A stretch of 58,197 nucleotides of DNA. Origin: Actinomycetota bacterium. GTDB lineage: Bacteria; Actinomycetota; Acidimicrobiia; Spongiisociales; UBA4744. Shown here piece by piece: positions 1 to 58,197 of the stretch. Within the stretch, counting starts at the first letter, position 1. Every line of letters begins with the position of its first letter. The notes under the pieces are model-generated. The model saw only the letters and a program-made list of their open reading frames with translations, made no database searches and had not been told where the DNA came from. Made by a program: the position numbers and the translations under genes. The stretch lies in assembly GCA_013152275.1 (NCBI GenBank), contig JAADGS010000021.1, forward strand, positions 1 to 58,197, read 5' to 3'.

Positions 1-691
1 CGACATCGACATCCTCGAACCCGCCGACCTGCACGAAGTCGTCGAAGAAGCCGTCACCGCCATCGAAGAACCCGACGCCCACATTCTCGAACCCACCGAC
101 CTGCACGAAGTCGTCGAAGAGGCCATCACCGCCATCGAAGAACCCGACATCGACATCCTCGAACCCGCCGACCTGCACGAAGTCGTCGAAGAAGCCATCA
201 CCGCCATCGAAGAACCCGACATCGACATCCTCGAACCCACCGACCAACCCGAAGAACCCGACACCGAGATCCTCGAACCGGTGATGCCCGAGGAGATCTC
301 AACGCTCGACGCTTCCGGCTCGGACGAAGGAACAACCACGATCGAGAGTGGCTCGGTGAAGTGGGGAGCCGGATGGCAGGATGCCGCTCAAGGATGGGTC
401 CAAAAAGAGGGCGGGCGCTCCACATGGCGCCCCATCATCACGACGACCCCGGAGGTCGGCACCTGGGAGATCGACACGTTCCTCGGCATCGTCGCGGGTG
501 AGGCAACACTCTCCGACGTGGAGCACGATCTTCCCGCCACCAGAAACCGTGCGATTCAGTCGATGGTCGATCAGGCACTCTCCCGGGGAGCGCACGCGGT
601 GGTCGGAGTCAGAACCGAGATTCAGGAACTCGGCGGAATCATCCTCGTCGGCGCGATCGGAACGGCCGTCACGCTCAAGAGTCCGACGTAG
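1..691 (+). CDS. 5'-partial protein with acidic 24-aa tandem repeats and a C-terminal YbjQ/UPF0145 (putative heavy-metal-binding) domain
   Basis: Frame is open from base 2 into the 281..691 ORF. The C-terminus (IITTTPEVGTWEIDTFLGIVAGE...AIQSMVDQALSRGAHAVVGVR...VGAIGTAV) resembles the YbjQ family. Confidence 0.75.
   Translation, partial: DIDILEPADLHEVVEEAVTAIEEPDAHILEPTDLHEVVEEAITAIEEPDIDILEPADLHEVVEEAITAIEEPDIDILEPTDQPEEPDTEILEPVMPEEISTLDASGSDEGTTTIESGSVKWGAGWQDAAQGWVQKEGGRSTWRPIITTTPEVGTWEIDTFLGIVAGEATLSDVEHDLPATRNRAIQSMVDQALSRGAHAVVGVRTEIQELGGIILVGAIGTAVTLKSPT
2..245 (+). repeat. 72-bp coding tandem repeat, about 3.4 copies (DIDILEPADLHEVVEEAI/VTAIEEP)
   Basis: Units at 2-73, 74-145, 146-217 and a partial copy from 218, read directly. 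Confidence 0.95.
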
Positions 692-1448
692 CCAACTCGA
701 AGTCTCCCGAAACGGATTTACATCGGATCCGAACGCGGATCTTGTCTCCCCCGACCTGGCCGGGTCCCGGCGATGAAGGCAGCTTGATGCGTCCCGACAG
801 GCTGCGAAGATCAACGTCGACGCTGCGCCCAGGCGGGATCCGAACGGTGGTGTCGCCGGATACCGTGCTCGCGACGATGTCGGATCCAAGGTACCGCGCG
901 ACGCTGATATCTCCCGATATGGACCGCAGCACGAGATCCCCACGAGCCTCGTCGATGTCGATATCACCCGACGCCGTGTTGATGGTCGCATCTCCGTGAA
1001 CGGTCCGAATCCGGATGTCTCCGGATGCCGTGTCGAGTTTGCTCTTCCCCTCGATCGTGGCGATTTCGACGTCTCCCGATGCCGTCTTGACGAGGACTTC
1101 TCGCCGTACTGTGCCCACGCGCAGGTCGCCGGAGGCCGCCGAGATGTTCAGATCTTCGAGCGGCGCTCCGACATCGAGATCGGCCGAGGCCAGCGATGCA
1201 ACGACCCCAGCCCCGGAAGGAACCGAGAACGTCACTTCCAGCGAGCCCCGGACAAAGCGACCCTGTTCCTGACGGACGCTCACGAGTTCGCCTGCCTGGT
1301 CGATGATGACCGAATCCGCCGATCGACCCCGAACATCCACATCGATCCTCCCGGCCTCACCGGAGATGACACGCACACTGCCCGACCCAAGTCGAATCGA
1401 GATTCTGGGCCGCTCTCCCACGTCGAAGGACTCGTGCCGAGCGCTCAT
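675..1448 (-). CDS. DUF4097 family beta-strand repeat protein
   Basis: Repeated T/SASGD motifs; ATGA-type overlap with the upstream RHH gene. Confidence 0.85.
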   Translation of the reverse strand: MSARHESFDVGERPRISIRLGSGSVRVISGEAGRIDVDVRGRSADSVIIDQAGELVSVRQEQGRFVRGSLEVTFSVPSGAGVVASLASADLDVGAPLEDLNISAASGDLRVGTVRREVLVKTASGDVEIATIEGKSKLDTASGDIRIRTVHGDATINTASGDIDIDEARGDLVLRSISGDISVARYLGSDIVASTVSGDTTVRIPPGRSVDVDLRSLSGRIKLPSSPGPGQVGGDKIRVRIRCKSVSGDFELATSDS

Positions 1449-1894
1449 AGCTCCACCGTCCCGGAGATCCGCCTGCCCTTGCCGCCATGGCGCACGCGCA
1501 CTCTCGATGACAGCGTCTTTACAACCCAGGAGTTCACCGAATCTCCTGTGTCGGCAGCGGCATCCTCGATCAGTTCCTTGACGGTGTCGGGAAGACGCAG
1601 CGTGAGCCGTGCCTCGTACGACCCCGGTGCGACTTCGCCGCCCGGGTCGAAAGCCCGCACGCGGAGTTCGGGTTCGCCGTCGGATATCACGACTTCGACC
1701 TCGTGGTCGGGAAGCTGGGCCGAGACCTCGTTCGCCGCCTGCTGGGCGAGGTCGACGACGATCTGGCGCACGGTCGCGTCCAACACTTCGAGCATGGCCT
1801 CGGCCGCCGCCGCCACGGCGGCATCGTCACCGGAGAGGCCGACCTGGCGCATGATGGCTTCTTCGAGCTTGGAAAGGGCAAGGAAACTCTGCAT
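1445..1894 (-). CDS. HicB-like ribbon-helix-helix regulator (actinobacterial family paired with DUF4097)
   Basis: C-terminal ARLTLRLPDTVKELIEDAAADTGDSVNSWV RHH motif; gene pairing typical of Actinobacteria. Confidence 0.8.
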   Translation of the reverse strand: MQSFLALSKLEEAIMRQVGLSGDDAAVAAAAEAMLEVLDATVRQIVVDLAQQAANEVSAQLPDHEVEVVISDGEPELRVRAFDPGGEVAPGSYEARLTLRLPDTVKELIEDAAADTGDSVNSWVVKTLSSRVRVRHGGKGRRISGTVEL

Positions 1895-1935
1895 GACATC
1901 ATTATGGTGTCATATCGACGTCATGCTGTCAATCA
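1892..1935 (-). promoter_or_regulatory. Leaderless promoter (CATAAT) overlapped by repeated TGAC-type boxes; probable autoregulatory operator
   Basis: Minus strand reads TTGACAGC-ATGACGTC-GAT-ATGACACC-ATA-ATGATGTC-ATG; CATAAT lies 6 nt before the ATG. Confidence 0.55.
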
Positions 1936-1950
1936 TTCAGTCGGGATAGT

Positions 1951-3783
1951 TCATTCCGAACGGCCGACCGCCGCCGAAAGTCCGGGCAATCTCTCGTAGA
2001 GTGTCGATCGCCGTGATGGCACCCTGTCCGCGGATCGAATCAGGTCCTCGAACTGTGCCACGGTCATCTCCTGGCCGTGAGAAGCGCCTGCCGATCTCGT
2101 GATGGCCTCGCCCATGAGGGTCCCGCCCAGGTCGTTACAGCCGGCGGCCAGGAGTCGACGTGCTCCATCCAGTCCGAGCTTGACCCATGACGCCTGGATG
2201 TTCGGTATCAGGCCATCGAAGGCAATCCGAGCGACGGCGTGCATGAGAACGACCTCATCCCACGTCGGTCCCATCCTCGAGTTCCCCTGCAGGTGGATCG
2301 GCGCCCCCATGTGTACGAATGGCAGAGGCACGAACTCGGTGAACCCGCCGGTCCGCCGCTGGATGATCCGCAAGACCTCGAGGTGATCGGCCCATGCCGC
2401 GGGATCATCGATGTGCCCGAACATGACGGTTGCGGTGGACCGAAGGCCAAGCTCGTGAGCAGTCATCATCACGTCTGCCCACTCGGCCGTCGTGATCTTG
2501 TCCGGACAGAGATGGACGCGCACGCGATCGTCGAGGATCTCGGCCGCAGTGCCGGGCAACGATCCGAGTCCGGCATCACGAAGTCGCTTCAGGTAGTCAC
2601 GAACCGAGATACCCAAGGTCTCGGCACCCTGCCAGACTTCGAGCGGCGTGAACCCATGGATGTGCATCCCCGGCAAGACGGCTTTGATCTCCCCGATCAG
2701 TTCGAGATAGAAGTCGCCGGTGAAGCCCGGGTGGATGCCTCCCTGGAGACACACTTCGGTGGCGCCCTGATCCGAGGCCTCCGACGCCATCCGGACGACA
2801 TCTTCGACACTCATCAGATACGGCGTGCCACGCAGATCGAGACTCCGCGGACCTTTCGAGAACGCGCAGAACCGGCACTTGTACGTGCACACGTTCGTGT
2901 AGTTGATATTCCGGTTGACGATGTAGGTGACCGTCTTCCCAACGGCCTCCGCCCTCAGATGATCGGCGGTCCAGGCAATCGCCTCGACCGCCTTCCCCCG
3001 CGCCCGGAAGAGCGTTTCGATCTCGTCGCGGGTCGGCGGGCTGCCGGCCAGGGAACGGCTCAGGATGTGTTGCACCTCCGGTGTCGCCCCCCCGATCGGG
3101 TCCGACACGACGGCCGTCACCCATGCGGAATCGCCCCATTCCGCCGAGATGCGCCCGGGAGGGGCCGGGATCGGCATGTCTTTTCCGGGAGCCCATCCGT
3201 CACGGGGGCGAACGGCCCCCATTCCGTCCACGAGCCGAAGGTAGGTCGTCCACGTCGGACCTGTGAACGCTGAGCGGACGTCATCGAGGACGATGCCCAG
3301 AGGAAGCGCCGTGCGCTCGATGAGGGGCACCTCGAGGGCGTCACGCAGCCGGCCGATGTGCCGATCGTCCCAGCCGTCGAGCAGCAGGTCGGTTGCGCCG
3401 CCCTGTACACAGGCGAGTGCCTCGTCCACGTCGGAAGCCGATACCGACACGTCGGCCTCGACACCGGGCAGCGACGTCAGCGTTACGGCCTCCATCGGCC
3501 GATCGGACCTGAGGAAACGTGCTCCGCTGCGCACCAGCGCATCCAGGACCGCGGTCCTTCGCCCTTCGTGCAGGACGGTGATGCGCCATCCTGCGACGCC
3601 CCGCACGAGGGCCGTCTCGTCGGCAGTGAGGACCCATGCCGCCGGATCCCCCTCCCCGAGGCCCACCGACACGGAGAGAAGCCCCGCATCGGTCGCCACC
3701 CGGATGTCCTCGGCAGAAGCCCGCGACAGCTCGGTGGTCACCGCATCCGGATCCGAGAGTCTGCAGAACGTAACGGGTCTCAT
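1951..3783 (-). CDS. cofH: FO synthase subunit CofH (radical SAM) with a long N-terminal extension
   Basis: NRNINYTNVCTYKCRFCAF motif, GSLPGTAAEILDD, NIQASWVK, NDLGGTLM. The ATG at 3783 overlaps the cofG stop. Confidence 0.85.
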   Translation of the reverse strand: MRPVTFCRLSDPDAVTTELSRASAEDIRVATDAGLLSVSVGLGEGDPAAWVLTADETALVRGVAGWRITVLHEGRRTAVLDALVRSGARFLRSDRPMEAVTLTSLPGVEADVSVSASDVDEALACVQGGATDLLLDGWDDRHIGRLRDALEVPLIERTALPLGIVLDDVRSAFTGPTWTTYLRLVDGMGAVRPRDGWAPGKDMPIPAPPGRISAEWGDSAWVTAVVSDPIGGATPEVQHILSRSLAGSPPTRDEIETLFRARGKAVEAIAWTADHLRAEAVGKTVTYIVNRNINYTNVCTYKCRFCAFSKGPRSLDLRGTPYLMSVEDVVRMASEASDQGATEVCLQGGIHPGFTGDFYLELIGEIKAVLPGMHIHGFTPLEVWQGAETLGISVRDYLKRLRDAGLGSLPGTAAEILDDRVRVHLCPDKITTAEWADVMMTAHELGLRSTATVMFGHIDDPAAWADHLEVLRIIQRRTGGFTEFVPLPFVHMGAPIHLQGNSRMGPTWDEVVLMHAVARIAFDGLIPNIQASWVKLGLDGARRLLAAGCNDLGGTLMGEAITRSAGASHGQEMTVAQFEDLIRSADRVPSRRSTLYERLPGLSAAVGRSE

Positions 3784-4928
3784 GCGGCTGCATCCACCAA
3801 CGCGAACCCGGAGGCGTCGATCACCGCTCTGACACGCACCAGCAGGGCCGGATCGATCCACCGCGCATCGATGAACTCGGGATACACCGGCAGTCTCGCT
3901 CGCAAGTGGAAACCGGCCGCTTCGGTCCGATTCTCCAGTTCGTCCAGATGAGGCCACGGCTGCCCGGGGTTGACCCAATCGATCGTTACCGGTGAAACGC
4001 CACCCCAATCGTTGACACCGGCATCGAGATAGGCCTCGAATCGATCGGTCAGATTGGGCGGGACCTGGATGTTCATCTCCGCTCCGAAAATCCATCTGGC
4101 GAGCGCCGCGACCGTCGATACCAGCTCGGGCGTCGGTTCTGGACTGTACCGCATCGGCGTATCGGCCTTCGCACGGAAGTTCTGCACGATGATCTCTTGA
4201 ACGTTGTGATGGCGGGCGTGCAGGGCTGCAAGGAAGAACAGACTGTCGATGATCTCTTCGGGCATCTCGCCGATTCCGACCAGAACGCCGGTGGTGAATG
4301 GCACCTTGACCCGGCCTGCCGCCTCGATGGTCTCGACTCTGACGACCGGATCCTTGTCGGGACTGCCGAAATGCGGCATGCCGGTTCCCATCAACCGCGA
4401 AGAGATGTTCTCGAGCATCAGCCCCATCGACACGTTGCTGGAGCGCAACGCCTCGATGGCGCTCTCGTCCATCACTCCAGGATTCGCATGGGGAAACAGC
4501 GATGTCTCGGCCAAGATCTGCTCCGACACTCGTTGTACGTACTCGAGCGTGGAGGCACACCCCTGCCGATCCAGGAACGATCGGGCTTCCCCCCATCTCT
4601 CCTCTGGACGATCCCCCAGGGTGAGCAGCGCCTCGGTACACCCATGGCGCTCCCCGACCTTCGCCACCGCCAGGACTTCTTCCGGCGTCATGTACTCGCC
4701 ACCGGCACCGGGGGGCTTGGCGAACGTGCAATAGGTGCAGCGATCCCTGCAGAGGGTCGTCACGGGAATGAACACCTTACGACTGTACGTGATCGTCCTA
4801 CCCTTGCCGGCGTCGCGCAGCCTGCGCGCTTCACGACGGAGCGGCTCCACGGAACGGCGTCCGGTGAGGTAGTCCAGCGCCAGGTTCGGATCGGGAGCAG
4901 GATGCCGCATGGCCAGCAACGCTATCAC
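3780..4928 (-). CDS. cofG: FO synthase subunit CofG (radical SAM)
   Basis: ITYSRKVFIPVTTLCRDRCTYCTF, LFPHANPGVM, IQVPPNL, DWGGVSPVTIDWVNP. Start may be at 4910. Confidence 0.9.
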   Translation of the reverse strand: MIALLAMRHPAPDPNLALDYLTGRRSVEPLRREARRLRDAGKGRTITYSRKVFIPVTTLCRDRCTYCTFAKPPGAGGEYMTPEEVLAVAKVGERHGCTEALLTLGDRPEERWGEARSFLDRQGCASTLEYVQRVSEQILAETSLFPHANPGVMDESAIEALRSSNVSMGLMLENISSRLMGTGMPHFGSPDKDPVVRVETIEAAGRVKVPFTTGVLVGIGEMPEEIIDSLFFLAALHARHHNVQEIIVQNFRAKADTPMRYSPEPTPELVSTVAALARWIFGAEMNIQVPPNLTDRFEAYLDAGVNDWGGVSPVTIDWVNPGQPWPHLDELENRTEAAGFHLRARLPVYPEFIDARWIDPALLVRVRAVIDASGFALVDAAA

Positions 4929-4968
4929 GTGCAGCAGTCAACTCACACCCTTGGCACGAGTAGCATGA

Positions 4969-6024
<1,056 letters not shown>

Positions 6025-6033
6025 CCAACCGCT

Positions 6034-6072
6034 GCTGCGACATCGCGAAGCGGGGCTTCGCGATGTCGCAGC
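6034..6072 (+). terminator. Perfect 18-bp inverted repeat after gap; probable terminator
   Basis: GCTGCGACATCGCGAAGC-GGG-GCTTCGCGATGTCGCAGC. Confidence 0.65.
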
Positions 6073-6084
6073 TACCCTTGCCGT

Positions 6085-6945
6085 GTGCGCAGACTCATCG
6101 TGTTCGCGGCCATTTCGCTGATGGCATCGGCCTGTGTCTCCTCCCCCGGAAACACNNNNNCCACGACACCCACGACGCCCACAACGGCCACCACCTCCTC
6201 GTCGGCGCCGTCGACCACATCGACCACGCGAGCGTCGTCGTGTGGAAGCGGGGAGACGTTCTCCGAAGACGGTGAGTTCTTCTCCCTGGACGTTCAAGAC
6301 GGAGATGCCACGCGCATCTCCGGTTTGAACGGCGTCCAGGATCAAGGATGCGAGCGGTTCATCATCAGCCTTGCGACCGATGCGGGAGCACCGGCCACTT
6401 CGGTCGGTCGCACACGAGTGGTGTTCCTACGAGACCTCGGCATCGTACGAGTGTTCCTTCCCGACGTCACCGACACGAACATCACCGACGGTGTCTTCGA
6501 ACTCCCGATCATCGACCGGGCGTACGTCGTGCGATCGGCCGACGGATCGCTGTACGTCGACGCACATCTCGGTGCTGCGGCCATGGCCCGCACCGTGGTG
6601 ACCGAATCGCCGGCACGGATCATCGTGGAGCTGGATCCGGGCGGTCCCCCTCTCCCGCCCGTTGCGCCGCGCAGCGATCTGGTCGTCGTGCTCACGCCCA
6701 GGGAGGGCAATGCCGACTATCCACTCATCGTCACCGGTTACTCCCGAACATTCGAAGCCAACGTGGTTGTGCGCCTCACCAAGGCACGGGTCGTCGCAGA
6801 GGAACGTGTCACTACCGCAACCGACTACCTGAGCGCCTGGGGAGAGTTCACGGTGACGTTCGAGACGGGTCCCCAAGGCGAGCTGCAACTCACCGTCGGG
6901 GACGGCGCCGACCAGGATGTGGCGATCAATCTGGTTCTGAACTGA
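6085..6945 (+). CDS. Lipoprotein with Thr/Ser linker and C-terminal Gmad2 immunoglobulin-like domain (spans a 5-N gap)
   Basis: Lipobox LMASAC; YPLIVTGYSRTFEANV...WGEFTVTF resembles Gmad2; Ns at 6156-6160. Confidence 0.7.
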   Translation: MRRLIVFAAISLMASACVSSPGNXXXTTPTTPTTATTSSSAPSTTSTTRASSCGSGETFSEDGEFFSLDVQDGDATRISGLNGVQDQGCERFIISLATDAGAPATSVGRTRVVFLRDLGIVRVFLPDVTDTNITDGVFELPIIDRAYVVRSADGSLYVDAHLGAAAMARTVVTESPARIIVELDPGGPPLPPVAPRSDLVVVLTPREGNADYPLIVTGYSRTFEANVVVRLTKARVVAEERVTTATDYLSAWGEFTVTFETGPQGELQLTVGDGADQDVAINLVLN

Positions 6946-7429
6946 ACAGGCCGTCGATCGGAACCACGGTGACGAATCCCGATTCCTGCCGAACCTCCGG
7001 GACGAGTTCGGCGACAAACGGGACCTCGACGGTCCGCTCACCGCTACGAATCAGAAGCCGGTCCTGCGCGTCTCCGACAATCACGCCTTCGATCGTCCCG
7101 AGAGGACGGCCCTGCGGATCTCGGACCTCGAGTCCCTCGAGATCCTCCGGCCAGAACTCCCCGTCCTCGAGCTCGCGTCGTTCGTCGGCGGCGATGAAGA
7201 GTATCGTGCCACGCAGTTCTTCGGCGGCGCTGCGGTCGGTGACCCCCTCGAACGCAACGATCATCCCGTCTTTGTGAACCCGAACACTGCGCACGGTCAG
7301 TGTGGTATCGGACTCCGTAGAGAACATGGCACGTCGGACGAACCGCCCCGGACTGTCCGACTCGGACACGACGACGACCTCGCCCCTGATCCCATGAGCC
7401 TTCAGAATCCGTCCGACGCGAACGTTCAA
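6926..7429 (-). CDS. rimM: Ribosome maturation factor RimM
   Basis: VGRILKAHGIRGEV, EFWPEDLEGL, VPFV; follows rpsP-khpA. Confidence 0.95.
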   Translation of the reverse strand: MNVRVGRILKAHGIRGEVVVVSESDSPGRFVRRAMFSTESDTTLTVRSVRVHKDGMIVAFEGVTDRSAAEELRGTILFIAADERRELEDGEFWPEDLEGLEVRDPQGRPLGTIEGVIVGDAQDRLLIRSGERTVEVPFVAELVPEVRQESGFVTVVPIDGLFSSEPD

Positions 7430-7677
7430 TCGATGAACTCGACTCCTGCGTGGAGACCTTCCTCGTCACCGGCGGCCCGGGCGAGGGTCCGGACGGCTCG
7501 AGCGACGCGGCCACGGCGTCCAATCACACGACCCATGTCCGATTTCACGGTGCGGACCTCGACCACGACATCCTCAGGACCTTCCTCGACGAGTGTCAGA
7601 TCGACCTCGTCGGGATGGTCGACAATCTGCGTGACGACGTACCCGACAACGCGTTCGACGATAGAACCTCTACTCAT
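7426..7677 (-). CDS. khpA: KH-domain RNA-binding protein KhpA
   Basis: [17 protein letters not shown]; lies between rpsP and rimM. Confidence 0.92.
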
Positions 7678-7967
7678 TCCTCATCTCCAACCGTGTGAAT
7701 CTCGCCCTTTGCCACCTTGAACATCGACCATGCGCCCGATTTTTCGAGGAGTCGCCGTACCGTGTCGGTCGGCTGCGCCCCGTTCCGGAGCCAGGCCAGT
7801 GCCTTCTCATTGTCGATCTCGATCAGGGACGGGTCCTGACGAGGATCATATCGACCGATGATCTCGAGGAAGCGCCCGTCGCGAGGCGACCGAACATCGG
7901 CAGCGACGACCCGGTAGGTCGGCTGCTTCTTCTTCCCCATCCGCATCAGGCGGAGCTTCACCGCCAT
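7674..7967 (-). CDS. rpsP: 30S ribosomal protein S16
   Basis: [33 protein letters not shown]. Confidence 0.98.
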
Positions 7968-7971
7968 GTCG

Positions 7972-9288
7972 TCACCTCATCTTCCTCAGGCCGGGGATCG
8001 ACTTCCCCTGCGCCATCATCTTCATCATCTTCTGTGCTTCGTTGAATTGCTTCAACAGTCCGTTGACCGCCTGCGCCGACGATCCTGAACCGGCGGCTAT
8101 CCGCCGCTTGCGGCTCCCGTCGATCAGCTTGGGGCTCCGTCGCTCTTCCGGAGTCATGGAACGAATGATCGCCTCGACCCTGCCCAGGTCGTCATCCGAC
8201 ACCTGAACATTGCGGAACATCGAACCGGCGCCCGGCAGCATAGCAAGCAGTTGGTCGAGCGGACCTATCTGACGGATCTGTTGGAACTGTTGAAGGAAGT
8301 CTTCGAAGGTGAACGAAGCGGTGCGCAGCTTGTCCACCATCGCTTCGGCCTCGGATACGTCCCATGCGTCCTCGGCTTTCTCGATGAGTGTCAGCACATC
8401 TCCCATACCGAGGATTCGTGATGCCATCCTGTCCGGATGGAATGGCTCGAAGTCTCCGAGTTTCTCACCGACGCCGGCAAACTTGATCGGACACCCGGTG
8501 ACTTCACGCACGGAGATCGCCGCTCCACCCCTCGCATCGCCGTCGAGCTTCGACAGAACGATCCCGGTCAGCCCCACCCGGTCGAGGAATCCCTTTGCGA
8601 CGTTTACCGCATCCTGTCCGGTCATCGCGTCGACCACGAGCAGGACTTCGTCGGGGTCCGCCACCCTCTCGATGTCTTCGAGCTCGCTCATGAGTTCCCG
8701 GTCGATCTGGAGACGGCCTGCCGTATCGACGATCACAACGTCGGCGCCATCACTGGTTGCCCGTTTCAGTGCCGCCTTGACCACTTTGGGTGGCTTGGCT
8801 TTGCGATTCGTGGAAACGGGCACGCCGATGCGCTCGCCCAGCGTGATGAGCTGCTCGATGGCCGCCGGCCGCTGAAGGTCGGCTGCCACGAGCAGCGGTC
8901 GTCGGCCTTGCTGCTTGAGGAGGCGTGCCAATTTCGCCGCGGAGGTTGTTTTTCCGGATCCCTGGAGGCCGACCATGAGAATCGTCAGGGGTGGCCTATC
9001 GGCCTTCCGCAAGGGTACCGCCGCGCCGCCGAGCGTCGTGATCAGTTCCTCATGGACGATCTTGATGACGTGCTGGCCGGGGGTGAGGCTCTTGCTGGTC
9101 TCCGCACCGACCGCCCGGACGCGTACCCGCGCGAGTAGTGCTTTGACCACCGTGACGTTGACATCTGCCTCGAGCAACGCGAGGCGAATCTCACGCAGGG
9201 TCGCATCGACGTCTGCCGGACCGAGCCGACCTTTTCCGCGTAGCCGGGAGAAGACGTCGTTCAGGCGGTTGGAAAGGGATTCGAACAC
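7972..9288 (-). CDS. ffh: Signal recognition particle protein Ffh
   Basis: [37 protein letters not shown] domain. Confidence 0.98.
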
Positions 9289-9490
9289 GAGCGGATTCTA
9301 CCGGGGCCGGTCAAACAGCAGGAGTCGAACGTGCACCGAACCGTGAGGCCAAGGAGAAACACCCCGAGCGCGGCACCGAACGGAGCTGCGGCCACCACGG
9401 GCGAGCAGGATCTTCCAGCCCCGCTTCGGGTCGATGAGCACCGCTCCCGGGCGCGAGTAGCCTACGAGCAGTCATCCGGAAGGAACCTCT

Positions 9491-10111
9491 GTGAGCCTCA
9501 CGATCGTCCAACACCCCCTCACACTGCACTACCTCACCGTCCTACGCGATCGCAGCACGTCCACCGAGCGCTTCCGGGAGACCACCCGACGCCTCGCCTA
9601 CACGCTCCTGATCGAGGCCACCACCGACATCCCACTCCGCGAGATCCCCGTCGAGACGCCGCTCGAGGAGACGATCGGGCACCGGCTGGATCGCGCCATC
9701 GTCGCCGTGGCCGTCCTCCGAGCAGGGCTCGGACTCCTCGATGCCGTCCTCGACCTCCTTCCGGCGGTCAGGGTGGGCTATGCGGGCGTTCAGCGGGACG
9801 AAGAGACTGCAGAGCCCTTGGAGTACTACACGAAATTCCCGGACCTCGCGAACACCAACGTCCTGATCCTGGAACCCATGCTCGCGACCGGCGGATCGCT
9901 GTCGTGGGCGGTGGACAAGGTCAAGGAACACGGTGCGAGAAACATCACGGCCCTCTGTGTCGTCACGGCTCCCGCCGGTGTGGAACGCATGGAACGCGAT
10001 CATCCCGACGTGCACATCGTGGCGGCGTCGCTGGATCGAGACCTCAGTTCCAGCTACTTCATCCAGCCGGGTCTCGGCGACATGGGCGACCGTCTCTTCG
10101 GGACGCTGTGA
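9491..10111 (+). CDS. upp: Uracil phosphoribosyltransferase
   Basis: VLRAGLG, EPMLATGGS, PGLGDMGDRLFGT. Confidence 0.97.
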   Translation: MSLTIVQHPLTLHYLTVLRDRSTSTERFRETTRRLAYTLLIEATTDIPLREIPVETPLEETIGHRLDRAIVAVAVLRAGLGLLDAVLDLLPAVRVGYAGVQRDEETAEPLEYYTKFPDLANTNVLILEPMLATGGSLSWAVDKVKEHGARNITALCVVTAPAGVERMERDHPDVHIVAASLDRDLSSSYFIQPGLGDMGDRLFGTL

Positions 10112-10401
10112 TGTCCGGCTTCGCCGACCACGTCGCCGAGGCGCTCCAGAGCCTCACTCCAGGTGAGGTTGTCACCTACGGGGAGCTCGCCGCCCAGGTC
10201 GGCCACCCCGGCGCTGCGCGCGCTGTCGGCAACATCCTGAGCAACTCAACAGGTCTCCCGTGGTGGAGAGTGGTCACTTCGACCGGTCGGCTCACCCCCG
10301 GGCACCAGGCCGAGCAGACCCGCAAGCTCGAGGCGGAAGGAGTCACGGTTCGAGACGGACGTGTCGTGACCCACCCGGCGGACCGCGGAAGAATCGCATG
10401 A
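10111..10401 (+). CDS. Alkyltransferase-like (ATL/MGMT-family) DNA-binding protein
   Basis: VTYGELAAQVGHPGAARAVG and PWWRV, with Trp in place of the catalytic Cys. Confidence 0.88.
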   Translation: MSGFADHVAEALQSLTPGEVVTYGELAAQVGHPGAARAVGNILSNSTGLPWWRVVTSTGRLTPGHQAEQTRKLEAEGVTVRDGRVVTHPADRGRIA

Positions 10402-11702
10402 ACACGGTCGAGCTCATCCGACGCAAGCGAGATGGTACGGCACTGTCCCCGGCGGAGATCACTTGGCTCATCGACCACTACACGGATGGCTCCGTCACCG
10501 ACTATCAGATGGCCGCCATGACGATGGCGATCTTCTTCAACGGCCTGAACTCCGATGAACTCGCCACGTGGACCGAAGCGATGCTCCACTCGGGCGAGGT
10601 CCTCGACCTTGCCGTGATCCCCGGCAAGAAAGTGGACAAGCACTCGACCGGCGGTGTCGGAGACAAGGTCTCGATTCCTCTTGCGCCGATGGTCGCCGCC
10701 GCCGGTGTCCGAGTGCCGATGATGAGCGGCCGCGGTCTCGGGCATACAGGTGGCACCCTCGACAAGCTCGAGACGATCCCCGGATTCACGACGCAATTCG
10801 ATCCGAATACCTTCGCCGCTCTTCTCGCCCGCAACGGCCTCGTCCTGGCCGGCCAGTCGGAGACGCTCGTGCCCGCAGACCGCAAGCTCTACGCCCTCAG
10901 AGACGCCACGGGAACGGTCGAGTCGATCCCGCTGATCGCATCATCGATCATGTCGAAGAAGCTTGCCGAAGACCTGGATGGTCTCGTCCTCGACGTGAAG
11001 GTCGGCCGTGGCGCATTCATGCGCGACAGGGAACGGGCCCGACTGCTGGCGCGCACGATGGTCGGCATCGGAGCGGCCCACGACGTCCCGGTCGTCGCAC
11101 TGCTGACTCCGATGGAGCAACCTCTGGGCAGGGAGGTCGGCAACGCCTCCGAGATCGTCGAATCTCTCGCCGTGCTCAGAGGTGAAGGCCCGCGGGACCT
11201 GACCGAAATCACGCTTCGCCTCGGGGAGGAGATGCTGATCCTCGGTGGGATCACGAAGGATCGCCGCGAGGCTCGAAACACACTGGAAGCCACCATCTCG
11301 AGCGGAAGTGCCCTGACGAAGTTCGCCGAGGTGATCGAGGCCCAGGGCGGTGATCCGAGAGTCGTCGAGAACCCCGACATCCTGCCCCAGCCGGCCCACC
11401 GGACGTATCTGCCCGCCACCCGTGGCGGTGTCGTCACCCGGTGCGACGCGTTCAAGATCGGCGTTGGCGCGATGCACCTGGGCGCAGGGAGGGAACGGAA
11501 GGAGGATGTGATCGATCCCGCGGTCGGAGTCACCGTCCTGGCCAAGGAGGGAGATGTGGTCGCTGTCGGTGAACCACTGGCGGCTGTCGCCTGGAACGAT
11601 GAAGGCCGCCTGGAGGATGCGACCAGACTGTTGGCAGACGCATGGGAGATCGGCGACGAACCCCCGGAACCGCTCCCCCACGTTCTCGAAGAGGTGCGTT
11701 GA
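10398..11702 (+). CDS. deoA: Thymidine/pyrimidine-nucleoside phosphorylase
   Basis: DKHSTGGVGDK, SGRGLGHTGGTLDKLE, SIMSKK. Confidence 0.95.
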   Translation: MNTVELIRRKRDGTALSPAEITWLIDHYTDGSVTDYQMAAMTMAIFFNGLNSDELATWTEAMLHSGEVLDLAVIPGKKVDKHSTGGVGDKVSIPLAPMVAAAGVRVPMMSGRGLGHTGGTLDKLETIPGFTTQFDPNTFAALLARNGLVLAGQSETLVPADRKLYALRDATGTVESIPLIASSIMSKKLAEDLDGLVLDVKVGRGAFMRDRERARLLARTMVGIGAAHDVPVVALLTPMEQPLGREVGNASEIVESLAVLRGEGPRDLTEITLRLGEEMLILGGITKDRREARNTLEATISSGSALTKFAEVIEAQGGDPRVVENPDILPQPAHRTYLPATRGGVVTRCDAFKIGVGAMHLGAGRERKEDVIDPAVGVTVLAKEGDVVAVGEPLAAVAWNDEGRLEDATRLLADAWEIGDEPPEPLPHVLEEVR

Positions 11703-12517
11703 TGCAGTACGAAGCGATCATGGGAGCCGCCGCGACGATCGCCGAGCGTTCCGGTCGCGGTGTGCACGAGGTCGCCGTCGTGCTCGGTTCAGGACTTGGT
11801 GAATACGCGTCGACAGTCCCGGGAGCGCTTGCGATTCCCTACGCGGACATCCCCGGATGGCCCCTTCCCACGGTGGAGGGACATCACGGAACCCTGTACT
11901 CGGCCGACGTGAACGGCCCTGTCCTGATCCTCTCCGGCAGGGCGCACCTCTACGAAGGCCGATCCCTGGGCGAAGTCGTGTTCGGTGTCAGGGTGGCGAT
12001 CGCCGCCGGTTGCAGGACCATCGTGCTGACCAATGCCGCCGGAGGCGTGAGAAAAGGCCTCGAACCCGGCGACCTCGTGCTCATCCGTGATCATCTGAAT
12101 CTCACCGGGCACAACCCCCTCATCGGCCCCAACGACACTCGCCTGGGCCCCCGTTTTCCCGACCTGACGAACCTGTATTCGCCCGCCCTGCGCGAAATCG
12201 CACATCGAGCGGCTCGAGATGCCGGAGTCCGTCTGGGAGAGGGTGTCTACGCCTGGTTGACGGGCCCTTCCTACGAGACACCGGCCGAGATCCGGATGGT
12301 CGCGCGCCTCGGAGGCGACCTCGTCGGGATGTCGACCGTTCCGGAGGCGATCGCGGCGCGCCACATGGGGGCGGCGGTACTCGCAATCTCCCTGGTGACC
12401 AATCTGGCGGCCGGCATCTCGGATACGCCGCTCTCCCATGAGGAGGTTCAGGAGACGGCCACCAAAGCCCGCACCCGCTTTACCGGCCTGCTCGACAACC
12501 TGCTCCCGCTTCTGTGA
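11702..12517 (+). CDS. punA: Purine-nucleoside phosphorylase (trimeric type)
   Basis: VLGSGLG, GRAHLYEG, TNAAGG, GPSYETPAE, VGMSTVPE. Confidence 0.95.
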   Translation: MQYEAIMGAAATIAERSGRGVHEVAVVLGSGLGEYASTVPGALAIPYADIPGWPLPTVEGHHGTLYSADVNGPVLILSGRAHLYEGRSLGEVVFGVRVAIAAGCRTIVLTNAAGGVRKGLEPGDLVLIRDHLNLTGHNPLIGPNDTRLGPRFPDLTNLYSPALREIAHRAARDAGVRLGEGVYAWLTGPSYETPAEIRMVARLGGDLVGMSTVPEAIAARHMGAAVLAISLVTNLAAGISDTPLSHEEVQETATKARTRFTGLLDNLLPLL

Positions 12518-12580
12518 GGGCGAAGCACCCACACCGATTGCTAACATTCGCGAACGCCAATCAGAGAGGAGTGCCCACCC

Positions 12581-13339
12581 ATGAAAGTGGTGGTCTGCAC
12601 CAAACAGATTCCAGACCCCGCGGCTCCCTATCACCTGGATCCCGAGACACACTTTCTGGAACGGCCGACCGACCAGATCCTCGATGACACCGATCGCTAC
12701 GGGGTCGAGATGGGTCTGCAGGTCGCCGAACGGTCCGAAGGCTCGGTGACCCTCGTTTCGATGGGGCCCGCAGGGAATCTCCAGGGCATCCGCCAGGCGC
12801 TGGCGATGGGTGCCGACAAGGCCATCGTGATCGAAGACGACTCGCTGCGAGGAGCCGACTCGTGGGTGACGGCCCAGGTCCTGGCGGCAGCGATCCGCGA
12901 CGAAGCGTTCGATCTGGTGATCGCCGGTACGGAGTCCACCGATGGTTCCACCGGCGTGCTCCCCCAGCAGCTCGCAGAGTTACTCGGAGTACCGTCGCTG
13001 ACCTTTGCGAAGCATCTCGAGCAGGACGGCGACACGATCCGCATCCAGCGTCAGACCGAATATGGATACGACGTCGTGGAAGCACCCATACCGGTACTGG
13101 TCACCGTGACCTCCGGCGTCGTCGAACCCCGCTATCCCACGTTCAAGGGGATCATGGCCGCCAAGAAGAAGCCGATCGAACAGATCGGCGTCTCCGATCT
13201 CGGGGTGACACCGATGGCAACCCAGGAGATCCTCGAAGTCCGCCCTGCACCGCAACGCGCCGCCGGCGAGATCATCGAAGATGAGGGCGATGCACATCTG
13301 CGGATCATCGAGATGCTCGAGGAAGCGAAGGTGATCTGA
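12581..13339 (+). CDS. etfB: Electron transfer flavoprotein beta subunit
   Basis: VCTKQIPD, ALAMGAD, PRYPTFKGIMAAKKKP. Confidence 0.95.
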   Translation: MKVVVCTKQIPDPAAPYHLDPETHFLERPTDQILDDTDRYGVEMGLQVAERSEGSVTLVSMGPAGNLQGIRQALAMGADKAIVIEDDSLRGADSWVTAQVLAAAIRDEAFDLVIAGTESTDGSTGVLPQQLAELLGVPSLTFAKHLEQDGDTIRIQRQTEYGYDVVEAPIPVLVTVTSGVVEPRYPTFKGIMAAKKKPIEQIGVSDLGVTPMATQEILEVRPAPQRAAGEIIEDEGDAHLRIIEMLEEAKVI

Positions 13340-14298
13340 TGAAAGCCTGGGTATTCGTCGAAGAGTCCCAGGGCAACCCGGCCCAGATCGGGCTCGAGAT
13401 GCTCTCCAAGTCACGCACGCTCGCCGATTCGCCGGCCGCCGTCTATCTGGGAGCCGGATCGGAGGAGATCTTCGATCTCCTCGGAAGCCATGGGGCGCAC
13501 ACCGTCTACCACATGACTCCGGACAATCATCTGCCGACCGCCGCCGCCGCGGCGGCAATGGCGGACCTCGCCGACACCGAACGACCGGATCTGATCATGT
13601 TCGGCCTGACCCCGACGGACCGGGACGTCGCGGGACGCCTCAGCGCCCGAATGGGACGTCCGGTCATCTCCAACGTCATCGACGTCCACGTCGACGGTGA
13701 CACGCTCACGGCCGTCAACGAGATCTTCGGTGGCACCGAGATCATCGAGACCGCGTTTCTGGCCGAGAAGCCGCATCTGGTGGTCGTCCGACCGAAATCG
13801 TTCCCACCGGAGCCCACAGGACCATCGACGCCGAACGTCGTCCAGGTTGCCCTTCCCGATGTCGGCGCGGCCGGCACCGCCGTCATCACCGACGTCCACG
13901 TGGAAGAGCGCGAGGGCCCACAGTTGGAAGAGGCGTCGATCGTCGTATCCGCCGGTCGCGGGCTCGGCTCGGCCGAGCACCTCGACCTGACCAGGCGACT
14001 TGCAGATCTTCTCGGCGGAGCCATGGGTGCCACGCGCGCGGTCGTCGACGCCGGGTGGGTCCCCTACTCTTTGCAGGTCGGACAGACCGGCAAGACCGTC
14101 AAGCCCGACGTCTACATCGCCTGTGGCATCTCGGGGGCGATGCAGCACGTCGTGGGGATGAAGGATTCCAAGGTCATCATCGCCATCAACAAGGACGAAG
14201 AGGCACCGATCTTCTCACTGTCGGACCTTGGTGTGATCGGGGACGTCCACAAGGTCCTGCCGAGGCTGATCGAGGCGCTCGAGGCCCGCGAACACTGA
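13339..14298 (+). CDS. etfA: Electron transfer flavoprotein alpha subunit
   Basis: QVGQTGKTVKPDVYIACGISGAMQHVVGM, AINKD. Confidence 0.95.
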   Translation: MKAWVFVEESQGNPAQIGLEMLSKSRTLADSPAAVYLGAGSEEIFDLLGSHGAHTVYHMTPDNHLPTAAAAAAMADLADTERPDLIMFGLTPTDRDVAGRLSARMGRPVISNVIDVHVDGDTLTAVNEIFGGTEIIETAFLAEKPHLVVVRPKSFPPEPTGPSTPNVVQVALPDVGAAGTAVITDVHVEEREGPQLEEASIVVSAGRGLGSAEHLDLTRRLADLLGGAMGATRAVVDAGWVPYSLQVGQTGKTVKPDVYIACGISGAMQHVVGMKDSKVIIAINKDEEAPIFSLSDLGVIGDVHKVLPRLIEALEAREH

Positions 14299-14302
14299 AA
14301 CC

Positions 14303-14333
14303 GGAGCGGCCCGGAGACGTTCCGGGCCGCTTC
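14303..14333. terminator. Hairpin between convergent etfA and cdd
   Basis: GGAGCGGCCCGGA-GACGT-TCCGGGCCGCTTC. Confidence 0.65.
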
Positions 14334-14726
14334 TCAATGTTCGAGACGGAACCCGTGCGGGAGGAGTTCGTCGAGCGGGTACGTCTCTGCGGCTCCGTCG
14401 GGACCGGACACGACAACACGCTCGACACCGAACTCATAGAGTCGCTGGCGGCACTGCCCACACGGAAATGTCTCTGCCTCCGTGCCGGCATCGATACACG
14501 CGACAGCGACGGTCTTCATCGTCGTCTTGCCGGCGGTGACGGCCGACGAGATGGCGCTCGCCTCGGCACAGGTTCCCGACGGGTACGCGGCATTCTCCCA
14601 ATTGACACCCCGGTGGACCGACCCGTCATCGGCCACGATGACGGCACCCACACGGAACCCCGAATAGGGGGCGTAGGCGTTCTCGGCGACTGTACGCGCC
14701 TCGGCAAGCAGCTCTTCGGGACTCAT
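14334..14726 (-). CDS. cdd: Cytidine deaminase
   Basis: AYAPYSGFRVGA, CAE, PCGQCRQ. Confidence 0.95.
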   Translation of the reverse strand: MSPEELLAEARTVAENAYAPYSGFRVGAVIVADDGSVHRGVNWENAAYPSGTCAEASAISSAVTAGKTTMKTVAVACIDAGTEAETFPCGQCRQRLYEFGVERVVVSGPDGAAETYPLDELLPHGFRLEH

Positions 14727-15715
14727 ATATCCTCCAACATCGCATCGACGAACTCTGCGGGAACGAACGGGATCAGGTCATGGACCCCCTCGCCGACCCC
14801 GATGAACTTGACCGGCAGATCCAGCTCTCGCTCGATGGCGACGGCGACGCCGCCGCGTGCGGTCCCGTCGAGCTTCGTCAACACGACTCCGGTCACCCCT
14901 ACCACCTCGGTGAACGTCCGCGCCTGTACCAGGGCGTTCTGCCCGCTGGTCGCGTCGATGGCGAGGAGCACCTCGTCCACCTCACCCGCAGCCCGGCCAA
15001 GCACCCGGACGATCTTGCCCAGTTCCTGCATCAGGTTGTGCTTGGAGTGGAGCCTGCCGGCCGTGTCCACGATGAGGACATCGTGACCCCGGGCTCTGGC
15101 AGCCTCATATGCGTCGAAGGCAACCGCAGCGGGGTCTGCTCCTTCCTGGCTGGAGACGATTTCGACGCCGACGCGCTCCGCCCACGTGCGCAACTGGACA
15201 CTCGCCGCGGCGCGAAACGTATCCGCGGCGCCCAGGAGTGGGGATCTCCCCTCTGCGACGAGATACGCTGCGAGCTTCGCGATGCTCGTGGTCTTGCCCG
15301 TTCCGTTCACCCCGACGACGATCACCACCGACGGAGCACCCGACAGGTGAAGATCGCGGGGGCGATCGCCGAACTCGGAGATGAGCTCTGCGCACAGTAC
15401 GCCTTTCGCCTCCTGCGGGCCGCTCGGATGTTGCTCTCGAACACGTGCGATGATCTCGCCGGTCGCGAGCACGCCGACGTCCGCAGCGATCAGTGCCTCC
15501 TCCAGCTCGTCCCAGAAGCGGTCGTCGAGGCGGCCGGATCCGAAGATCCGGTGCAGTCTTCCTCCGAGGGCCGTTCGGGTTTTCTCGAGACGATCGGCAA
15601 GGATCGGCTGAAGAGCGATGTCCTCGCCGTCTCGTCCGCGGCGAACCACGATGAACAGGAGGACGGCGACAACGAGTACCGCTGCGCCAAGGAGAATCAA
15701 TTGTGTCGATGTCAT
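14723..15715 (-). CDS. ftsY: SRP receptor FtsY
   Basis: GVNGTGKTT, DTFRAAA, DTAGR, TKLDGTARGG; N-terminal transmembrane segment. Confidence 0.97.
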   Translation of the reverse strand: MTSTQLILLGAAVLVVAVLLFIVVRRGRDGEDIALQPILADRLEKTRTALGGRLHRIFGSGRLDDRFWDELEEALIAADVGVLATGEIIARVREQHPSGPQEAKGVLCAELISEFGDRPRDLHLSGAPSVVIVVGVNGTGKTTSIAKLAAYLVAEGRSPLLGAADTFRAAASVQLRTWAERVGVEIVSSQEGADPAAVAFDAYEAARARGHDVLIVDTAGRLHSKHNLMQELGKIVRVLGRAAGEVDEVLLAIDATSGQNALVQARTFTEVVGVTGVVLTKLDGTARGGVAVAIERELDLPVKFIGVGEGVHDLIPFVPAEFVDAMLEDI

Positions 15716-18700
15716 GCCAACTGTGACCGTTCACGGATTCGGCGGGACAGCACTTGGGACGACCCGCCACGTTCGAGAGTGACACCGTACAGTATGTCGG
15801 CAACTTCCATGGTCTGCTGCTGGTGGGTGACGATCAACAGCTGGGCGCGTGAGCGGAACCGGTCGACCAGTCGCAGGAACCTCCGCAGGTTTGCGTCGTC
15901 GAGCGCTGCCTCGACTTCGTCGAGGATATAGAACGGTCCCGGCCTGGCTCGAAACACGGAGAAGAGGAACGCCAGTGCGGCAAGCGACCGTTCACCTCCG
16001 GACAGCAGACTCAACCTGCTCACCTTCTTGCCGAGCGGCATTGCCTCGACCTCCACACCCGAGGTGAGCGGATCCGACCCGTTCACGAGCCGGAGCCTTC
16101 CCTTGCCGCCGGGGAACAGCACTCCGAAGTACTCCTGGTAGTAATGGGCGACCTCCTCGAAAGCGGCGGTGAATTCTTCGACGATTCGCTCGTCGAGCGC
16201 CGAGATCACCTTGCGCAGCTCCGCTCGAGACGAGGCGAGGTCGTCGAGCTGGGCGGCAAGGAAATCATATCGTTCCTGGAGGTCTCGATACTCCTGTGCA
16301 GCAAGCGGATTCACCGGACCGAGCCGCCTGAGTTCTGCCTCATGGCTCGCGAGGAGCGACTCGAGATCCTCGTCGACATCCGGTCGAGGCGCCCCGAGCG
16401 CCTCTTCGACCGAGGCGTCCGCGTCCCTACGCAGACCTTCGGCCACGGATTCTTCACGCACCCGAAGTTCGGCGATCTCCACGGCTGCGGCGGAGATCTC
16501 CTGACGGGCGATCTCGCCTGCATTCCGAAGCTCCTCGAGTCGCGTTCGAGCCGTCGCGAGGCGAGCTCCGGCATCTCCGGCTTCTCGCCGCAACGCTCTC
16601 TGACGTTCTCGAAGCGCTGCGAGATGTGCTCTGACCACTTCCAGGGCCTTCACCGACTGACCCTCGACGACCTGCAGCCGCATCACGCGAGCGGGGTCGA
16701 CCGGTCGAACGACCGCGGACTGGAGCTCGCCTCTCACGACTCTCAGGCGGTCCTCCAGCATCCTCCTGCGCTCCATGATCGCCCCGAGAGCGGCGGCAGC
16801 CTCCTGGCGAGCGTGATTGGCCTGCTCGCGGCGGAGTTCGACCTCCCGTCTCCGTTGCGCCATCTGCTCCCAAGCCCGCTGGCGCTCGGCTTCCTCACCT
16901 TCCAGATCCGCCAATCGGGCTCGCAGCCGCTCGATGCGGGCCTCTCGGTCACCTGCGCCCTCGACAACCGAAGACCGCCGCTCCTCCAGCCTCTCGATTT
17001 CTTCTTCGGCAGCCGTTCGAGCCCGGTCTCTCAGACGCAGCGCCTCGGTCATCCCTCCAAGCTTGGCCTCGAGTGCCTCGAGCGCCTCGAGTGCCTCACG
17101 CTCGACCCGCCGGGCACCGTCGAACGCCCGCTTCGCCGAGGTCAGGAGGCTCTCGGCCCGAGCCGCGCCGATCTCGGCATCCTCGAGTGCAACCAGGGCC
17201 GTCTCGAGCATTGCGGGAGTAGCCCCGTCGGTCCGGGCGATCCACATGCCGTTGGCGTCGATCAGGTCCCCCTCCGGGGTGACGGCGCGCACGTCCGGAT
17301 GATCGGCCACGATCCGCCAGGCCGTCGCCCACCCTTCGGCCACCACGACATCCCCGAGGAGTTGAGCGGCGAGGTCCAGGTCGGCGCCGGGACCCAGGAG
17401 ATCGACCAGCGTCTCGATGCCCCATCTGGCTGCGACGTCCCGGGCCGGGGATGCCGGAGCAGGAGTGGCGGCGGTAACGAGAGGGACTCCGCCGAGTCCG
17501 TTCGCCTTGAGTTCGGCGGCGGCTTCCTGGATGTCTCTGCGCGATCGCGCGACGACGCCTCCCGCCCACGGACCGAGCGCGGCATCGACGGCCGCGGCCC
17601 ACTCCGGAGGCACTGCCAGGAGCGCCGTCAGAGAGCCGCTCACCCCCGTCTTGGCGAGGGCTCGTTCACGCGCCGCCGAATCTGTGGTCATGGCTTCTGC
17701 CATCGCCTCGCTGCGGGCCTCTGCGCCTGCAAGCGTCAGTCGTGCGCGTCGGGCATGTTCCTCCGCTCGCTCCCATGCCTGTTGGAGACGTTCTCGCTCG
17801 CGCCGGCTACGTTCGTACGCCTCCTGCGCAGGGGCCGTTGCCCGATCGACACCACGAATCGCATCCTGCAGTTCATCGATCTCGGCGGATTCTTCCGCTA
17901 CCTTCGCGGCCAGGACATCGAGCCTGCGCCGGAGATCGTGTGCCTCGCGCTCATCACGATCGACGGCAGCTTCCAGTGAGCGGAGTTCTCCGCGTACTAC
18001 GGCGAGTGCTCCTTCGACGGGGAGAGCGTCCTGTTCGGCCAGGGAGCGCGCCTCGTCTTCCAGCTCGCGAAACACCTGTTCGGCGCGCTCGACATCCCTG
18101 CGCGCGGCGTTCTCGGTCGCTCCGCTACCGGCAAGATCCACACCCAGCTCTGCAGCTTCGATCTCGAGATCTCTGCGCCGCTCCCCCACGCCCTCGAGAC
18201 GGGCCTGGGCAGATCTGCGCCGTTCGTGGGCGACCTGGGCGATGCGCCGCAAACGCTCGACGGTCGTCTCCAACCGAGCCGCCGCCGCCGTATCCGCATC
18301 CAGCGCACGGCCGGCCGCTCCGGCCCGACTACCGAGATCCGGAAGCCGTGATTCGAGTTCGACCCTCTCGAGTTGCACCGCCTCGAGGTTGGCGCTCCAC
18401 CGAGCCTCGGCGCCTTCGGCCTCGGCGAGCCGATCGCGGATGGCGCGCATCGCTTCTCCGCCGACGTAGAGGCGCAACTCACGTAACTCGCGCCGAAGTT
18501 CGGCCTGGCGGTCTGCGGACTTTGCCTGCCGCTCCAGCGGTCGGATCTGCCGCTTGAGCTCGCGAAGGATGTCTTGGAGCCGGAGCACGTCCGCGTCGGT
18601 GCGTTCCAGACGACGCACCGACCGTTCCTTGCGAAGTCGGTGCTTGAGGATCCCGGCGGCCTCTTCGATCACCGCCCTGTGATCCTCCGGTTTTGCGTTC

Positions 18701-19149
18701 AGAAGATCGTCGATCCGCCCCTGACCGACAATGAGATGCTGGTGCCGTCCAACCCCTCCGTCGGACAGCAGCTCCTGAATGTCGAGGAGCCGACAGTCGA
18801 CGTTGTTGATCTGGTAGTCGCTGGAGCCGTCACGATACAACCGCCGGGTGATCGAGATCTCGTCGAGATCGAGCGGCATCGTACGTGTGCCGTTGTCGAG
18901 CACCAGTGTCACCTCCGCCCGGCCGAACGCAGGCCGGGTCGCCGTCCCCGCAAAGATGACGTCTTCCATCCGCTGGGTTCGCAACGAGCGTGTCGACTGT
19001 GTTCCCATGACCCAGGCGATGGCGTCGACGAGATTGGACTTGCCGGAACCGTTGGGTCCGACGACGACCGTCACTCCGGGCTCGAACTCGAGCCGAGTCC
19101 GATCGGCGAACGATTTGAAGCCGACCAGCCGCAGAGACTTCACATACAC
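15712..19149 (-). CDS. smc: Chromosome segregation protein SMC
   Basis: GFKSF, GPNGSGKSN, coiled coils and hinge, LSGGE, LDEVEAALD. Confidence 0.97.
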   Translation of the reverse strand: MYVKSLRLVGFKSFADRTRLEFEPGVTVVVGPNGSGKSNLVDAIAWVMGTQSTRSLRTQRMEDVIFAGTATRPAFGRAEVTLVLDNGTRTMPLDLDEISITRRLYRDGSSDYQINNVDCRLLDIQELLSDGGVGRHQHLIVGQGRIDDLLNAKPEDHRAVIEEAAGILKHRLRKERSVRRLERTDADVLRLQDILRELKRQIRPLERQAKSADRQAELRRELRELRLYVGGEAMRAIRDRLAEAEGAEARWSANLEAVQLERVELESRLPDLGSRAGAAGRALDADTAAAARLETTVERLRRIAQVAHERRRSAQARLEGVGERRRDLEIEAAELGVDLAGSGATENAARRDVERAEQVFRELEDEARSLAEQDALPVEGALAVVRGELRSLEAAVDRDEREAHDLRRRLDVLAAKVAEESAEIDELQDAIRGVDRATAPAQEAYERSRRERERLQQAWERAEEHARRARLTLAGAEARSEAMAEAMTTDSAARERALAKTGVSGSLTALLAVPPEWAAAVDAALGPWAGGVVARSRRDIQEAAAELKANGLGGVPLVTAATPAPASPARDVAARWGIETLVDLLGPGADLDLAAQLLGDVVVAEGWATAWRIVADHPDVRAVTPEGDLIDANGMWIARTDGATPAMLETALVALEDAEIGAARAESLLTSAKRAFDGARRVEREALEALEALEAKLGGMTEALRLRDRARTAAEEEIERLEERRSSVVEGAGDREARIERLRARLADLEGEEAERQRAWEQMAQRRREVELRREQANHARQEAAAALGAIMERRRMLEDRLRVVRGELQSAVVRPVDPARVMRLQVVEGQSVKALEVVRAHLAALRERQRALRREAGDAGARLATARTRLEELRNAGEIARQEISAAAVEIAELRVREESVAEGLRRDADASVEEALGAPRPDVDEDLESLLASHEAELRRLGPVNPLAAQEYRDLQERYDFLAAQLDDLASSRAELRKVISALDERIVEEFTAAFEEVAHYYQEYFGVLFPGGKGRLRLVNGSDPLTSGVEVEAMPLGKKVSRLSLLSGGERSLAALAFLFSVFRARPGPFYILDEVEAALDDANLRRFLRLVDRFRSRAQLLIVTHQQQTMEVADILYGVTLERGGSSQVLSRRIRERSQLA

Positions 19150-19203
19150 TGAATGACACCCTTGTGATTTGGCGGAATGAGGCTATCACAGCACGGCGGC
19201 CGT

Positions 19204-19491
19204 TCATCGAATCATGAACGTGTCGGCATCGGGGTCGACGGTTGCCGGAGTCACCCGGACATCGGTGACGACGGCCGATCGAGGCCCCACATGTAGCCAC
19301 TCGATGAGGTTCTCGACGACTTCGGGTGAACCCTGGACCTCGACTTCGACCTCCCCGAACGGCAGGTTGCGGACCCACCCGACGGCGCCGAGCATCCTGG
19401 CTCGTGCCAGCGTCGCGTAACGAAACCCGACCCCTTGCACGCGGCCACGCACCACTGCCCTGACTCGGATCACGTGCGACACGTCGGACAC
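19204..19491 (-). CDS. acyP: Acylphosphatase
   Basis: GRVQGVGFR, GWVRN. Confidence 0.93.
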   Translation of the reverse strand: MSDVSHVIRVRAVVRGRVQGVGFRYATLARARMLGAVGWVRNLPFGEVEVEVQGSPEVVENLIEWLHVGPRSAVVTDVRVTPATVDPDADTFMIR

Positions 19492-19492
19492 G

Positions 19493-20167
19493 CTACGGTG
19501 AATCCGCCAGACCCTCCAGAGCCACCCTGGCAGCCGCCTGTTGGGCCTCTTTCTTCGAGTGACCTTCTCCCTCGCCGCGGATCACCCCGTCGATCTCCAC
19601 CGTCGCCCTGAATGTCCGATCGTGATCGGGCCCGTCACCGTGCACCCGGTACACGGGTTCGAGTTGCACCTTGGCAAGCACTTCCTGCAACCGGGTCTTG
19701 TAGTCCATGGAGCCCGGAGTCACCGAAAGCGCCGCCACCTGCGCCTCCCAATGCTCGATGATCACGCGACGCACTTCTTCGAGCCCCCCATCCAGGTACA
19801 CCGCCGCCAAGACGGCCTCCAATGCGTCGGCGAGAATCGAGTCTTTGTCGCGACCGTCGGAGACCTCTTCGCCGTGTCCGATGCGGAGACCGCTTCCGAG
19901 TCCGATGGTGCGCGCCACCGATGCGAGCGCCGGCCTGCTGACGAGCGAGGCTCGCAGCTTCGCCATCTGGCCTTCTCGCATATCGTGGAAGCGCCCGAAG
20001 AGGACGTCGGTGATGACGAGACCGAGGACCGCATCACCCAGGAACTCCATCCTCTCATTGTGTTCGACGTGGTCGTGCTCCGCGGTGAAGGACCGATGGG
20101 TGAGCGCCATCTCGAGCAGAGCCGGGTTTCGGAAGTGATATCCGAGCCTCGCTTCGATGCCGGTCAT
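19493..20167 (-). CDS. rnc: Ribonuclease III
   Basis: NERMEFLGDAVL, ADALEA, C-terminal dsRBD; the ATG overlaps the plsX stop. Confidence 0.97.
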   Translation of the reverse strand: MTGIEARLGYHFRNPALLEMALTHRSFTAEHDHVEHNERMEFLGDAVLGLVITDVLFGRFHDMREGQMAKLRASLVSRPALASVARTIGLGSGLRIGHGEEVSDGRDKDSILADALEAVLAAVYLDGGLEEVRRVIIEHWEAQVAALSVTPGSMDYKTRLQEVLAKVQLEPVYRVHGDGPDHDRTFRATVEIDGVIRGEGEGHSKKEAQQAAARVALEGLADSP

Positions 20168-21090
20168 GCAAACCGCCGTCCTATCTCTTCCACCATGCCT
20201 CCCGAGGCCTCGTGAGATGCCCATTCGAGCGCGCTGCGGATCGCAACTCGCGACGATGATCCGTGGGCGATGACCGCGACGCCTCGGGTACCGACGAGAT
20301 GAGCGCCACCCGTGGTCTCATAGTCGAGCCCGGCCAAGACCGTCGCCGGGAGCGGTTCCCCGGCGTCCGCCGCCAACGAGGCCACCCAGGCGACGGTCCC
20401 TTCGATGGCCTTGAGAACGGTATTACCGGTGAACCCGTCCGTCACCACGACATCCACGGTCGCCGCGGTGATATCACGCCCTTCGACGTTTCCAACGAAT
20501 CGTGGCAGCGCGTCCTCCAACAATACGGCCGCCTGCCTCTCCAGATCTCTCCCCTTGCCCTTTTCCTGGCCGATCGAGAGGAGGCCGACCGACGGGTCCG
20601 CCACTCCAAGCGAGAATTCGGAGACGACCGAGCCCATGATCGCGAACTGCACGAGATGTCTGGGGCCCACCATCGGGTTTGCCCCGGCGTCGACGAGGAC
20701 GGTGGGAGGGTCGGTCGGGATGACGGTGGCGATCGCCGGCCGGAGCACACCGGGAATCCTCCCGATGATGATCGTCGCTGCAGCAAGTGCCGCCCCCGTC
20801 GATCCGGCCGACACGAGACCGTCGGCCTCACCCGAACGGACGAGTCGCGCAGCCACGCTGATCGATGCGTCGGGTTTCTCTCGAATCGAACGGACCGGAT
20901 CTTCACCCATCTCGACGGCATCGCCGGCATGAACGATGGGCAGATCCACATCGACATCTTCACAGAGCGGTTCGAGCCGTCTTCGATCGCCGACGAGGAC
21001 GACGTCGATCCCCCTGCGGACGGCCTCCACGGCTCCGGCGATCGTCTCTCGGGGTGCATGGTCGCCCCCCATCGCGTCGAGGGCTAACAC
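20164..21090 (-). CDS. plsX: Phosphate acyltransferase PlsX
   Basis: LDAMGGDHAP, SAGSTGA, DGFTGN, IAHGSS. Confidence 0.95.
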   Translation of the reverse strand: MLALDAMGGDHAPRETIAGAVEAVRRGIDVVLVGDRRRLEPLCEDVDVDLPIVHAGDAVEMGEDPVRSIREKPDASISVAARLVRSGEADGLVSAGSTGAALAAATIIIGRIPGVLRPAIATVIPTDPPTVLVDAGANPMVGPRHLVQFAIMGSVVSEFSLGVADPSVGLLSIGQEKGKGRDLERQAAVLLEDALPRFVGNVEGRDITAATVDVVVTDGFTGNTVLKAIEGTVAWVASLAADAGEPLPATVLAGLDYETTGGAHLVGTRGVAVIAHGSSSRVAIRSALEWASHEASGGMVEEIGRRFA

Positions 21091-21091
21091 A

Positions 21092-21271
21092 CTATTCGGT
21101 TCCGGCGGTGACCTCGTGGCCCCGGTACGTACCACAGGTCGGGCAGGCCCGATGCGGCAGTTTGGGAGCGTGACACTGCGGACAGGTGGACATGCGCGGC
21201 AGGCTGAGCTTCCAACCCGCCTTGCGCCGCCTCGTGCGTGACCGCGACATCTTTTTCTTGGGTACGGCCAT
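21092..21271 (-). CDS. rpmF: 50S ribosomal protein L32 (59 aa, Zn-ribbon type; absent from the ORF track)
   Basis: Translated by hand: MAVPKKKMSRSRTRRRKAGWKLSLPRMSTCPQCHAPKLPHRACPTCGTYRGHEVTAGTE*. Confidence 0.96.
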   Translation of the reverse strand: MAVPKKKMSRSRTRRRKAGWKLSLPRMSTCPQCHAPKLPHRACPTCGTYRGHEVTAGTE

Positions 21272-21283
21272 AAGGGGCTCCTC

Positions 21284-21775
21284 TCAAGGTTCCAGCAGAT
21301 ACCGAAGGGCGCCGAACGGAGACGCACTCTCGTCGGCGTGCCCGGAACAGGGATCCGTATTCAAGTCGGTTCCGCAGGTAGGGCAAAGTCCAAGACAGTC
21401 CAACTTGCAGAGTGGTGCGATCGGAAGGGCAAGTGAGGCTTCGTCTCGCAGGGTCTGTTCGAGGTCGATAGATCCGCCGCGTCCGATGACGGGACCGTCA
21501 TCCACCGGCCGGGGACCGAACACTTCGAGAATCGTGACACTCATCTCGTCATCCCGTTCCATCAGGCACCGGTTGCATCGCAACGAGGCCGTGAACGTCA
21601 GGGTTCCGCGAACGACGACCTCGTCGACCGTCGCCTCGAGCACCAGATCGGCGTGCACCGGTGCGAGTACCCGGGCCAGGTCGAGCCTGATGTCCAGCGG
21701 GCCGTCGAGCACCACCGCCCGGCGCGCACCCGGATGCCCGAGCAGGTCGGAGACGTTCAAGATGAAAGGGGACAT
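21284..21775 (-). CDS. YceD/DUF177 family protein
   Basis: CNRCL, PLCKLDCLGLCPTCG; directly upstream of rpmF. Confidence 0.92.
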   Translation of the reverse strand: MSPFILNVSDLLGHPGARRAVVLDGPLDIRLDLARVLAPVHADLVLEATVDEVVVRGTLTFTASLRCNRCLMERDDEMSVTILEVFGPRPVDDGPVIGRGGSIDLEQTLRDEASLALPIAPLCKLDCLGLCPTCGTDLNTDPCSGHADESASPFGALRYLLEP

Positions 21776-21789
21776 GGTGGATGGTGTTG

Positions 21790-22293
21790 TTACTCGGGAA
21801 CCGGTGGTGGAGCGGGCCGTGCCTCATGATACTGCGACCGCACACTTCTGATCTGACCCAGGAGATTACGGAAGAGCATCTCGAGGTGCTCGAGCCGATT
21901 ATCGGCAAGGTCCTCCGCTTCGAGCCGAATCCTCCGTGCCTCCCCTTCGGCCCTCCGCACCAGAGCGTTCGCCTCCTCGACCGCTTCGGCGAGAACCCGC
22001 GATTCGCTGACCATCTCGGCGGCTTTCGCCGTGGACTTCTCGACGATGGCTCGGGCACGCTCGTTGGTTCTGGCGATGAAGGCCTCTCTCTCTCGCACCA
22101 TCCATCGTGCCGCCCTCAGCTCTTCGGGGAGCGCCGCCCTCAGCCGGCCGATCATTTCGAGTAGTTCTTCGCGTTCGACCCGGACGCTGCCCGACAACGG
22201 AATGGCCTTCGCATCCCGGACTGCGGTTTCCATCTGATCGAGCAGCTCGACGAGTTCACCGACCTCGGGGATGTTGTCCGTACCGTCAGTCAT
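21790..22293 (-). CDS. Conserved coiled-coil protein (SepIVA-like) downstream of coaD
   Basis: AKAIPLSG...LPEELRAARW followed by a coiled coil; conserved position between coaD and yceD. Confidence 0.7.
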   Translation of the reverse strand: MTDGTDNIPEVGELVELLDQMETAVRDAKAIPLSGSVRVEREELLEMIGRLRAALPEELRAARWMVREREAFIARTNERARAIVEKSTAKAAEMVSESRVLAEAVEEANALVRRAEGEARRIRLEAEDLADNRLEHLEMLFRNLLGQIRSVRSQYHEARPAPPPVPE

Positions 22294-22762
22294 TGCCGTA
22301 CCTCTTCTTGAGTGCTTCGTTCACGCTCGCCGGTACGAGTTCTTCCACGGGACCGCCGAACCGAGCGACTTCCTTGACGAGGGAAGAGGACAGGAATCCG
22401 TACACCGGGTTCGTCGGAAGGAACAGTGTGCTGATACCGGAGAGGCTCTCGTTCATCTGTGCCATCTGTAGCTCGTACTCGAAATCGGAGACGGCGCGCA
22501 GGCCTTTGACGATCACATCGACGTTCCTCGACCGGGCGAAGTCGACGAGCAGACCATCGAAGCTCTCCACGCCCACACGTTCACCATCGTACAGCCGTTG
22601 GAGCATGGCGACTCGCTCTCCGGCGTCGAAGAGCGGTGTCTTGGAGGGGTTGGCCACCACGGCGATCACGACCTCACCGAAGACCGCCAGGCATCGGCGT
22701 ATGACGTCGAGATGTCCGTTGGTCGGCGGGTCGAAGCTCCCAGGGATCAGGGCAACGGTCAC
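22286..22762 (-). CDS. coaD: Pantetheine-phosphate adenylyltransferase
   Basis: PGSFDPPTNGH, KGLRAVSDFEYE, SSSLVKE. Confidence 0.97.
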   Translation of the reverse strand: MTVALIPGSFDPPTNGHLDVIRRCLAVFGEVVIAVVANPSKTPLFDAGERVAMLQRLYDGERVGVESFDGLLVDFARSRNVDVIVKGLRAVSDFEYELQMAQMNESLSGISTLFLPTNPVYGFLSSSLVKEVARFGGPVEELVPASVNEALKKRYGND

Positions 22763-23298
22763 GCCTCCTCCTTCCTCAGGCGCCACAGGACGGTGTCCCC
22801 GTATCTGTGGCGGTCGACCAGCGCGAGACCTCCGACGTTCGGCGGCCGCTCCCCCACCCTGCGATGGAGTATCACATCCGCTCCGGCGGTCAGCCTCGGA
22901 ACCAGTTTGCTCAAGACCTTCTCTACAGACGCTAGCGACAGCCCATACGGTGGGTCAACGAATGCGAGATCTGCGTCGATGTCCGTATCGTCCAGGAAGC
23001 GCTCAACGTCCAGCGTGGACACGGTTCCGCCCAACCCGACACTGTCGATATTACGGCGAAGTGCCAAGAGCGCCGGTCGCGCCCTCTCCACGAACACGAC
23101 GGACTCTGCGCCGCGGCTCAAGGCCTCGAGGCCGATGGAACCCGATCCCGCGTACAGGTCGAACACGCGGGCATCGACGACGCTATCCCCCAGCGACGAG
23201 AACAGCGCCTCTCGGGCGCGATCCGTCATCGGACGGGTACCGGATCCCGAAGGTCCGGAGAGGCGGCGGCCCTTTGCCATGCCGGCGATGATCCTCAT
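22759..23298 (-). CDS. rsmD: 16S rRNA m2G966 methyltransferase RsmD
   Basis: MRIIAG, TRPMTDRAREALF, DLYAGSG, DPPY. Confidence 0.95.
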   Translation of the reverse strand: MRIIAGMAKGRRLSGPSGSGTRPMTDRAREALFSSLGDSVVDARVFDLYAGSGSIGLEALSRGAESVVFVERARPALLALRRNIDSVGLGGTVSTLDVERFLDDTDIDADLAFVDPPYGLSLASVEKVLSKLVPRLTAGADVILHRRVGERPPNVGGLALVDRHRYGDTVLWRLRKEEA

Positions 23299-25442
23299 GA
23301 TCGCAAGAGCCATTCGACGGCATCCCCGAGCAACGCTCTCACCTCCGTTCGTATCTCCGGATGTTCACCGAGGTCCGGATCCCCACCCACGAGGGTGAAC
23401 GCTTCACGCCGAGCCGCGATCAACTCATCCTTGTCCCGCAGGATGTCCGACAGACGAAGATCGGACAGGCCCGACTGCCTGGCACCGAACACGGTTCCTT
23501 GGCCGCGAATCCGCAGGTCGACCTCGGCCAGCTCGAATCCGTCGTCGCTCGCCACCATGGCTTCGATACGTGCCCTGCCCTCCTCCGTCGATGGATCGGC
23601 AACCAGATAGCACCAGTTCGGACCCGCATGGCGGGCGAGCCTGCCGCGAAGCTGGTGCAGTTGGCTCAGTCCGAAGCGATCGGCATCTTCGATCACCATG
23701 ATCGTCGAGTTGGGGATGTCGATGCCGACCTCGATGACCGTGGTGGTGACAAGCAGATCCAGAGCCCCGTCGCGAAAGGCCTGCATCACCGACCGTTTGT
23801 CGGCCGAATGCAGCTGGCCGTGGAGCAGCCCGAGGCGCAGCTCGGGAAAGACCCCTTGGAGACGCTCGTACTCGGCCGTCGCCGAAGCCGCCTGCACCTT
23901 CGGGCTGTCCTCGACGAGCGGACACACGACGAATGTCTGACGGCCGGCGGATGCTTCGATGCGAATCCGATCGTAGACCTCGTGGAGCCGATCCGGGCCT
24001 ACCGCCACCGTGTGGACTTCGGGCCTGCCGGGTGGCATCTCGTCGAGCAGGGAAACATCGAGATCCCCGTAGAGCGTCATCGAGAGTGTCCTCGGGATGG
24101 GCGTGGCGGTCATGATCAGGAGATCGGGATCCGCATCACCCGCCTTCTCCTTGAGCCGCACGCGCTGGTGGACTCCGAAGCGATGCTGCTCATCGATGAC
24201 GGCAACTCCGAGCGCGGCGAAACGCACGCCTTCCTGGATGAGCGCATGTGTCCCGATGACGATGTCGACCGCGCCTTCTGCAACGAGCCCGACGACTTCG
24301 TCGCGTGTCGCCCTGGGCCGGAAGTTCACCTCGGCGTTGGAGGAGGTCAACAGCGCCAGCGTCACACCGGTACCTTCACCGCAGAAGAGGTTCGGGGTGT
24401 CATCGGGCGGCGGAGCCAACCCCGCTCCTTCGAGAAGCGCCGTGATCGAGAGATAGTGCTGGACGGCGAGCACTTCGGTAGGAGCCATCACGGCTCCCTG
24501 ATAGCCTCCTTCGACACCGGTCATCAGCGCCGAGACGGCTACCACCGTCTTCCCCGATCCGACCTCGCCGAGAAGGAGCCGGTGCATCGGATGCGACGTC
24601 TGCATGTCGCGTCCGATCTCTTCGATGACCCGGTGCTGCGCAGAAGTCAGGGCGAACGGAAGCCCATCGATGAAGCGTCCGAGCAGCAGACCCTCCGGAT
24701 GGTGGGCAATCCCGACCGCCTCTTCGATCATCCTTCGCTTCGAAAGGGCGAGGGCCACCTCCAGTCGGAACAGCTCGTCGAATACGAGCCGGCGACGGGC
24801 GGCCGCGACGACTTCGGGAGTCTCGGGGAAGTGGATGTCGGAGACGGCCCGATCGCGATCGATCAGCCCCAGCCTGCGCACCATCTCTTCGGGAAGCGGG
24901 TCATCGATCGGCCGCGCCCTCCGGAGCGCATTGTGAATGGCCCTTCGAAGGTATCCCGATGACAAACCACCTGCAGACGGATAGACGGGCACGACCCGGC
25001 CGGTGACCAGACTCTCGGTGGCGGACCGCATCAGGTCGACATCCGGGCTCTTCATCTGGAGCTTTCCGCGAAACGACTCGATCTTTCCCGACAGGGCCAC
25101 CTCCGCACCGACGGAGAGCTGACGTTCGCGGAACGCCTGGTTGAACCACACGACGGTGAGACGTGCACTCTCGTCGGAGATGACCGCCTCGGTGATCGTG
25201 AGCTTGCGCCGGGGCCTCCTCGTGGATATCCGCTGGACCGTTCCGATGATCGTGACCTCTCGACCGACGGGAACCGAGGCAATCTTTTCCGTCCGGGACC
25301 GATCGATGTACCGACGGGGAACATGCTGGAGGAGGTCGGCCACGGATTCGATCCCGACGTTTCGGAGCTTCTCGGCGCGCCGGCCGGACAGGAGTTTCAC
25401 CTGCTCCACCCCCACCTCCGACAGATGGGCCAGGCTGCTCAC
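23295..25442 (-). CDS. recG: ATP-dependent DNA helicase RecG
   Basis: GEVGSGKT, DEQHRFGV, MTATPIPRT, QLHQLRGR. Confidence 0.97.
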   Translation of the reverse strand: MSSLAHLSEVGVEQVKLLSGRRAEKLRNVGIESVADLLQHVPRRYIDRSRTEKIASVPVGREVTIIGTVQRISTRRPRRKLTITEAVISDESARLTVVWFNQAFRERQLSVGAEVALSGKIESFRGKLQMKSPDVDLMRSATESLVTGRVVPVYPSAGGLSSGYLRRAIHNALRRARPIDDPLPEEMVRRLGLIDRDRAVSDIHFPETPEVVAAARRRLVFDELFRLEVALALSKRRMIEEAVGIAHHPEGLLLGRFIDGLPFALTSAQHRVIEEIGRDMQTSHPMHRLLLGEVGSGKTVVAVSALMTGVEGGYQGAVMAPTEVLAVQHYLSITALLEGAGLAPPPDDTPNLFCGEGTGVTLALLTSSNAEVNFRPRATRDEVVGLVAEGAVDIVIGTHALIQEGVRFAALGVAVIDEQHRFGVHQRVRLKEKAGDADPDLLIMTATPIPRTLSMTLYGDLDVSLLDEMPPGRPEVHTVAVGPDRLHEVYDRIRIEASAGRQTFVVCPLVEDSPKVQAASATAEYERLQGVFPELRLGLLHGQLHSADKRSVMQAFRDGALDLLVTTTVIEVGIDIPNSTIMVIEDADRFGLSQLHQLRGRLARHAGPNWCYLVADPSTEEGRARIEAMVASDDGFELAEVDLRIRGQGTVFGARQSGLSDLRLSDILRDKDELIAARREAFTLVGGDPDLGEHPEIRTEVRALLGDAVEWLLRS

Positions 25443-25690
25443 TTCGCGGAGATCAGGCAGGGGTGGAGCGACTGTCCCCCATCCTCGATCTCGAGCGCGT
25501 TCGACGGATGCTCTGCCCCCGGATGGCCGTGGGCCCCGACGGCCACCACGGGCATCGACGGTCGCCCGATGAACGAAGTCGGGAGTCCACGATCGCCTCG
25601 GCCCGTATCACGACGGACGGCCGATCGATCGTAATGGCGCGAAGCGACATGCTTCAGGTGTTTGGCAGTAAGGTACATTCGCGGATCCAT
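25439..25690 (-). pseudogene. Probable internally deleted remnant of a DAK2-domain (FakA-like) gene
   Basis: Sits between rpmB and recG, the usual DAK2 position. The end (EHPSNALEIEDGGQSLHPCLISAK) resembles the DAK2 C-terminus, and the stop overlaps the recG start. Confidence 0.55.
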
Positions 25691-25765
25691 GACCGGCGAC
25701 GAGTATACGATTCCGTGCAGCTCCCTCGCGGTGCTAACCTCGCTCACCGGCCCGAGGAGGTCGCC

Positions 25766-25954
25766 ATGTCGTATCGCTGTGAGATCTGTGGAAAAGAGCC
25801 CTGGTTCGGGAAACAAGTCAGTTTCTCGCATAAGCGCTCGAGTCGACGTTGGGTCCCCAACATCCAGCGTGTTCGCGTGCGCCACGGTTCCAACACCCGC
25901 CGCATGCGTATCTGCACCTCCTGTCTGAAGGCGGGCAAGGTCGACAAGGCCTAG
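25766..25954 (+). CDS. rpmB: 50S ribosomal protein L28
   Basis: MSYRCEICGKEPWFGKQVSFSHKRSSRRWVPNIQ...ICTSCLKAGKV; GAGGAGG Shine-Dalgarno. Confidence 0.97.
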   Translation: MSYRCEICGKEPWFGKQVSFSHKRSSRRWVPNIQRVRVRHGSNTRRMRICTSCLKAGKVDKA

Positions 25955-26011
25955 GACCGGCAACTTCGAGTGATGCCTCGGCTCGGCCCGGCGCCACTAC
26001 ACTCACGTCCC

Positions 26012-26224
26012 ATGCAAGGCGTTGTGAAGATCTTCGATCCTTCCACCGGACTCGGCATCGTCGTATCCGACACGGACCGAACCGAGCTCCTCCTCGATGG
26101 AGCATCCTTGGACGGAAGCATCTTCCGGAACCTGCGGCAGGGTCAACGCATCATCTTCGACATCGAGGACATCGAGGGGAGCGCCACGGCACGGCACATT
26201 CGTGTCGGCTCCGAAGGCACCTGA
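26012..26224 (+). CDS. Cold-shock-domain-like protein
   Basis: MQGVVKIFD..GLGIV...FRNLRQGQRIIFDI, an OB-fold CSD-like pattern. Confidence 0.75.
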   Translation: MQGVVKIFDPSTGLGIVVSDTDRTELLLDGASLDGSIFRNLRQGQRIIFDIEDIEGSATARHIRVGSEGT

Positions 26225-26332
26225 CGGCGCGACGCCCACGAGACGGCCACCGCTCGGCAGCCCCAAGTTCGACCCCCGGACGGGAACCTGCTCGGGTATG
26301 ATCGCATCAAGAGACACTCCGAGGAGGTTCCG

Positions 26333-26566
26333 GTGGTCGAAGCGTATGTGTTGATCCAGACAGAAGTGGGCAAGGCCGCGAAGGTGGCCGACGAAGCCCG
26401 CCGCATCGAGGGTGTGGAACATGCCGACGATGTGACCGGCCCGTACGACGTCATCGTCAAGGCCTCGGCCGGGACGGTTGATCTGCTGGGCAAGCTCGTG
26501 GTCGCCCGCATCCAGTCGATCGAAGGGATCACCCGAACGCTGACCTGCCCGATCGTCAACCTGTAG
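26333..26566 (+). CDS. Lrp/AsnC ligand-binding domain protein
   Basis: AYVLIQTEVGK...VTGPYDVIV...IEGITRTLTC. Confidence 0.9.
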   Translation: MVEAYVLIQTEVGKAAKVADEARRIEGVEHADDVTGPYDVIVKASAGTVDLLGKLVVARIQSIEGITRTLTCPIVNL

Positions 26567-26585
26567 CCTGATCAATCCGTAGGCA

Positions 26586-27674
26586 TCAGCCGAGTTTGGC
26601 TGCGATCGAGCCGGCGTTGCGAAGCGCCGTGCCGTCCGAGCCGATGGTCCCGAACCGTCGGACCGGTTGTTTCTCGGCCTCGGTGACCATGTCGGTCAGC
26701 AGCTCACGCCTGTCGAGTGGAGGATCCACCCACAGATAGGCTGCCAGGCTCCCGGGAATCGTGTTGATCTCATTGACCCACATGTTGTCGCCCCGCACCA
26801 GGAAATCGACGCGGGCGACGGAACGGACACCGATGAGACCCGACACGATCATGGCAGCCTGCCGGATCGACTCTGCCACTTGCACCGGAAGTTTGGCCGG
26901 GATCTCGCGCGCCGACCCCTCGAGACCACCACCGGCCAGGTACTTCTGCTCGTAGCTGTAGATGGCACTGCTCTTCGCATCTCTGACCGGTGCCTCGATG
27001 GCGCTGAGTTGCAGGCCGGGATACGTTCGAATGGCGATGTTGTAGTCCCGGCTGCCCTCCAGGAACGGTTCGATGACTGCACCGCCCTGCAAGTGCTTCG
27101 ACGACGCGGCGAGTGCGAGTGCAGTCTCCATTCCGTCCACGACCTCGATTCCGATCGAAGATCCGCCGAACCGCGGTTTGACGATGAACGGCGGTGTTGC
27201 GTCCCACTCGATCCCCGGTTCGAGAAGTCTGCGTGGCACGGAGCAAAGGCCCGCCGATTGCACGACGGCTCCGAAGGCGAGCTTGTCCATCCCGAGGGCG
27301 GACCCTGCGGCGCTCGGCCCCGTGTAACGAATCCCGGCGAGGTCGAGCGCCGCCTGCAGCGTTCCGTCCTCGCCCGGAGCACCGTGACAGCAGTTCACGA
27401 CGGCAGAGATGTCGAGCGGCTTCTTGCGGGCAATGAACCCGGCTCCCGTCTCGGCCACGAATCGAAGCGGCTTCGCACGCCGTGGCACACCGTCGGCAAA
27501 GTCAGCCGCCTCCAGTGACGGATCCACCGAGAACCAGGCACCGCTCTTCGCCCAGTAGACCGCCTCCACGCTGCGACCTGTGTCGAGCAGCGTCCTGCAC
27601 GCCTGCAGACCGGTGAGAATGCTGATGTCGTGTTCGGGGGACGGGCCCCCAAACACCACTGCCGGGTTGCTCAT
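26586..27674 (-). CDS. ddl: D-alanine--D-alanine ligase family protein
   Basis: FGGPSPEHDIS, HGAPGEDG, KPRFGGSSIGI, RVDF, NEINTIPG. Confidence 0.9.
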   Translation of the reverse strand: MSNPAVVFGGPSPEHDISILTGLQACRTLLDTGRSVEAVYWAKSGAWFSVDPSLEAADFADGVPRRAKPLRFVAETGAGFIARKKPLDISAVVNCCHGAPGEDGTLQAALDLAGIRYTGPSAAGSALGMDKLAFGAVVQSAGLCSVPRRLLEPGIEWDATPPFIVKPRFGGSSIGIEVVDGMETALALAASSKHLQGGAVIEPFLEGSRDYNIAIRTYPGLQLSAIEAPVRDAKSSAIYSYEQKYLAGGGLEGSAREIPAKLPVQVAESIRQAAMIVSGLIGVRSVARVDFLVRGDNMWVNEINTIPGSLAAYLWVDPPLDRRELLTDMVTEAEKQPVRRFGTIGSDGTALRNAGSIAAKLG

Positions 27675-27685
27675 CAGATTGCTCC

Positions 27686-29176
27686 TTACGGGTAGTGGTC
27701 CGGCAGGTCGTTCTCGTACACGACCACATCACCGGGACCGAGCGTTCGTCGCACCCAGGCGACGGCCTCCTCCCGGGAGTCAACAACCCTAACGGACGGC
27801 ACGCCGTGCGATCCCTCCAACAGCGCCCGCCGGTTCGTGCGCCCGACGATCACGATGTCCGTCGCCTCTCTCGCGGCATGTTCGGCGAGACTTACATTCT
27901 CCGCATACTGCCGTCGGCCCAACTCCACGAGGCCGGGGGTGACGACGACGCGCCTTCCTCCGGGGGACGCATGGTGCCGCAACATCGAGAGGACCGCCCG
28001 TGCCCCTGTCGGATTCGCGTTGTAGGTGTCGTCGATGACGACCACGCCGCTCGGCGCGGTCGCCACCTGCCGGCGATGCGCCGGACGCTCCAGTGAGGCC
28101 AGATCTGCCGGGTCTGGTGTCATACCGAGCGCCACCAGCACTCCGACGGCGCATGCCACGTTTCCCGGGAATGCCTCCTCGTCGGAGATCGGACCGATGG
28201 CCCGACCATGGACATACACCGTCGAGTCCGGCCCGACATAGACGTCGGCCCGTGAAGAGTTCGAAGAGCATCGAATGACCTGCCTGCGCCCTTCCTCGGC
28301 ATCGGCAAGCTCCTCGAGTTGCGGATGATCGACGTTCAGCACCAATGCCCGCGAGCCATCGACGATCTCGGTTTTCGCCGAGGCGATGGCGTCGAGGGTA
28401 CCGAATCGTTCGAGATGGACGGGGCCGATGGCGGTGATCACCGAGACCGTCGGACGGATCCACTCACACAGCGCCCGAATCTCGCCTCGACCGTAGGTAC
28501 CCATCTCGGCGACGAAGATCTCGGTACCGGGCGCGAGCTGTTCATTGATGGAACGTGCCAGTCCCAAACGGTTGTTGAAGCTCGCAGGACTCACGACCAC
28601 CTGGCGGCGGTTCCGCAGAAGTCGACCGACATAGGCCTTCGTCGTCGTCTTGCCGAACGAGCCGGTAATCGCGACAACCGTCGGAGCGACCGAGACCAGG
28701 CGCCGTGAAGCCTCATCGACGAAGCGGGCACTGGATCGAGCCTCCAGCGGCGATCGCAACCACAACGCGGCATCGACGAGCAGAGGTATCACAGGCGCCA
28801 GCAGGACCGCCGCCAGTCCGGCACCACCGATGGCGAGCAGAAGGGCGAAGAGTGCGACGGCAGCCCCGGCCGTGCGACGTAGGCGGGGGGTCCATGCGAG
28901 TGGTGCAGTCCGACCGCGCACGCCGAGCCCGAGCGGAAAGAAGGCGATGATGGCCGCCGTTACGAGGCCCACCGGCCGCACCCAGATCGACCCGATCGCT
29001 CCGGCCAGCGCAAGCGTGAATCCGGCAAGGTTCACGGCACGGCTTCCCCACCACCGCACGGCGAATCGGACGACGGAACCGGGCAGGTAATGCTCACGCT
29101 GGGCCACACGTATCCAGCGCAGCATCGACACCACCGAGGCGACAACGGCCGCTGCGGATGTGAGAACGTCGATCAC
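27686..29176 (-). CDS. MurF-like Mur ligase with N-terminal membrane segments
   Basis: ITGSFGKTTTK, SFNN, EMG, DDTYNANP, ENDLPDHY. Confidence 0.85.
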   Translation of the reverse strand: MIDVLTSAAAVVASVVSMLRWIRVAQREHYLPGSVVRFAVRWWGSRAVNLAGFTLALAGAIGSIWVRPVGLVTAAIIAFFPLGLGVRGRTAPLAWTPRLRRTAGAAVALFALLLAIGGAGLAAVLLAPVIPLLVDAALWLRSPLEARSSARFVDEASRRLVSVAPTVVAITGSFGKTTTKAYVGRLLRNRRQVVVSPASFNNRLGLARSINEQLAPGTEIFVAEMGTYGRGEIRALCEWIRPTVSVITAIGPVHLERFGTLDAIASAKTEIVDGSRALVLNVDHPQLEELADAEEGRRQVIRCSSNSSRADVYVGPDSTVYVHGRAIGPISDEEAFPGNVACAVGVLVALGMTPDPADLASLERPAHRRQVATAPSGVVVIDDTYNANPTGARAVLSMLRHHASPGGRRVVVTPGLVELGRRQYAENVSLAEHAAREATDIVIVGRTNRRALLEGSHGVPSVRVVDSREEAVAWVRRTLGPGDVVVYENDLPDHYP

Positions 29177-29898
29177 AGCAGTTCCAGAATCTCTGCTCGC
29201 ACGATCTCTGGTGCACGGATCAGAAGGTGGTGTCCGATGTCGGGCACCACGCTGAGGTGAGCGTCGGGAAAGAGTTCGACGGCGGCCTCGGCCACGTCGA
29301 GCGGCACTTCGCTATCTTCACTGCCCCACACGAGCCGGACGGGACACCCGATCGTCGGCAGAAGATCCTCATAGGTCTCGTTGACCGCAGCGACCAGGAT
29401 GTCCCTCATGACCCCGCTCGCCGCCCGGTAGTCAGGTGATCCGTACCGATGCCTGGCGCGTTCCAGTCGGTCCTCCCGAAGAAGGAACCGGAGCGACTTC
29501 CTCAACCGGTACCCGAGCGGGGCCCGGCGGGCCCGTGCCGTGCGGAGCAGCGGGACCCCCACCAGCACGAGCCCGGAGACCGGTCGAGTCGCTGCGAGAT
29601 TGAGCGCGACCCGCCCTCCGAAGGAGTGCCCGACCACGACCGGAGGTGAGGAGTATTCCGTGAGAACCGCCTCCACCGCCCGGGCATAGCCATCGGTCCC
29701 CATCGCAGACTCCGGTGCCGTAGAGGCACCGAAGCCGGGGAGATCGAGCGCGATCGAAGGAATGTCACGCAGCGTTTCTGCAAAATCCGAATGGTCCCTC
29801 CCCCAGCCGTGCAGGGCGAGGACGACGGGTCGACGGCCGCCGTAGCGTTCCCCGAACATGCCGGCAATTGTTGTCAACGCCACCGTCGCACCCTGCAT
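29173..29898 (-). CDS. Alpha/beta fold hydrolase
   Basis: LHGWG, DLPGFG, GHSFGG. Confidence 0.9.
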   Translation of the reverse strand: MQGATVALTTIAGMFGERYGGRRPVVLALHGWGRDHSDFAETLRDIPSIALDLPGFGASTAPESAMGTDGYARAVEAVLTEYSSPPVVVGHSFGGRVALNLAATRPVSGLVLVGVPLLRTARARRAPLGYRLRKSLRFLLREDRLERARHRYGSPDYRAASGVMRDILVAAVNETYEDLLPTIGCPVRLVWGSEDSEVPLDVAEAAVELFPDAHLSVVPDIGHHLLIRAPEIVRAEILELL

Positions 29899-29953
29899 CG
29901 CTTCAGCGAGAGATTACCGCTCAAGATCCTCGACGCCGACCATACTGGAGGTT

Positions 29954-31819
29954 GTGAATCACACTCATCACGAGGATTTCAGAACGAGGACGGCCGTGCT
30001 CGGCATGCGCATCCTGACGCTGCTGATCTTGGCACTGGTCGTGACCGCGTATCTCAACGGTGTCATCACCGACATCCGGGTCTGGGGACCGGCCATCCTC
30101 ACGGTTCTCGCCGTCGTCCTGTTGACATTGTTGCAGTGGACAAAACTCCAGCATCGCTGGTTGGGGAAGCTGCTGCTGTGGCTCTTCTTCGCCGTCGTCA
30201 TCGCGAGCCTGACCGCAGCCGGAACGATTCCGGAACTCCAGTCTGCGGTCCTCGCGGCCGACCTGGCGGTCGTCGCCCTCTCTGCGGTGATGACCGGCCT
30301 CGTCGCGCACACGATCATCAGCGCTCTCGTCGCGGCCTCCTACTTCGCCGTTGTGCTGACGAGTGGCGAGCATCCGGCGGACATCATCGTTCCCCTGGTC
30401 GCGGTCGCCGGGGTATCGCTGGCCGTCGGCATGCTGACTCGCGGGTTTCGTCGGGAGAGCCGCCTGGCCGCCGAGCGGCTGGCGACCCTCAAGGCCCGCG
30501 AGGTGGACCTTGCAAGGCTGTATGACGTCTCGACCGCCACGTCGGCCGCCGAGACCGTTCAAGAGGCCCTCCCGGTCCTCGTTGGCAGGATCGGCCAGTA
30601 CCTGCATGCGCAGGTGGGTGCTCTGCTGCTGCGGGACCCCAATCGGCCGTGCCTGAACGTCATGAGTCCCATCTGGACGGTCGGGAACGCGTTGGAGGTG
30701 GACGGCTACCAGATCCCGCTTCGCAACGCCGGCGACCTCGAACGCGTGTACATGTCGGGCTCTCCCGCGATCTTCCACGACATCGACAAAGACCCGGATG
30801 TCCATGGACTGCTCGGCGAGCTCGGCGTCCACAACGCTATCGCGGCACCGATGAAAGTGGAGGACCGAACGCTGGGCGTCATGGTGCTGGCAGACAAAGT
30901 GGACGGGACGTTCACCGAAGATGACGTCCAGGCCCTGGTCTCACTCTCCACGCCGACCGCGTTGGCGATCGCCCAACTCGAACGGATCGAAGAAGCGGCG
31001 CAGACCAGCAGGAAGATGGAAGAGCTCGCGGCGATGAAGACGGACTTCGTGTCTGTGGTCAGTCATGAGCTCAGAACGCCGCTCACATCGATCATCGGTT
31101 CACTCGCAACGCTCACACGCCCCGAGTTCCAGCCCACCGACGAGATGGCGCGCGACCTGCTCCACTCTGCACGCTCACAGGCAGCCAGGCTCGGTCGTCT
31201 CATCGAAGATCTCCTGATCGTCTCGCGAATCGAAGGAAGGGCACTTCCGACCCAAGCCGAACGCATCGACCTCCCGACGCTCCTCGCAGCCGCGGTGGCC
31301 GATATCCCCGACACGGAACAAGTGTCGGTCGAGTGCGGGCCGATCTCACTGCGTTCCGATCCCGACCATCTCCAGCGCATCGTCATCAATCTCGTTGAGA
31401 ACGCCCTCCGGTATGCCGGCGACACGGCCGTCGAAGTGACTGCTTCCGAGGACGACGAAGCCGTCACCATCTCCGTCGTCGATCACGGACCCGGCATACC
31501 GGCCGAGCTGCGCGACCGGATCTTCGAGCGCTTCATACAACTCGGCCCGATCTCCACCAGGAAACAGGGAGGAACGGGCCTGGGACTCGCCATCGTTCGC
31601 GGTCTCGTACAGGCGATCGGCGGCACCGTTCATGTCGAAGACACACCCGGTGGCGGCGCAACGTTCCAGGTGCGTATCCCAAAGGCTCCACCGGATGCGC
31701 CATCCGCACGGCGCAAGCACACGACCGACGCGAAACCCCTATTCGGGTCCGGCTGCGATGGCATGGAATCCTCCGTCGACATGGACGAGTTCCCCGGTCG
31801 TCATCGACGTCCAGTCTGA
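29954..31819 (+). CDS. Membrane sensor histidine kinase (TM-GAF-HisKA-HATPase)
   Basis: Several transmembrane helices, a GAF-like region, SHELRTPL, NLVENALRY, DHGPGI, GTGLGL. Start uncertain. Confidence 0.9.
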   Translation: MNHTHHEDFRTRTAVLGMRILTLLILALVVTAYLNGVITDIRVWGPAILTVLAVVLLTLLQWTKLQHRWLGKLLLWLFFAVVIASLTAAGTIPELQSAVLAADLAVVALSAVMTGLVAHTIISALVAASYFAVVLTSGEHPADIIVPLVAVAGVSLAVGMLTRGFRRESRLAAERLATLKAREVDLARLYDVSTATSAAETVQEALPVLVGRIGQYLHAQVGALLLRDPNRPCLNVMSPIWTVGNALEVDGYQIPLRNAGDLERVYMSGSPAIFHDIDKDPDVHGLLGELGVHNAIAAPMKVEDRTLGVMVLADKVDGTFTEDDVQALVSLSTPTALAIAQLERIEEAAQTSRKMEELAAMKTDFVSVVSHELRTPLTSIIGSLATLTRPEFQPTDEMARDLLHSARSQAARLGRLIEDLLIVSRIEGRALPTQAERIDLPTLLAAAVADIPDTEQVSVECGPISLRSDPDHLQRIVINLVENALRYAGDTAVEVTASEDDEAVTISVVDHGPGIPAELRDRIFERFIQLGPISTRKQGGTGLGLAIVRGLVQAIGGTVHVEDTPGGGATFQVRIPKAPPDAPSARRKHTTDAKPLFGSGCDGMESSVDMDEFPGRHRRPV

Positions 31820-32512
31820 CAGCAGCAGGCACACCATTCGTGCCACGGGAGTCGGGTCCTCGACATTCCACGCCAGTGGCGCCCGTTCCTTCCAGACCTC
31901 ATCGAACCTCGCAAAGCCGGGAATCGACCGCGCCGCCACCGTCCCGAGCGGACCTGCGGCAACGGCGTTGACTCGAATCCCCTCCGGGCCGAGATCACGG
32001 GCGAGATACCGGGTCACCGCCTCGAGCGCCGCCTTCGCGACGCCCATCCAGTCATACGCAGGCCAGGCTTGGCGGTTGTCGAAATCGAGTGTGACGAGCG
32101 AACCGCCCGACGGCATGAGCGGTGCGAGACAGGCCGCGATCGTCTTGAAGGAGAAGGCCGACGTCATGAACGCGGTCTGAGCACTTTCGGGCGGGGTGCT
32201 CAGAAACTTGCCGCCGAGCGCATCGTCGGGAGCAAAGGCGATCGCGTGCAGTGCCCCATCGAGGCTTCCCCACCGGGAAGAGATGTCGTCGGCGAGCGCC
32301 GTGACATGGGCGGGATCGTTCACGTCCAACTCGATGACGTCGGGTGGGCTGGGAAGTCGCCGGGCAGACCGCTGCGTGAGCGGAAGCCCGCGACCGAAAC
32401 CGGTGAGCAGCACCTCCGCGCCTTCTTCTTGCGCCACTCGGGCGGTGTGCCACGCGATCGAGTCGTCGGTGAGCACTCCGGTGATGAGAAACCGTTTCCT
32501 TGCCAACAACAT
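31739..32512 (-). CDS. fabI: Enoyl-ACP reductase FabI (InhA-like)
   Basis: ITGVLTDDSIA, HAIAFAP, YDWMGVAKAALE. Confidence 0.95.
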   Translation of the reverse strand: MLLARKRFLITGVLTDDSIAWHTARVAQEEGAEVLLTGFGRGLPLTQRSARRLPSPPDVIELDVNDPAHVTALADDISSRWGSLDGALHAIAFAPDDALGGKFLSTPPESAQTAFMTSAFSFKTIAACLAPLMPSGGSLVTLDFDNRQAWPAYDWMGVAKAALEAVTRYLARDLGPEGIRVNAVAAGPLGTVAARSIPGFARFDEVWKERAPLAWNVEDPTPVARMVCLLLSDWTSMTTGELVHVDGGFHAIAAGPE

Positions 32513-32597
32513 GAGCCCACCTTATTCGACATCTCGTCGCCTCACGGTACTTGGTGCCCGACGCCATGGAGTTGGTTACCTCGCCGGCGATATGCCG

Positions 32598-32867
32598 TCA
32601 CACCAGGTCGACGACCCTTCCACTGGAAATGTCTACGACGAATTCCCGGCCACTTCTCGAATCTGCGATCCACGAGGCGAGCTGCTCGCCCTCGCGTCGA
32701 ACGACCCACCATGCATACTCTTGACGCGTCTGATGGGAAGCACGGGCGGCACGGGCGGCAAGAACCGCTTCGGCTCCGGTGAGAAACGACCCGATAGCCC
32801 TCTCGACGACCAAGCCCGTCGGCAGACCCGCGACCTCCTCTTCAATGTACTCGATGGCCTCGAACAC
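32598..32867 (-). CDS. Hypothetical 89-aa protein (paralog 1)
   Basis: AGGAG Shine-Dalgarno before GTG; about 60% identical to the neighbouring ORF, which supports coding status. Confidence 0.85.
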   Translation of the reverse strand: MFEAIEYIEEEVAGLPTGLVVERAIGSFLTGAEAVLAARAARASHQTRQEYAWWVVRREGEQLASWIADSRSGREFVVDISSGRVVDLV

Positions 32868-32984
32868 GGCAGTCTCCTGACCGCCCCTACTCCGTACCGC
32901 GTCGGCACGCTACAGCACGATGGCAACGATTCCGTGGATTTCGCCGCCCGCCGGGCACGATCTCATGCCGCCGGACGGCTGCAC

Positions 32985-33254
32985 TCAGGAGAGATCGACG
33001 ATCTGCTCCTTCGAGAGGTCCATCACGAATTCACGACCGCTGCGGGAATCTGCGATCCACAAAGCGACTCGCTCACCCTGGCGCCGAACGATCCACCACG
33101 CGTACTCATGACGATCCGCGTAGGCATCACGCGCCGCCCTGGCGGCGGCGATGGCTTCCTTCTCGGCAGCAAACGTCCCGAGGTGTGTTTCGAGCGATAC
33201 GCCGGTCGGAAGCCCATCGACTTCTTCCTCTACGTATTGAACGGCTTCGTACAC
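32985..33254 (-). CDS. Hypothetical 89-aa protein (paralog 2)
   Basis: GAGGAG Shine-Dalgarno before GTG at 33254; aligns without gaps to paralog 1 (EYAWWxVRR, WIADSRSGREFV). Confidence 0.85.
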   Translation of the reverse strand: MYEAVQYVEEEVDGLPTGVSLETHLGTFAAEKEAIAAARAARDAYADRHEYAWWIVRRQGERVALWIADSRSGREFVMDLSKEQIVDLS

Positions 33255-33469
33255 GACCCTCTCCTCAACCAACACTCACCCTCATCAGGGTACCGTATCT
33301 GAACCGGGATGGCTCAGCTTTCGGGCGGGTTCCGTCATGTTCGCCACGGTCTCGACATGACTCATCGGATCCGCCTCCGCGAAGCGTACGGTCACTCCTC
33401 GTGCCCTTTCCCCGAAGCGACGGCGCAAGACACACGATGACGCCCATGTTTCCGGGATGTCCAAGCACA

Positions 33470-33625
33470 AGAAAACCCCGAGGGAGCTTCTGTCGAAACG
33501 TCCGCCCTCTCGGGGTTTCTGTCCCACTGGAACTCCGTTCCCCGAAAGAAACGGTCTCCCGATGGGAGCCCCAAGATGATCTCTCGACCGCCTCGGGTGC
33601 GCTACGAAGTTACCTCCATTGCGCA
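33470..33625 (-). ncRNA. Putative structured small RNA, copy A (~155 nt, four hairpins)
   Basis: Own promoter; hairpins capped by GUAA, GAGA and UUCG; G-U pairs work only on the minus strand; ends in a stem plus UUUUCU. Confidence 0.75.
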
Positions 33626-33630
33626 ACCCC

Positions 33631-33707
33631 ATTATTACCGCCGTCGGCCATCATCTGCAACCCAGAACCTTCTCCAGATTTCGCGACCACGAATCCGGAT
33701 TTCGCGA
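33631..33707 (-). promoter_or_regulatory. Promoter of RNA A: TCGCGA x2, -35 TTGCAG, -10 TAATAAT
   Basis: Boxes at 33681 and 33702; -35 at 33655-33660; -10 at 33631-33637. Confidence 0.7.
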
Positions 33708-33752
33708 CCGGACCCAGGTACCAGGAACGGCCGCGCAGCGGGCCAGGACGCG

Positions 33753-33908
33753 AGAAAACCCCGAGGGAGCTTCTGTCGAAACGTCGGCCCTCTCGGGGTT
33801 TCTGTCCCACTGGAACTCCGTTCCCCGAAAGAAACGGTCTCCCGATGGGAGCCCCAAGATGATCTCTCGACCTTCTCGGGTGCGCTACGAAGTTACCTCC
33901 ATTGCGCG
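33753..33908 (-). ncRNA. Putative structured small RNA, copy B (~155 nt)
   Basis: Copy of A offset by 283 bp, with 3 substitutions over 33753-33907; the fold is preserved. Confidence 0.75.
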
Positions 33909-33913
33909 ACCCC

Positions 33914-33990
33914 ATTATTACCGCCGTCGGCCACCGAACGCAACCCCGAATCCTGCCCGAATTTCGCGACCACGAACCCGAATTTCGCGA
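33914..33990 (-). promoter_or_regulatory. Promoter of RNA B: TCGCGA x2, -35 TTGCGT, -10 TAATAAT
   Basis: Boxes at 33964 and 33985; -35 at 33938-33943; -10 at 33914-33920. Confidence 0.7.
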
Positions 33991-34085
33991 CCACGACATC
34001 CACGACGCGAGAGAACCCCGAATCCTGCCCGAGCTTCGCGACCACGAACCCGGATTTCGCGACCATGACATCCACGACGCGAGAA
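33942..34085. repeat. 72-bp tandem duplication of the upstream TCGCGA box pair
   Basis: 33942-34013 versus 34014-34085, each starting AACCCCGAATCCTGCCCGA. Confidence 0.9.
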
Positions 34086-34495
34086 AACCCCGAAGGAGCC
34101 TCTGTCGAAACGTCAGCCCTCTCGGGGTTTCCCGTCCCGCCGAACCCGGTGTCGAAACACCGGACCGCCGGGCCCGAAGCCGGAAACCAACTCCGGGTGC
34201 CGCAGTCTGCGGTGTCCCACGAACCCTGAGGCCCGTCGGACCACTCTCGCCTTGGCAGAACCGAAGTCCAACCAAAGTCCGAGCGTCGCCCCACTCCGAG
34301 TCGAAACCCGAAGGAAGCCTCCCTCCGTCACCGGAAGGATCCGCTTCCCGATCTGACCGTGAAACCCGAAGGCTTCACGATACGCCTTCTCTCGAAGGAC
34401 GGCCCCTCTCGGGGCACCGACCGGAAAGTCGGCGGATTCGCCGTCCGGTCGCCCGGCCGGCTCACCCTTACTGCATCGAACGTCTCCAACACAGC
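34082..34495 (-). ncRNA. Putative long structured RNA C (~410 nt, about 12 stem-loops)
   Basis: Chain of hairpins with GNRA/UUCG loops on the minus strand; same 3' terminator module as A and B; own promoter. Confidence 0.75.
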
Positions 34496-34501
34496 AACGG
34501 C

Positions 34502-34577
34502 AACTTACGGAAGCCTCCATCAACATGCAAGCGCGAGGCCTGTCTGGTTTTCGCGATCACGAATCGAGTTTTCGCGA
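34502..34577 (-). promoter_or_regulatory. Promoter of RNA C: TCGCGA x2, -35 TTGCAT, 17 bp, -10 TAAGTT
   Basis: Boxes at 34551 and 34572; -35 at 34525-34530; -10 at 34502-34507. Confidence 0.7.
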
Positions 34578-34591
34578 CTCACGCCACGAAG

Positions 34592-34613
34592 TGTCACCCC
34601 CGGTCGCTATGGT
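34592..34613 (+). promoter_or_regulatory. PafBC/RecA-NDp-type promoter (TGTCAC-N10-TATGGT), leaderless
   Basis: Matches the TGTCR-type hexamer-N10-TANNNT geometry; ATG 7 nt downstream. Confidence 0.65.
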
Positions 34614-34620
34614 CGCAACC

Positions 34621-35391
34621 ATGAGTCTCGAAACCCTCTCCCCAAGCAGGGCCGGCGATTTCAAAACGTGTCCCCAGCTGTTCAAGTTTCGCGCAATCGA
34701 CCGGCTTCCGGAACCGACCACCATCTACCAGGCACGAGGCACGACGACCCACCTCGCCTTGGAACGCCTCTACGACCTCCCTGCACCCGAGCGCACCGCA
34801 GAGCGGCTCTATGAGCTGTTTCGGCAGGCGTGGACCGAGCTGCGCGGCCATGAGGAGTACGCCGAACTGTTCGAGGACGGCGACGCCGAGCGCCGCTGGG
34901 GCATGGAGAGCATGGCCTTGCTCGGCAACTACTTCGCCCTCGAGGATCCGACCCGGATATCACCACTGCACCGGGAACTCAAGATGCTCGAGCAGCTCGA
35001 CGGCATGACCATTCGCGGCATCCTCGATCGAATCGACGAGACCGCCGACGGCGACCTCATCATCCTCGACTACAAGACCGGGAAAGCCCCCCCTGAGCGC
35101 TACGCCATGGAAGCGTTCTTCGCACTGAAGATCTACGCGCTCCTCATCCGCAAGCGAACGGGCCGCACGCCGATCGAGGTTCGTCTCCTCTATCTGAACG
35201 GACCCACCATGTACCGGCTCGATATCGACGATCGGAAACTCGATGCAGCGGAGAGTGCGGTCCGTGCACTGTGGGAGCGCATCGACCAGGCGATCGCCGA
35301 AGAACGGTTCCCGCCGAAGCGGGGACCGTTGTGCGACTGGTGCTCATTCAAGAATCGGTGCCCGGCGTGGGTGCAGCCACCGGAAGCCTGA
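34621..35391 (+). CDS. Stand-alone PD-(D/E)XK (RecB-family) nuclease with a 4-Cys Fe-S motif, similar to the actinobacterial Rv2119 family
   Basis: LSPSRAGDFKTCP...RGILDRID...ILDYKTG...LCDWCSFKNRCP. Confidence 0.88.
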   Translation: MSLETLSPSRAGDFKTCPQLFKFRAIDRLPEPTTIYQARGTTTHLALERLYDLPAPERTAERLYELFRQAWTELRGHEEYAELFEDGDAERRWGMESMALLGNYFALEDPTRISPLHRELKMLEQLDGMTIRGILDRIDETADGDLIILDYKTGKAPPERYAMEAFFALKIYALLIRKRTGRTPIEVRLLYLNGPTMYRLDIDDRKLDAAESAVRALWERIDQAIAEERFPPKRGPLCDWCSFKNRCPAWVQPPEA

Positions 35392-35397
35392 GGCCGC

Positions 35398-36681
35398 CTA
35401 CGGGTAGACGCCGCGAGCCAGTTTCGCCTCGGCCACCCTGTGTACACCTTTGATGAGTGCTGCGGTGCGCATGTCGACGTTCCGTTTGATGCTGACGGAC
35501 AGCACCTCGTCGAACGCCCTGTTCATGATCTCGCGCAGCCGTGCCACCGTCTCGTTCTCGGTCCAGAAGTAGTTCTGCAAATCCTGAACCCACTCGAAAT
35601 AGGAGACGGTGACCCCGCCGGCGTTGGCAAGGACGTCCGGAATGAGGAACACCCCTTTGTCCGCGAGGATCTCGTCGGCCTCCATGGTCGTCGGGCCGTT
35701 GGCTCCCTCGGCAACGATCCGTGCCTGAACCCTCTCGGCGTTGCCCTTGTGGATCACACCGGCGACTGCAGCAGGAATGAGGATCTCACATGGCAGTTCG
35801 ACCAACTCCGCGTTGCCGATCGGATCTGCATCCGGATACCCGTCGAGAAACCCGTGTTCATCGACCCAACGCGCAACCTTGCCGATTTCGAGCCCGTTCG
35901 GATCGTAAATCCCGCCGTGAATGTCCGAGACGGCGACGACCGCACATCCCAGCTCTGCGGCGGCGATCGCCGCGTAGCGTCCGACGTTGCCGAAGCCTTG
36001 GACGATCACCCGGGCGTTCGAGAGGTTCAGGCCGATGTGATTGGCCGCCGAGGGAAGCAGGCTGACGACGCCGCGGCCCGTCGCCTCTCTTCGGGCAACC
36101 GACCCGCCGAGCGACGGTGGCTTCCCGGTGACGACCGCAGGTTCCGTATGACCCACCTCCTGGCTGTACGTGTCCATGATCCAGGCCATCGTCTGCTCAT
36201 TGGTCCCCATGTCCGGAGCGGGGATGTCCTTGTTGGGCCCGATGAAATTGATCACTTCGACCGTGTACCGCCTGGTAACCCGCTGAAGCTCCGGAAAGCT
36301 CAGCTCCAACGGATTGACGCGAACGCCACCTTTGGCACCCCCGAACGGCAATCCGACGATCGACGTCTTCCAGGTCATGAGCATGGCAAGGGCGGCAACC
36401 TCACCCAGGTTCACATCCGGCGCGTACCGGATCCCACCCTTCGTCGGTCCCATCGTCAACACATGCTGGACCCGGTACCCGAAGAGGGTCTCTACATCGG
36501 AGTACTTGTCCCTCCGGTAGGGAAATGTCACGACAAGCGACCGCTGCGGGTATCTGAGGCGTTGCCAGACGTTACGGTCCAAATCCATGATCTCCGCGAC
36601 ACGGTCGAACTGTGCGACCGCCTCGCGATACATCTGCGATTCCCACTCCCGCGCCTCGACGCCCTTTGAAATGCTTTCCAT
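35398..36681 (-). CDS. gdhA: Glu/Leu/Phe/Val dehydrogenase (glutamate dehydrogenase type)
   Basis: GPTKGGIRY, FGGAKGG, PAPDMGT, QGFGNVG, EGANGP, ANAGGVTVSYFEWVQ. Confidence 0.93.
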   Translation of the reverse strand: MESISKGVEAREWESQMYREAVAQFDRVAEIMDLDRNVWQRLRYPQRSLVVTFPYRRDKYSDVETLFGYRVQHVLTMGPTKGGIRYAPDVNLGEVAALAMLMTWKTSIVGLPFGGAKGGVRVNPLELSFPELQRVTRRYTVEVINFIGPNKDIPAPDMGTNEQTMAWIMDTYSQEVGHTEPAVVTGKPPSLGGSVARREATGRGVVSLLPSAANHIGLNLSNARVIVQGFGNVGRYAAIAAAELGCAVVAVSDIHGGIYDPNGLEIGKVARWVDEHGFLDGYPDADPIGNAELVELPCEILIPAAVAGVIHKGNAERVQARIVAEGANGPTTMEADEILADKGVFLIPDVLANAGGVTVSYFEWVQDLQNYFWTENETVARLREIMNRAFDEVLSVSIKRNVDMRTAALIKGVHRVAEAKLARGVYP

Positions 36682-36716
36682 ACGCCTCCTGGGATACCAC
36701 AATCTACACCGAACGC

Positions 36717-37160
36717 ATGCCTGCGAACCAACACCCCATCGTCTACACCATCGGTCACGGCACCAAGGACTTTCACGCCATCGCCGCCGTGCTGGACAAC
36801 TATCGAATCGCGACGTTGATCGACGTTCGATCTCGCCCCTATTCGCGGCATGCTCCCGATTTCCGCAGAGAGACACTGTCTCCTCTCGCTCGGACGGCCG
36901 GCTTCGGATACCGGTGGTTCGGTAACACGCTGGGAGGCCTCGACGAGACACCGCACCCCGCCTCGTTTCTGGCCTCCATCACCCAGGTGATCTCGCTCGC
37001 ACGAACTGCCCCCGTCGCCCTCCTCTGCGCAGAGGGAGAACCCACCGGTTGTCACCGCTCGACCTTGCTCGCACCAAGGCTCGAAGACATGGGGGCGCGC
37101 GTGGTGCACATCCTGCCCGACGGGTCGGCAAGACCACACCAGCCGACGCTCGGGTTCTGA
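36717..37160 (+). CDS. DUF488 family protein
   Basis: YTIGH, LIDVRSRPYS, LLCAE...CHR. Confidence 0.88.
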   Translation: MPANQHPIVYTIGHGTKDFHAIAAVLDNYRIATLIDVRSRPYSRHAPDFRRETLSPLARTAGFGYRWFGNTLGGLDETPHPASFLASITQVISLARTAPVALLCAEGEPTGCHRSTLLAPRLEDMGARVVHILPDGSARPHQPTLGF

Positions 37161-37189
37161 GAGTCTCGGGCTCGGGCTTCTCAACGATG

Positions 37190-37211
37190 TGTCACACCCG
37201 ACCCCTAGCCT
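37190..37211 (+). promoter_or_regulatory. PafBC/RecA-NDp-type promoter (TGTCAC-N10-TAGCCT), leaderless
   Basis: Same geometry as 34592-34613; ATG 7 nt downstream at 37219. Confidence 0.7.
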
Positions 37212-37218
37212 GTCGGGT

Positions 37219-40191
37219 ATGAATGAGCAGCGCATCGATCCCGCCGATTGGCCGGACGCGATCCGTCGCGCGGAAGGGTCCCAGATCGTCGTAGGCGGAC
37301 CCGGGACCGGCAAGACCGAGTTCCTCGTGCGGAGGGCTCACCACCTGCTCGAAGACGGTGTGCCGGCGGAGAACCTCCTGCTGTTGTCGTTCTCGCGACG
37401 GGGTGTGACAGACCTGAGAGAGCGACTGGAGTCACTCCTGGCACGTTCCGGCGTCGCGGTGCCCGTGTCCACGTTCCACTCGCTCGCTTCCCGTCTACTG
37501 GAGACATTCGCTCAGGACATCCTCGGCTGGACGAGCCGGCCGACGCTGCTGACCGGCCCGGAACAGGTCGCGTTGGTCCACGAACTCCTGGCGACCGAAG
37601 ATCCGGCACGATGGCCGCTCCCGTTTCGTGCCCTCCTGACGACGGACGCCTTCGCACGCGAGGTCACCGACTTCGTGCTGCGCTGCAGCGAACAACTGAT
37701 CGGCCCGGACCGTCTCGCTGCGATCGCCTCGGATCGCGCCGATTGGAAGGCCCTGCCCGCATTCCTCGAACGGTACCGCGAACGGCTCCGCACGATCGGT
37801 CGAACCGACTACGGATCTCTGCTGGCCGACGCGGTAGGCATCCTGGAGGACCCGCACGCCAGAGATGCGGTCGCCGACCAGTACCGATTCGTTCTCGTCG
37901 ACGAGTACCAGGACACGACTCCGGCACAGGTCGAACTGCTGCGGCGTCTGACCGCAATCGGCCGAAATCTGACGGTTGCAGCCGATCCGTACCAATCGAT
38001 CTACAGCTTCAGAGGAGCCGACCTCCGCAATGTCGCCCTCTTTCCCGAACTCTTCGCCGGACCAGGCGATCGGACCGCCCGGCGTCTGATCCTCACGACT
38101 TCGTTCCGAGTACCCAGACACATCCTGGCTGCGGCGGAACGTGTCACGGCCGGTGGATCACTGCCCGGAGCCGCCGGACCGGTGAACCCTGCACCAGGAA
38201 GCGGCAGCGTCGAGGTATACGGCTTCACGCAGCAAAGCGAGGAGGCCGAATGGCTGGCCCGCGAGATCCAGCGCCTGCACCTCGAGGAGGGCTGCCCCTT
38301 TGGATCCATGGCGGTCTTCGTACGATCCAAGCGGCGATTCCTGCCCGAGCTGTCCCGCGCTCTCGAGCGAAGGGAGATCCCCCACGATCAACCCGACGCC
38401 CGCCTCGCCGACCACCCTACGGTTCGGGTGATCTTCGACTGCGTGATCGCCGCCACCACCGGCGGCATCGAACAGGACCGTGCGGTCCGTCGCCTCCTGC
38501 TGGGCCCACTCTTTCACATCCCCCTCGGTCGCCTCCATGAGCTCGAACGTTCGCGCGCCGAGACGGACGCTCCGTGGAGTGACACGATCCGGGCGGGCAT
38601 CGAGGATGGGCATCTCCTCGCCGATCTCCTCGAGGACCCCGGCTGGGCGACGAGCATCCCTGCCGTCGACGGATTCTGGAATGTCTGGACATCGCTTCCG
38701 CAGATCGGCGAGATCGTCACCGATCCCCGGCGGAGGGAGGAACGTGCAGCATGGACGTCGCTCGGGCAGGTCCTCGGCCGCCTCGCCGAACGAGACCCGT
38801 CCACGACGCTGAACGACTACCGGCTGCTGGCGGATCGGGAGGATTTCGAGGCGACTCCTCTCCTGTCGTACCGAGCGCCCGAGGAAGACCGGCTGACGTT
38901 GACCACGCTGCACCAGTCGAAGGGCCTCCAATTCGATTTCGTCTTCGTGGCAGACGCCGTGGAGGGGACCTTCCCTGATCTTCGGTCCAGAGAGTCGCTC
39001 CTCGGATCGAGACACCTCACCCCCTCGATTCCCGATGACACCTCCGGTTATCTTCGATTCCGGCTCCAGGAGGAGATGCGCCTCGCCTACACGGCGATCA
39101 GTCGAGCACGCAAGCGAGTGGTGTGGACCTGCACCGCACGCGGGTTCGATGAAGGGCGAGGGATGCCCAGCCGCTTCCTCCCTGCCGTGGCAGGGGTCAC
39201 CACGGTCCAAGCCGCGGTATCCCGGCCACCGGAGCGGACGCACCCGGTGACGCCCCTCGAAGCGGAGGCGTGGCTGCGACGGATCGCCGGTGACCCGGGA
39301 GAAGCTTCGGCCACACGCACCGCGGCGCTCTCGCTCCTCCTCGAAGGGCCCCGATGGGGTCTCCGGCCGTGGCACCGCTTCGCCGGGGTTTGCCCTCGCG
39401 GGTCCGATACGGGTCTCGTCGGTACCGACCTGGTCATGTCACCATCGAGAGCCGAGGCATACCATACGTGTCCTCGCAAGTTCGCGTTCGAGCGGCTCCT
39501 CCATGTCGGCGACGAGCCCGGCCCTCACGCCTCGCTGGGATCCGTCGTGCACGAGGCGCTCGAGAGAGCCGAAGAGTCGGCCATGGCTCGAGGGGACCGG
39601 CATGCCGACCTCGGCGAAGCCCTCGAACACCTCTCCACGTTGTGGAACCCTTCGGAATTCGGAGGGGAGCCTTGGGCCGCGGCCTGGTTCCGGCGAGCCG
39701 AACGGATTCTCACCCATCTCTACGAGCACTGGCCGGGAACAGGTCTGCCCATTGCTCTGGAGCGATGGGTCGAGCTCGATCTCGGAGGTGTCCCCTGGCG
39801 CGGCAAGGCCGACCGGATCGAGGTCACGGACGACGGCCTGGTCGTCGTGGACTACAAGACGGGAACGACCCTGCCCTCGCTCCCCGATGCTGCCGTCTCC
39901 ATCCAGCTCGGCTTCTACGCCATGGCGGTGGAGGCAGACCCCGAGTTGTCGCAACGGGGCCCTGTCGTCGGAGCAGAGATGTGGTATCCCGCCAAGAAGG
40001 ACGCGAAGTCCGTCCCCATCCGCAAACTCGATCTGGGGCAGATGGATGCAATCATCGAAGCGATGAGAGATATCGTCGTCGGCATCCAAACCGAAGACTG
40101 GACACCTGTGACCGGTCGGGCATGTACGTACTGCCGCGTTCGGCTCGTCTGTCCGGAGTGGCCCGAGGGACGGGAAGCCTTTCGACCATGA
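37219..40191 (+). CDS. adnA: AdnA-like UvrD-type helicase/nuclease subunit
   Basis: GGPGTGKT, VDEYQD, HQSKGLQF, C-terminal DYKTG nuclease with CxxC-x5-C; first gene of a tandem pair. Confidence 0.85.
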   Translation: MNEQRIDPADWPDAIRRAEGSQIVVGGPGTGKTEFLVRRAHHLLEDGVPAENLLLLSFSRRGVTDLRERLESLLARSGVAVPVSTFHSLASRLLETFAQDILGWTSRPTLLTGPEQVALVHELLATEDPARWPLPFRALLTTDAFAREVTDFVLRCSEQLIGPDRLAAIASDRADWKALPAFLERYRERLRTIGRTDYGSLLADAVGILEDPHARDAVADQYRFVLVDEYQDTTPAQVELLRRLTAIGRNLTVAADPYQSIYSFRGADLRNVALFPELFAGPGDRTARRLILTTSFRVPRHILAAAERVTAGGSLPGAAGPVNPAPGSGSVEVYGFTQQSEEAEWLAREIQRLHLEEGCPFGSMAVFVRSKRRFLPELSRALERREIPHDQPDARLADHPTVRVIFDCVIAATTGGIEQDRAVRRLLLGPLFHIPLGRLHELERSRAETDAPWSDTIRAGIEDGHLLADLLEDPGWATSIPAVDGFWNVWTSLPQIGEIVTDPRRREERAAWTSLGQVLGRLAERDPSTTLNDYRLLADREDFEATPLLSYRAPEEDRLTLTTLHQSKGLQFDFVFVADAVEGTFPDLRSRESLLGSRHLTPSIPDDTSGYLRFRLQEEMRLAYTAISRARKRVVWTCTARGFDEGRGMPSRFLPAVAGVTTVQAAVSRPPERTHPVTPLEAEAWLRRIAGDPGEASATRTAALSLLLEGPRWGLRPWHRFAGVCPRGSDTGLVGTDLVMSPSRAEAYHTCPRKFAFERLLHVGDEPGPHASLGSVVHEALERAEESAMARGDRHADLGEALEHLSTLWNPSEFGGEPWAAAWFRRAERILTHLYEHWPGTGLPIALERWVELDLGGVPWRGKADRIEVTDDGLVVVDYKTGTTLPSLPDAAVSIQLGFYAMAVEADPELSQRGPVVGAEMWYPAKKDAKSVPIRKLDLGQMDAIIEAMRDIVVGIQTEDWTPVTGRACTYCRVRLVCPEWPEGREAFRP

Positions 40192-43100
40192 GCATCACTC
40201 CGACAACCGAGCAGCGCCGGATCATCGACCATCCGCTCGAGCCCCTGCGAGTCGCGGCAGGGGCAGGCACCGGGAAGACGACCACGATTGCCCTGCGGCT
40301 GGCGGCGCTGGTCCGTGAGGCCGACATCGAGCCCGAGGCCGCGCTCGGGATCACGTTCACGAACAAGGCCGCCGAGGAGCTGGCCGACAAACTCCGACTC
40401 CATCTCCCCGGTTTTGCCCGCGAGGGCCGCGAAGTGGAGGTCACGACCTATCACGGCTTCGCTCACCGGATCGTCGACGAGTTCGGTCCGATGGTCGGCA
40501 TCGAGCGTGACATCACCGTCATCGGTACCGGCTATCAACGCGAGCTACTCCGCGAGGCCCTCGCGGCCGGATCGTCGGAGCTTCTCGACTTGACCTCTCC
40601 TGCCCGCCGAGTGGATGAGCTCGCTGCCCTTGCCGCGCGACTCGGCGACCACCTCCGCTCCCCCTCGGACATTCTCGCTCTGACCGTGGACAACGAAGTC
40701 GACGCGGCCCGACGCGAAATGGCCGCCGTGCTCGAACGGTACGACACACTCAAACGCAGGCTCGGTGTCGCCGACTACTCGGATCTGATCCGCTACGGAT
40801 TCGAGATCGTCTCGGTGCCTTCGGTGGGCCGCAGAATCCGGGACCGCTATCGGGTCGTGCTTCTCGACGAGTACCAGGACACGAACCCGGCGCAGCGCGA
40901 ACTCCTGCTACGGCTCTTCGGAGACGGATTCCCCGTGACCGCCGTGGGCGACCCGGATCAGACGATCTACGAGTGGCGGGGGGCATCTCTGGAGAACTTC
41001 GCCGCCTTTCCCGACCACTTCGCCGTCGCCGGGAAACGCGCAAAGACCCTGACACTGGGAGTGAACCGTCGCTCCGACCGTCGCATCATCGACGTGGCAA
41101 ACACGGTCAAGGAGAGGATCGGCGATGCCCAGGGCGTCGAACGGCTCGTCGCTCGCCCGGACGCAGGTGCGGGCACGGTCTCTCTTGCCTGGTTTCACAC
41201 CGCGACCGACGAAGCCGCATGGATCGCCAGAGAAGTGCGACAGCTCCACGACTCTCAGGGTGTTCAGTGGCGCGACATGGCGCTGCTGTTTCGTAAGAAC
41301 CGGACGATCCCTCTGCTGCGGGAAGCGCTGGAAGCACTCGACATTCCTGTGGAGGTCGCGGCGCTCGGTGGCCTCCTCCAGGTGCCCGAAGTGGCCGATC
41401 TGCACGCATGGATGCGCCTGATCGGACATCCCGACGACGCGCCGTCACTCGTTCGGATCCTTCTCGGCTCCCGCTACCGGCTGGGGATGGGCGACCTGGT
41501 GCCGCTCGCCCGGAGAAGTCGCGAACGCGGCACGACGATGCTCATGACCATCGACGAGGAAAAGACCGAACTCCCGGAAACAGCTCGAAGTCGGCTCAGG
41601 CGGTTCCGTGAGCGCTACCGCTCCCTTCTGACCCTCGCCCAGGGGGTCACACTCGTCGAACTCGCCCGCCACATCCTCGATGCCACCGGAACCTGGGCCG
41701 AAGTGGAGGCGCTCGCAGGGGCGCGGCGATTGTCGACGCGGCTCAACCTCTACCGGTTCCTCGATCTCGCCGAGGAGTGGAGTCCACTCGAGGGGCGCCC
41801 CTCGCTCGAGGCGTTCCTGGACTACCTGGATCTCCTGCAGCAGGACGCATCGTCCGAGGAACTCGATACGGCAACGCTCAGCGGCGAGGACGCCGTCTCC
41901 CTGCTGACGGTGCATCGGGCCAAAGGGCTCGAATGGTCCGCGGTGTTCATCCCTGCAGTCTGCAGCGGCACGTTCCCATCGTCGGCGCATGGAGGTCTCG
42001 ATGATCCGCAGCGCCATCCGAAATCGCTGCCCTCCTCCCTGCGTATCGATCACGCGGGCGACGACACCAGTCCCGCAGCACTGCGTTCGCGCCACGACGC
42101 CCAGGAGTGGCGTGCCGCCTACGTGGCGGTCACCCGTGCCAGGCATCGCCTCGTACTCACCGGCGCCCACTGGTACACGACCGGTCGGGCCAAGAAACCC
42201 AGTGCCCTCTTCGATGCGGTCGCAAAGCTCGATGGCGTCACCGTCGAGCCTCCCGTCGGCGATCCCGGAACACCGCCCGAGACGCTGCGAACCGCCCGGC
42301 GTGCCCCCGCGCCCGATCCCCTGTTCATAGACGGATGGGAGGCAGCCTTCGAGAACGCCGCCGCGGACCCCGCATGGCTCGAGGGCCTGTCCCAGGATCC
42401 CGAGGGGTTTGCGGCGCAGCAGCGCCGGTTCGAACTCGTCCTGGATGAACTCCCGAAGAGCCCCCAACTCGCCACCCGGCAGCCACGACTCAAGGTCTCG
42501 GTCACCAACCTGGTCACCTATGCAACCTGCCCGAAACGCTACTTCTGGACGGCAGTCGATCCACTGCCGAGACGCCCCTCGTACGCTGCCCGGCGCGGCA
42601 TCGAGATACACCGGCGCATCGAGTTGCACAACCTCGGCACCGTGCCGCTCACGGATGCGGAAGGATACGATCTGGTCACCGCCGACCACCCGCCAAAAGG
42701 CGATCCCTTTGCCGCGTATCTCTCTTCGCGATTCGCGGCGCAGCGCCCGCGATTCGTCGAAGTCGCCTTCGAGCTCGTGCTGTCTCCCGCCGTCACCGTG
42801 AAGGGACGTATCGACGCGATCTACGAGCGATCCCCCGGCAGTTGGGAGATCGTCGACTTCAAGACGGGCAGGCGCTCCGCAAACCCCGCGATGGAAGTGC
42901 AGCTCGAGGCATACGCCATCGCGGCCCGGACCGCGAACCTCGCGACAGATCCACCACGAACCATCGAGGTCGTCTTCGCCTACCTCGGCGATGGGCTCGA
43001 CGTGGTGACCGAACGCGTGGACGAGACATGGCTGAGGGCTGCACACGAGCATTTGGAGTCCCTCACCGGAGCGATCCTCGAAGGCAGGTTCGTCGAGACT

Positions 43101-43199
43101 CCGTCGCCGCAGTGCCAATGGTGCGACTTTCTCACCTTTTGTCCGTCGGGACGAGCATTCCTCCAAGACCAGGACAACGTTGGCACCAGTCCACGGTAG
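40188..43199 (+). CDS. adnB: AdnB-like UvrD-type helicase/nuclease subunit
   Basis: AGAGTGKT, TFTNKAA, LDEYQDTN, HRAKGLEW, YVAVTRAR, DFKTG; ATGA overlap with adnA. Confidence 0.88.
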   Translation: MSITPTTEQRRIIDHPLEPLRVAAGAGTGKTTTIALRLAALVREADIEPEAALGITFTNKAAEELADKLRLHLPGFAREGREVEVTTYHGFAHRIVDEFGPMVGIERDITVIGTGYQRELLREALAAGSSELLDLTSPARRVDELAALAARLGDHLRSPSDILALTVDNEVDAARREMAAVLERYDTLKRRLGVADYSDLIRYGFEIVSVPSVGRRIRDRYRVVLLDEYQDTNPAQRELLLRLFGDGFPVTAVGDPDQTIYEWRGASLENFAAFPDHFAVAGKRAKTLTLGVNRRSDRRIIDVANTVKERIGDAQGVERLVARPDAGAGTVSLAWFHTATDEAAWIAREVRQLHDSQGVQWRDMALLFRKNRTIPLLREALEALDIPVEVAALGGLLQVPEVADLHAWMRLIGHPDDAPSLVRILLGSRYRLGMGDLVPLARRSRERGTTMLMTIDEEKTELPETARSRLRRFRERYRSLLTLAQGVTLVELARHILDATGTWAEVEALAGARRLSTRLNLYRFLDLAEEWSPLEGRPSLEAFLDYLDLLQQDASSEELDTATLSGEDAVSLLTVHRAKGLEWSAVFIPAVCSGTFPSSAHGGLDDPQRHPKSLPSSLRIDHAGDDTSPAALRSRHDAQEWRAAYVAVTRARHRLVLTGAHWYTTGRAKKPSALFDAVAKLDGVTVEPPVGDPGTPPETLRTARRAPAPDPLFIDGWEAAFENAAADPAWLEGLSQDPEGFAAQQRRFELVLDELPKSPQLATRQPRLKVSVTNLVTYATCPKRYFWTAVDPLPRRPSYAARRGIEIHRRIELHNLGTVPLTDAEGYDLVTADHPPKGDPFAAYLSSRFAAQRPRFVEVAFELVLSPAVTVKGRIDAIYERSPGSWEIVDFKTGRRSANPAMEVQLEAYAIAARTANLATDPPRTIEVVFAYLGDGLDVVTERVDETWLRAAHEHLESLTGAILEGRFVETPSPQCQWCDFLTFCPSGRAFLQDQDNVGTSPR

Positions 43200-43224
43200 G
43201 TTTGAAACCGAAAGGAGTACTCGA

Positions 43225-43860
43225 ATGGCAGTGATCACGGTATGGAGCGACATGCTCTGCCCATGGGGATACGTAGCCGGTCTCCGTCTGAGGAAGATGC
43301 GGGATCAACTCGGTGCAGATTCCGTTTCGTTCGACTTTCGGGCATGGCCGCTCGACGTCACGCATCGGCCGCCCACCACAAGCCGGAGGCGGGCGGAAAT
43401 CGTCGCTCTCGCCCAACGCGAACCGAGTGCATTCACGCTCTACGAAGGCGCGATACCCGTCTCGTCGGTACTGGCCTCGGAGGCTCAGAAGTGGGGCTAC
43501 TCGTACGGCCAGGAGGTCGGCGAGCACTTCGATCTCGCGATCCGACGCTCCTTCTTCCTGCATTCGCGGAATCTCGGGATCCGCGATGAGCTTCTTGCCG
43601 TGGCACAGACCGAAGGGCTGGACGACGGTGCCCTGGCCTCGGCTCTCGACAGCGGAGAGTTCCGGCCCGCCATCACCGCCGATATCAGGGAGGGAAGAGA
43701 AATCCCCGTCGGTGCAAGTCCGACGGTTGTCCTCCCGGACGGTACGGTGCTGTCCAATCCGGGGTTTGAGGTGACACGGTTGCGAGAGATCCCGATCATC
43801 ACGGCCGATCATCCCTCCATCTACGAGGACCTGCTGCAACGAGCAACCTGGCAGGATTGA
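43225..43860 (+). CDS. DsbA/FrnE-like thioredoxin-fold protein (single-Cys CPWG)
   Basis: VWSDMLCPWGY, VGASPT; AAGGAG Shine-Dalgarno. Confidence 0.8.
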   Translation: MAVITVWSDMLCPWGYVAGLRLRKMRDQLGADSVSFDFRAWPLDVTHRPPTTSRRRAEIVALAQREPSAFTLYEGAIPVSSVLASEAQKWGYSYGQEVGEHFDLAIRRSFFLHSRNLGIRDELLAVAQTEGLDDGALASALDSGEFRPAITADIREGREIPVGASPTVVLPDGTVLSNPGFEVTRLREIPIITADHPSIYEDLLQRATWQD

Positions 43861-43862
43861 GC

Positions 43863-44318
43863 TCAAAGGATCTTCCCACCGCTCACATCGACGACGAAGG
43901 TGACGGGTCCCTCATTCGCGAGCGAGACGAGCATTCGTTCGCCGAATGCCCCCGAGGCCACAGGAACGCCCCGGGCCGCCACGGAGTTCGCCACCATGTC
44001 CACGAGGAACGCCGCGGCGTCGGCGGGAGCAGCGTCGGTGAACGAGGGCCTCCGACCTTTTCTCATGTCGGCACAGAGAGTGAACTGGCTGACGACGAGT
44101 ACCGACCCTCCGACATCGGCCACCGACCGGTTCATCTTGCCGTCGTCGTCGCAGAAGATCCGGAGACCAACGACCTTGTCGGCAAGCGCCTCCGCATCCC
44201 GGGGCTCATCACCACGGGCGGCACACACGAGTACCAGGAGCCCGACGCCGATCGTGGCAACCGGGTTGCCACCGACCGTCACCGCCGCTTCTCGAACGCG
44301 TTGGATCACTGCTCGCAT
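43863..44318 (-). CDS. dtd: D-aminoacyl-tRNA deacylase
   Basis: MRAVIQRV, SQFTL, KGRRPSF, NEGPVT. Confidence 0.96.
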   Translation of the reverse strand: MRAVIQRVREAAVTVGGNPVATIGVGLLVLVCAARGDEPRDAEALADKVVGLRIFCDDDGKMNRSVADVGGSVLVVSQFTLCADMRKGRRPSFTDAAPADAAAFLVDMVANSVAARGVPVASGAFGERMLVSLANEGPVTFVVDVSGGKIL

Positions 44319-44369
44319 GTCGGCAATGTAGCGCTCAATACGCGCCCGGCGGTCGCCGATACACGACGT

Positions 44370-46073
44370 ATGGCGGTTTCCAAGACGAGAACCATCGACC
44401 CGCCCGAGCAGGTCGTGGTCCGAGCGTTCGGCGTGGCCACGATCATCGTGGCCGCACAGTTGGCTGCAGCGGCAGCCTTCTTCGCCAATCCCGTACTCTT
44501 GCTTGCAGCCATCGCCCCGTCGCTCGTCGCGGTCATGGCATTCGTCACCTTCCGGGGCATGCATGTTCCTGCCGGGTGGATCATGATGGGGTCCGCCGTG
44601 GCAATCGCCGTCGACATCGGCCTGACCGATGGAACCCAGTATCGGATACTCGGGCTCGGCGGAATCATCGTGCTCGGCGTGATCGCCGTAATGCTCTCGG
44701 CACAGCGATGGGCCATGTACATGCTTGCCTTCGCTTCACTGATCGTGATTGCGAACACCACCTGGAACCGCACCGGCGACCTCGTGGAGACACTTGCGAA
44801 CGGAATGAGTCTCGCCATCATCTTCCTCATCGGAGCCTCCCTTGCGGCCTGGGTGCGAACCACGAAACTCAAGGCGGACCAGCGGTACCGCACGCTCGTG
44901 CAACGTGCTCCGATTTCGATTTGGGAAGAGGACTTCTCGGCCGTCGGAAAGTGGCTCGACGGACTCCGCTCGGAAGGCGTCACCGACCTCAGGAGTTTCC
45001 TCACACCGGGCATGATCCGCGAAGCCACCGGGCTCATCGTCGTACGCGGGGTGAACCAGGCTTGTATCGATTTGCTGGAGGCGCGCGATGCGACACAGCT
45101 CGTCGGTCCCCTGCAGCCTGCCAGCATCTCAGAGGAAACACTGGCGTCACTCACCGAGCAACTGATCGCCATCTGGGAGCGAACGGACCACGTCACGACG
45201 GAAGTCGAGGGGTTGACGTTCAAAGGGAATCCGATCCAGGGGATTCTCCACTGGTCGGCTCCGAGGATCAACGGCCGGATCGATCTCTCCAATGTCGTCG
45301 TGTCGGTCACGGATGTCACACCCCTCAAGGAGACACAGCGGCGCCTCGCAGACCTCATCGATTCGAAAGACCGTTTTGTGGCTTCGGTCAGCCACGAGCT
45401 CAGGACGCCGCTGACCACCGTGGTCGGGCTCGCGGCCGAGCTACGCGATCACCTGCCGCGTTTCCAGATGCAGGAGATGCATGAGATGCTCGGCCTCATC
45501 GCCACACAGGCGACCGACGTCGGTCACATCGTGGAGGATCTACTCGTCGCCGCCAGAGCAGACATCGGAACGATCTCGCTTCACACGGAACGACTCGACG
45601 TCCGCACCATCATTCGCGAGGTGGTGGCCAGCCATCCGCCCGACAGGCTTGCACTTCCGAAGCATGCCCTGATGGCAACGGCAGACTCCACGCGACTGCG
45701 CCAGATCATCCGCAATCTGCTCACGAATGCGAGACGCTACGGAGGCGACCATGTCGGGCTCACCGCCGGGGAGAGTGCCGACAGGATCTCAATCGAGGTG
45801 AGTGACGACGGGCCCGGAATCCCGACCGACGATGCCACTCGCATCTTCCTCCCCTACCAGACCGCGCACCACACCATCGGGCTCACCGAGTCCGTCGGAC
45901 TTGGACTTGCCGTGGCACTACAGCTGGCGCGACTCATGGACGGTGACCTCACCTATGAACGGCGAGGAGTGCTCACCGTGTTCCGTCTGACGTTGCCGAT
46001 ATCGCTCGATCCGGAGAGGCACACGGACACGACCGTGCAGGGACAGTCCGGCTCGACCGTGTTCGCCGACTGA
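44370..46073 (+). CDS. Membrane sensor histidine kinase with a PAS-like domain
   Basis: Transmembrane helices, PISIWEEDFS PAS-like segment, SHELRTPL, DDGPGI, GLGL. Confidence 0.9.
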   Translation: MAVSKTRTIDPPEQVVVRAFGVATIIVAAQLAAAAAFFANPVLLLAAIAPSLVAVMAFVTFRGMHVPAGWIMMGSAVAIAVDIGLTDGTQYRILGLGGIIVLGVIAVMLSAQRWAMYMLAFASLIVIANTTWNRTGDLVETLANGMSLAIIFLIGASLAAWVRTTKLKADQRYRTLVQRAPISIWEEDFSAVGKWLDGLRSEGVTDLRSFLTPGMIREATGLIVVRGVNQACIDLLEARDATQLVGPLQPASISEETLASLTEQLIAIWERTDHVTTEVEGLTFKGNPIQGILHWSAPRINGRIDLSNVVVSVTDVTPLKETQRRLADLIDSKDRFVASVSHELRTPLTTVVGLAAELRDHLPRFQMQEMHEMLGLIATQATDVGHIVEDLLVAARADIGTISLHTERLDVRTIIREVVASHPPDRLALPKHALMATADSTRLRQIIRNLLTNARRYGGDHVGLTAGESADRISIEVSDDGPGIPTDDATRIFLPYQTAHHTIGLTESVGLGLAVALQLARLMDGDLTYERRGVLTVFRLTLPISLDPERHTDTTVQGQSGSTVFAD

Positions 46074-46094
46074 ACATCCGTAGACTCCCGCTTG

Positions 46095-48392
46095 ATGGAG
46101 ACACTCTGGCCTGAAGGAAACGGTCGTCCGCTGGTCTTCCTCGTCGACGCCTCCAGCATCGTCGAGCAGCGCCTCCTTCACGGATGGATCGACCGCAATC
46201 GCGTGCCCGGCGTTCGGTACGAGGTTGTCTGCATCCCTCCGTCCCGTAAGCCACGGCGGCCCTGTCCGGACAAGCACAGGCTCGGCGACTTCCTCGCCGA
46301 CGATCCCCTGTTCGTCCCGCTGCGTGTCGCGTGGCTGGCGCCTCACCACCACGGCCGGCGGTCGGTTTCGTTTGTCGACCTGTTCCGGCTCAGGGATCCC
46401 CGTGTCCCGGATCCGCTTCGCCAGCTCGCCATCGTTCGTTACAGCCCCGACCGCTGCTGGGTGGTCGTCGGCGAGCCGGCGACCGCCTCCTCACTCCACC
46501 GAAGCTGGGAGGCCGAAGGCACCGACGGCGACTTCGTCGCCTTCGTGCACCGCCGCGCCCAACTGGCTCTCGAACGTGCCGAACGGCGTCTGCGAGGAAA
46601 CCGTTACAAGGTCCCACGGTTCGTTCGCCGAGATATCCTCGCCGACCCGTCGTTCGTCGAGCAGGTTCGTGCCATCGCCGAAGCCGAGAACCGATCTCCC
46701 GATGCCGCCATGACGAGAGCATCCAGATACCTCAAGGAGATCGCCGCTTCCCACAGCCCATACCTCATCGACCTCGTCGCCAACGCGATCCGGTGGTTGT
46801 ACCGCCGCGGCTATCGGGCGATCCTGTACTCACCCGGAGACCTCGCGAATGTCCTGTCGATCGGGCAGCGGTATCCCCTCGTCTTCCTTCCGTCACACAA
46901 GTCCAATCTCGACCACCTGGCGCTGCAGTACGTCTTGTGGGAGAACGACGCGCCTCCCAATCACACCGCGGGCGGCATCAACTTGAACTTCTTTCCCCTC
47001 GGGCCGATCATCAGGCGGACCGGCGTGTTCTTCATCCGCCGCACGTTCAAGAAGAACAACCTCTACAAGTTCGTCCTGCAGAGCTACCTCGACTATCTGA
47101 TCGAGAAGCGGTTCCCACTCGAGTGGTACCTGGAAGGGGGACGTTCCCGATCCGGAAAGCTGCTTCCCCCTCGTTACGGGATGTTGACCTACGTCGCCGA
47201 TGCGTTCAGAAGAGGAAAGAGTGAGGACGTCTTCCTCATCCCGCTTTCGATCACGTACGACCATATCCAGGATGTGAGCGCGTACGCCGCGGAACAGCGC
47301 GGCGAACGCAAGGAACGCGAGAGCTTCGGATGGTTGATCCGCACCATCCATTCGTTGGGCCGACGGTACGGCGACATCCACCTGCGTTTCGGCGAACCGC
47401 TCGCCCTGTCCGACTATCTCGAGCAAGGAGCGGCGATCGCTCCCATCGACGTTCAAAAGATCGCGTTCGAGGTGTCGACGCGGATCAACGACGTCACACC
47501 CGTCACCCCGACCGCGCTGCTCACAATCGCCCTCCTGACCGCAGAAGATCGGGCATTCACGTTGGATCAGCTCCGAGAGGAGATCTCCGAACTGTGCGAA
47601 TACATCCGTTCGCGCGACATCCCGATCACCGAACGCGTGGAGTGCAAGAACGCCGAACAGATCGAATCGATCCTGCAGCGCCTCGACGACCAGGGCATCG
47701 TCGCCACGTTCGACGCCGGACCCGAGACCGTGTACATGATCGGTTCCGAGCAGCGTCTCACTGCTGCCTACTACCGCAACACGATCGTTCATTTCTTCGT
47801 CAACGCGGCCATCGCCGAGCTCGCACTCCTCACCGCCGCGAACGCCCAGGTGGCCGGTCCGGAAGCCTTCTGGGACGAGGTGATGCGACTCAGAGACCTG
47901 TTGAAGTTCGAGTTCTTCTTCGCGGACAAAGACGAGTTCCGCCAGCAAGTCTGGAACGAGCTGCTTCACCAGGACCCTCGCTGGCCCAAGCGCGTTCTGC
48001 AGGGAGCAGAGGAGATCCGCACCTTGCTCCGAGACCTGCGGCCGCTCACCAGCTACTGGGTTCTTCGGCCGTATCTCGAGGCATACCAGGTCGTAGCCGA
48101 TGCTCTCGTCCTGCATCCGCCGTATGTCGAGATCAACGAGAAGAAGTTCATGGGCGAGTGCCTGGCGCTCGGAAGACAGTATCGGCTCCAGCAGCGCATC
48201 CACACCGACGAGTCGATCTCGCAGGTGCTCTTCACCTCGGCCTTCAAACTCGCCGGGAACAGGGGTCTCCTCGATATCGATGATCCGGACTGTGAGGCGA
48301 AGCGCCGAACCTTCGCTTCAGAGATCCAGGATGTGCTGGCCAAGATCGATTCCATCGCGGCCCTCGCCACTGGTCGGCGGGCAGGGTTCTAG
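46095..48392 (+). CDS. plsB: Glycerol-3-phosphate 1-O-acyltransferase (actinobacterial PlsB type)
   Basis: SHKSNLD, FFIRR, EGGRSRSGK, RDLLKFEFFF. Confidence 0.9.
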   Translation: METLWPEGNGRPLVFLVDASSIVEQRLLHGWIDRNRVPGVRYEVVCIPPSRKPRRPCPDKHRLGDFLADDPLFVPLRVAWLAPHHHGRRSVSFVDLFRLRDPRVPDPLRQLAIVRYSPDRCWVVVGEPATASSLHRSWEAEGTDGDFVAFVHRRAQLALERAERRLRGNRYKVPRFVRRDILADPSFVEQVRAIAEAENRSPDAAMTRASRYLKEIAASHSPYLIDLVANAIRWLYRRGYRAILYSPGDLANVLSIGQRYPLVFLPSHKSNLDHLALQYVLWENDAPPNHTAGGINLNFFPLGPIIRRTGVFFIRRTFKKNNLYKFVLQSYLDYLIEKRFPLEWYLEGGRSRSGKLLPPRYGMLTYVADAFRRGKSEDVFLIPLSITYDHIQDVSAYAAEQRGERKERESFGWLIRTIHSLGRRYGDIHLRFGEPLALSDYLEQGAAIAPIDVQKIAFEVSTRINDVTPVTPTALLTIALLTAEDRAFTLDQLREEISELCEYIRSRDIPITERVECKNAEQIESILQRLDDQGIVATFDAGPETVYMIGSEQRLTAAYYRNTIVHFFVNAAIAELALLTAANAQVAGPEAFWDEVMRLRDLLKFEFFFADKDEFRQQVWNELLHQDPRWPKRVLQGAEEIRTLLRDLRPLTSYWVLRPYLEAYQVVADALVLHPPYVEINEKKFMGECLALGRQYRLQQRIHTDESISQVLFTSAFKLAGNRGLLDIDDPDCEAKRRTFASEIQDVLAKIDSIAALATGRRAGF

Positions 48393-48516
48393 TGACGTCG
48401 TTTCGATGCTCGGCATCCGGCAACGACTCTCCAGACCCTCAAGAGCATCGTGTCGTTGATGCCACCACCCGATGCCGGGGAGATTCGCCGGCCGTTCGCC
48501 GGGCGGACCTCGTGCG

Positions 48517-49026
48517 ATGAGCGACGGCCCGTCCGCCACGATTCTCGATCTCTTCGACCGCTACGCGGATGGTGTCTTCACACTCGGGTACCGCCTCCTC
48601 GGTGATCGACATCTCGCGGAAGACGTCGTCCAAGAGACGTTCCTTTCGGTCCTTCGAGGCATCGCCTCCTACCGCGAAGAGGGCCCGATCGCCGGATGGC
48701 TGTATCGGATAGCGTATCGCAGTGCAATCGCGCAGCAGAGGAAGCGGAGAGATCTGCCGACGGATCCGGCGGATATGATCGATCTGGTCGGACACGCGAC
48801 CGACGACGTTGAGCGGACTGTGATCTCGCGCGAACTCCTCGTCGCCATGGACCGGGCGATTTCCGCGCTGACTCCCCCACTCGGAGCGGCTTTCGTCCTG
48901 CGCGAGATCGAAGGGCTCTCCACACAAGAGGTTGCGCAGGCACTCGAGATCTCCGCGTCCTCGGTGAAGATGCGCCTCGCGAGAGCGCGAAAGGCGCTCC
49001 GCTCCAGGCTGAAGGGATACCTGTGA
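48517..49026 (+). CDS. ECF RNA polymerase sigma factor
   Basis: AEDVVQETF, WLYRIA, LREIEGLSTQEVA, VKMRLARAR. Start may be at 48472. Confidence 0.92.
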   Translation: MSDGPSATILDLFDRYADGVFTLGYRLLGDRHLAEDVVQETFLSVLRGIASYREEGPIAGWLYRIAYRSAIAQQRKRRDLPTDPADMIDLVGHATDDVERTVISRELLVAMDRAISALTPPLGAAFVLREIEGLSTQEVAQALEISASSVKMRLARARKALRSRLKGYL

Positions 49027-49244
49027 TGAACTGCGACGACCTCGACGCCCTCCTTCCTGAACTCCTCGACGGGCAGGTGAGCAAGGAGGAGAGAGATGCT
49101 GCACTGGAGCACCTCGCCACGTGCAACGACTGTCGGATCGTCGTTGACGACCTCGAGCACATCAACCGGCTCTATCGCGAGCACGGAAGAATGCACCTCA
49201 CCGACGAAACGCGCGAGCGCCTCCGCCGGCTTCTCGAAATGTGA
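49026..49244 (+). CDS. Zinc-binding anti-sigma factor (zf-HC2), soluble
   Basis: MNC...HLATCNDC motif; overlaps the sigma stop. Confidence 0.88.
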   Translation: MNCDDLDALLPELLDGQVSKEERDAALEHLATCNDCRIVVDDLEHINRLYREHGRMHLTDETRERLRRLLEM

Positions 49245-49289
49245 CCGATCTGCCTCCAGTCGCGACATACCAGTTGAAAGGAGGCAATC

Positions 49290-49493
49290 ATGAAGATCAA
49301 CGAAGCAAGCTGGGACCGGGTCGCCCGTGTCGTGCTGGGTGGGGTGCTCCTCTATCTGGGGTGGGCAAATGTCGTCACCGGAGGATGGGGTATCTTCCTC
49401 AAGATCATCGGTTTCGTCCCCCTGATCACAGGAGTGGTCGGCTGGTGCCCGATTTACGCGATCGCCAAGTTCCGCACCAAGTCTTCGACCTGA
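49290..49493 (+). CDS. DUF2892/YgaP-like membrane protein
   Basis: NEASWDRVARVVLG...GWCPIY; AAGGAGG Shine-Dalgarno. Confidence 0.88.
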   Translation: MKINEASWDRVARVVLGGVLLYLGWANVVTGGWGIFLKIIGFVPLITGVVGWCPIYAIAKFRTKSST

Positions 49494-49553
49494 CGGTGCC
49501 GGCGCCGGCCACCCCCTTCTCACCGACGCTCCCACGCCGTACCCTCGGCGTGC

Positions 49554-50726
49554 ATGGTTCGTCTCATCGACCCGACCGTCGCACGCCGGACGGCGGCACA
49601 CATGGAGACCTTGGAGAGAGAACTCTCCGCGCAGATGGCAGCGGCCGTCACGCTGCTGCGCACGGTGGGGGGAACGACGGTGACGGCTGCAAGAGCCCGG
49701 GCGTCGACGAACTGGTGGGGCGAAGAGGCCGCCAGATTGCGCCTACGCGCCGACGCCGTCGACATGGGCAACGCCTGCCCCGTCCCGGAGACGTGGGGAC
49801 CGACGATCTCGGCACCGGACCCGCCCAGGGACCTTGTGCTCGCGGACCTCTCGAAGCTCGAGGAGAGGCGAACCCTTCTGTCGACGCATCTCGATCTCTT
49901 GAACGGATTCCTTCGATGGGTGCCTGGGGAGCCGCTGCAGAGCCTCCGATCGAGCTTGACCCGGGCGGTTGCCCGACTGGATCGTGCCGTCGCCGATCGA
50001 AGGGCATGGGCAGACCGGAATCTGCTGTTCTTCGACCCGTCCGGAGATGGGCGCATCGTCGAAGTGATCGGCGATCTGAAGACGGCTCGACACGTCGTCG
50101 TTCTCGTCCCGGGCATGGGGAATGGCCTTTCGTCGTATGAGCGAACCCTGCGTGTCGATGCGCTCCGCCTTGCGGAGCGTCTCGGCGACACGGACACGGC
50201 AGTTGTGGCCTGGCTGGGCTATGACCCTCCCGACACGATTGTGGGCGCAATCTCGCGCGGACCTGCCCGTCGGGGCGCAGCCGCCCTCGGAGACTTCGTC
50301 AGACGGCTCGGTCCGGTCCATACGACGGTCATCGCTCACTCCTACGGATCACTCGTCGCTGGGCTCGCAGCCCGGCAAGGTCTGCTCGTTCCGGACGAAC
50401 TGGTGTTCATAGGCAGTCCTGGTGTCGGGGCCGACAACGTCGCGGAGCTGGGTCTTCCTCCCTCCACGACGGTGTGGTCCGGCCTCACACTGTTCGACCC
50501 GATCCGGCTTGCTCGCCCAGACTGCATGGATCCTTCGCCCCGCTGTTCGACCGACCTGGTTTTCGGTACCGACCCGCACGGTCCGATGTTCGGCGCCAAG
50601 GTATTCGCGACCGGTGAAGGCCCGCTGTGGAACGCCCACTCGGCGTACTACCGAACCGGATCGCTGTCGTTGGAGAACCTGGCGCACATCGCTCTCGACG
50701 AGGACGTGGTCGACGGTCGAGCGTGA
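49554..50726 (+). CDS. DUF1023-type alpha/beta hydrolase
   Basis: GDLKTARHVVVLVPG, WLGYDPP, AHSYGS, GSPG, HSAYY. Confidence 0.85.
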   Translation: MVRLIDPTVARRTAAHMETLERELSAQMAAAVTLLRTVGGTTVTAARARASTNWWGEEAARLRLRADAVDMGNACPVPETWGPTISAPDPPRDLVLADLSKLEERRTLLSTHLDLLNGFLRWVPGEPLQSLRSSLTRAVARLDRAVADRRAWADRNLLFFDPSGDGRIVEVIGDLKTARHVVVLVPGMGNGLSSYERTLRVDALRLAERLGDTDTAVVAWLGYDPPDTIVGAISRGPARRGAAALGDFVRRLGPVHTTVIAHSYGSLVAGLAARQGLLVPDELVFIGSPGVGADNVAELGLPPSTTVWSGLTLFDPIRLARPDCMDPSPRCSTDLVFGTDPHGPMFGAKVFATGEGPLWNAHSAYYRTGSLSLENLAHIALDEDVVDGRA

Positions 50727-50751
50727 AGCGTGTTTCGGCGTCGCTTCCGGC

Positions 50752-51918
50752 TCACGGACGCGTCAACGACCGGTGCAGCGCCCACGAGGCAAGAGTGAGG
50801 AACACCGCGGCGTACCCGCCGAGAATCGCCAGCTCGGGGAGGATGTCGACAAGTCCTCCTCCCCGCTGCACCATCTCGATGAACGCCTCCAGAGCCCACG
50901 CGTGCGGAGTGATGTGGGCCGCCGTGAACAATCCCGGCGAGAAGATCTGGAATACCTGCAAGGGAACCATGCATCCTCCGAGCGCCCCGAATCCGAGCCC
51001 AAGCAGCACACCGATTCCGCCGGCCTGCGCATCGTTGCGAAACAGCGACCCTATCAGCATCGCGGCACCGGCGCTGACGAGCGAGAACATGACGAGGACG
51101 GCGCCGGTTCCCAGCGGGTCTCCCCAATCGACGCCGAATATCAGCCACGTGCCGAGAACGATGAACAGACCCTGCACCATCGCGACCCCGAACCTTCCCA
51201 TGGCTTCCCCGGCAACAATGGTTCGTATCGGTGTTGGCGTCGCCACCATGCGACGGCTGACGCCCAACATTCGTGAGCGGATCAGTGCGGCAGACCCGGC
51301 GAGGGAGGTGAGGAACATGAACAGGATCAACTGGGAGTGCGCGCCCAGATCGAAGCGTCCGACCTGAGTGAATGAGACCGGCTCTCCCACCAACGACGTG
51401 CCGACGGAGATACCTGCCAGGCCGGCTTGCTCGGCCCTCGCTATGGAGAGCGCAACATTGAAATCGGCCAGACCCTGAGCTTCAACGAACCTGGCCGCTC
51501 GCAGCACCCTGTTCTGTTCGGCGACGACGCTCCCCACGATGGTTCGAAGTACGGCCTCTTCCTGCAAGGATCGAGCGATGAAACCGAGCTCGACGCCGTC
51601 TCTGACCCTCTCGTCGTAGTCCTTCGGTATTTCGAGGCCGGCTTCCACTTCTCCACGCTCGACGGCCAGGAGGAGTTGGTCGAGGTCCGCATAGGACGTG
51701 ACGCGGATGGTGGCCTGGTTCTGCAGATCGGCCATCAGCGACCGGGCGAGCGGACCGTCATCACCGCCGACGACACCGAGACGAGGCAAGAAACTGCCAC
51801 CGAACACGGCCCCGAGCACCAGGGTGAGCAGAAGTGGAAGGACGAAGATGAAGAAGAATGAGCGGCGATCCCGCATCATGCGGAGCACATTCGTTCCGGC
51901 AATCGTCCACACCTTCAT
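50752..51918 (-). CDS. ABC-2 type transporter permease
   Basis: N-terminal TM, extracellular loop and C-terminal TM bundle; LGGCMVP, TPHAWA. Confidence 0.9.
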   Translation of the reverse strand: MKVWTIAGTNVLRMMRDRRSFFFIFVLPLLLTLVLGAVFGGSFLPRLGVVGGDDGPLARSLMADLQNQATIRVTSYADLDQLLLAVERGEVEAGLEIPKDYDERVRDGVELGFIARSLQEEAVLRTIVGSVVAEQNRVLRAARFVEAQGLADFNVALSIARAEQAGLAGISVGTSLVGEPVSFTQVGRFDLGAHSQLILFMFLTSLAGSAALIRSRMLGVSRRMVATPTPIRTIVAGEAMGRFGVAMVQGLFIVLGTWLIFGVDWGDPLGTGAVLVMFSLVSAGAAMLIGSLFRNDAQAGGIGVLLGLGFGALGGCMVPLQVFQIFSPGLFTAAHITPHAWALEAFIEMVQRGGGLVDILPELAILGGYAAVFLTLASWALHRSLTRP

Positions 51919-53111
51919 CGGTTCACGACCTTGCGCAACAGCACCCATGCGAGTGCGCCCGACGCCACGCCGAACCCCATCAGGACGGCTGCAGCCGGCA
52001 GCACGTCGGAGACGTGACCTGCGGCCAGGTCACCCAGCCCCTGCAAGAACCATGCGTGCGGCGTAAACCGGCTCACGACGGCCAGGAGACCGCCGACCTG
52101 CGCCACCGGGAAGAAGGACCCACCGAGAATGGCCAACGCGATGGCGACGATTGCCGTGTACGCATGGGCCTGTTCGTCGGTCTTGGCGATGCCCGACACG
52201 ACGGCCATGATCCCGACCGCCGAGAACGTCACGGTGAGGACGAGGATCGCCACTCCGACGGGGTTCCCCCAGTGCGCTCCAAGCAGATACGTGGAGGCGA
52301 CCACGAGAACGGTCATGCTCACGACGCCGAGAACGTACGCCACGATCGCCTTGCCACCGAGAATCGAGCCTCTCCCGATCGGGGCGACCAGCAGGCGGTC
52401 GAGCGTTCCGTCATGACGCTCCTCCAACAGCCCCAGGACGCCAAGCTGAGTGACGTAGAACAAGAACAGGACCGCCATCCCCACCGTCATCGAAGTCGCC
52501 CCATCGAGCCGGCGGGTTGCGGCCGGCACGCTGCCGACCGTGACCGGCGCGGGATACCCCATTGCCGCGGCGACCGTGCCCGGACCGATCGATCCGCCGG
52601 CTACCCGATAGGTCCGAATCTCGAGGTTGACGGCGGTCACCTCATCCGCGAAGCGGGTCGCGAGTGCCTCGGCGATCGAGGTGGCGGTCCATGAGGCTCG
52701 ACTGCCGATGACTTCGAGCGTTGTGGCTTCGCCATGCTGCACCGCGGCAGAGAATCCGGCGGGAATCACGAAGGCGGCGCTGATGCCATCCTCGGAATTG
52801 GAGAGGGAATCGCCTCCAACCTCCACCCGCCGGCGTGCTTCGTCGACGGACCCGACCGACACGATCCTGATCCCCTCCTGCCCGGCGGCGAAACCGGCGA
52901 GTACCTGGTCCGTGAATGCGGCGGCGATCTCCCCTCCGTCCTGGTCCACGACACCAAAGGTCGCAGCGAAGTGTGTCGATGCGATCGGGTTGAAGACGAA
53001 GCTGAAGATGGCTGCCAGCCCCAGGGGAGCGATGATCCCGACGATGTAGGCGGAGCGATCGCGCAAGCGCCTGCGAAGATCCTTGCCCGCGATGAGCAAT
53101 GCAGGACGCAT
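51915..53111 (-). CDS. ABC-2 type transporter permease
   Basis: EERHDGTLDRLLVAP, LGGSFFP, TPHAW. Confidence 0.9.
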   Translation of the reverse strand: MRPALLIAGKDLRRRLRDRSAYIVGIIAPLGLAAIFSFVFNPIASTHFAATFGVVDQDGGEIAAAFTDQVLAGFAAGQEGIRIVSVGSVDEARRRVEVGGDSLSNSEDGISAAFVIPAGFSAAVQHGEATTLEVIGSRASWTATSIAEALATRFADEVTAVNLEIRTYRVAGGSIGPGTVAAAMGYPAPVTVGSVPAATRRLDGATSMTVGMAVLFLFYVTQLGVLGLLEERHDGTLDRLLVAPIGRGSILGGKAIVAYVLGVVSMTVLVVASTYLLGAHWGNPVGVAILVLTVTFSAVGIMAVVSGIAKTDEQAHAYTAIVAIALAILGGSFFPVAQVGGLLAVVSRFTPHAWFLQGLGDLAAGHVSDVLPAAAVLMGFGVASGALAWVLLRKVVNR

Positions 53112-54046
53112 CAGTCCCGCAGAGCCTTGCCGGTGAGGTGCAGGAACACGTCTTCGAGGTTCGGCTCGTCGATCTCGACGGTCGCCACGGTGACGCCCGA
53201 CCCGGTCACGACCGACAGGACCTCGGTGATGACCTCACCCGCGTCTTCGACGATGATGTCGATGCCGTCGTCGACGCGCCCCACCTCCCGGACGGTTTCG
53301 ATACGACGAACCCTTCCGATGGCGGCGTCGAGATCCCCCGAGGCCCGCAAACGAATCCGATCGTTGCTGCCGACCAGACCGACCAGCTCATGTCGGGTTC
53401 CTTCTGCGACCAGCTTCCCTGCGTCGATGATTCCCACGCGGTCGCACAGGCGCTCGGCCTCCTCGATGTAGTGGGTCGTGTAGATGACCGCCATGCCCTC
53501 ACGGCCGAGAAGCTCGACGTTTTCGAGAATCGCATTGCGACTCTGCGGATCGACGCCGACGGTGGGCTCGTCGAGGATGAGGAGTTGCGGCTCGTGCAAC
53601 AGGCCGATCCCGATGTTCAGGCGCCGTTTCATGCCTCCCGAGTACTCTTCGACGCGGTCGTCCGCCCGCTCGGAAAGGCCGATGATCTCCAGCACTTCAT
53701 CGGTTCTGGACGCGAGGTGAGACGAGGACAGCCCGTACAACCTGCCGAAGAAGCGGATGTTCTCCCTGGCGGTGAGATCCGGATAGACGGCAACCTCTTG
53801 CGGGACCAGACCGATCGCGGCCCTTGCCTTGACGCTTCGTGTCGTCACCGGTTGCCCGGCGACGGTCACCGACCCCGCATCGCTCGAGAGCAACCCGGCA
53901 ATCATCGAGATCGTGGTCGTCTTACCTGCACCGTTCGGACCGAGCAGCCCGTAGGTCTCGCCCCGCGCGACCCGAATACTCACGTCGTCCACGGCCACGA
54001 GGCCATCGAAAGACTTGCGAAGGCCCTCACAGACGAGCACGCACAC
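53111..54046 (-). CDS. ABC transporter ATP-binding protein
   Basis: GPNGAGKTT, YSGGMKRR, LDEPTVGVD. Start at 54046 or 54040. Confidence 0.95.
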   Translation of the reverse strand: MCVLVCEGLRKSFDGLVAVDDVSIRVARGETYGLLGPNGAGKTTTISMIAGLLSSDAGSVTVAGQPVTTRSVKARAAIGLVPQEVAVYPDLTARENIRFFGRLYGLSSSHLASRTDEVLEIIGLSERADDRVEEYSGGMKRRLNIGIGLLHEPQLLILDEPTVGVDPQSRNAILENVELLGREGMAVIYTTHYIEEAERLCDRVGIIDAGKLVAEGTRHELVGLVGSNDRIRLRASGDLDAAIGRVRRIETVREVGRVDDGIDIIVEDAGEVITEVLSVVTGSGVTVATVEIDEPNLEDVFLHLTGKALRD

Positions 54047-54137
54047 AGTTCCCTCCCTGTCTTGCCAGGAAGCTAGCAGACGGTTTACGATCAGAATGAT
54101 CCCGATACACCGCCGCGAACGCGAGAAAGCTACGCAC

Positions 54138-54782
54138 ATGATCTTTCGAGATCGCAATGACGCAGGTCGGCGCCTCGCAGAGAGCTTGAGGAACTTCGCG
54201 GGTCCCCAAACGGTGGTCATCGGCCTCCCCAGAGGAGGTGTCGTCGTCGCCTCCGAAGTGTCGGCGGCGATCGGCGCTCCGCTCGATGTCCTCGTCGTCC
54301 GCAAGCTCGGCGCGCCGGGCCAGCCCGAGCTGGGTATCGGAGCGATCGGCGAGGACGACATCGAAGTGCTCAACCCGGACCTCATCGGCATGCTCGGCAT
54401 CACCCAGGCCGAACTCGACGCCGTCAGAGAGGCGGAACGAGCAGAGCTTCGACGTCGGGAGGCGCGGTACCGTCGTGGCAACCCACCACTCCCGGTTGCA
54501 GGGAAGACGGTGCTGCTGATCGACGATGGCCTCGCAACCGGTATCACCGCCAAGGCGGCTGCGAGGGTGCTGCGCGCCCGTGGCGCAGGGCGAATCGTGC
54601 TTGCGGTACCGGTGGGTGCACCTGATACGGTCCACGATCTCAGGGGAGAAGTCGACGAGATCGTGTGCCTCGAAGTCCCCCGATGGTTCAGAGCGGTCGG
54701 CCAGTGCTACGAGGACTTTCGGCAGACGACCGATGCGCAGGTTGTCGAGTGCCTCGACGGTGCAGCCGAACGCGGCTCCTGA
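54138..54782 (+). CDS. Phosphoribosyltransferase family protein
   Basis: FRDRNDAG, LPRGG, VRKLGAP, IDDGLATG. Confidence 0.9.
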   Translation: MIFRDRNDAGRRLAESLRNFAGPQTVVIGLPRGGVVVASEVSAAIGAPLDVLVVRKLGAPGQPELGIGAIGEDDIEVLNPDLIGMLGITQAELDAVREAERAELRRREARYRRGNPPLPVAGKTVLLIDDGLATGITAKAAARVLRARGAGRIVLAVPVGAPDTVHDLRGEVDEIVCLEVPRWFRAVGQCYEDFRQTTDAQVVECLDGAAERGS

Positions 54783-54978
54783 CACAAGGCGGCACCCCGA
54801 ACGACCAAGCATCGGATTGCGCATCCGGTCTCCGCGCCGCTGCCTCTCGGGGTGCCAAACCGTGCGTACTACATATCAGTCGCAGGCCACCGCGACAAGG
54901 GCCATTCGACTCTATCGAGTCCGAAGCCGCCGCCGAGACAGGAGCGCCATTCCGCCGAGCCGATGCCGGCCGCCGTGG

Positions 54979-56625
54979 TCAACTCGTCGTGACCGGCACC
55001 TCGTCCTCCACTGCAGACTCGATCGTCCGCAACAGCTCGGCGACCTGGAACGGCTTCGCGACGAACGCATCCATCCCTGCCCGCAGCACCTGGTCTGCAA
55101 CGTCGCCGGCGCCTTCGGCTGCCATGCCGATGATCGGGACCCTCGTTCGAGCGGATTCGCCCTGGCGAATCTCGGCCGCAACTTCCATGCCCCCGATGTC
55201 GGGAAGCCACAGATCCAGAAGGATGACGTCGAAGCGGTGCTCGCCCGCTGCTTTGAGAGCATCGAGTCCACAGTCGACGACATCGACACGATGACCACGA
55301 CGCTCGAGGATACGTTTGGCCACCATCCGATGTGTTGCGCTGTCGTCAACCACCAACAGGCTGAGATGGCGACGTCGCTCTCGAAGCCAGTGCTTGGTGA
55401 CCAGCGTCGAGAGGTCGACCGGGGACGGCCCGGTCAACACGGCCCGAATCGCTCCTTGCATCACGTCGTCGGTCAACGGTCTCGTCAGGTAACCCGCGAT
55501 GTTCAGGTCACGACACCGAACGGCGTCACCCCGCTGCCCGACGGAGGTGACGACGACGATGTGCATCTGCTCCAGATCCGCTCTCTGTCGAAGCTTGGCT
55601 GCGAACTCGAGCGAGTCACCGTTCAATGACACGACGGCCAGAGCGAATGGATGGTCCGTTGCAGCCGCAGTTCCCAGTGCACCGACGGCTTCTGTCGCGT
55701 TCTCCACACCGACCGGAGAAAGCCCGATGGCACCGATCGCATCCACGTACCCTTCGCGCACGAACTTGTTCTTGGCGATCACCAGCGCCGGAAGATCCTC
55801 CAGCTCGGAGCGTCCCCCCTCGCTGATGCTCACTGCACCTTTGTACACGCCGATCGGCACGATCACATGGAAGTCGGAGCCCTGTCCGAGTTTGCTGTCC
55901 GCCCAGATACGGCCGCCCATGAGTTCCACGAGCCGGCGGCATATCGCCAACCCGAGACCTGTGCCGTTGTTGCGCACCGCCGTCTCGTCGCCGGCCTGCT
56001 CATATGCCTCGAAGATCGAACCCAGCTGCTCCGCAGGAATACCAGGACCGCTGTCGCTGACCCGCAGATGAAGCGCAAGATCCGCGTCGGCCGAAGCATC
56101 CGTGGACACCGCCACGGAGACGGCGCCATCCCGAGTGAACTTCAGCGCGTTGCCGATCAGGTTGAGCAGGATCTGGCGAATACGGCCGGGGTCTCCGGTG
56201 ATCACCTCCGGAACGTCCTCACCAACCTCGAGTTCGAAACCGATGCCTTGGTCTTCGGCTTGGGCCGCGGAGAGCGCCGCGATGTCGTTGAGAAGATCGG
56301 AGAGATTGAACGGCACCGTCTCGATCTCGAGTTTTCCCGCCTCGATCTTCGACAAGTCCAAGAGATCGTTCACGAGCGTCAACAGGGCGTTGGCCGACGA
56401 CGCCGACAATCCGAGGTATTCACGCTGTTCGGGAGTCAGTTTCGTCTCGAGGGTGAGCTGGGTCATCCCGATGATTCCGGCGAGTTGCGTACGGATTTCG
56501 TGGCTGACGTCCGCAAGGAACCGCGACTTGGCCCGGTCGGCCCGCTCTGCCTCCTCGAGGCGCGAGGCAAGCCGCCGCTCCCACGAAGGCGGTTCCGGTG
56601 GCTGCGTGGTTTCTACCTCCTGCAC
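54979..56625 (-). CDS. Cytoplasmic hybrid histidine kinase (HisKA-HATPase-REC-REC)
   Basis: SHEIRT, NLIGNALKFT, GTGLGL, two receiver-like domains; no TM or sensor domain. Confidence 0.9.
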   Translation of the reverse strand: MQEVETTQPPEPPSWERRLASRLEEAERADRAKSRFLADVSHEIRTQLAGIIGMTQLTLETKLTPEQREYLGLSASSANALLTLVNDLLDLSKIEAGKLEIETVPFNLSDLLNDIAALSAAQAEDQGIGFELEVGEDVPEVITGDPGRIRQILLNLIGNALKFTRDGAVSVAVSTDASADADLALHLRVSDSGPGIPAEQLGSIFEAYEQAGDETAVRNNGTGLGLAICRRLVELMGGRIWADSKLGQGSDFHVIVPIGVYKGAVSISEGGRSELEDLPALVIAKNKFVREGYVDAIGAIGLSPVGVENATEAVGALGTAAATDHPFALAVVSLNGDSLEFAAKLRQRADLEQMHIVVVTSVGQRGDAVRCRDLNIAGYLTRPLTDDVMQGAIRAVLTGPSPVDLSTLVTKHWLRERRRHLSLLVVDDSATHRMVAKRILERRGHRVDVVDCGLDALKAAGEHRFDVILLDLWLPDIGGMEVAAEIRQGESARTRVPIIGMAAEGAGDVADQVLRAGMDAFVAKPFQVAELLRTIESAVEDEVPVTTS

Positions 56626-56736
56626 ATTCGTTCCTTCCCCGGCGACATGCAGTTACCGTGCTATCGACAATGTGTCGCGCGCAGTTGAACCTTTCCTTGG
56701 CTCAAGCTGCTCAAGTGTGCCATACAATCAGTACCG

Positions 56737-56810
<74 letters not shown>

Positions 56811-56826
56811 CCCGAATACCCCCTGG

Positions 56827-57099
56827 TCAGGTGCCAGGGGGTTCATGACCGCTCCACGAGGCCAATTCGAGCGGTTCTGTCCGTCGTTTGTCCGTCTGAG
56901 AATCGCGCAGCATCTGATCGAGACGCTTCACGATAGTGGCCACCTCCGAGGGGAACAGGCGACCGTACAGGTCCATGGTGACGGCGACCGACCTGTGGCC
57001 GAGGTGACGGTTGATGTGCTCAGGATGAGCGCCCGCTGCGACCATCAACGCGACAGCGATGTGTCTCAAGTCGTGGATGCGGAAGGTCCCCAGGGTCAC
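56827..57099 (-). pseudogene. C-terminal fragment of a tyrosine recombinase/integrase
   Basis: HDLRH, LGH and Y catalytic motifs in only 90 aa; points toward the tRNA 3' end. Confidence 0.85.
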
Positions 57100-57577
57100 A
57101 CCGAGAGAACGTCACCTTCGGACGGCTCCGCCCTCCCACCACGACCAGCTCTTCGCCCTCTACGGCCGGCCCTTCGATTCGGTCGTCCGGATCGAGCACT
57201 GCCGATTCAACTATCCCGACTCCACCAAACCCGGGGAACATCGGTCTCCGATGAACCCGGACCGGTTCAGTCAGGAACAACCAAGTCCGATCCCAACACT
57301 GTCAGACCTCGAGCGGGGAGCGCCGAGTGGTCGGGTTGAGGATGCTGCGGGGTGGGTCGGTGAGGCTTCGGTCGGTGTGATCATGCGTGGCTGCATTCCG
57401 TCCGGTTGGGATCTTCACCCAGATAGCGGCAGTACGAGCGCCAGTCTGTAGTCCGCGACCTACGATGCGCCCGTTGGTGCTCCGGATGTTGTGGAACTCG
57501 GACCGTCGAATCTGATCGCACCGACCGGCTTGGCACGCACTCATCGACGTGGCCCCTGTGGACATCGCCGACGACCT

Positions 57578-58197
57578 CTACTTCAGGAGATTCGTGACGA
57601 TGCCGTCTGCTGCAGCGTCCGATGCCACGTTGACCGTTCCTTGGTCGATGTCGATGATGAGTGCTTGGCCTTGCGCGAGTGACGACACCGCTTGGGCGAG
57701 CTTCGGGACGTCGATAAACCGTGCTGCAGCCGGAAGGTGGGAGTCGTCGGCAGGTTCGCTGTCCCAGGCGATCAGTTGCAGGGTTCCGTGACGAGGACGT
57801 ACGGCGTTGATATCGACGAAAGGGAACTTCTCGCCCAAGGAATACGGGCCGATGAACCCTGCAGGCGTGCGAAAGCCCACCGCCCGGTGGTCGCGGACAA
57901 AGCCAGGCGGAACGATGGCGAGCGCCCGAAACTCGACGAGGTCGAGTGCCTCCACGGCGCCGGCGGGCAGGTCTTCGGGCAGGACGAGTTGACGTCTCTC
58001 AGCAGGCGTGTCGAGGAATGCCTGCAGTGGATCCGGTGGAGTCTGGACGCGACCTTCCGCCTCCCAGGCTCGCTGGAGGATCGGGCTGGGGTCTGAACGT
58101 CCGCCGTTGGCGCGTTCGAACAGCTCTCTGGCGAGTGAACTCAGGGCGTTGCGAAGCGCCTCCGGACCCGACTCGCCTGGCCCGAGCAGGGTCTCAA
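57578..58197 (-). CDS. Hypothetical protein, 5'-partial (runs off the window)
   Basis: The frame of the 57578..57955 ORF has no stop up to the window end (translated by hand). Confidence 0.6.
   Translation of the reverse strand, partial: ETLLGPGESGPEALRNALSSLARELFERANGGRSDPSPILQRAWEAEGRVQTPPDPLQAFLDTPAERRQLVLPEDLPAGAVEALDLVEFRALAIVPPGFVRDHRAVGFRTPAGFIGPYSLGEKFPFVDINAVRPRHGTLQLIAWDSEPADDSHLPAAARFIDVPKLAQAVSSLAQGQALIIDIDQGTVNVASDAAADGIVTNLLK

Follow-up and report, generated by a model that had tools for sequence, protein, structure and literature searches.

Introduction

6S RNA is a single long rod with a central bubble. Ms1 and CoRP, of about 300 and 516 nt, are RNA-polymerase-binding RNAs of actinobacteria (PMC9130861, PMC11077062). 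According to the accessible portions of these papers, Ms1 adjoins genes for a HAD-IB hydrolase and an oxidoreductase (PMC9130861), and CoRP has tRNA-Gln/Glu flanks and occurs only in Corynebacterium (PMC11077062). The accessible text of PMC9130861 nowhere names Acidimicrobiia, and that of PMC11077062 proposes that each species has one abundant RNA-polymerase-binding RNA, often unrecognisable by sequence or of a new type. Yfr103 of marine picocyanobacteria is a multi-copy, extremely abundant RNA of unknown function, as described in the part of PMC5069720 available to us.

Here, we report an array of three predicted structured RNA genes (A, B and C) in a 58,197-nt stretch of an actinobacterial genome, hereafter the window, and their relatives in the class Acidimicrobiia. 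Like Ms1 and CoRP, these are stand-alone intergenic structured actinobacterial RNAs at a fixed syntenic site, with an overlapping size range. They differ in being multi-copy, in having separate promoters, in joining an unchanging 3' module to a body that varies and in matching no model, and binding to RNA polymerase is hypothetical here. The array does not adjoin the genes that flank Ms1, and the only tRNA of the window lies at 56737. As with 6S RNA, the units stand alone and sometimes have paralogues, and the symmetric ~10x10 purine-rich loop of an 85-nt form is loosely bubble-like; however, the units are hairpin chains rather than one rod. Compared by description and not by sequence, they share with Yfr103 the multi-copy structured ncRNA and a conserved upstream site (-29 to -58 in Yfr103), whereas Yfr103 belongs to another phylum, its paralogues have one size (290-328 nt) and its abundance has been shown (PMC5069720, accessible part). 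None of the motifs reported here occurs in the one supplement of that paper that was searched.

Results

Three structured units lie in tandem on the minus strand

The original prediction placed three minus-strand units in the window, and repeat and folding analysis found them at the positions given in Table 1. A and B form a 240-nt direct repeat (93% identity, spacing 283), and a 60-nt 3' segment is common to all three units (87-93%). Unit A folds at -81.7 kcal/mol (z -6.43), a value that none of 200 shuffles equalled, and the plus strand of its locus reaches a z of only -1.24; for unit C the values are -7.78 on the minus strand vs -2.02 on the plus strand. These scores confirm the minus strand as the structured one. 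The four helices described for A and B were recovered in the fold of A, the one of the two that was folded.

Table 1. Features of the array and its surroundings. Positions refer to the window unless another locus is named.
Feature	Position	Strand	Remarks
RNA gene A, short type, ~156 nt	33470..33625	-	four hairpins; ends predicted
RNA gene B, short type, 156 nt	33753..33908	-	recent duplicate of A
RNA gene C, long type, ~414 nt	34082..34495	-	string of GNRA/UUCG-capped hairpins; ends predicted
Conserved 3' hairpin of A	33471..33519	-	CCCGAG stem, A·C mismatch, G·U pair, purine-rich internal loop, UUCG tip
Conserved 3' hairpin of B	33754..33802	-	
Conserved 3' hairpin of C	34083..34131	-	
Predicted sigma-A promoter of A	33631..33660	-	-35 TTGCAG, -10 TAATAAT
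Predicted sigma-A promoter of B	33914..33943	-	-35 TTGCGT, -10 TAATAAT
Predicted sigma-A promoter of C	34502..34530	-	-35 TTGCAT, -10 TAAGTT
Two CGCGAAA boxes before promoter A	33679..33706	-	21 bp apart
Two CGCGAAA boxes before promoter B	33962..33989	-	
Two CGCGAAA boxes before promoter C	34549..34576	-	
Orphan CGCGAAA pair	34034..34061	-	in 72-nt duplication between C and B, no -35/-10 behind
RecB-like PD-(D/E)XK nuclease gene	34621..35391	+	divergent; context; syntenic marker
96-aa ORF	32985..33275	-	no known family; context
89-aa paralogue of the 96-aa ORF	32598..32867	-	context
~70-nt leader of family f16	L349:2300-2400		equivalents in L351, L353, L355, L357, L358

Three differences between A and B had been claimed; these are internal as described, but a further one at 33625, at the 5' end, makes four in 33470-33627. 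The same prediction had allowed that the A/B pair might be an assembly artefact. Judged from the assembled sequences, this is unlikely because A and B differ at 4 RNA positions and at 17 of 85 upstream positions, and because other genera also have two short units. A model of the 3' hairpin (R1) detected no further copy in the source genome beyond the array.

All three units finish in one ~50-nt hairpin. It had been taken for a shared terminator module, and it is indeed common to the three units, but it is more than a terminator, with a near-invariant sequence and a weak U-tract (longest run of at most 3 in 154 of 249 modules). In 152 of the 249 modules, YCGCG follows directly after this tract. 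A relaxed pattern that left the position free found the middle G of the 3' stem opposite U in 138 of 138 genome modules, and nine 3'-stem pairs are invariant across an alignment of 29 short units.

The units are very probably RNA genes with covarying homologues in the order

The units are almost certainly genuine RNA genes. Among 65 unique units, 456 loops were predicted for the sense strand, 358 of them GNRA or UNCG, vs 2 of 390 for the antisense strand; the energy model favours such loops, but equally on both strands. The sense strand was the more stable one in 64 of the 65. In the alignment of the 29 short units, both sides vary at 27 of 44 pairs and 94.6% of cells pair, a covariation that none of 500 shuffles reached, slid controls giving at most 15 pairs. 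The structure was drawn from the same alignment and the related sequences are non-independent, so that this covariation is strong, short of a formal test. The covarying homologues called for by the original prediction therefore exist, and its view of a co-regulated family of independently promoted structured RNAs that match nothing in Rfam holds at the level of sequence prediction. Small-peptide coding was rejected, as a frame of at least 15 codons with Shine-Dalgarno, start and stop occurs in only 27 of 175 units and any ATG in 27 of 67 short units, and no conserved reading frame was found across units. An rRNA or RNase P origin gave only short chance-level matches.

The same folds bear on whether the units are sibling base-pairing sRNAs under one regulator. 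Tandem paralogues with a common promoter box would suit such sRNAs, as would the purine-rich unpaired loops of the 85-nt form, but the conserved part is double-stranded and the longest unpaired run has a median of 5 nt (160 units of up to 450 nt), which makes this reading very unlikely. Sibling sRNAs or a protein-binding or sponge system had both been proposed; because of these short unpaired runs, protein binding fits better.

A DNA search gave matches in 38 of 61 relatives, and R1 matched 43 of 44 genomes of the same order, with weak matches in 4 of 106 genomes outside it. R1 was built from 57 modules, to which some of the searched same-order genomes contributed. An exact pattern recovered at least 124 metagenome stretches. 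Over 175 unique promoter-bounded units, the shortest measures 135 nt and the longest 668 nt, with lengths clustering at about 150, while the 3' stem stays, and there are up to 5 units per array, one genome region holding 6. Short copies are a median 99% alike within a locus (27 pairs) vs 67% between loci (793 pairs), as would follow from repeated duplication. Single short-type copies also lie away from the main site among varied neighbours (L042, L047-L050, L130-L133), one of them near integrase and aminoglycoside nucleotidyltransferase-like genes and one after rpoD.

A paired CGCGAAA box precedes the promoters

The original prediction gave each unit its own sigma70-like promoter. Promoter-like sequence does precede each unit, but the paired CGCGAAA boxes and the orphan pair had been left undescribed: in every unit, two boxes 21 bp apart are followed, after 18 bp, by a TTG-type -35 and a -10. 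A generic promoter scan called no promoter. Within the array, the strict pattern CGCGAAA-N18-TTG-N20/21-TANNNT matches C only, and none of 100 shuffles matches; the TAATAAT of A and B is a slightly non-canonical -10 shared with some relatives. The gap between box and -35 is 18 bp in 106 of 110 promoters in a search that permitted 16-20 bp, with variable spacers, and the second box lies 20-21 bp farther upstream in about 95 of the 110. The strict pattern is present in 55 of 61 order genomes, a reversed control giving 4 matches in all. This tally and the 38 of 61 of the DNA search take in two unpublished genomes (G023 and G034), on which no other claim rests.

Furthermore, single boxes precede genes for a B12-type ribonucleotide reductase, DnaB, a whiB-like protein and sugar-binding proteins (names read from sequence), as well as an ORF with a LexA-type site, likewise read from sequence, and an ORF of ~100 aa. 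The source genome has 10 single-box sites vs 0 in the control. A CGCGAAA-like pair (one mismatch allowed), 19-20 bp apart, lies upstream of dnaA in 4 of 5 genomes (near 28040-28070 of G000:C75, and in L388, L389, L390, L392), the gene call resting on the DnaA C-terminal domain. CGCGAAA is not the DnaA box, as ordinary DnaA boxes are found at oriC, nor is it a stable-RNA promoter element, being found in 0 of 52 tRNA upstream regions and not at -60 of five rRNA operons. Its spread over varied genes and dnaA thus makes it a promoter element of these lineages, uncharacterised so far and tilted toward replication genes, to which an activator or the alpha subunit of RNA polymerase would bind. The alpha-subunit binding position is that of the UP elements of E. 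coli.

A conserved ~270-aa ORF of no known family has a promoter that joins the box with a LexA-type site between -35 and -10 (G000:C30:34719-35597, L303, L331, L336). This box and promoter also stand ahead of a G-rich tract in a ~120-bp repeat, which is scattered in at least nine copies (L310, L312-L315, L317 of G048) and is not this RNA. A single-box promoter further precedes a second small structured RNA, whose tip reads TTCGGGGAAGTG (L319, L330, L334); this tip has no exact match in the source genome.

A probable 85-nt form occurs in a family with small genomes

In family f16, 12 of 12 genomes have the strict promoter pattern, vs 5 of 94 other genomes of the class. The f16 genomes measure 0.9-1.1 Mb at about 34% GC, in agreement with the size and GC given in the accessible parts of PMC12008989 and PMC7771536 for Ca. 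Actinomarinales, with which f16 is likely identical. Every f16 site examined precedes a predicted RNA of ~85 nt (22 distinct sequences; z about -5.5 to -6.4 for the three tested), in which a short stem round a purine-rich loop and a GNRA hairpin are followed by the 3' hairpin. This RNA retains little beyond the 3' stem with its G·U pair, and the stem of its 3' hairpin lines up gap-free with that of the module found in the order; some families of the order also have this short-tipped form. In a joint 3'-hairpin alignment of 32 rows (A7, the 44 rows of A5 minus two G102:C5 hits and 10 others, G065's included), 9 of 15 pairs change on both sides and the G·U pair is kept in 30 rows; 27 of 500 shuffles reach the 9-pair count and 0 of 500 the covariation score. 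R1, built without the 85-nt form, missed the f16 copies, and in each f16 genome 1-3 copies were clear with a second model (R2), to which five f16 genomes contributed. Judged by promoter design and stem register, the 85-nt RNA is very probably homologous to the order RNAs. In f16, a conserved ~70-nt structured leader without Rfam match, possibly a riboswitch, lies between the 85-nt RNA and a TIM-barrel/decarboxylase operon (Table 1).

According to the accessible part of PMC7771536, intergenic gaps in Ca. Actinomarinales have a median of 2 bp, paralogues are few, and two-component, toxin-antitoxin and CRISPR systems are lacking. If f16 is that order, the lack of two-component systems argues against a response-regulator circuit. 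The reduced form also bears on a structural or storage role, in which the RNA would be an RNase-proof store of nucleotides or phosphate, or an RNA-only assembly kept together by GNRA loops that contact the conserved C-G stem. Loops that are nearly all GNRA or UUCG, a body of free length and the precedent of Yfr103 (PMC5069720, accessible part) would suit such a role; however, it has no need for an invariant G·U pair and mismatch, and the shortest form is kept by the most nutrient-limited lineage. We consider it improbable.

Candidates occur in other orders

R2 also gave weak matches in 21 of 94 further genomes of the class. Of 11 inspected matches from other orders, nine are units rich in hairpins that lie between genes and end in a related hairpin; two of these units lie near the same marker genes, and eight that were folded have z of -3.0 to -6.8 by crude shuffles. 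The remaining two inspected matches (G146, G139) and two G102:C5 matches look like chance hairpins. The hairpin-rich units span 220-460 nt and are mostly preceded by DnaA-box-like arrays (L393-L398, L118, L115); DnaA-box-like 9-mers number 2-6 upstream of 7 of 8 units vs about 0.4 expected. They match nothing in Rfam and are possible distant members only. Across the phylum, R2 gave weak candidate matches (E 8e-5 to 1e-3) in 7 of 139 genomes outside the class.

Neighbouring genes are not obligate partners

Neighbours of the arrays are the PD-(D/E)XK nuclease, PH/SHOCT or small ORFs, two paralogous ORFs of ~90 aa often standing in tandem near the array. Neither the Atlas nor Pfam/NCBIfam gave a family that explains the 96-aa ORF. 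Joint action of the RNAs with the nuclease or the small proteins beside them had been raised as a possibility. Within 4 kb of the array, the nuclease gene is present in 44 of 49 order genomes and the two small ORFs near it in 22 and 24, but none of these genes was found at 19 f16 loci (flanks of about 2-3 kb). Furthermore, 38 of 40 other-order genomes have the nuclease gene, and such an RNA lies within 1.5 kb of it at 1 of 30 loci examined. The nuclease gene marks the site and is no obligate partner.

The main locus beside the nuclease gene and some single copies elsewhere, among them the one near an integrase, would fit leaders or terminators acting in cis, repeats or mobile elements at the DNA level, or a guide RNA of the nuclease. 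We regard these readings as extremely unlikely: downstream genes vary, units are also convergent or aimed into other genes, the loops are RNA-specific with a strand bias, the other-order loci nearly all lack such an RNA beside the nuclease, and in viral sequences the pattern gave three plain hairpins without promoter box, then none. A CRISPR or type III antitoxin array was rejected because each unit has a separate promoter and there is neither an obligate neighbour nor a repeat-spacer layout.

A DUF2642-like ORF of ~100 aa carries a single-box promoter in several genomes (G000:C28:3821-4105, L290:1587-1883). The ten top PDB matches of the AlphaFold model of the L290 protein (pLDDT 87.6) are without exception Hfq, with an rmsd of about 1 A across 55 residues; the phylum is said to lack Hfq. 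Together with one invariant hairpin per RNA and copy-number expansion, this protein would suit a decoy or cofactor for an RNA-binding protein other than RNA polymerase (a regulator, a ribonuclease or the Hfq/Sm-fold protein with the same box) that is bound at the 3' hairpin. However, no more than 23 of 44 order genomes match the ORF strongly, it was not found in 12 of 12 f16 genomes, and we rejected it as an obligate partner. The units resemble CsrB/RsmY in their hairpin chains, several paralogues and shared upstream activating site, but have no GGA-rich loops (GGA in only 23 of 1180), and CsrA was found in 1 of 6 genomes. Ro60/TROVE, the partner of bacterial Y RNA, was not found in the source genome. 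A decoy for such a protein is, on this evidence, somewhat unlikely.

The units match no family in Rfam

Rfam 15 gave no match to the units at the gathering score, the only match in the window being one tRNA, and at E up to 10 the window gave chance-level matches only. As predicted, neither Rfam nor ARAGORN models revealed an RNase P, tmRNA, SRP or 6S signature in the array, the RNase P RNA of the source genome lying on another contig. The ~85-nt RNAs likewise matched nothing in Rfam. The 6S model (RF00013) matched neither the units nor any of 101 genomes of the class, while positive controls matched. The Ms1 model (RF02566) did not match the units and nothing Ms1-like was found in the source genome; the class and phylum searches had no positive control at the cut-off, and Ms1 may lie elsewhere in the class. 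No description of the family was found in the literature searched; the 85-nt form could be among the RNAs of the marine surveys of 2009, of articles behind subscription or of supplements on bioRxiv. The RNA family is real, undescribed in that literature and absent from Rfam, and would belong among orphan or RNA-polymerase-binding structured RNAs.

Discussion

A free body, an invariant distorted helix, scant single-stranded sequence, strong-looking promoters and gain of copies together suggest a stoichiometric protein binder, and the RNAs probably act through protein binding at the 3' hairpin. Each unit would be transcribed from its own strong sigma-A promoter, aided by an activator or the RNA-polymerase alpha subunit at boxes near -60 and -81. 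The 3' hairpin would serve both as transcript end and as protein-binding site, the variable 5' body as nuclease-resistant bulk, and extra copies would raise the RNA dose as expected for such a binder.

The partner may be RNA polymerase. By elimination and by analogy with 6S, Ms1 and CoRP elsewhere, we tentatively propose that the RNAs titrate this enzyme, with a probability of roughly 40%. It is favoured because CsrA and Ro60 were mostly not found, the Hfq-fold protein is patchy and 6S was not found, and because of the proposal in the accessible part of PMC11077062. Against titration of the polymerase, long and short units lack the rod and central bubble of 6S, and a range of 85-670 nt with up to 6 copies per genome region is unusual for RNA-polymerase-binding RNAs.

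A bolder version, unlikely as a whole, would add these RNAs as a fourth class to those that bind RNA polymerase, with an origin ancestral to a large part of Acidimicrobiia. Their whole function would reside in one ~45-nt hairpin that tolerates bodies of 40-600 nt, with several copies even in 1-Mb streamlined ocean bacteria, and their dose would be tied to DNA replication through the box common to dnaA, dnaB and ribonucleotide reductase.

A basic role is likely for an RNA kept in 43 of 44 order genomes and probably in several copies in genomes with 2-bp gaps and few paralogues (PMC7771536, accessible part). The 85-nt RNA, as a natural minimal form, would open this function to study in vitro with no need for a culture. 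Should RNA polymerase be the partner, the family would test the idea that each bacterium has its own abundant RNA-polymerase-binding RNA and would fill a gap in a class where 6S was not found.

Follow-up and report, generated by a model that had tools for sequence, protein, structure and literature searches.

What does the minus strand encode in the intergenic region between a FabI gene and a divergent nuclease gene in this member of the Acidimicrobiia, where the preliminary description saw a large functional RNA built almost entirely of hairpins capped by GNRA or UUCG tetraloops? We approached this question in the window, by which we mean the whole stretch of DNA that was analysed (58,197 nt). 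The window is contig C69 of a genome that totals 3.07 Mb over 100 contigs and is rated 100% complete; the named relatives of this genome are almost all metagenome-assembled genomes of Acidimicrobiia. The neighbouring genes are chromosomal (a GAF histidine kinase, FabI, a PD-(D/E)XK nuclease, glutamate dehydrogenase and two UvrD-type helicase-nucleases), and a phage origin was rejected, as 50,697 phage records gave no match to this chromosomal window. Based on the observed gene anatomy, conservation, structure, absence of a coding signal and distribution, we consider it highly probable that the stretch, here called unit C, belongs to a real family of structured RNA genes.

The minus strand carries three tandem units, with A and B short and C long, and each unit consists of two TCGCGAAA(A) boxes 21 bp apart, a predicted promoter with 17 to 18 bp between a -35 TTGNNN and the -10 element, a body, and a 48-nt 3' hairpin with a short U-run. 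The box and promoter layout and the 3' hairpin are common to all three, in line with the earlier claim that promoter and 3' end are shared, and units A and B are 93% identical over 240 nt (repeat D1). The features are as follows, with bit scores from R1, a covariance model of the short units, and fold z values relative to dinucleotide shuffles.

34609..35391, plus strand: divergent PD-(D/E)XK (RecB/Cas4-like) nuclease gene; Pfam PF12705, E 6e-37
34577-34082, minus strand: unit C including its boxes
34548..34577, minus strand: two TCGCGAAAA boxes of unit C, 21 bp start to start; invariant in 8 sequences
34502..34530, minus strand: predicted promoter of unit C; -35 TTGCAT at 34530-34525, 17-nt spacer, -10 TAAGTT at 34507-34502
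34083..34497, minus strand: long RNA of unit C, about 415 nt; fold z -7.33, 17 helices with covariation, non-coding indel pattern
34084..34131, minus strand: conserved 3' hairpin of unit C, 48 nt; direct repeats D4-D7
34086-34082, minus strand: U-run, predicted end of the unit C RNA
34014..34085, minus strand: extra 72-nt copy of the unit B upstream region, boxes at 34034-34062; repeat family D3, 93% identical
33990-33753, minus strand: unit B including its boxes
33914..33990, minus strand: boxes (33962-33990), -35 TTGCGT (33943-33938) and -10 AATAAT (33919-33914) of unit B
33753..33910, minus strand: short RNA of unit B, about 155 nt; R1 119 bits, fold z -5.64
33707-33470, minus strand: unit A including its boxes
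33631..33707, minus strand: boxes (33679-33707), -35 TTGCAG (33660-33655) and -10 AATAAT (33636-33631) of unit A
33470..33627, minus strand: short RNA of unit A; repeat D1, R1 121 bits

The unit C RNA likely starts at G34495, 7 nt after the -10 element, which puts the centres of its boxes near -58 and -79, with the RNA promoter on one side and the nuclease gene on the other. Between the extra 72-nt copy and the next copy, there is no -35/-10 pair. A gap of about 950 nt (window 32513-33469) separates FabI from unit A; its ORFs of 63 to 368 aa have no NCBIfam match, and the 368-aa ORF has no Pfam match either.

The minus strand of unit C folds with a minimum free energy (MFE) of -234.5 kcal/mol, compared to -190.5 ± 6 kcal/mol in 100 dinucleotide shuffles (z of -7.33), and none of the 100 shuffles reaches this value. 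The plus strand of the same stretch gives a z of only -2.39, and the folding signal is therefore strand specific, so that the comparison of both strands against shuffles turned out in favor of the strand proposed at the outset. The 11 stems quoted in the preliminary description are all present in the minus strand (34495-34082). In the MFE fold (34497-34083), 9 of the 13 hairpins have the described caps, 5 being UUCG and 4 GNRA, whereas 200 dinucleotide shuffles of unit C hold on average 0.29 such caps (standard deviation, 0.55; maximum, 3). UUCG occurs 12 times in the 415 nt, and the density of CUUCGG is 12 per kb in unit C compared to 0.65 per kb per strand genome-wide, i.e., about 18 times higher. 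About 77% of the bases are paired in the MFE fold, which leaves little single-stranded seed.

These counts bear on the reading of the stretch as a protein-coding gene, with a 137-aa or a 240-aa ORF as the candidate, or as a chance structure in G+C-rich DNA. Open frames of 80 to 137 codons do occur in all six frames of the region, an openness explained by its G+C content. Yet neither the 137-aa ORF (34113-34526, minus strand) nor the 240-aa plus-strand ORF has a Pfam match; the only indel separating this genome from two 90%-identical relatives is 11 nt long; and in the other relatives most indels are frame breaking, with 7/7, 11/13, 11/13, 14/16 and 13/15 of them not multiples of three, which argues that unit C is non-coding. 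Third positions carry no clear surplus of substitutions. With Pfam, indel pattern and third positions agreeing that the overlapping ORFs, to which the earlier work had pointed, bear no coding signature, and with fold and tetraloop counts far outside those of shuffles, we regard a coding gene or a chance structure as extremely improbable. The 11-nt insertion itself (window about 34270-34280, minus strand) is unique to this genome among the aligned relatives; it nearly duplicates the following GGACUUCGGUU, lengthens helix H11, and makes up part of the UUUGGUUGGAC stem.

Selection on the fold can be seen in related genomes. A BLAST search of 61 of these found full-length relatives of unit C in genera g1, g5 and g4 (90% to 62% identical) and weaker ones in genus g3. 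Alignment A2, which combines unit C with seven relatives from three genera, has an RNAalifold consensus of 116 pairs in 17 helices. Standard pairs fill 97.2% of the paired cells, compared to 94.6% ± 0.4% in shuffles (0/500 as high); 16 pairs have changed on both sides, compared to 9.9 ± 1.7 in shuffles (0/500) and 1 to 6 in slid controls; and the covariation score is 0.227, compared to 0.171 in shuffles and 0.05 to 0.09 in slid controls, where the comparison with the slid controls favors the observed value because the tested structure was derived from the same alignment. Helices H9, H13, H15, H16 and H17 contain no pair changed on both sides, so that covariation speaks neither for nor against them; their sequence is nevertheless constrained, and in H9, H13, H15 and the core of the 3' hairpin the sequence itself is invariant, beyond what pairing requires. 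The large functional RNA of the preliminary description is in this way supported as a conserved, structured, non-coding RNA on the minus strand.

To place unit C among its relatives, we surveyed 81 loci, namely 80 around nuclease orthologues plus the window's own, and defined a unit by motifs of our choosing as a double box and, after it, the 3' hairpin, read on the strand that does not encode the nuclease. This yielded 114 units in 66 of the 81 loci, with 1 to 5 units per locus and a bimodal length from box to hairpin: 63 units measure less than 300 nt, mostly about 220 to 240 nt, corresponding to RNAs of ~145 to 160 nt, and 51 units measure 360 to 670 nt, corresponding to RNAs of ~280 to 590 nt. 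Unit C has all four family features (the double CGCGAAA box, TTGNNN-N17/18-TANNNT, a body and the conserved 3' hairpin). Its full length was compared using nhmmer profiles and model R1. Under R1, the last 149 nt of unit C score 67 bits, almost all from the 3' hairpin, whereas its 5' body scores 5 bits (E 0.24), and the bodies of units A and B thus appear unrelated to that of unit C, as previously claimed; for the same reason, the idea that unit C is an extended short unit found no support. Iterated nhmmer searches from unit C reach 11 of the 114 bodies, all in family f1. Other motifs, near fixed positions, are shared by 31 of the 51 long units, and a profile of this commonest other long type, made from 31 sequences chosen by one motif, shows no link to unit C (E 0.99), so homology between C-type and other long bodies is unsupported. 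The notion of a fixed cassette with a variable body is thereby borne out, with two size classes, several apparently unrelated bodies, and ends that are better conserved than the middle.

In other genera, too, the long units string together hairpins capped by UUCG or GNRA, and one comprises about eight consecutive 22-nt hairpins. By eye, H14 of unit C resembles a conserved hairpin of the 31-unit group, and its 5' hairpins resemble those of A and B. In six genomes of genus g3 (G004, G007, G009, G013, G016 and G018), short and long units alternate in tandem arrays (e.g., G016:C20:444027-445884), each genome having 5 to 7 model matches and G009 two arrays on one contig.

The cassette ends hold across these differing bodies. 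In the eight-sequence alignment of unit C, the boxes, the TTGC of the -35 element and the TA..TT of the -10 element are invariant; across the family, TTGNNN-N16-18-TANNNT lies at an offset of 46 to 48 from box 1 in 98 of the 114 units, compared to 49 of 2,280 shuffled regions, with 78 units having a spacer of 17 and 19 a spacer of 18. A promoter scan with the E. coli consensus called 0 promoters, and a consensus terminator scan flagged, among the 3' hairpins, that of unit A only; since the scanners call few sites, we infer the promoter and terminator roles from conservation and position. Within this genome, exact matches to the double box as searched occur at the RNA locus only (six other matches have mismatches), and the 3' hairpin pattern occurs at the RNA locus plus one degenerate match on another contig. 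The likely role of the two boxes is either to bind a dedicated factor or to serve as phased A-tract upstream elements. In the 3' hairpin, a lower stem of 11 pairs leads through an A-C mismatch to 3 more pairs, which a 5-nt bulge separates from an upper stem of 5 pairs with a GACA cap; after the hairpin comes the short U-run. Among 50 distinct short units, 95.8% of the hairpin's cells are paired and 11 of its 22 pairs have changed on both sides, with 7 core pairs unvarying and flanking pairs covarying. We presume that it serves as terminator and stabiliser.

How widely are these RNAs distributed? Model R1 was built from motif-selected units, so its E-values are rough; it matches 133 of 151 genomes of the same order (98 of the 110 of good quality), in 66 of 69 genera and in all 12 families, the lowest share being 9/18 in family f10, while the tally of 2/2 for family f5 consists of two unpublished genomes (G023 and G034). 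The majority of genomes have one or two matches, with up to 7 in genus g3. In a class-wide sample, matches were found in 34 of 36 genomes of the same order, plus the present one, and in 1 of 114 genomes of other orders (G065). The cassette RNAs therefore seem to form a family nearly confined to one order of Acidimicrobiia. The G065 match (locus L126, G065:C77:46000-48500; hairpin at 818-858) scores 50 bits under R1, adjoins that genome's nuclease orthologue and has six CUUCGG on the same strand; this locus may be a distant member of the family.

The proximity of the boxes to the nuclease gene raises the question of whether they act at the level of DNA, the divergent promoter and box array setting nuclease expression in cis with the RNA as a by-product. 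The boxes do sit in the interval from the RNA promoter to the nuclease start and, among the 72 loci with at least 700 nt upstream of the nuclease, 46 have boxes on the opposite strand within -60 to +400 nt of its conserved N terminus, and 54 have the 3' hairpin within 1.5 kb. However, the boxes lie away from the nuclease in the other 26 loci; units A and B are full cassettes without a gene beside them; the nuclease is found in 143 of the 151 genomes sampled across the class, also in orders that lack the RNA; and the compensatory changes point to selection on the RNA fold itself. A mere cis element consequently ranks as very improbable to us. The nuclease does not need the RNA, given its presence in orders without it, and a role of the RNA as a guide for the nuclease is unlikely for the same reason; among ten nuclease loci from other orders, only that of G065 has a similar hairpin. 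The gene on the far side of the RNA varies (bPH_2/SHOCT, SnoaL, M24 peptidase, AMP-binding enzyme or FabI), and in some other loci a bPH_2/SHOCT protein gene directly follows the long RNA.

As for the nuclease gene itself, matches to its orthologues begin at residue 31 to 37 in most genomes, which suggests that it probably starts at ATG 34609 or 34621 instead of ATG 34525, and that the RNA promoter does not lie inside the gene. Window positions 34592-34623 (plus strand) read TGTCAC, 16 nt, TATGGT, with ATG 34621 following 7 to 8 nt after TATGGT; the TGTCAC is conserved in eight aligned relatives. This arrangement looks like a promoter of the RecA-independent DNA damage (PafBC) type with a leaderless gene.

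Does the family correspond to any known RNA? Comparison with models of known large RNAs, suggested in the preliminary description, returned no Rfam 15 family for unit C. At gathering thresholds, the sole Rfam match in the window is a tRNA gene (56737-56810, plus strand), and a search of all 4,227 families at E ≤ 10 over 33200-34800 gave chance-level matches only (e.g., a guanidine-I riboswitch with 21 of 63 bits). 6S RNA (RF00013) went undetected across the genome at E ≤ 1, in a setting where a control search finds 6S in 5 of 14 named genomes, and likewise at E ≤ 10 on 33200-34800. It also differs in architecture, 6S RNA being a closed rod with a large central bubble and unit C a chain of mostly local helices, whose 5'/3' closure is one weak 3-pair helix (consensus positions 1 to 3 with 359 to 361). 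Ms1 RNA likewise gave no match at E ≤ 10 among the 4,227 families; this negative is weak, given that, according to PMC9130861, Rfam detects Ms1 only near mycobacteria. The synteny described for Ms1 in PMC9130861 and PMC6582537 has an HAD-IB hydrolase/phosphoserine phosphatase on one side, an oxidoreductase on the other and 6C RNA nearby, which differs from the present locus, flanked by the PD-(D/E)XK nuclease and, 1 kb away, FabI, with no 6C RNA in the window. CoRP, too, gave no sequence or model match, and the locus does not share its position between tRNA genes, the only tRNA gene of the window being 22 kb away. Y RNA was rejected, since the genome encodes no TROVE domain and Rfam gives no match. 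With the Rfam, synteny, fold and partner-protein tests negative, we assign the cassette to no known family, and in the literature accessible to us on Acidimicrobiia structured RNA, sRNA, 6S RNA, RNA motifs and tetraloops, no description of it was found.

Among large RNAs, unit C resembles OLE, GOLLD, ROOL and the raiA motif in being large, highly structured and conserved, and this raises the possibility that the RNA architecture itself does the work, as a self-assembling scaffold or a catalytic RNA with GNRA loops serving tertiary or intermolecular contacts. Such a role would suit the size of unit C, which is similar to that of these RNAs, the 4 GNRA loops of its MFE fold and the sequence invariance of several hairpins. 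On the other hand, the weak closing helix mentioned above is the only covarying long-range helix or pseudoknot found, and the bodies differ between families of the same order, unlike what a precise fold would require. Together with the missing Rfam match, the lack of body conservation across the order and the compact promoter and terminator cassette of its own set unit C apart from these large RNAs, and we judge a purely architectural role to be rather improbable.

Families of paralogous small RNAs with shared promoter boxes, such as Qrr1-4, OmrA/OmrB, PrrF1/2 and GlmY/GlmZ, offer a second comparison. Like them, the cassette genes are tandem or multiple, with upstream boxes in common and 3' ends that resemble one another; it is typical of these families that paralogues share promoter boxes and end in a terminator-like 3' hairpin, and the short form, at about 155 nt, has the usual size of an sRNA. 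The RNAs could thus be base-pairing regulators in the manner of Qrr, OmrA/B and PrrF, co-regulated through the boxes and acting on mRNAs through an accessible segment. This is at odds, however, with the ~77% pairing of the long RNA, with an order-wide conservation that lies in the 3' hairpin and promoter and not in a single-stranded seed, and with the predicted pairing of the conserved GGAGU...GUGGGA segments of the short RNA; no shared accessible seed stood out in alignments A2 and A4. Unlike those families, moreover, the cassettes have unrelated bodies of up to 540 nt, the 415-nt length and the change of bodies between families fit poorly, and Hfq was not found in the genome. We therefore see base pairing with mRNAs as an unlikely mode of action.

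A third comparison is with the CsrB/RsmZ sponges, which the cassette RNAs resemble in their many repeated hairpins, variable hairpin number and multiple gene copies, suggesting that the number of binding sites matters. They differ in having UUCG or GNRA loops instead of GGA, in a genome that lacks CsrA (PF02599) as well as Ro (TROVE domain) and Hfq.

Taken together, our working model is that a predicted sigma-A-type promoter, placed behind two CGCGAAA(A) boxes two helical turns apart, would drive independent transcription of unit C as a non-coding RNA, the long form of the family. This RNA would be strongly transcribed, abundant, stable and nuclease resistant, given that a closed 3' end and hairpins of the UUCG and GNRA type withstand nucleases, and would act in trans as a binder or decoy of a protein, in proportion to its own amount, and not by base pairing to mRNAs or in cis on its neighbour. 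Such an amount-dependent, protein-binding RNA would fit the tandem amplification, the turnover of the body with hairpins kept, the ~77% pairing and the fixed-sequence hairpins, and the invariance of H9, H13, H15 and the 3' hairpin core would fit specific recognition. Of the 9 sequencing runs listed for the sequence, none is an RNA run that contains it, and 3 DNA runs contain at least half of its words. The argument for a protein partner is entirely one of elimination and analogy, and we hold protein binding tentatively, at slightly below an even chance.

If a protein is bound, RNA polymerase would be the first candidate. PMC11077062 describes Ms1 (about 300 nt) and CoRP (516 nt) as lineage-specific RNAs bound to RNA polymerase whose sequences diverge fast between lineages, and its authors propose that each species has one abundant polymerase-bound RNA, possibly escaping homology searches, and expect that more classes await recognition. 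Like Ms1 (Mycobacterium and Streptomyces) and CoRP (Corynebacterium), the cassette RNAs come from Actinomycetota and are lineage restricted, structured, intergenic and, in the long form, 300 to 500 nt in size, with no 6S RNA detected alongside; it is this lack of a detectable 6S RNA, together with the precedent in Actinomycetota, that makes us rank polymerase first. Against it stand the different synteny, the chain of hairpins, the tandem copies, the two size classes and the unrelated bodies, and we accordingly see polymerase, suggested by analogy, as a doubtful candidate. To our knowledge, neither a division into two size classes nor a set of several unrelated bodies is known from 6S, Ms1 or CoRP. 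That the cassette RNAs could be a fourth class of abundant polymerase-binding RNAs, filling in this order the place of 6S, Ms1 and CoRP, is similarly speculative and would, if true, imply two co-regulated size classes, tandem gene amplification, a body selected for hairpin number and stability over sequence, and a dedicated factor that sets the RNA level by binding the two boxes.

Soil, sea water, waste water and vents commonly harbour Acidimicrobiia, whose RNA biology is almost unstudied. A pair of structured RNAs that spans an order, with a promoter and 3' cassette of its own, is a defined target here; it could give the group its first regulatory RNA-protein complex and allows a test of the idea that each bacterium has its own abundant polymerase-bound RNA. 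The layout, with ends more conserved than the middle, is unusual, and one may ask what it is that reads the 3' hairpin and the promoter boxes.

Within the 3' hairpin, the two strands behave differently. The 5' strand CCCCGAGAGGG (e.g., window 34127-34117, minus strand) is nearly invariant while the 3' strand varies (CUCCCUCGGGG versus CUUUCUCGGGG), and CCCCGAGAGGG alone could fold into a small hairpin with a GAGA cap, which hints at a second possible fold or at recognition by sequence.
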